A stretch of DNA of 5,657 bases. It comes from a virus. Its lineage: Duplodnaviria; Heunggongvirae; Uroviricota; Caudoviricetes. Under the pieces are notes generated by a model. The model made no database searches, was not told the origin of the DNA, and worked only from the letters and a program-made list of their open reading frames with translations. The stretch is from IMG/VR virus record IMGVR_UViG_2651869696_000005, positions 1 to 5,657 of that record, one strand, 5' to 3'. The position numbers and the translations under genes were made by a program. Below, in pieces: positions 1 to 5,657 of the stretch. Within the stretch, counting starts at the first letter, position 1; each line of letters opens with the position of its first letter.

Positions 1-1912
1 TGCAGAGGCTTTCGGAAAACTGACCACCGACTCTACGTCGGGGCTGATTGCGATGGCGCGCCAGTTCCGTAACGTGACGGCAGAGCAGATTGCGTATGTT
101 GCGCAGCTGCAGCGTTCCGGTGATGAGGCCGGGGCCTTACAGGCGGCGAACGATATCGCCACGAAAGGCTTTGATGAGCAGACCCGTCGCCTGAAAGAAA
201 ACATGGGGACACTGGAGACCTGGGCGGATAAAACCGGGAAGGCATTCAAATCGATGTGGGATGCCATTCTGGATATCGGTCGTCCTGAGTCCTCAGCGGA
301 TATGCTCGCCAGTGCGCAGAAGGCATTTGATGAGGCGGATAAAAAATGGCAGTGGTACCAGAGCCGGAGCCAGCGCCGCGGTAAAACCTCTTCTTTCCGG
401 GCCAACCTTCAGGGCGCATGGAATGACCGGGAAAATGCCCGGCTGGGGCTGGCAGCGGCCACGCTGCAGTCGGATATGGAAAAAGCCGGTGAACTGGCCG
501 CCAGGGACCGGGCCGAACGGGACGCATCACAGCTGAAGTATACCGGAGAGGCGCAGAAGGCGTATGAGCGTCTGCTGACGCCGCTGGAGAAATATACCGC
601 CCGTCAGGAAGAACTGAATAAGGCCCTGAAAGACGGGAAAATCCTGCAGGCGGATTACAACACGCTGATGGCGGCGGCGAAAAAGGATTATGAATCGACG
701 CTGAAAAAGCCGAAGTCGTCAGGAGTCAAAGTGTCAGCCGGTGAGCGTCAGGAAGACCAGGCGCATGCTGCCCTGCTGGCGCTTGAAACCGAGCTCCGGA
801 CGCTGGAAAAACACAGCGGTGCGAATGAGAAAATCAGCCAGCAGCGTCGCGATTTATGGAAAGCGGAAAATCAGTATGCGGTCCTGAAAGAGGCAGCCAC
901 GAAACGGCAGTTATCTGAGCAGGAAAAATCCCTGCTGACCCATGAGAAAGAGACGCTGGAGTACAAACGCCAGCTGGCTGAGCTGGGAGACAAAGTTGAA
1001 CACCAGAAACGGCTGAATGAGCTGGCACAGCAGGCTGCGCGGTTTGAGCAGCAGCAGGGCGCGAAGCAGGCGGCAATCAGTGCCCAGGCGCGGGGCCTCA
1101 CCGACCGTCAGGCGCAGCGGGAGTCGGAAGAGCAGCGCCTTCGTGACGTGTACGGTGATAATCCGGATGCGCTGGCGAAGGCCACATCTGCACTGAAGAA
1201 CACCTGGTCTGCGGAGGAGCAGCTTCGTGGAAGCTGGATGGCCGGTCTGAAGTCCGGCTGGGGCGAGTGGGCAGAAAGTGCGACGGACAGTTTTTCGCAG
1301 GTTAAAAGCGTGGCCACGCAGACCTTTGACGGTATTGCACAGAATATGGCAGCGATGCTGACCGGCAGTGAGCAGAACTGGCGCAGCTTCACCCGTTCCG
1401 TGCTGTCCATGATGACAGAAATTCTGCTTAAGCAGGCAATGGTGGGGATTGTCGGGAGTATCGGCAGCGCCATTGGCGGGGCTGTTGGTGGCGGCGCATC
1501 CGCATCAGGCGGTACAGCCATTCAGGCCGCTGCGGCGAAATTCCATTTTGCAACCGGAGGATTTACGGGAACCGGCGGCAAATATGAGCCAGCGGGGATT
1601 GTTCACCGTGGTGAGTTTGTCTTCACGAAGGAGGCAACCAGCCGGATTGGCGTGGGGAATCTTTACCGGCTGATGCGCGGCTATGCCACCGGCGGTTATG
1701 TCGGTACACCGGGCAGCATGGCGGACAGCCGGTCGCAGGCGTCCGGGACGTTTGAGCAGAATAACCATGTGGTGATTAACAACGACGGCACGAACGGGCA
1801 GATAGGGCCACAGGCGCTGAAGGCTGTTTATGACGTAGCCCGTAAGGCGGCAATGGATGTTGTGACCGGGCAGATGCGTGATGGTGGTCTGTTCTCCGGA
1901 GGTGGACGATGA
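1..1912 (+). CDS. H: Tail tape measure protein (lambda gpH-like), 5'-truncated by window edge; roughly the C-terminal 637 codons
   Basis: The frame is open from nt 2 to the TGA at 1910-1912, so the Met at 53 in the ORF track is internal. The translation is long, charged and helical (K/E/Q/R/A-rich, coiled-coil-like), followed by a Gly-rich hydrophobic stretch (MVGIVGSIGSAIGGAVGGGASASGG, about nt 1439-1513) and the C-terminus ...MRDGGLFSGGGR. This matches my recollection of lambda gpH. The stop overlaps the M start (ATGA). Confidence 0.9.
   Translation, partial: AEAFGKLTTDSTSGLIAMARQFRNVTAEQIAYVAQLQRSGDEAGALQAANDIATKGFDEQTRRLKENMGTLETWADKTGKAFKSMWDAILDIGRPESSADMLASAQKAFDEADKKWQWYQSRSQRRGKTSSFRANLQGAWNDRENARLGLAAATLQSDMEKAGELAARDRAERDASQLKYTGEAQKAYERLLTPLEKYTARQEELNKALKDGKILQADYNTLMAAAKKDYESTLKKPKSSGVKVSAGERQEDQAHAALLALETELRTLEKHSGANEKISQQRRDLWKAENQYAVLKEAATKRQLSEQEKSLLTHEKETLEYKRQLAELGDKVEHQKRLNELAQQAARFEQQQGAKQAAISAQARGLTDRQAQRESEEQRLRDVYGDNPDALAKATSALKNTWSAEEQLRGSWMAGLKSGWGEWAESATDSFSQVKSVATQTFDGIAQNMAAMLTGSEQNWRSFTRSVLSMMTEILLKQAMVGIVGSIGSAIGGAVGGGASASGGTAIQAAAAKFHFATGGFTGTGGKYEPAGIVHRGEFVFTKEATSRIGVGNLYRLMRGYATGGYVGTPGSMADSRSQASGTFEQNNHVVINNDGTNGQIGPQALKAVYDVARKAAMDVVTGQMRDGGLFSGGGR
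1898..1902 (+). promoter_or_regulatory. Shine-Dalgarno for M (GGAGG), inside the 3' end of H
   Basis: GGAGG lies 6 nt upstream of the M ATG at 1909. Confidence 0.6.
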
Positions 1913-2238
1913 AAACCTTCCGCTGGAAAGTGAAACCCGGGATGGATGTGACATCGGCTCCTTCCGTCAGGGAGGTGCGCTTTGGTGATGGCTATTCCCA
2001 GCGTGCGCCTGCCGGGCTGAATGCTGACCTGAAAACGTACAGCGTGACGCTTTCTGTCTCCCGTGAGGAGGCCACGGCGCTGGAGTCGTTTCTGGCAGAG
2101 CACGGGGGCTGGAAAGCCTTTCTGTGGACGCCGCCTTATGGCTGGCGGCAGATAAAGGTGACCTGCGCAAAATGGTCGTCGCGGGTCAGTATGTTGCGTG
2201 TTGAGTTCAGCGCAGAGTTTAAACAGGTGGTGAACTGA
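1909..2238 (+). CDS. M: Tail tip assembly protein M (lambda gpM-like), 109 aa
   Basis: ORF of 109 codons whose ATG (1909-1911) overlaps the H stop as ATGA. A strong Shine-Dalgarno GGAGG sits at 1898-1902, 6 nt upstream. The translation MKTFRWKVKPGMDVT... and the 109-aa length match lambda gpM as I recall it, and the gene sits between H and L as expected. Confidence 0.9.
   Translation: MKTFRWKVKPGMDVTSAPSVREVRFGDGYSQRAPAGLNADLKTYSVTLSVSREEATALESFLAEHGGWKAFLWTPPYGWRQIKVTCAKWSSRVSMLRVEFSAEFKQVVN
2225..2230 (+). promoter_or_regulatory. Shine-Dalgarno-like AGGTGG for L, inside the 3' end of M
   Basis: AGGTGG lies 7 nt upstream of the L ATG at 2238. Confidence 0.5.
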
Positions 2239-2936
2239 TGCAGGATATCCGGCAGGAAACACTGAATGAATGCACCCGTGCGGAGCAGTCGGCCAGCGTG
2301 GTGCTCTGGGAAATCGACCTGACAGAGGTCGGTGGAGAACGTTATTTTTTCTGTAATGAGCAGAACGAAAAAGGTGAGCCGGTCACCTGGCAGGGGCGAC
2401 AGTATCAGGCATACCCCATTCAGGGGAGCGGTTTTGAACTGAATGGCAAAGGCACCAGTACGCGGCCCACGCTGGCAGTCTCTAACCTGTACGGCATGGT
2501 CACCGGTATGGTGGAAGATATGCAGAGTCTGGTCGGCGGAACGGTAGTCCGGCGTAAGGTTTACGCCCGTTTTCTGGATGCGGTGAACTTCGTCAGCGGA
2601 AACAGCAACGCCGATCCGGAGCAGGAGGTGATCAGCCGCTGGCGCATCGAGCAGTGCAGCGAACTGAGCGCAGTCAGTGCCTCTTTTGTACTGGCCACGC
2701 CGACGGAAACGGATGGCGCTGTTTTTCCGGGACGTACCATGCTGGCCAACACCTGCACCTGGACCTATCGCGGTGATGAGTGCGGTTATAACGGTCCGGC
2801 TGTCGCGGATGAATATGACCAGCCAACGTCCGATATAACGAAGGATAAATGCAGCAAATGCCTGAGCGGCTGTAAGTTCCGCAATAACGTCGGCAACTTT
2901 GGCGGCTTCCTTTCCATTAACAAACTTTCGCAGTAA
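2238..2936 (+). CDS. L: Tail tip protein L (lambda gpL-like), 232 aa, with C-terminal cysteine cluster
   Basis: ORF of 232 codons whose ATG (2238-2240) overlaps the M stop by 1 nt (TGATG). An SD-like AGGTGG sits at 2225-2230. The translation MQDIRQETLNECTRAEQSASVVLWEIDL... and the 232-aa length match lambda gpL as I recall it. The C-terminus carries clustered cysteines (CTWTYRGDEC ... KCSKCLSGC). Confidence 0.9.
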   Translation: MQDIRQETLNECTRAEQSASVVLWEIDLTEVGGERYFFCNEQNEKGEPVTWQGRQYQAYPIQGSGFELNGKGTSTRPTLAVSNLYGMVTGMVEDMQSLVGGTVVRRKVYARFLDAVNFVSGNSNADPEQEVISRWRIEQCSELSAVSASFVLATPTETDGAVFPGRTMLANTCTWTYRGDECGYNGPAVADEYDQPTSDITKDKCSKCLSGCKFRNNVGNFGGFLSINKLSQ

Positions 2937-2941
2937 ATCCC

Positions 2942-3685
2942 ATGACAGAGACAGAATCAGCGATTCTGGCGCACGCCCGGCGATGTGCGCCAGCGGAGTC
3001 GTGCGGCTTCGTGGTGAGAACGCCGGAGGGGGAAAGCTATTTTCCCTGCGTGAATATTTCCGGTGAGCCGGAGGATTATTTCCGGATGGCTCCGGAGGAC
3101 TGGCTGCAGGCAGAAATGCAGGGTGAGATTGTGGCGCTGGTCCACAGCCACCCCAGTGGTCTGCCCTGGCTGAGTGAGGCTGACCGGCGGCTGCAGGTGC
3201 AGAGTGATTTGCCGTGGTGGCTGGTCTGCCGGGGGGCGATTCACAAGTTCCGCTGTGTGCCGCATCTCACCGGGCGGCGCTTTGAGCACGGGGTGACGGA
3301 CTGTTACACGCTGTTCCGGGACGCTTACCATCTGGCGGGGACTGAACTGCCGGATTTTCACCGGGAGGATGACTGGTGGCGTCACGGTCAGAATCTCTAT
3401 CTTGACAATATGGAGGCGACGGGTTTTTACCGTGTCGCACTGACAGAGGCGCAGCCGGGCGATGTGCTGCTGTGCTGTTTTGGTTCATCGGTGCCGAATC
3501 ACGCCGCAATTTACTGCGGCGACGGCGAGCTGCTGCACCATATTCCTGAACAACTGAGCAAACGAGAGAGGTACACCGACAAATGGCAGCGACGCACACA
3601 CTCCCTCTGGCGTCACCGGGCATGGCACGCATCTGCCTTTACGGGGATTTACAACGATTTGGCCGCCGCATCGACCTTCGTGTAA
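2942..3685 (+). CDS. K: Tail tip assembly protein K (lambda gpK-like): N-terminal JAB/MPN-type metallopeptidase motif plus C-terminal NlpC/P60-type Cys/His domain. Longest ORF 247 aa; the classical lambda annotation corresponds to the internal ATG at 3086 (199 aa)
   Basis: ORF 2942-3685 begins 5 nt after the L stop. The in-frame internal ATG at 3086 has a GGAGGA (3070-3075) 10 nt upstream and corresponds to the classical 199-aa gpK start (MAPEDWLQ...). A JAMM-like H-S-H-x7-S-x2-D motif is encoded at 3143-3184. An NlpC/P60-like catalytic Cys sits in DCYTLF (Cys codon 3302-3304) and a His in NHAAIY (3500-3502). The 3' end overlaps gene I by 103 nt, as in lambda. Confidence 0.85.
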   Translation: MTETESAILAHARRCAPAESCGFVVRTPEGESYFPCVNISGEPEDYFRMAPEDWLQAEMQGEIVALVHSHPSGLPWLSEADRRLQVQSDLPWWLVCRGAIHKFRCVPHLTGRRFEHGVTDCYTLFRDAYHLAGTELPDFHREDDWWRHGQNLYLDNMEATGFYRVALTEAQPGDVLLCCFGSSVPNHAAIYCGDGELLHHIPEQLSKRERYTDKWQRRTHSLWRHRAWHASAFTGIYNDLAAASTFV

Positions 3686-4161
3686 AAACGGGGGCCGAAG
3701 CCATCCGCGCACTGGCCACACAGATCCCGGCGTTTCGTCAGAAACTGAACGACGGCTGGTATCAGGTACGCATTGCCGGGCGTGATGCAGGCGAAACCGA
3801 ATTATCAGCCCGTCTTAATGAGCCGCTGGCAAATGGTGCAGTGATCCACATCGTGCCGCGTCTGGCGGGAGCAAAAAGTGGCGGTGTGTTTCAGGCAGTG
3901 CTGGGTGCGGCGCTGATTGCTACGGCAATCTGGATGCCGGGAATCAGTATCGCTTTCAGTGACATTCTCTTTTCAATGGGGGCAGCGATGACGCTTGGCG
4001 GTGTTGCACAGATGCTGGCACCGAAACCCAAAACCCCAACAACGACCAGACAACGGATAACGGCAAACAGAACACCTATTTCTCATCACTGGATAACATG
4101 GTTGCCCAGGGCAATATTCTGCCTGTTCTGTACGGTGAAATGCGCGTGGGGTCACGCGTAA
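3583..4161 (+). CDS. I: Tail assembly protein I (lambda gpI-like), frame-disrupted: the N-terminal ubiquitin-like domain and hydrophobic segment are intact in this frame, but the last ~40 codons are out-of-frame read-through
   Basis: The ATG at 3583 lies inside the 3' end of K in another frame. The translation MAATHTLPLASPGMARICLYGDLQRFGRRIDLRVKTGAEAIRALATQIPAFRQKL... matches lambda gpI as I recall it, including the GG (3880-3885) that ends the ubiquitin-like domain. After ...GGVAQMLAPKPKTP (about 4038) this frame stops resembling gpI and runs into a stop at 4159-4161. Confidence 0.75.
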   Translation: MAATHTLPLASPGMARICLYGDLQRFGRRIDLRVKTGAEAIRALATQIPAFRQKLNDGWYQVRIAGRDAGETELSARLNEPLANGAVIHIVPRLAGAKSGGVFQAVLGAALIATAIWMPGISIAFSDILFSMGAAMTLGGVAQMLAPKPKTPTTTRQRITANRTPISHHWITWLPRAIFCLFCTVKCAWGHA

Positions 4162-4226
4162 TTTCGCAGGAAATCAGCACGGCAGACGAAGGGGATGGTG
4201 GTCAAATCGTGGTGATTGGTCGCTGA
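3963..4226 (+). pseudogene. I: Displaced C-terminal coding segment of gene I, in a different frame (frame 3) from the I start
   Basis: Frame 3 is open from 3963 to the TGA at 4224-4226. From 4047 it encodes QTTDNGKQNTYFSSLDNMVAQGNILPVLYGEMRVGSRVISQEISTADEGDGGQIVVIGR, which matches the C-terminus of lambda gpI as I recall it. The join between the N-terminal frame and this one needs a net 1-nt length change within about 4039-4046. Confidence 0.6.
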
Positions 4227-4244
4227 TGCAAAATGTTTTATGTG

Positions 4245-4272
4245 AAACCGCCTCCGGGCGGTTTTGTCGTTT
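4245..4272 (+). terminator. Hairpin plus T-tract in the I-J intergenic gap (terminator-like; may act as a partial terminator or RNA-stability/processing element)
   Basis: A perfect 8-bp inverted repeat, AAACCGCC (4245-4252) and GGCGGTTT (4257-4264), flanks a 4-nt loop TCCG. It is followed by TGTCGTTT, so the region 4261-4272 is T-rich. It lies between the I stop (4226) and the J SD (4275-4278). Confidence 0.3.
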
Positions 4273-4274
4273 AT

Positions 4275-4278
4275 GGAG
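4275..4278 (+). promoter_or_regulatory. Shine-Dalgarno GGAG for J
   Basis: GGAG lies 8 nt upstream of the J ATG at 4287. A second purine-rich GAGGA sits at 4282-4286, immediately next to the ATG. Confidence 0.55.
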
Positions 4279-4286
4279 CGTGAGGA

Positions 4287-5657
4287 ATGGGTAAAGGCAG
4301 CAGTAAGGGGCATACCCCGCGCGAAGCGAAGGACAACCTCAAATCCACGCAGCTGCTGAGTGTGATCGATGCCATCAGCGAAGGGCCGATAGAAGGTCCG
4401 GTGGATGGATTAAAAAGCGTGCTGCTGAACAGTACGCCGGTGCTGGACAGTGAAGAGAATACCAACATCTCCGGCGTCACGGTGGTGTTCCGGGCAGGTG
4501 AGCAGGAGCAGACACCGCCGGAGGGATTTGAATCCTCCGGCTCCGAGACGGTGCTGGGTACGGAAGTGAAATACGACACGCCGATCACCCGCACCATCAC
4601 GTCGGCAAACATCGACCGTCTGCGCCTGACCTTCGGTGTGCAGGCACTGGTGGAAACCACCTCAAAGGGGGACAGGAATCCGTCGGAAGTCCGCCTGCTG
4701 GTTCAGATACAGCGTAACGGTGGCTGGGTGACGGAAAAAGACATCACCATTAAGGGTAAAACCACCTCGCAGTATCTGGCCTCGGTGGTGGTGGATAACC
4801 TGCCGCCGCGCCCGTTTAATATCCGGATGCGCAGGATGACGCCGGACAGCACCACAGACCAGCTGCAGAACAAAACGCTCTGGTCGTCATACACCGAAAT
4901 CATCGATGTGAAACAGTGCTACCCGAACACGGCACTGGTCGGCGTGCAGGTGGACTCGGAGCAGTTCGGCAGCCAGCAGGTGAGCCGTAATTATCATCTG
5001 CGCGGGCGTATTCTGCAGGTGCCGTCGAACTATAACCCGCAGACGCGGCAATACAGCGGTATCTGGGACGGAACGTTTAAGCCAGCATACAGCAACAACA
5101 TGGCCTGGTGTCTGTGGGATATGCTGACCCATCCGCGCTACGGCATGGGGAAACGTCTTGGTGCGGCGGATGTGGACAAATGGGCGCTGTATGTCATCGG
5201 CCAGCATTGCGATCAGTCGGTGCCGGACGGTTTTGGCGGCACGGAGCCGCGCATCACCTGTAATGCGTACCTGACCACACAGCGTAAGGCGTGGGATGTG
5301 CTCAGTGATTTCTGCTCTGCGATGCGCTGTATGCCGGTATGGAACGGGCAGACGCTGACGTTCGTGCAGGACCGGCCATCGGATAAGGTGTGGACCTATA
5401 ACCGCAGTAATGTGGTGATGCCGGATGATGGCGCGCCGTTCCGCTACAGCTTCAGCGCCCTGAAAGACCGCCATAATGCCGTTGAGGTGAACTGGACTGA
5501 CCCGGATAACGGCTGGGAGACGGCGACAGAGCTTGTTGAAGATACGCAGGCCATTCTCCGTTACGGTCGTAACGTCACGAAGATGGATGCCTTTGGCTGT
5601 ACCAGCCGGGGGCAGGCGCACCGCGCCGGGCTGTGGCTGATTAAAACAGAACTGCTG
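4287..5657 (+). CDS. J: Tail tip attachment protein / central tail fibre J (lambda gpJ-like), N-terminal 457 codons; 3'-truncated by window edge
   Basis: ATG at 4287-4289 with GGAG at 4275-4278 (8-nt spacer). The frame is open with no stop to the last base of the window (1371 nt = 457 codons). The translation MGKGSSKGHTPREAKDNLKSTQLLSVIDAISEGPIEGPVDGLKSVLLNSTPVLD... matches the gpJ N-terminus as I recall it. It is not in the supplied ORF track because it has no stop in the window. Confidence 0.92.
   Translation, partial: MGKGSSKGHTPREAKDNLKSTQLLSVIDAISEGPIEGPVDGLKSVLLNSTPVLDSEENTNISGVTVVFRAGEQEQTPPEGFESSGSETVLGTEVKYDTPITRTITSANIDRLRLTFGVQALVETTSKGDRNPSEVRLLVQIQRNGGWVTEKDITIKGKTTSQYLASVVVDNLPPRPFNIRMRRMTPDSTTDQLQNKTLWSSYTEIIDVKQCYPNTALVGVQVDSEQFGSQQVSRNYHLRGRILQVPSNYNPQTRQYSGIWDGTFKPAYSNNMAWCLWDMLTHPRYGMGKRLGAADVDKWALYVIGQHCDQSVPDGFGGTEPRITCNAYLTTQRKAWDVLSDFCSAMRCMPVWNGQTLTFVQDRPSDKVWTYNRSNVVMPDDGAPFRYSFSALKDRHNAVEVNWTDPDNGWETATELVEDTQAILRYGRNVTKMDAFGCTSRGQAHRAGLWLIKTELL

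Follow-up and report, generated by a model that had tools for sequence, protein, structure and literature searches.

Start site and domain content of the tail protein K of a lambdoid phage, and a base missing from the reference sequence of lambda

The tail protein gpK of phage lambda is commonly described as a protein of 199 residues, and in a 2020 review, where it is treated as 'gpK, 199 residues', a peptidase domain only is seen (PMC7291167). In a lambdoid relative, the reading frame of gene K is open for 48 codons upstream of the position at which lambda K is conventionally started, which raises the question of where the protein begins and which domains it contains. We examined this locus in a stretch of 5,657 nt of viral DNA (positions 1 to 5,657 of IMG/VR record IMGVR_UViG_2651869696_000005), called the window below. 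Inspection of its ORFs and Pfam matches identified it as the tail-tip segment of a lambdoid late operon, with genes in the order H-M-L-K-I-J. The features on which the argument draws are the following:

53-1912, plus strand: gene H (ORF list, Pfam)
1909-2238, plus strand: gene M (ORF list, Pfam)
2238-2936, plus strand: gene L, minor tail protein L, 232 residues (Pfam Phage_tail_L, E=5e-100)
2934-2936, plus strand: stop codon TAA of L, 5 nt before the K start
2937-2941, plus strand: L-K spacer ATCCC (sequence)
2942-3685, plus strand: full-length ORF of gene K, 247 residues and stop, JAB/MPN+ domain followed by NlpC/P60 domain (ORF, Pfam; the same 744-nt CDS, 5 nt past L, is called by PGAP in E. 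coli genomes)
2942-3085, plus strand: 48-codon N-terminal extension of K, with helix alpha1 (residues 3-15), strands 20-27 and 30-36 and the JAMM catalytic Glu (Pfam, 2kks alignment, AlphaFold2, conservation, dN/dS)
2996-2998, plus strand: GAG codon of E19, predicted general acid-base Glu of JAMM, equivalent of AfJAMM E22 (conservation among homologues; role per PMC300881)
3070-3075, plus strand: GGAGGA resembling a Shine-Dalgarno (SD) sequence, within K codons 43-45 (Pro-Glu-Asp); one of three CCGGAGG in about 80 nt, in the predicted hairpin 3057-3074
3086-3088, plus strand: internal ATG (M49), where lambda K starts in the textbooks (alignment to lambda; Met not kept beyond close relatives)
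3143-3184, plus strand: H68-S69-H70-x7-S78-x2-D81, zinc-binding part of the JAMM motif (motif, conservation)
3272-3613, plus strand: NlpC/P60 (C40 peptidase) domain, residues 111-224 (Pfam, Foldseek, conservation)
3302-3304, 3500-3502 and 3536-3538, plus strand: candidate catalytic residues C121, H187 and H199 (conservation)
3583-3685, plus strand: start of gene I (ATG 3583, other frame) over the last 34 codons of K (ORFs, dS drop, Pfam)
From 3583, plus strand: gene I (ORF, Pfam)
Past the window end: gene J (gene order)

The whole is very probably best explained by a 247-residue K that starts at ATG 2942 and carries full JAMM and NlpC/P60 domains, the short form being due to a gap in the reference sequence of lambda. 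K would be translated from this ATG in a manner coupled to L by termination-reinitiation. Its residues 1-105 would constitute a complete JAB/MPN+ (JAMM) metalloprotease domain. The first 48 residues would account for the N-terminal helix of this domain, for a beta hairpin and for Glu19, a catalytic residue that acts together with S78 and with H68, H70 and D81, which bind zinc. A cysteine peptidase domain of the NlpC/P60 type (C121/H187/H199) would follow at residues 111-224. The 199-residue lambda protein would then be no separate biological form but the product of a G missing from the 1982 reference. The data presented below directly support three elements of this reading: that the extension is coding and conserved, that it completes the domain, and that the reference sequence is discrepant.

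Reading frame and coding status of the extension

The K frame is open back to ATG 2942, 5 nt past the L stop; the coordinates and the 247-residue peptide proved to be exactly those of the original prediction, as did the positions of the Glu codon and of the H-S-H-x7-S-x2-D motif. The ATG at 3086 aligns with the annotated start of lambda K at nt 14276, showing that it is indeed the classical start. ATG 2942 is the earliest ATG, GTG or TTG downstream of an in-frame stop and the sole start upstream of the conserved block. The DNA of the window is about 90-92% identical to that of lambdoid phages, with K annotated in the matched region, and the protein matches phrog_30 of the PHROGs collection at E=1e-161. 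It is thus identified as a lambda-type tail tip assembly protein K (TAPK) by its location between L and I/J and its orthology to lambda K. Genes are tightly packed in this part of the operon: H and M overlap by 4 nt (ATGA), M and L by 1 nt (TAATG), and 5 nt separate L from K. No Rfam family was found in the window, no promoter-like site in 2700-3300 and no unusual RNA structure where L meets K (z=+0.99). An ORF on the minus strand (2957-3385) had no Pfam match and was put down to chance, the coding DNA here being rich in G+C.

An open stretch of 48 codons is by itself unremarkable in G+C-rich DNA. We assembled a set of 111 full-length K genes, drawn from both viral and genomic contigs and comprising 94 distinct DNA sequences, and calculated dN/dS by the Nei-Gojobori method, using 45 gap-free codons for the extension. 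Over the 94 sequences the extension contains no stop in the K frame, against 187 and 100 stops in the other two frames, and the dN/dS of codons 2-48 is 0.30-0.33 in frame versus about 1.5 in the other frames. The value of 0.33 is higher than that of the rest of the JAB domain (0.16) and of the NlpC/P60 domain (0.12). By these measures the extension is somewhat less constrained than the rest of K, yet it is clearly coding. The original prediction had called for such a comparison of synonymous and nonsynonymous changes, and its outcome places the upstream codons under in-frame purifying selection, unlike non-coding sequence. The 48 residues alone also match the Pfam Prok-JAB profile (positions 3-52, E=2.9e-5). 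This match, the lack of in-frame stops and the frame-specific dN/dS set the extension apart from a chance ORF.

Conservation extends well beyond the lambdoid phages used for this calculation. Lengths of 242-249 residues predominate among enterobacterial K homologues, and I8, L9, A12, P17, E19, S20, C21, G22, Y33, P35, N38 and F47 are invariant in 33/33 closer homologues. An exhaustive HMMER search over 1.8 billion representatives yielded 2,787 relatives, in which the full-length proteins at 33-59% identity have N-termini of their own that align, within a few residues, to query residues ~3-10. In 62 distant homologues, G22 and N38 are kept in all 62 and F47 in 61. The same holds for the zinc-binding part of the motif (H68, H70 and D81 in 62/62 each, S78 in 59/62) and for the candidate residues of the second domain (C121 and H187 in 61/62 each, H199 in 62/62).

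These data bear on the reading in which K is produced solely as the 199-residue protein, and the 144 nt before it are either spacer that is not translated or a small ORF of their own. Such a view agrees with the annotation of NC_001416, DE3 and lambda imm21, and a 76-residue PHROGs family (phrog_7305) that matches the fragment would speak for the separate ORF. However, neither frame-specific purifying selection with no stops in 94 sequences, nor the retention of the catalytic Glu, N38, G22 and F47 across homologues at 33-59% identity, nor the dependence of Pfam and fold recognition on the extension is expected under it. A gap of 148 nt would be unique in this tightly packed operon, and the separate 76-residue ORF occurs only where a 1-nt gap exists. 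We consider this reading hardly tenable.

At the other end of the gene, K codons 214-247 (3583-3685) show a K-frame dS of 0.04 versus 0.13-0.27 elsewhere, with a dN/dS of 0.94. This collapse of dS, as estimated from the aligned sequences, is the signature of dual coding and supports an upstream start of gene I, at ATG 3583 or at Met14; the Pfam Lambda_tail_I domain starts at residue 14 of I. Shorter I annotations, which begin at the K stop in PV340536, KT232076 and mEp460 and 33 nt upstream of it in one PGAP call, would cut into the ubiquitin-like domain.

Gene I of the window (3583-4226) is frameshifted near 4050-4062. ORF 3583-4161 departs from the I frame at ACGACCAGACAACGG, where 2 extra nt are present compared with E. 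coli OkiPb01675, and the conserved C-terminus of I (MVAQGN...VVIGR) is found in a separate ORF, 4098-4226. The 27-mer at the shift occurs in none of 131 related loci compared. A recombination junction, an error in sequencing or decay into a pseudogene could each account for the frameshift.

Completion of the JAB/MPN domain

According to the original prediction, the upstream codons probably complete a JAB/MPN fold, with a segment resembling the first beta-strand, which carries a conserved Glu; if the JAMM motif is functional, the 199-residue form would probably lack part of the fold. The 247-residue K matches Pfam Prok-JAB (PF14464) over residues 4-98, covering profile positions 4-103 of 114 with 51.7 bits (E=9e-14), well above the curated cut-off of 25 bits. 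The 199-residue form matches profile positions 63-103 only and scores 21.6 bits, under the cut-off. By this profile, the MPN core does not lie entirely after residue 49. The solved MPN protein 2kks aligns with K residues 7-105, LAHAR..P.E.CG included. The NCBIfam model of the haloarchaeal desampylase (NF041370), a JAMM enzyme whose targets are the ubiquitin-like SAMPs, is matched by the long form only, with a score of 29.6 bits that is far under the 130-bit equivalog cut-off.

Structure prediction gave the same picture. The AlphaFold2 model of 247-residue K has a mean pLDDT of 85 and a pTM of 0.72; residues 1-40 reach a pLDDT of 91-96, and a helix (3-15) and two strands (20-27 and 30-36) are formed within the extension. 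When this model was submitted to Foldseek, PfJAMM1 ranked 2-3 (5ld9, TM 0.65, rmsd 2.7 A), and Rpn11, CSN5 and AMSH were also retrieved with a probability of 1.00, beside NlpC/P60 enzymes. As modelled, the 247-residue protein thus has the alpha/beta fold of MPN domains. In the AlphaFold2 model of the 199-residue form, built with the same homologues, the JAB remnant falls to a pLDDT of 66-79, and the best 50 matches of this model in the PDB consist of NlpC/P60 proteins throughout. Profile coverage and the AlphaFold2/Foldseek results need the extension, part of which the 2kks alignment also includes, in agreement with the prediction.

The JAMM motif, E-x(n)-H-S/T-H-x7-S-x2-D, is complete in K, with E19, H68, S69, H70, S78 and D81. 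E19, which is kept in 33/33 close and 61/62 distant homologues, is indeed the conserved JAMM Glu that the upstream segment had been suspected to encode. In JAMM enzymes this residue holds the catalytic water and serves as general acid-base, and the E56A substitution abolishes the activity of Csn5 (PMC300881). Because the motif is spaced almost as in AfJAMM and the Glu plays this role, the 199-residue K would be deprived of a third of the fold and of a catalytic residue. The C-terminal part of K scores 48.6 bits against Pfam PF00877 (cut-off 23) over residues 111-224 and contains the conserved Cys-His-His set (C121/H187/H199), which identifies it as an NlpC/P60 domain.

Start codon and the missing base in reference lambda

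The L stop and the K ATG are 4-5 nt apart, with no SD sequence, in almost every one of the 94 lambdoid sequences, and more distant relatives have TGATG overlaps or an SD of their own at the L/K junction. Because of the 5-nt gap and the lack of a Shine-Dalgarno sequence, K most likely starts at 2942 by termination-reinitiation coupled to L.

The ATG at 3086 has the appearance of an independent start: 10 nt separate it from GGAGGA (3070-3075), and ATG and upstream GGAGG are kept together in 91/94 close lambdoid relatives. A predicted hairpin, 3057-3074 (TTTCCGG-TGAG-CCGGAGG), encloses this SD-like GGAGG. Gene callers that weigh ribosome-binding sites choose the internal start, as seen in four clusters of exactly 199 residues with 1,684-4,936 members each, and several gene callers and expert annotators still pick ATG 3086. 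In-frame dual starts are known in lambda, where S105 and S107 are made. K might likewise exist as two in-frame isoforms, 247 residues from 2942 and 199 residues from ATG 3086 via GGAGGA, the shorter one keeping NlpC/P60 but having no working JAMM site. Against this, M49 is retained as Met in 14/33 closer and 11/62 distant homologues, and is replaced by Ile, Leu or Val in 19/33 and 51/62, respectively. The GGAGG is lost in diverged relatives, for example ACCGACCC. It is a by-product of Pro-Glu codons, CCGGAGG occurring three times within some 80 nt, and is enclosed in the predicted hairpin; coding constraint accounts for the conservation of ATG and GGAGG in close relatives. Finally, the 199-residue product would be left with half an MPN domain and a low-confidence model. 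We therefore regard two isoforms as unlikely, and a single 247-residue K as the preferred reading.

The origin of the short lambda protein was found in the reference sequence itself. In NC_001416/J02459, the segment upstream of K is a 76-codon ORF in a frame different from that of K. Alignment showed that reference lambda lacks one G after nt 14266 (14266-14267), reading GGAGGC-TATTT instead of GGAGGCGTATTT, at a position equivalent to ~3075-3077 of the window. The prediction that the K frame is open to the L stop thus holds for the window and for resequenced lambda, but not for reference lambda, where the 1-nt gap shifts the frame. K of lambda was annotated with 199 residues because the missing G puts its first 48 codons out of frame and the annotators took the next ATG with an SD-like sequence.

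We read the sequences of lambda imm21, PV340536, DE3 and KT232076 directly: all contain the additional G, and the K that they encode is in every case the same uninterrupted protein of 247 residues. LC730321 is 48,503 bp long, one base above 48,502. In this and the other lambda or lambda-hybrid records matched, a 331-nt query covers 332 nt, consistent with the same extra base. The reference allele was absent among the matches listed from 5,426 complete E. coli genomes, the best of which are 99.7% identical with one extra base.

Lambda K was also encountered on low-coverage contigs, several of them ~48.4 kb, in ~12 unrelated assemblies (Pseudomonas, Shewanella, Neobacillus, Bradyrhizobium, Chromatium and others). 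These contigs most likely represent contamination by lambda control DNA. The 12 lambda contaminant contigs in unrelated bacterial assemblies carry the same extra G and the identical 247-residue K.

The reference allele is found in four records, J02459, NC_001416, OR974322 and OR474059. This could mean that the deletion was real in the 1982 stock, like the stf frameshift of lambda PaPa, in which case the JAB domain would be dispensable in the laboratory; laboratory strains of lambda do carry the stf frameshift (PMC10721106). However, neither OR974322 nor OR474059 is clearly independent. The former, from a cloacal-swab study, has reference-identical coordinates and was set aside as reference-derived, and the latter was set aside as the unverified record of an engineered strain. 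Every independently assembled lambda copy that we read has the G, and the other lambda records show a span one base longer, in keeping with it. A real deletion is thus very improbable. As judged from these records, the 199-residue gpK is an artefact of a single base absent from the lambda sequence of 1982 and not a matter of start-codon choice. We found no statement of a lambda K frameshift or of its correction in the literature searched; Feiss et al. 2022 gives '9 differences', unlisted, and studies of MutaMouse lambda, of the lambda mutation rate, of the lambda interactome and by CRISPRi contained nothing on K.

Annotation has not followed the sequence in all cases. K is annotated with 199 residues in DE3 and in lambda imm21 (Feiss et al. 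2022), with 211 in KT232076, with 233 in mEp332, and with 247 in mEp460, PV340536 and the PGAP E. coli genomes. The 233-residue K of mEp332 (PV340541) results from a 1-nt gap of its own at ~1290, in a G5 run (CCGGA-GGGG) of the K extension, which is probably a homopolymer sequencing error.

For the window, no change of annotation follows, since current pipelines already call the long ORF. The point is one of curation: NC_001416 and J02459 keep a truncated K without the catalytic glutamate, the cause being one missing base. UniProt P03729 likewise gives the truncated lambda K. Any gpK expressed, modelled or mutated from the reference sequence has half an MPN domain.

Comparison with known systems

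The 247-residue form and its JAB/NlpC/P60 architecture are already known. Lambda K appeared among proteins with a JAMM motif in 2003/2004 (PMC300881), and in 2006 TAPK was described as combining JAB and NlpC/P60 domains and as associated with the ubiquitin-like TAPI (PMC1779556). The long form is routine database annotation, the PGAP name of the 247-residue protein being 'C40 family peptidase'. The K of the window is the orthologue of lambda K, with 93% identity to resequenced lambda K over 247 residues, and shares with it the H-M-L-K-I-J order and the succession of JAB and NlpC/P60 domains. In the reference entry of lambda, the 1-nt gap of J02459 costs K 48 residues, whereas the window, resequenced lambda and PGAP all have 247 residues.

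The C-terminal domain of K matches the folds of the NlpC/P60 peptidases MepS/Spr of E. coli (8xup, 2k1g) and LytE/CwlO of B. subtilis. In contrast to MepS, LytE and CwlO, no signal peptide or cell-wall-binding module was noted in K. Lambda gpK is needed for tail assembly and is absent from virions (PMC10721106, PMC12617516). Peptidoglycan is an uncertain substrate of K because gpK is not found in virions (PMC10721106), and for the same reason structures of the virion give no indication of its size.

The catalytic activity of K is putative. The leading candidate for its substrate is the ubiquitin-like domain at the N-terminus of gpI, cleaved after its Gly-Gly, as in the proposal of Iyer et al. 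2006 that the JAB domain frees this Ub-like domain at the glycine that ends it (PMC1779556). In lambda the domain is closed by G100-G101 (our own count on the lambda sequence), and the I protein of the window has AKSGG at ~3868-3882. Cryo-EM of tails resolved gpI from residue 101 onward only (PMC11101478), that is directly after G100-G101, which fits the 2006 cleavage model without proving it. Tentatively, the complete JAMM site might make 247-residue K an active deubiquitinase-like peptidase that, as the tail tip is assembled, cuts gpI behind the Gly-Gly (lambda G100-G101) and so takes off its Ub-like N-terminal domain. If so, work with the 199-residue lambda gpK would have missed the cleavage of gpI, the catalytic Glu being absent. 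With the corrected K, the proposed ubiquitin-like/JAMM processing of a tail-tip component during assembly can be put to a proper test.

The closest parallels to this predicted site are the stand-alone JAMM isopeptidases. E19/H68/H70/S78/D81 of K correspond, with nearly equal spacing, to E22/H67/H69/S77/D80 of AfJAMM (PMC300881). AfJAMM, Pyrococcus furiosus JAMM1 (5ld9/5lda) and the Haloferax desampylase (NF041370) are ~22-24% identical to K. Unlike these enzymes, K is fused to an NlpC/P60 domain, and its activity is predicted. The stand-alone JAMM isopeptidases act on ubiquitin-like proteins, and in the window it is gene I, lying over the end of K, that encodes a ubiquitin-like domain.

What the first reader, a model, noticed from the sequence alone, without database searches (positions are those of the whole stretch)
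2942..3885. Overlapping K-I pair encodes a two-peptidase protein next to a ubiquitin-like, GG-terminated domain
K combines a JAMM/JAB metalloprotease motif (HSHPSGLPWLSEAD) with an NlpC/P60-type papain-like Cys/His domain (Cys in DCYTLF at 3302-3304, His in NHAAIY at 3500-3502). The co-translated, overlapping gene I starts with a ~95-aa domain ending in ...PRLAGAKSGG (GG at 3880-3885), followed by a hydrophobic Gly/Ala-rich segment. Comparative genomics has previously predicted gpI to carry a ubiquitin-like beta-grasp domain and gpK a JAB plus NlpC peptidase, suggesting ubiquitin-style processing or conjugation during tail tip assembly. To my knowledge this has been little tested biochemically.
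Basis: partly seen in the sequence, partly recalled or inferred. Interest (0 to 1): 0.5.

Follow-up and report, generated by a model that had tools for sequence, protein, structure and literature searches.

The report
Lambda-type tail genes K and I
This is the ordinary tail-tip assembly gene pair K and I of a lambda-like prophage, in which a two-protease helper (K) sits next to a tail protein (I) that carries a removable ubiquitin-like cap. The arrangement was predicted in 2006 and is now being confirmed experimentally, and in this copy gene I is broken by a frameshift.

Summary

**K (2942-3685).** It scores above the curated cut-offs for Prok-JAB and NlpC/P60. It has a complete JAMM motif (E19, H68-S-H70, S78, D81) and a Cys121/His187/His199 triad.

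**Conservation.** In all 10 diverse phage loci scanned with Pfam, the gene next upstream of I on the same strand has both peptidase domains. All catalytic residues are invariant in those 10 plus the window and a Stx2a phage (12 sequences).

**Prior work.** Iyer, Burroughs and Aravind predicted exactly this in 2006. [quoted passage not shown] A 2026 F-pyocin preprint shows the homologous N-terminal region is removed on maturation. The finding is therefore already known.

- No E1/E2 gene is present, so cleavage is favoured over conjugation.
- The G100-G101 pair is not conserved as a pair. G96 plus a small residue at 97 is the conserved motif, and it aligns with the MoaD/SAMP1 C-terminal Gly-Gly.
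- The 103-nt overlap is specific to lambda-like phages.
- Gene I here carries a frameshift near 4039-4050, which puts the structural plug domain out of frame.

The parts
2942..3685 (+). Gene K (tail tip assembly protein K), 247 aa plus stop. It starts 6 nt after the stop of L.
   Evidence: ORF list and translation. 96% identical to E. coli 'C40 family peptidase / phage tail protein' clusters. Annotated as tail tip assembly protein K in related phages.
2951..3235 (+). JAB/MPN+ (JAMM) metalloprotease domain of K, residues 4-98. Catalytic Glu19 is at 2996-2998, and H68-S-H70...S78..D81 is at 3143-3184.
   Evidence: Pfam Prok-JAB E=9.4e-14. Sequence match to the PDB JAB protein 2kks. In the AF2 model of a close homologue this part has pLDDT about 69-93, and its best Foldseek matches are P. 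furiosus JAMM1, Rpn11 and CSN5. E, HSH, S and D are invariant in 12 of 12 diverse K proteins.
3272..3613 (+). NlpC/P60 papain-like domain of K, residues 111-224. Cys121 is at 3302-3304, His187 at 3500-3502, and His199-His200 at 3536-3541.
   Evidence: Pfam NLPC_P60 E=9e-13. D-C, H187 and H-H are invariant in 12 of 12 diverse K proteins.
3583..3685 (+). K/I overlap of 103 nt (64 nt if I starts at the second ATG, 3622). I is in the -1 frame relative to K.
   Evidence: The same 103-nt overlap occurs in a Stx2a phage and a 58-nt overlap in mEp044. Eight other phages show only 4-20 nt of overlap, a 3-nt gap, or separated genes.
3583..4161 (+). Gene I as an open frame in this window (192 aa). The first 147 or so residues are genuine. 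The last 40 or so (from about 4039-4050) are out-of-frame nonsense ending at a premature stop.
3622..3873 (+). Ubiquitin-like beta-grasp domain of I (residues 14-97), of the MoaD/ThiS/SAMP type. The conserved motif is P92 (3856-3858) and G96-A97 (3868-3873).
3880..3885 (+). G100-G101, the 'GG' of the finding.
   Evidence: G101 is Gly in 68 of 79 diverse homologues and G100 in only 37 of 79.
3886..4020 (+). Hydrophobic Gly/Ala-rich linker of I (residues 102-146), with near-invariant G108.
   Evidence: A helix is predicted at 103-116. The equivalent region of gpI and PyoF9 is described as predicted transmembrane helices.
4039..4050 (+). Frameshift in gene I. It is equivalent to 2 extra bases relative to a 97%-identical E. 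coli prophage, or 1 missing base relative to a lambda-like reading.
   Evidence: DNA alignment with L001 and L002. Three-frame translation.
4047..4226 (+). The conserved C-terminal domain of I (QTTDNGKQNTYFSSLDNMVAQGN...GGQIVVIGR*), encoded out of frame with the upstream part of I. In lambda this part forms the trimeric plug inside the tail tip.
   Evidence: Frame 2 translation. Match to PDB gpI chains 8iyk and 9e7m through the intact relative P0018. Cryo-EM descriptions of gpI 134/135-223.

Best explanation
The window is the H-M-L-K-I-J tail-tip module of a lambda-like prophage.

Gene I encodes a precursor of the internal tail-tip plug. It has an N-terminal MoaD/ThiS-like ubiquitin-fold domain, then a hydrophobic linker, then in intact copies a C-terminal structural domain that forms a trimer inside the tip and holds the end of the tape measure protein.

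Gene K encodes a non-structural assembly enzyme with a JAMM/JAB zinc isopeptidase domain and an NlpC/P60 cysteine peptidase domain.

The most likely mechanism is as follows. The ubiquitin-like domain keeps I in a pre-assembly state. Once I has docked with J and L in the nascent tip, the JAB domain of K recognises the beta-grasp. It then cuts the chain just after the beta-grasp, at the conserved Gly96-Ala97...Gly101 stretch. This releases the cap and lets assembly proceed to tape-measure and tube attachment. K then leaves and is absent from virions.

This is Ubl-precursor processing of the deubiquitinase type, not conjugation. The role of the NlpC/P60 domain is not established.

Shown here: the domains, the fold, the intact catalytic residues, and the conserved gene pairing. 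Taken from the literature: that cleavage occurs, that it depends on K, and that only the C-terminal part of I is seen in particles. Inferred: which domain of K cuts, and at which residue.

In this copy a frameshift separates the plug domain from the rest of I. Unless that is a sequencing error, the pair is a decaying prophage remnant.
For: Gene order and Pfam families for M, L, K and I. J is open to the end of the window.

K has a complete JAMM motif and a Cys-His-His triad, invariant across 12 phages of Escherichia, Shigella, Salmonella, Ralstonia, Burkholderia, Pseudomonas, Stenotrophomonas and Moraxella.

The I N-terminal model is a MoaD/SAMP-type beta-grasp. The closest solved relative of the K JAB domain is P. 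furiosus JAMM1, solved in complex with the MoaD-like Ubl SAMP2 (5lda).

I homologues occur in 1022 phage records. In all 10 sampled diverse loci scanned with Pfam, the gene next upstream on the same strand has JAB plus NlpC/P60.

Literature:
- The original prediction (PMC1779556).
- gpK is absent from lambda virions, and only gpI 134/135-223 is resolved there, as a trimeric plug (PMC10721106; PMC12617516).
- A meeting report states that gpK cleaves the Ubl domain from gpI only after gpI joins the tip complex (PMC12908700).
- The N-terminal region of F-pyocin PA0640 is present in stalled tips and absent in mature particles, and deleting the gpK homologue PA0639 gives tip-less tubes.
Against: The K-dependent cleavage is known to me only from a meeting summary, not from a full paper with data.

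The cleavage site is unknown, and two candidate glycines exist (G96/A97 and G101).

The AF2 model of a natural K-I fusion was too poor to show the Ubl tail in either active site (pLDDT 58, pTM 0.43).

The I-domain model has only modest confidence (mean pLDDT 61.7).

Nothing assigns the cut to JAB rather than to NlpC/P60. [quoted passage not shown]

In this window I is frameshifted, so function here is doubtful.
Confidence: 0.8

Rival explanations
1. The NlpC/P60 cysteine peptidase domain of K, not the JAB domain, removes the ubiquitin-like domain of I, or the two domains make two different cuts. On this view JAB serves mainly as the Ubl-binding module. Papain-fold enzymes are the commonest deubiquitinases in eukaryotes.
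For: Both active sites are equally conserved in 12 of 12 diverse K proteins. Iyer et al. raised this possibility and noted prophage variants whose K has only the NlpC/P60 domain. In virions, ordered gpI starts only at residue 134/135, about 35 residues after the end of the beta-grasp, so a second cut is conceivable.
Against: JAB domains are the partners genomically linked to MoaD/ThiS-type Ubls throughout prokaryotes. The closest solved relative of this JAB domain is a Ubl-cleaving enzyme bound to its Ubl. The meeting report calls the active part of gpK a 'deubiquitinating domain'. The NlpC-only variants were suspected by Iyer et al. to be degenerate. Many 199-aa 'NlpC-only' K entries are simply gene calls that start at Met49.
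Confidence: 0.12
2. This is a true ubiquitin-style conjugation. After release, the exposed C-terminal glycine of the I beta-grasp is attached to another tail or host protein, and K acts as the maturase and/or deconjugase.
For: There is a conserved Gly at the C-terminal end of a MoaD-like fold. Bacterial Ubl conjugation systems that target phage tail-tip proteins do exist (bioRxiv 10.1101/2023.09.04.556158).
Against: No E1-like adenylating enzyme and no E2 is encoded in the window. None is annotated in the 11 related tail modules examined. The Ubl is synthesised as the N-terminal part of a structural precursor. No adduct is reported in the lambda virion studies.
Confidence: 0.03
3. K is chiefly a cell-wall hydrolase. 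NlpC/P60 enzymes typically cut peptidoglycan stem peptides, which would help the tail cross the envelope, and the neighbourhood with I would be incidental.
For: NlpC/P60 family membership. RefSeq names K 'C40 family peptidase'.
Against: gpK was not detected in lambda virions by mass spectrometry or cryo-EM. Its F-pyocin homologue was likewise not detected in particles, so it cannot act at infection. Deleting the homologue blocks tail-tip assembly itself. The fusion with a JAB domain, upstream of a Ubl gene, is conserved in all sampled loci.
Confidence: 0.04

Closest known systems
Phage lambda gpK / gpI (TAPK / TAPI of Iyer, Burroughs & Aravind 2006; Pfam PF14464 + PF00877 and PF06805)
   Same: The gene order H-M-L-K-I-J is the same. 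The 103-nt K/I overlap also recurs in a lambda-like Stx2a phage. K has the same two peptidase domains. I has the same Ubl, hydrophobic linker and C-terminal domain plan. An intact close relative of the window's I (P0018) aligns with lambda gpI chain 8iyk_I at E=3e-97. The DNA is about 90% identical to lambdoid phages.
   Different: Gene I in the window is frameshifted before the C-terminal plug domain. The linker is about 10 residues shorter than in lambda.
Archaeal JAMM1 / SAMP and bacterial JAMM / MoaD-fusion processing (for example P. furiosus JAMM1-SAMP2, PDB 5lda; HvJAMM1)
   Same: A minimal JAMM domain is paired with a MoaD-fold Ubl that ends in a conserved glycine, and the enzyme cuts the bond after the Ubl. 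These are the best structural matches for both partners.
   Different: There the Ubl is a free modifier that an E1 conjugates to lysines, or a sulfur carrier. Here the Ubl is the disposable N-terminal part of a virion-protein precursor, no E1 is present, and the JAMM domain is fused to a second peptidase.
F-type pyocin PA0639 / PA0640 (PyoF8 / PyoF9)
   Same: It is a homologous gene pair in a lambda-like tail cluster. Only the C-terminal part of the I homologue is seen in particles. The N-terminal region is present in stalled tips and removed in mature particles. The K homologue is required for tip assembly and absent from particles.
   Different: It is a tailocin, not a phage. The I domains are roughly 35-45% identical. 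The protease responsible was not identified in that preprint.
Bacterial Bil / type II CBASS Ubl-E1-E2-JAB defence systems
   Different: Those systems need E1 and E2 enzymes and conjugate the Ubl to targets. They are host defence systems, not phage assembly factors. No E1 or E2 is present here.

Membership tests
JAMM/MPN+ metalloprotease (Pfam Prok-JAB PF14464) | Profile score above the curated cut-off | tested here: met
   51.7 bits against a cut-off of 25, E=9.4e-14, K residues 4-98.
JAMM/MPN+ metalloprotease (Pfam Prok-JAB PF14464) | Catalytic motif E...H-x-H-x(7)-S-x(2)-D | tested here: met
   E19, H68-S-H70, then P-S-G-L-P-W-L (7 residues), S78, E-A, D81. Invariant in 12 of 12 diverse K proteins.
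JAMM/MPN+ metalloprotease (Pfam Prok-JAB PF14464) | MPN fold | tested here: met
   The JAB part of the AF2 model of the close homologue P0152 has pLDDT about 69-93. The best Foldseek hits are PfJAMM1, Rpn11 and CSN5.
JAMM/MPN+ metalloprotease (Pfam Prok-JAB PF14464) | Zinc-dependent cleavage after the Ubl C-terminus | not testable with these tools
   Known only from a meeting summary for lambda gpK.
NlpC/P60 (C40) papain-like peptidase (PF00877) | Profile score above the cut-off and a Cys-His-His/polar triad | tested here: met
   48.6 bits against a cut-off of 23. C121, H187 and H199 are present and invariant in 12 of 12. The fold of this part of the model is weak (pLDDT 56-66) and gave no PDB hit in the top 50.
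Tail assembly protein I (Pfam Lambda_tail_I PF06805; TAPI) | Profile score above the cut-off | tested here: met
   86.1 bits against a cut-off of 23.8, residues 14-97.
Tail assembly protein I (Pfam Lambda_tail_I PF06805; TAPI) | Ubiquitin-like beta-grasp fold related to ThiS/MoaD | tested here: met
Tail assembly protein I (Pfam Lambda_tail_I PF06805; TAPI) | Conserved glycine at the C-terminal end of the beta-grasp | tested here: met
   G96 is Gly in 76 of 79 diverse homologues. Position 97 is Ala, Ser or Gly in 78 of 79. G101 is Gly in 68 of 79, but G100 in only 37 of 79.
Tail assembly protein I (Pfam Lambda_tail_I PF06805; TAPI) | Gly-rich hydrophobic linker followed in frame by the TAPI-C structural domain | tested here: not met
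   The linker is present, but the TAPI-C domain is in another frame (4047-4226) because of a frameshift near 4039-4050. Most relatives are intact (128 of 177 database entries).
Ubiquitin-like conjugation system (Ubl + E1 + E2) | An E1-like adenylating enzyme (ThiF/MoeB family) and an E2 encoded with the Ubl | tested here: not met
   The window encodes only H, M, L, K, I and J. No such gene is annotated in 11 related loci.
Lambda-type siphophage tail-tip module | Gene order tape measure, M, L, K, I, J | tested here: met

The most novel reading that the evidence does not exclude
The K-I pair may be a two-step proteolytic checkpoint. In this reading the JAB domain cuts at the strictly conserved Gly96-Ala97 motif, which corresponds to the MoaD/SAMP Gly-Gly, and not at the G100-G101 the eye is drawn to. 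The equally conserved NlpC/P60 domain then makes a second, separate cut. [quoted passage not shown]
Probability: 0.12. Interest if true: 0.55.

Novelty: already known. Interest (0 to 1): 0.2.

Why it matters
The pair is a clean prokaryotic example of a ubiquitin-fold domain and a JAMM 'deubiquitinase' working together with no conjugation machinery. It therefore bears on the origin of ubiquitin signalling and on how phage tails enforce ordered assembly. That significance was recognised in 2006 and is now being worked out experimentally in lambda and in F-pyocins. This window adds another, partly decayed, copy and no new biology. The points still open and useful are the exact scissile bond, where the conservation data here favour the G96-A97 region as at least the recognition motif, and the substrate of the NlpC/P60 domain.

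Tried and rejected
1. **K-I docking by structure prediction.** The tool does not do multimers, so I used a natural K-I fusion from the database (P0152, 428 aa). The first mixed alignment (A3) aligned the K NlpC domain onto the Ubl of I and was discarded. A5 was acceptable. The resulting model had pLDDT 58 and pTM 0.43, so domain packing cannot be interpreted.

2. **Deeper alignment for structure prediction.** A profile search with 48 diverse I domains again returned mainly enterobacterial sequences, so the model of I rests on a shallow alignment (identity 53% or higher).

3. **The search for related loci with the diverse I alignment** failed because no stretch was conserved enough. I replaced it with tblastn against phage records.

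4. **Exact 44-mer across the frameshift in genome contigs** found no match, so the source genome and any sharer of this exact lesion were not identified.

5. **Profile search of PDB sequences with the I-domain alignment** found only TAPI homologues and no MoaD or ThiS.

6. **Programmed -1 frameshift from K into I.** I considered this as an explanation for the K-I fusion proteins in databases. It is rejected because I saw no X-XXY-YYZ slippery heptamer in the 103-nt overlap on reading the sequence, and the fusion junctions differ from one entry to the next, as expected of mutations or sequencing errors.

7. **Programmed recoding at the I frameshift.** This is rejected as unsupported. 128 of 177 related entries are intact, and the disrupted ones break at many different places.

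8. **Lambda virion mass-spectrometry supplement.** It lists only one gpI peptide (9.87% coverage) without saying which, so it does not show whether the N-terminus is absent.

9. **Literature searches for a full paper on gpK-gpI cleavage** found none in the library.

Full report
**What is in the window.** The 5657-base window is the distal part of a lambda-type tail gene cluster, all on the + strand.
- The 3' part of the tape measure gene H runs in from the left edge and ends at 1912.
- M is at 1909-2238 (Pfam Phage_min_tail, E=1.8e-39).
- L is at 2238-2936 (Phage_tail_L, E=5e-100).
- K is at 2942-3685.
- I starts at 3583.
- The first 457 codons of J start at 4287 and are open to the end of the window.

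The K-I segment is 90-92% identical to many lambdoid coliphages. It is up to 97.1% identical to prophages found in 4405 of 5426 complete E. coli genomes. Both sets of records annotate the genes as tail tip assembly proteins K and I, or as 'C40 family peptidase' and 'tail assembly protein'.

**Checking the observation.** Every coordinate in the finding is correct.
- HSHPSGLPWLSEAD is at 3143-3184.
- Cys121 is at 3302-3304.
- His187 is at 3500-3502.
- G100-G101 of I are at 3880-3885.
- The K/I overlap is 103 nt.

The domain calls are far beyond chance. K scores 51.7 bits on Prok-JAB (cut-off 25) and 48.6 bits on NLPC_P60 (cut-off 23). I scores 86.1 bits on Lambda_tail_I (cut-off 23.8).

The JAMM signature is complete: E19, H68-x-H70, seven residues, S78, two residues, D81. 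The NlpC/P60 triad is C121, H187 and H199.

**Is the N-terminal domain of I a beta-grasp?** I modelled residues 1-117 with an alignment of 33 relatives.
- Confidence is modest: mean pLDDT is 61.7, and the core (residues 14-95) is about 66-73.
- The order of secondary structure elements is strand, strand, helix, helix, strand, helix, strand.

The specific kinship with the ThiS/MoaD branch reported by Iyer et al. is reproduced.

**Is the pairing conserved?**
- A full HMMER scan of 1.84 billion representatives found 823 homologues of the I domain at E of 0.001 or better.
- tblastn found the domain in 1022 phage records from many genera.
- I fetched 11 diverse loci: Ralstonia, Burkholderia, HK97-like, Pseudomonas, three T1-like, Stenotrophomonas, Moraxella, Stx2a and mEp044.
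- All 10 upstream K-like proteins that I scanned have both Prok-JAB and NLPC_P60.
- In an alignment of these with the window and the Stx2a phage (12 sequences), E19, H68-S-H70, S78, D81, D120-C121, H187 and H199-H200 are invariant.

Both active sites are therefore under selection across the family.

The long overlap is not a family feature. It is 103 nt only in the window and the Stx2a phage, and 58 nt in mEp044. In six of the other phages the overlap is 4-20 nt, and in Ralstonia phage Dina the genes are 3 nt apart. In HK106 and Moraxella Mcat11 the two genes are separated by other genes.

Most distant homologues begin at the position of Met14 of the window's I. The first 13 residues are therefore a lambda-group extension, and the second ATG (3622) is a possible alternative start.

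**Which glycine ends the domain?** I examined 79 diverse homologues.

| Position | Count out of 79 |
|---|---|
| P92 | 78 |
| G96 | 76 |
| Position 97 is Ala | 66 (otherwise Ser in 7 and Gly in 5) |
| G100 | 37 |
| G101 | 68 |
| G108 | 78 |

hhalign of the family profile against SAMP1 and MoaD puts ...IHIVPRLAG96 opposite ...LALFPPVSG86(G87) and ...VAFFPPVTG80(G81).

The structural counterpart of the classical Ubl Gly-Gly is therefore more likely G96-A97 than the G100-G101 pair named in the finding. The real scissile bond is unknown.

**What is known already.**
- Iyer, Burroughs and Aravind (2006, PMC1779556) described exactly this: a ThiS/MoaD-like Ubl at the N-terminus of TAPI, with a conserved C-terminal glycine and a Gly-rich linker to a second domain. 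TAPK has JAB plus NlpC/P60 domains. They predicted that the JAB domain releases the Ubl by cutting at that glycine.
- Cryo-EM of lambda (PMC10721106, PMC12617516) resolves only gpI residues 134/135-223. These form a trimeric plug that holds the C-terminal helices of gpH. gpK was not found in virions.
- A report of an October 2025 meeting (PMC12908700) summarises work from A. Davidson's group. [quoted passage not shown] It also shows that deleting the gpK homologue PA0639 gives tip-less tubes.
- I found no full paper on the gpK-gpI reaction in the library.

**Mechanism.** The best-supported reading is precursor processing.
- I is made with a ubiquitin-fold cap.
- K, most likely through its JAMM domain, removes the cap at the conserved glycine stretch once I sits in the nascent J-L-I complex.
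- K then departs.

The closest solved relative of the JAB domain is P. furiosus JAMM1, crystallised with the MoaD-like Ubl SAMP2, which fits this reading. Conjugation is unlikely because no E1 or E2 is encoded in the window or in the related modules.

What the NlpC/P60 domain does is open. It could make the cut itself or make a second cut. A cell-wall role is unlikely, because K is not in particles.

My attempt to see the Ubl tail docked in an active site gave a model too poor to interpret. It used a natural K-I fusion protein from the database (P0152; pLDDT 58, pTM 0.43).

**A defect in this copy.**
- The I frame runs normally to about residue 152 (…QMLAPKPKTP). It then reads TTTRQRITANRTPISHHWITW… to a stop at 4159-4161.
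- The conserved C-terminal sequence QTTDNGKQNTYFSSLDNMVAQGN…GGQIVVIGR lies in another frame, at 4047-4226.
- Against a 97%-identical E. coli prophage, the window has two extra bases near 4048-4051.
- The out-of-frame part is precisely the domain that forms the plug in lambda. As sequenced, I cannot supply it.
- Similar lesions are common in prophage remnants. Of 177 related database entries, 128 are intact, 4 read in the same wrong frame from about the same point (including 'tail component of prophage CP-933K'), and the rest break elsewhere or are partial.
- This looks like decay or a sequencing error, not recoding.

**Verdict.** It is textbook-level comparative genomics from 2006, now with experimental backing, so novelty is nil and interest is low. 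The useful additions are four:
- Conjugation can be set aside.
- The 'GG' is probably not the conserved terminal motif.
- The long overlap is lineage-specific.
- This copy of I is frameshifted.

Noticed in passing
window 4039-4050 (lesion); 4047-4226 (displaced reading frame): Gene I is frameshifted just before its conserved C-terminal (plug) domain. Related prophage entries, including CP-933K's 'tail component', read in the same wrong frame from about the same point, while most relatives are intact.
   Followed up: partly
window 2942-3085 (K residues 1-48): Many database K entries are 199 aa, start at the equivalent of Met49 and carry only the NlpC/P60 Pfam hit (for example P0180, P0184, P0185). 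That start would delete catalytic Glu19 and half of the JAB domain. The 247-aa reading, which starts 6 nt after the stop of L, is supported by conservation of E-x-CG in 12 diverse phages.
   Followed up: partly
window 3583-3685: The C-terminal 25 or so residues of K (…WRHRAWHASAFTGIYNDLAAASTFV) exist only in lambda-like K proteins and are encoded by the same bases as the highly conserved first strands of I (…RICLYGDLQRFGRR). Their conservation may therefore be a by-product of selection on I rather than evidence of a function in K.
   Followed up: no
protein database entries P0138, P0152, P0189, P0201, P0225, P0236, P0238: K-I fusion proteins occur in public gene calls. The junctions lie at different points of the overlap, which is consistent with independent frameshift mutations or sequencing errors. 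Iyer et al. also noted TAPI fused to JAB in one E. coli prophage.
   Followed up: partly
window about 4246-4272, between I and J: A GC-rich hairpin followed by a T-rich run (AAACCGCCTCCGGGCGGTTTTGTCGTTT) lies in the 60-nt gap before J. The simple terminator scan did not flag it, but related phages annotate a terminator in this neighbourhood (phage Ayreon; HK106 upstream of its I gene).
   Followed up: no
representative proteins P0371 (2973 aa), P0386 (1661 aa), P0364 (714 aa), P0352 (567 aa), P0243 (2783 aa, 24 matched stretches), P0355 (1346 aa, 10 stretches): Some homologues carry the I-type Ubl domain at the N-terminus of very long proteins, probably I-J fusions as noted in 2006. Two long proteins match the domain in many repeated stretches. 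I did not examine either.
   Followed up: no
L012 3400-5309 (Stx2a_WGPS2): In this Stx2a prophage an IS66-family transposase sits immediately downstream of I, where J is expected, which is another sign of frequent decay of these tail modules.
   Followed up: no

Follow-up and report, generated by a model that had tools for sequence, protein, structure and literature searches.

Organization of the tail-gene window

The window, a 5,657-bp stretch of DNA analysed in its entirety, is identical to the whole of JHSV01000145.1, a short contig of an Escherichia coli draft assembly (GCA_001266155.1). Its ORF map gives a lambda-like tail module in the order H'-M-L-K-I-J', and all five genes other than I have open reading frames. 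The genes around I are the following, in window coordinates:

53-1912: 3' part of the tape-measure gene H (ORF map)
1909-2238: M (ORF map)
2238-2936: L (ORF map)
2942..3685, plus strand: K, intact, 247 aa, with JAB and NlpC/P60 peptidase domains (ORF list; Pfam PF14464, PF00877)
4287..5657, plus strand: start of J, open to the contig end, 457 codons (gene table; annotated J in relatives)

Gene I lies between K, the JAB/NlpC-P60 peptidase gene, and J, as the gene for lambda gpI does, and its start overlaps the 3' end of K by 103 nt (3583-3685). The lambda-style start in the window is the ATG at 3583 (MAATHTLPL...). RefSeq annotations of relatives place the start later, giving products of 191 or 200 aa, and one phage record gives a product of 180 aa; annotations thus disagree on where I begins. 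The nearest relatives in complete genomes share 97.6% identity with the window across its full length, e.g., O84:H7 strain Trh52, and the nearest phage records are ~91% identical to it. The NCBI annotation has no CDS between K and J in either of the two contigs that carry this locus (JHSV01000145.1 and JZXF01000189.1), which fits a gene that has been flagged as disrupted.

The gap between I and J contains, by eye, a GC-rich hairpin followed by a T-rich run at 4244-4275 (AAACCGCCTCCGGGCGGTTTTGTCGTTT), and the phage record for Ayreon annotates a terminator at the region matching 4244-4275. A consensus scan of 3900-4400 for terminators and promoters called nothing, the 4244-4275 hairpin included.

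Gene I is divided between two reading frames

Coding sequence for I is distributed over frames 1 and 3 of the plus strand:

3583..4161, plus strand: frame-1 ORF of I, 192 aa, comprising the genuine N-terminal part to ~4047 and then an out-of-frame tail (ORF list, tblastn)
3622..3873, plus strand: ubiquitin-like N-terminal domain of gpI, PF06805, residues 14-97 (Pfam, E = 2.2e-24)
4047..4226, plus strand: conserved C-terminal part of gpI, in frame 3, 59 codons and a stop (tblastn, PDB match)
4048..4161, plus strand: out-of-frame tail of the frame-1 ORF, 37 codons plus TAA

PF06805 (Lambda_tail_I) scores 86.1 bits in the frame-1 ORF against a cut-off of 23.8 and covers profile positions 2-83 of 83. 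The ORF ends in ...APKPKTPTTTRQRITANRTPISHHWITWLPRAIFCLFCTVKCAWGHA and terminates at 4159-4161. The open stretch of frame 3 begins at 3963; from 4047 to the stop codon at 4224-4226 it encodes QTTDNGKQNTYFSSLDNMVAQGNILPVLYGEMRVGSRVISQEISTADEGDGGQIVVIGR, a peptide that matches residues 165-223 of lambda gpI in the PDB (8iyk_I) at E = 2e-33, with 56/59 residues identical. In place of a single uninterrupted I frame of ~200-223 aa, the window therefore holds two frames and 2 surplus nt.

The position of the break was delimited by tblastn with intact I proteins. For P0048, residues 1-154 align in frame +1 at 3583-4044 and residues 155-213 in frame +3 at 4047-4223; for P0087, residues 1-142 align in frame +1 up to 4047 and residues 143-200 in frame +3 from 4050. 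Within each pair of HSPs the query residues are contiguous, and the window carries 2 nt in surplus. A sequence-only reading of this DNA had claimed that I is split, passing from frame 1 to frame 3 near 4040-4049 with its C-terminus detached. Both tblastn and the ORF map agree with it, and the frame change that it expected in tblastn with intact I falls at 4044/4047 or 4047/4050. It described a net 1-nt change, but the length difference from every intact relative is +2 (8 versus 6 nt). The repair that it offered, removal of 4039-4049 (11 nt), works arithmetically but was rejected, as the shorter linker that it would create is absent from all relatives.

Intact relatives are 2 nt shorter

We then compared the locus with complete E. 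coli records at two scales. The whole I gene as query gave 11,935 places in 4,358 records; the best 40 of these span 706 nt, as against 708 nt in the window, and the best are 95.8-95.9% identical. I-like places number a median of 2 per E. coli genome and a maximum of 12. A 91-nt query centred on the junction gave 4,298 places in 3,025 complete E. coli records, none above 91.2% identity. All of the best 30 among these measure 89 nt, that is, 2 nt less than the query, and in an evenly spaced sample of the junction matches 59 of 60 rows cross the junction, each of the 59 being 2 nt shorter and in frame. The two-frame arrangement occurs in 0 of the 89 inspected relatives that span the junction (30 best plus 59 sampled). 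The comparison with related prophages that had been proposed from sequence alone thus gave a uniform outcome, with all 89 in frame and 2 nt shorter than the window.

The junction itself was also sought directly. As an exact 37-nt string it was not found among GTDB species representatives, nor as an exact 22-nt string in IMG/VR, and a looser pattern with 1-3 bases permitted at the decisive position had no match in IMG/VR, GTDB or JGI metagenomes. That relaxed search covered intact precursors differing by one base, e.g., ACGACCCAGACAACGG, which were likewise not found. The exact 192-aa I product is absent from a collection of 15 billion proteins and from its encoding contigs. The related-locus comparison in IMG/VR took the best 80 full-length matches, all with intact I, and gives no frameshift frequency.

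Other frameshifted I genes

With the 192-aa ORF as protein query, 956 I proteins were retrieved. Among the best 120 of these 956, 20 clusters share the same out-of-frame tail and 15 of the 20 are broken within the linker QMLAPK...DNGKQ, in a ranking that is biased by the frameshifted query; the sampled complete genomes are in frame in 59 of 59 cases. On these two grounds we do not take the apparent hot spot in the linker as a sign that frameshifts are frequent there. Judged from the evenly spaced sample, linker frameshift lesions are rare in complete genomes.

The individual lesions have different forms. At L009 (962-1068), a C6 run is reduced to C5 relative to the intact B-type allele (defined below), and this C6-to-C5 form has 55 member sequences; at L008 (4924-5030), one base is lost. 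The out-of-frame tail of the window I resembles only other frameshifted I genes, and products with such tails total 209 aa in other alleles versus 192 aa in the window. The window product stops at 192 aa because its A-type background has a TAA at 4159, and this difference in length between alleles indicates that the tail is not conserved. Intact I alleles, for their part, show at least 16 different linkers of 8-9 residues.

One further protein, P0043 (226 aa), is an otherwise normal I with an internal insert of 25 residues (AHRQRITANRTPIFLHWIIWLPRAM) that equals the linker and C-terminal region read out of frame. The insert has the look of a short tandem duplication, out of register, after which the frame is restored. 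Among the complete-genome relatives, annotated frameshifts affect K (PK8241, Z1323CEC0013) and J (Z1323CEC0013), at L001 3361-4103, L092 2942-3684 and L010 986-1489; these may be either true decay or indel errors of long reads. Frameshifted tail genes are ordinary in such prophages.

The junction is a mosaic of two allele families

The intact I alleles aligned with the window fall into two families, A-type and B-type, at a hypervariable linker between ...QMLAPK and TDNGKQ.... The A-type linker (Trh52, PK8241, O103:H2 12009) reads ACC GCA ACA ACG ACC AGC ACG GAT, encoding TATTTSTD, and the B-type linker (PhiR49_1_star, second prophage of Z1323CEC0013) reads ACC CCC CGC ACA CAG ACA ACG GAT, encoding TPRTQTTD. 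The two have equal total length and differ by two compensating 2-nt indels that flank a common CAG. In the window, the junction sequence within 4000-4070 is CCCAAAACCCCAACAACGACCAGACAACGGATAACGG, and its segments map as follows:

4024..4037, plus strand: linker segment AAACCCAAAACCCC, exact B-type match (PhiR49_1_star; second prophage of Z1323CEC0013)
4037..4049, plus strand: segment CAACAACGACCAG, an A-type island in a B-type tract, exact match to Trh52, PK8241 and the first prophage of Z1323CEC0013
4045..4046, plus strand: the 2 surplus nt, i.e., the frameshift point, as placed by B-type alignment (HSP boundaries, alignments)
4047..4144, plus strand: 98-nt stretch identical to the intact B-type allele L010, beginning at the shared CAG

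By exact-match mapping, neighbouring segments each match a different allele family exactly, in the order B-A-B. A site-by-site table gives the wider context: the window I is mostly A-like overall, and a B-like tract at ~4027-4100 encloses the A-type island. Aligned to A-type alleles, the surplus nucleotides are placed at 4048-4052. The window carries the longer version of both indels, so that compensation is lost and a net +2 results.

These alignments bear on a homopolymer origin, which the earlier reading had allowed for in describing the neighbourhood as homopolymer-rich. A4 and C4 runs do exist, at 4030-4037, but the surplus bases lie within ACGACCAGACAACGG, outside both. Slippage at a homopolymer was rejected as the cause, since the exact B-type match extends through C4 as far as 4037 and the surplus bases come only after that point. 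The cause looks like an A/B mosaic junction and not a slip beside homopolymers.

On the basis of the sequence comparison we infer a recombinational origin for the lesion. Two co-circulating I allele families would have been joined in the linker, either by recombination or by patchy repair of a heteroduplex. In gene conversion of such a heteroduplex, the two indel loops could be resolved in opposite directions, leaving the first indel in its A version and the second in its B version. Microhomology amounts to 3 nt (CAG) at the A-to-B switch and 1 nt at the B-to-A switch, which is too short for a plain homologous crossover to suffice, so that patchy mismatch repair or two successive events are assumed. 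Z1323CEC0013 holds an A-type and a B-type I in one chromosome (loci L092 and L010), and this co-residence, together with the median of two I-like places per genome, means that donors for inter-prophage exchange are at hand. More generally, a recombinant that takes one compensating indel from each family is frameshifted, a simple route from mosaicism of co-resident prophages to gene inactivation. The frameshift looks recent, given that the downstream coding sequence is undecayed and 98 nt are identical to an intact allele.

A second assembly carries the same lesion

When contigs encoding exactly the K protein WP_052925825.1 were looked up, only two were returned, JHSV01000145.1 and JZXF01000189.1. 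The latter (GCA_002075125.1) matches the window without a single difference between 2197 and its own end, frameshift included, and differs from it at 36 positions within 1465-2196 (H/M). Over that same interval JZXF01000189.1 has 2 differences from Trh52, as against 38 in the window. Two distinct haplotypes thus carry one and the same lesion, so that a random sequencing or read error is an unlikely source. The lesion is reproduced identically in an independent assembly, and the 2 surplus nt are not a length change in a homopolymer run. Support for the lesion comes from two records, both of them short, repeat-bounded draft contigs.

JZXF01000189.1 (L007 1-5654) starts at the same base as the window and ends 3 nt earlier; the shared ends suggest that both contigs are bounded by the same repeats, tail-gene sequence common to other resident prophages. 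Several short indels distinguish the window from Trh52 elsewhere. At the 3' end of H (1800-1890), there are 20 mismatches within 100 nt plus a compensated pair of 1-nt indels at 1864/1869. This is also where JHSV01000145.1 and JZXF01000189.1 diverge most, and it looks like a short, frame-preserving recombination patch. J has a compensated pair of 1-nt indels at 5047/5050 that keeps the frame, and the L-K intergenic spacer has one extra base at 2935. Tail-gene allele families often differ by short compensated frameshifts, which are the raw material for the I lesion.

A different kind of artefact would be a merger of reads from co-resident A-type and B-type prophages, with a column-wise consensus that kept both long indels. 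The B-A-B alternation inside 26 nt is a possible product of mixed-column consensus, although by our reasoning a de Bruijn assembler with k >= 21 cannot build a 9-13-nt island from pure A and B reads. Several I-like loci per E. coli genome are common, A and B together included, and the window, a short draft contig, has the same ends as JZXF01000189.1, as would be expected of prophage sequence flanked by repeats. Yet the two assemblies, with their 36 differences in H/M, share an identical 3.4 kb that contains the lesion, and a noisy consensus should not repeat exactly. The remaining genes of the contig are unbroken despite other allele-specific compensated indel pairs (1864/1869 and 5047/5050), and the change does not lie within a homopolymer. 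In favour of an artefact, the exact 192-aa ORF is in no read-derived (Logan or ENA) assembly of the protein collection. Taking both sides together, we regard a sequencing or assembly artefact, be it merged reads or an error common to both assemblies, as an unlikely source of the frameshift.

The best explanation, and in our judgement the probable one, is a genuine and recent +2-nt frameshift that turned I into a pseudogene and arose from an A/B mosaic junction in a lambda-like prophage. Among the options set out by the sequence-only reading, this favours a real inactivating prophage mutation: the lesion is repeated in a second haplotype, and no homopolymer has changed in length.

Predicted consequences for gpI and tail assembly

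Classical lambda genetics places I among the genes required for active tails. By cryo-EM, residues 135-223 of lambda gpI form a trimer in the lumen of the tail tip (PMC10721106); the virion residues of gpI are given as 134-222 in PMC12617516. The trimer serves as a tripod or plug: three beta-sheet augmentations bind it to gpJ, and it holds gpH by its C-terminal helices (PMC10721106; PMC12617516).

The break in the window corresponds to residue 164/165 of lambda gpI. What remains in the frame-1 product is the ubiquitin-like domain with the hydrophobic segment; two thirds of the virion-resident part are lost. The detached frame-3 segment corresponds to residues 165-223 of lambda gpI, which make up most of the 135-223 plug. 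Translation from 3583 would yield the ubiquitin-like domain, the hydrophobic segment and 37 unrelated residues before the stop at 4159-4161. The 59-residue C-terminus of the plug would not be made, and neither pairing with gpJ nor holding of the gpH C-terminus would be expected. With the plug segment separated, the frame-1 product should be non-functional.

Separate translation of the C-terminal part was also considered. The first frame-3 ATG is at 4098 and opens a 42-aa ORF, with no Shine-Dalgarno-like sequence by eye; that ORF would be without plug residues 165-181.

The 192-aa protein might instead be functional itself, its ubiquitin-like domain and membrane segment acting as an assembly factor, with the plug dispensable or supplied by another gene. 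Its N-terminal 150 residues are intact, PF06805 and the hydrophobic segment included, but conservation is highest in the C-terminal 59 residues (56/59 identical to lambda), and these are the part that is seen in the virion. There are several public clusters of alike frameshifted I proteins, one with 55 member sequences; their out-of-frame tails vary in length and break point and have no conservation of their own, and the intact form is essentially universal in complete genomes (59/59 sampled). We consider a functional 192-aa product very unlikely.

Recoding would spare the gene by another means, a low-level -1 slip within the frame overlap at 3963-4049 that restores full-length gpI. A -1 slip anywhere from 3963, where frame 3 opens, to 4047 would give a full-length product, and the C4 run is suitably placed for a candidate P-site tRNA-Pro to move from CCA (4036-4038) back to CCC (4035-4037), a slip that is conceivable on chemical grounds. 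The linker is hypervariable and the changed version (…KPKTP-NNDQ-TTDNGKQ…) might be tolerated; with only one gpI trimer per virion, three copies might suffice. The downstream frame is undecayed, a feature that recent origin explains equally well. As for signals, no X XXY YYZ heptamer occurs in frame 1 over 3583-4060, and the 121 nt starting at 4020 show no folding advantage over shuffled sequence (MFE -23 kcal/mol versus a shuffle mean of -21.6, z = -0.46). A search of 3500-4400 against Rfam gave no match. The split is moreover unconserved (0/89 relatives), and the break lies at other bases in the other frameshifted alleles. Recoding, ranked least likely when the window was read from sequence alone, gained no support from the searches for a heptamer, a fold or an Rfam family, and we hold it to be highly improbable that the gene is expressed in this way. 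It is just as hard to credit that the linker is frameshift-tolerant at large, with a tRNA-Pro slip on the C-run (ACC CCA read as CCC) yielding enough full-length gpI. If that were true, this allele and other public linker frameshifts would be leaky rather than dead, and the trans-frame product would include the peptide …KPKTPNNDQTTDNGK….

Under the preferred reading of I as a frameshifted pseudogene, we predict that the prophage cannot form infectious tails by itself and is tail-defective in any cell where no second prophage provides gpI. A lambdoid prophage with an intact I in the same cell might make up for the loss. The lesion is a routine case of prophage pseudogene formation and decay and involves no new mechanism. 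In annotation, I at this locus is best labelled a frameshifted pseudogene, and the prophage regarded as probably tail-defective.

Comparison with known systems

A known two-frame arrangement belongs to the same tail gene cluster, the programmed -1 frameshift of lambda G/GT, and the window I would need a slip in the same direction (-1). G/GT has a conserved slippery heptamer, and its two-frame arrangement is conserved across phages; in contrast, the window I has neither a slippery heptamer nor a conserved two-frame arrangement.

Other frameshifted I genes offer a further comparison. The 'tail component of prophage CP-933K' (P0031, 209 aa) and P0033 (55 members) have the same class of lesion (net -1/+2) at the same linker as the window, and share with it the out-of-frame tail …RQRITANRTPIS.HWITWLPRA.FC.FCTVKCAWGHA…. 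The underlying events are independent: L009 changed from C6 to C5 and L008 lost a single base, whereas the window has a +2 mosaic junction.

With lambda gpI (PDB 8IYK/8IYL/8K35/8XCG chain I, 9E7M), the window shares the position between K and J, the PF06805 domain, the hydrophobic segment and the C-terminal 59 residues. It differs from lambda in that the C-terminal 59 codons sit in another frame, owing to the 2 surplus nt, and in that its central hydrophobic region is the shorter variant of many E. coli prophages (~213 aa versus 223 aa in lambda). To the A-type alleles (WP_152071223.1 / WP_251302593.1; O103:H2 12009, Trh52) the window is 95.8% identical in nucleotides over the whole gene, with an exact 13-nt stretch at the junction; with the B-type alleles (PhiR49_1_star XSB43043.1; second prophage of Z1323CEC0013), it shares the exact 98-nt stretch there. 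In contrast to the window, the intact alleles of both families form one continuous ORF with a linker 2 nt shorter.
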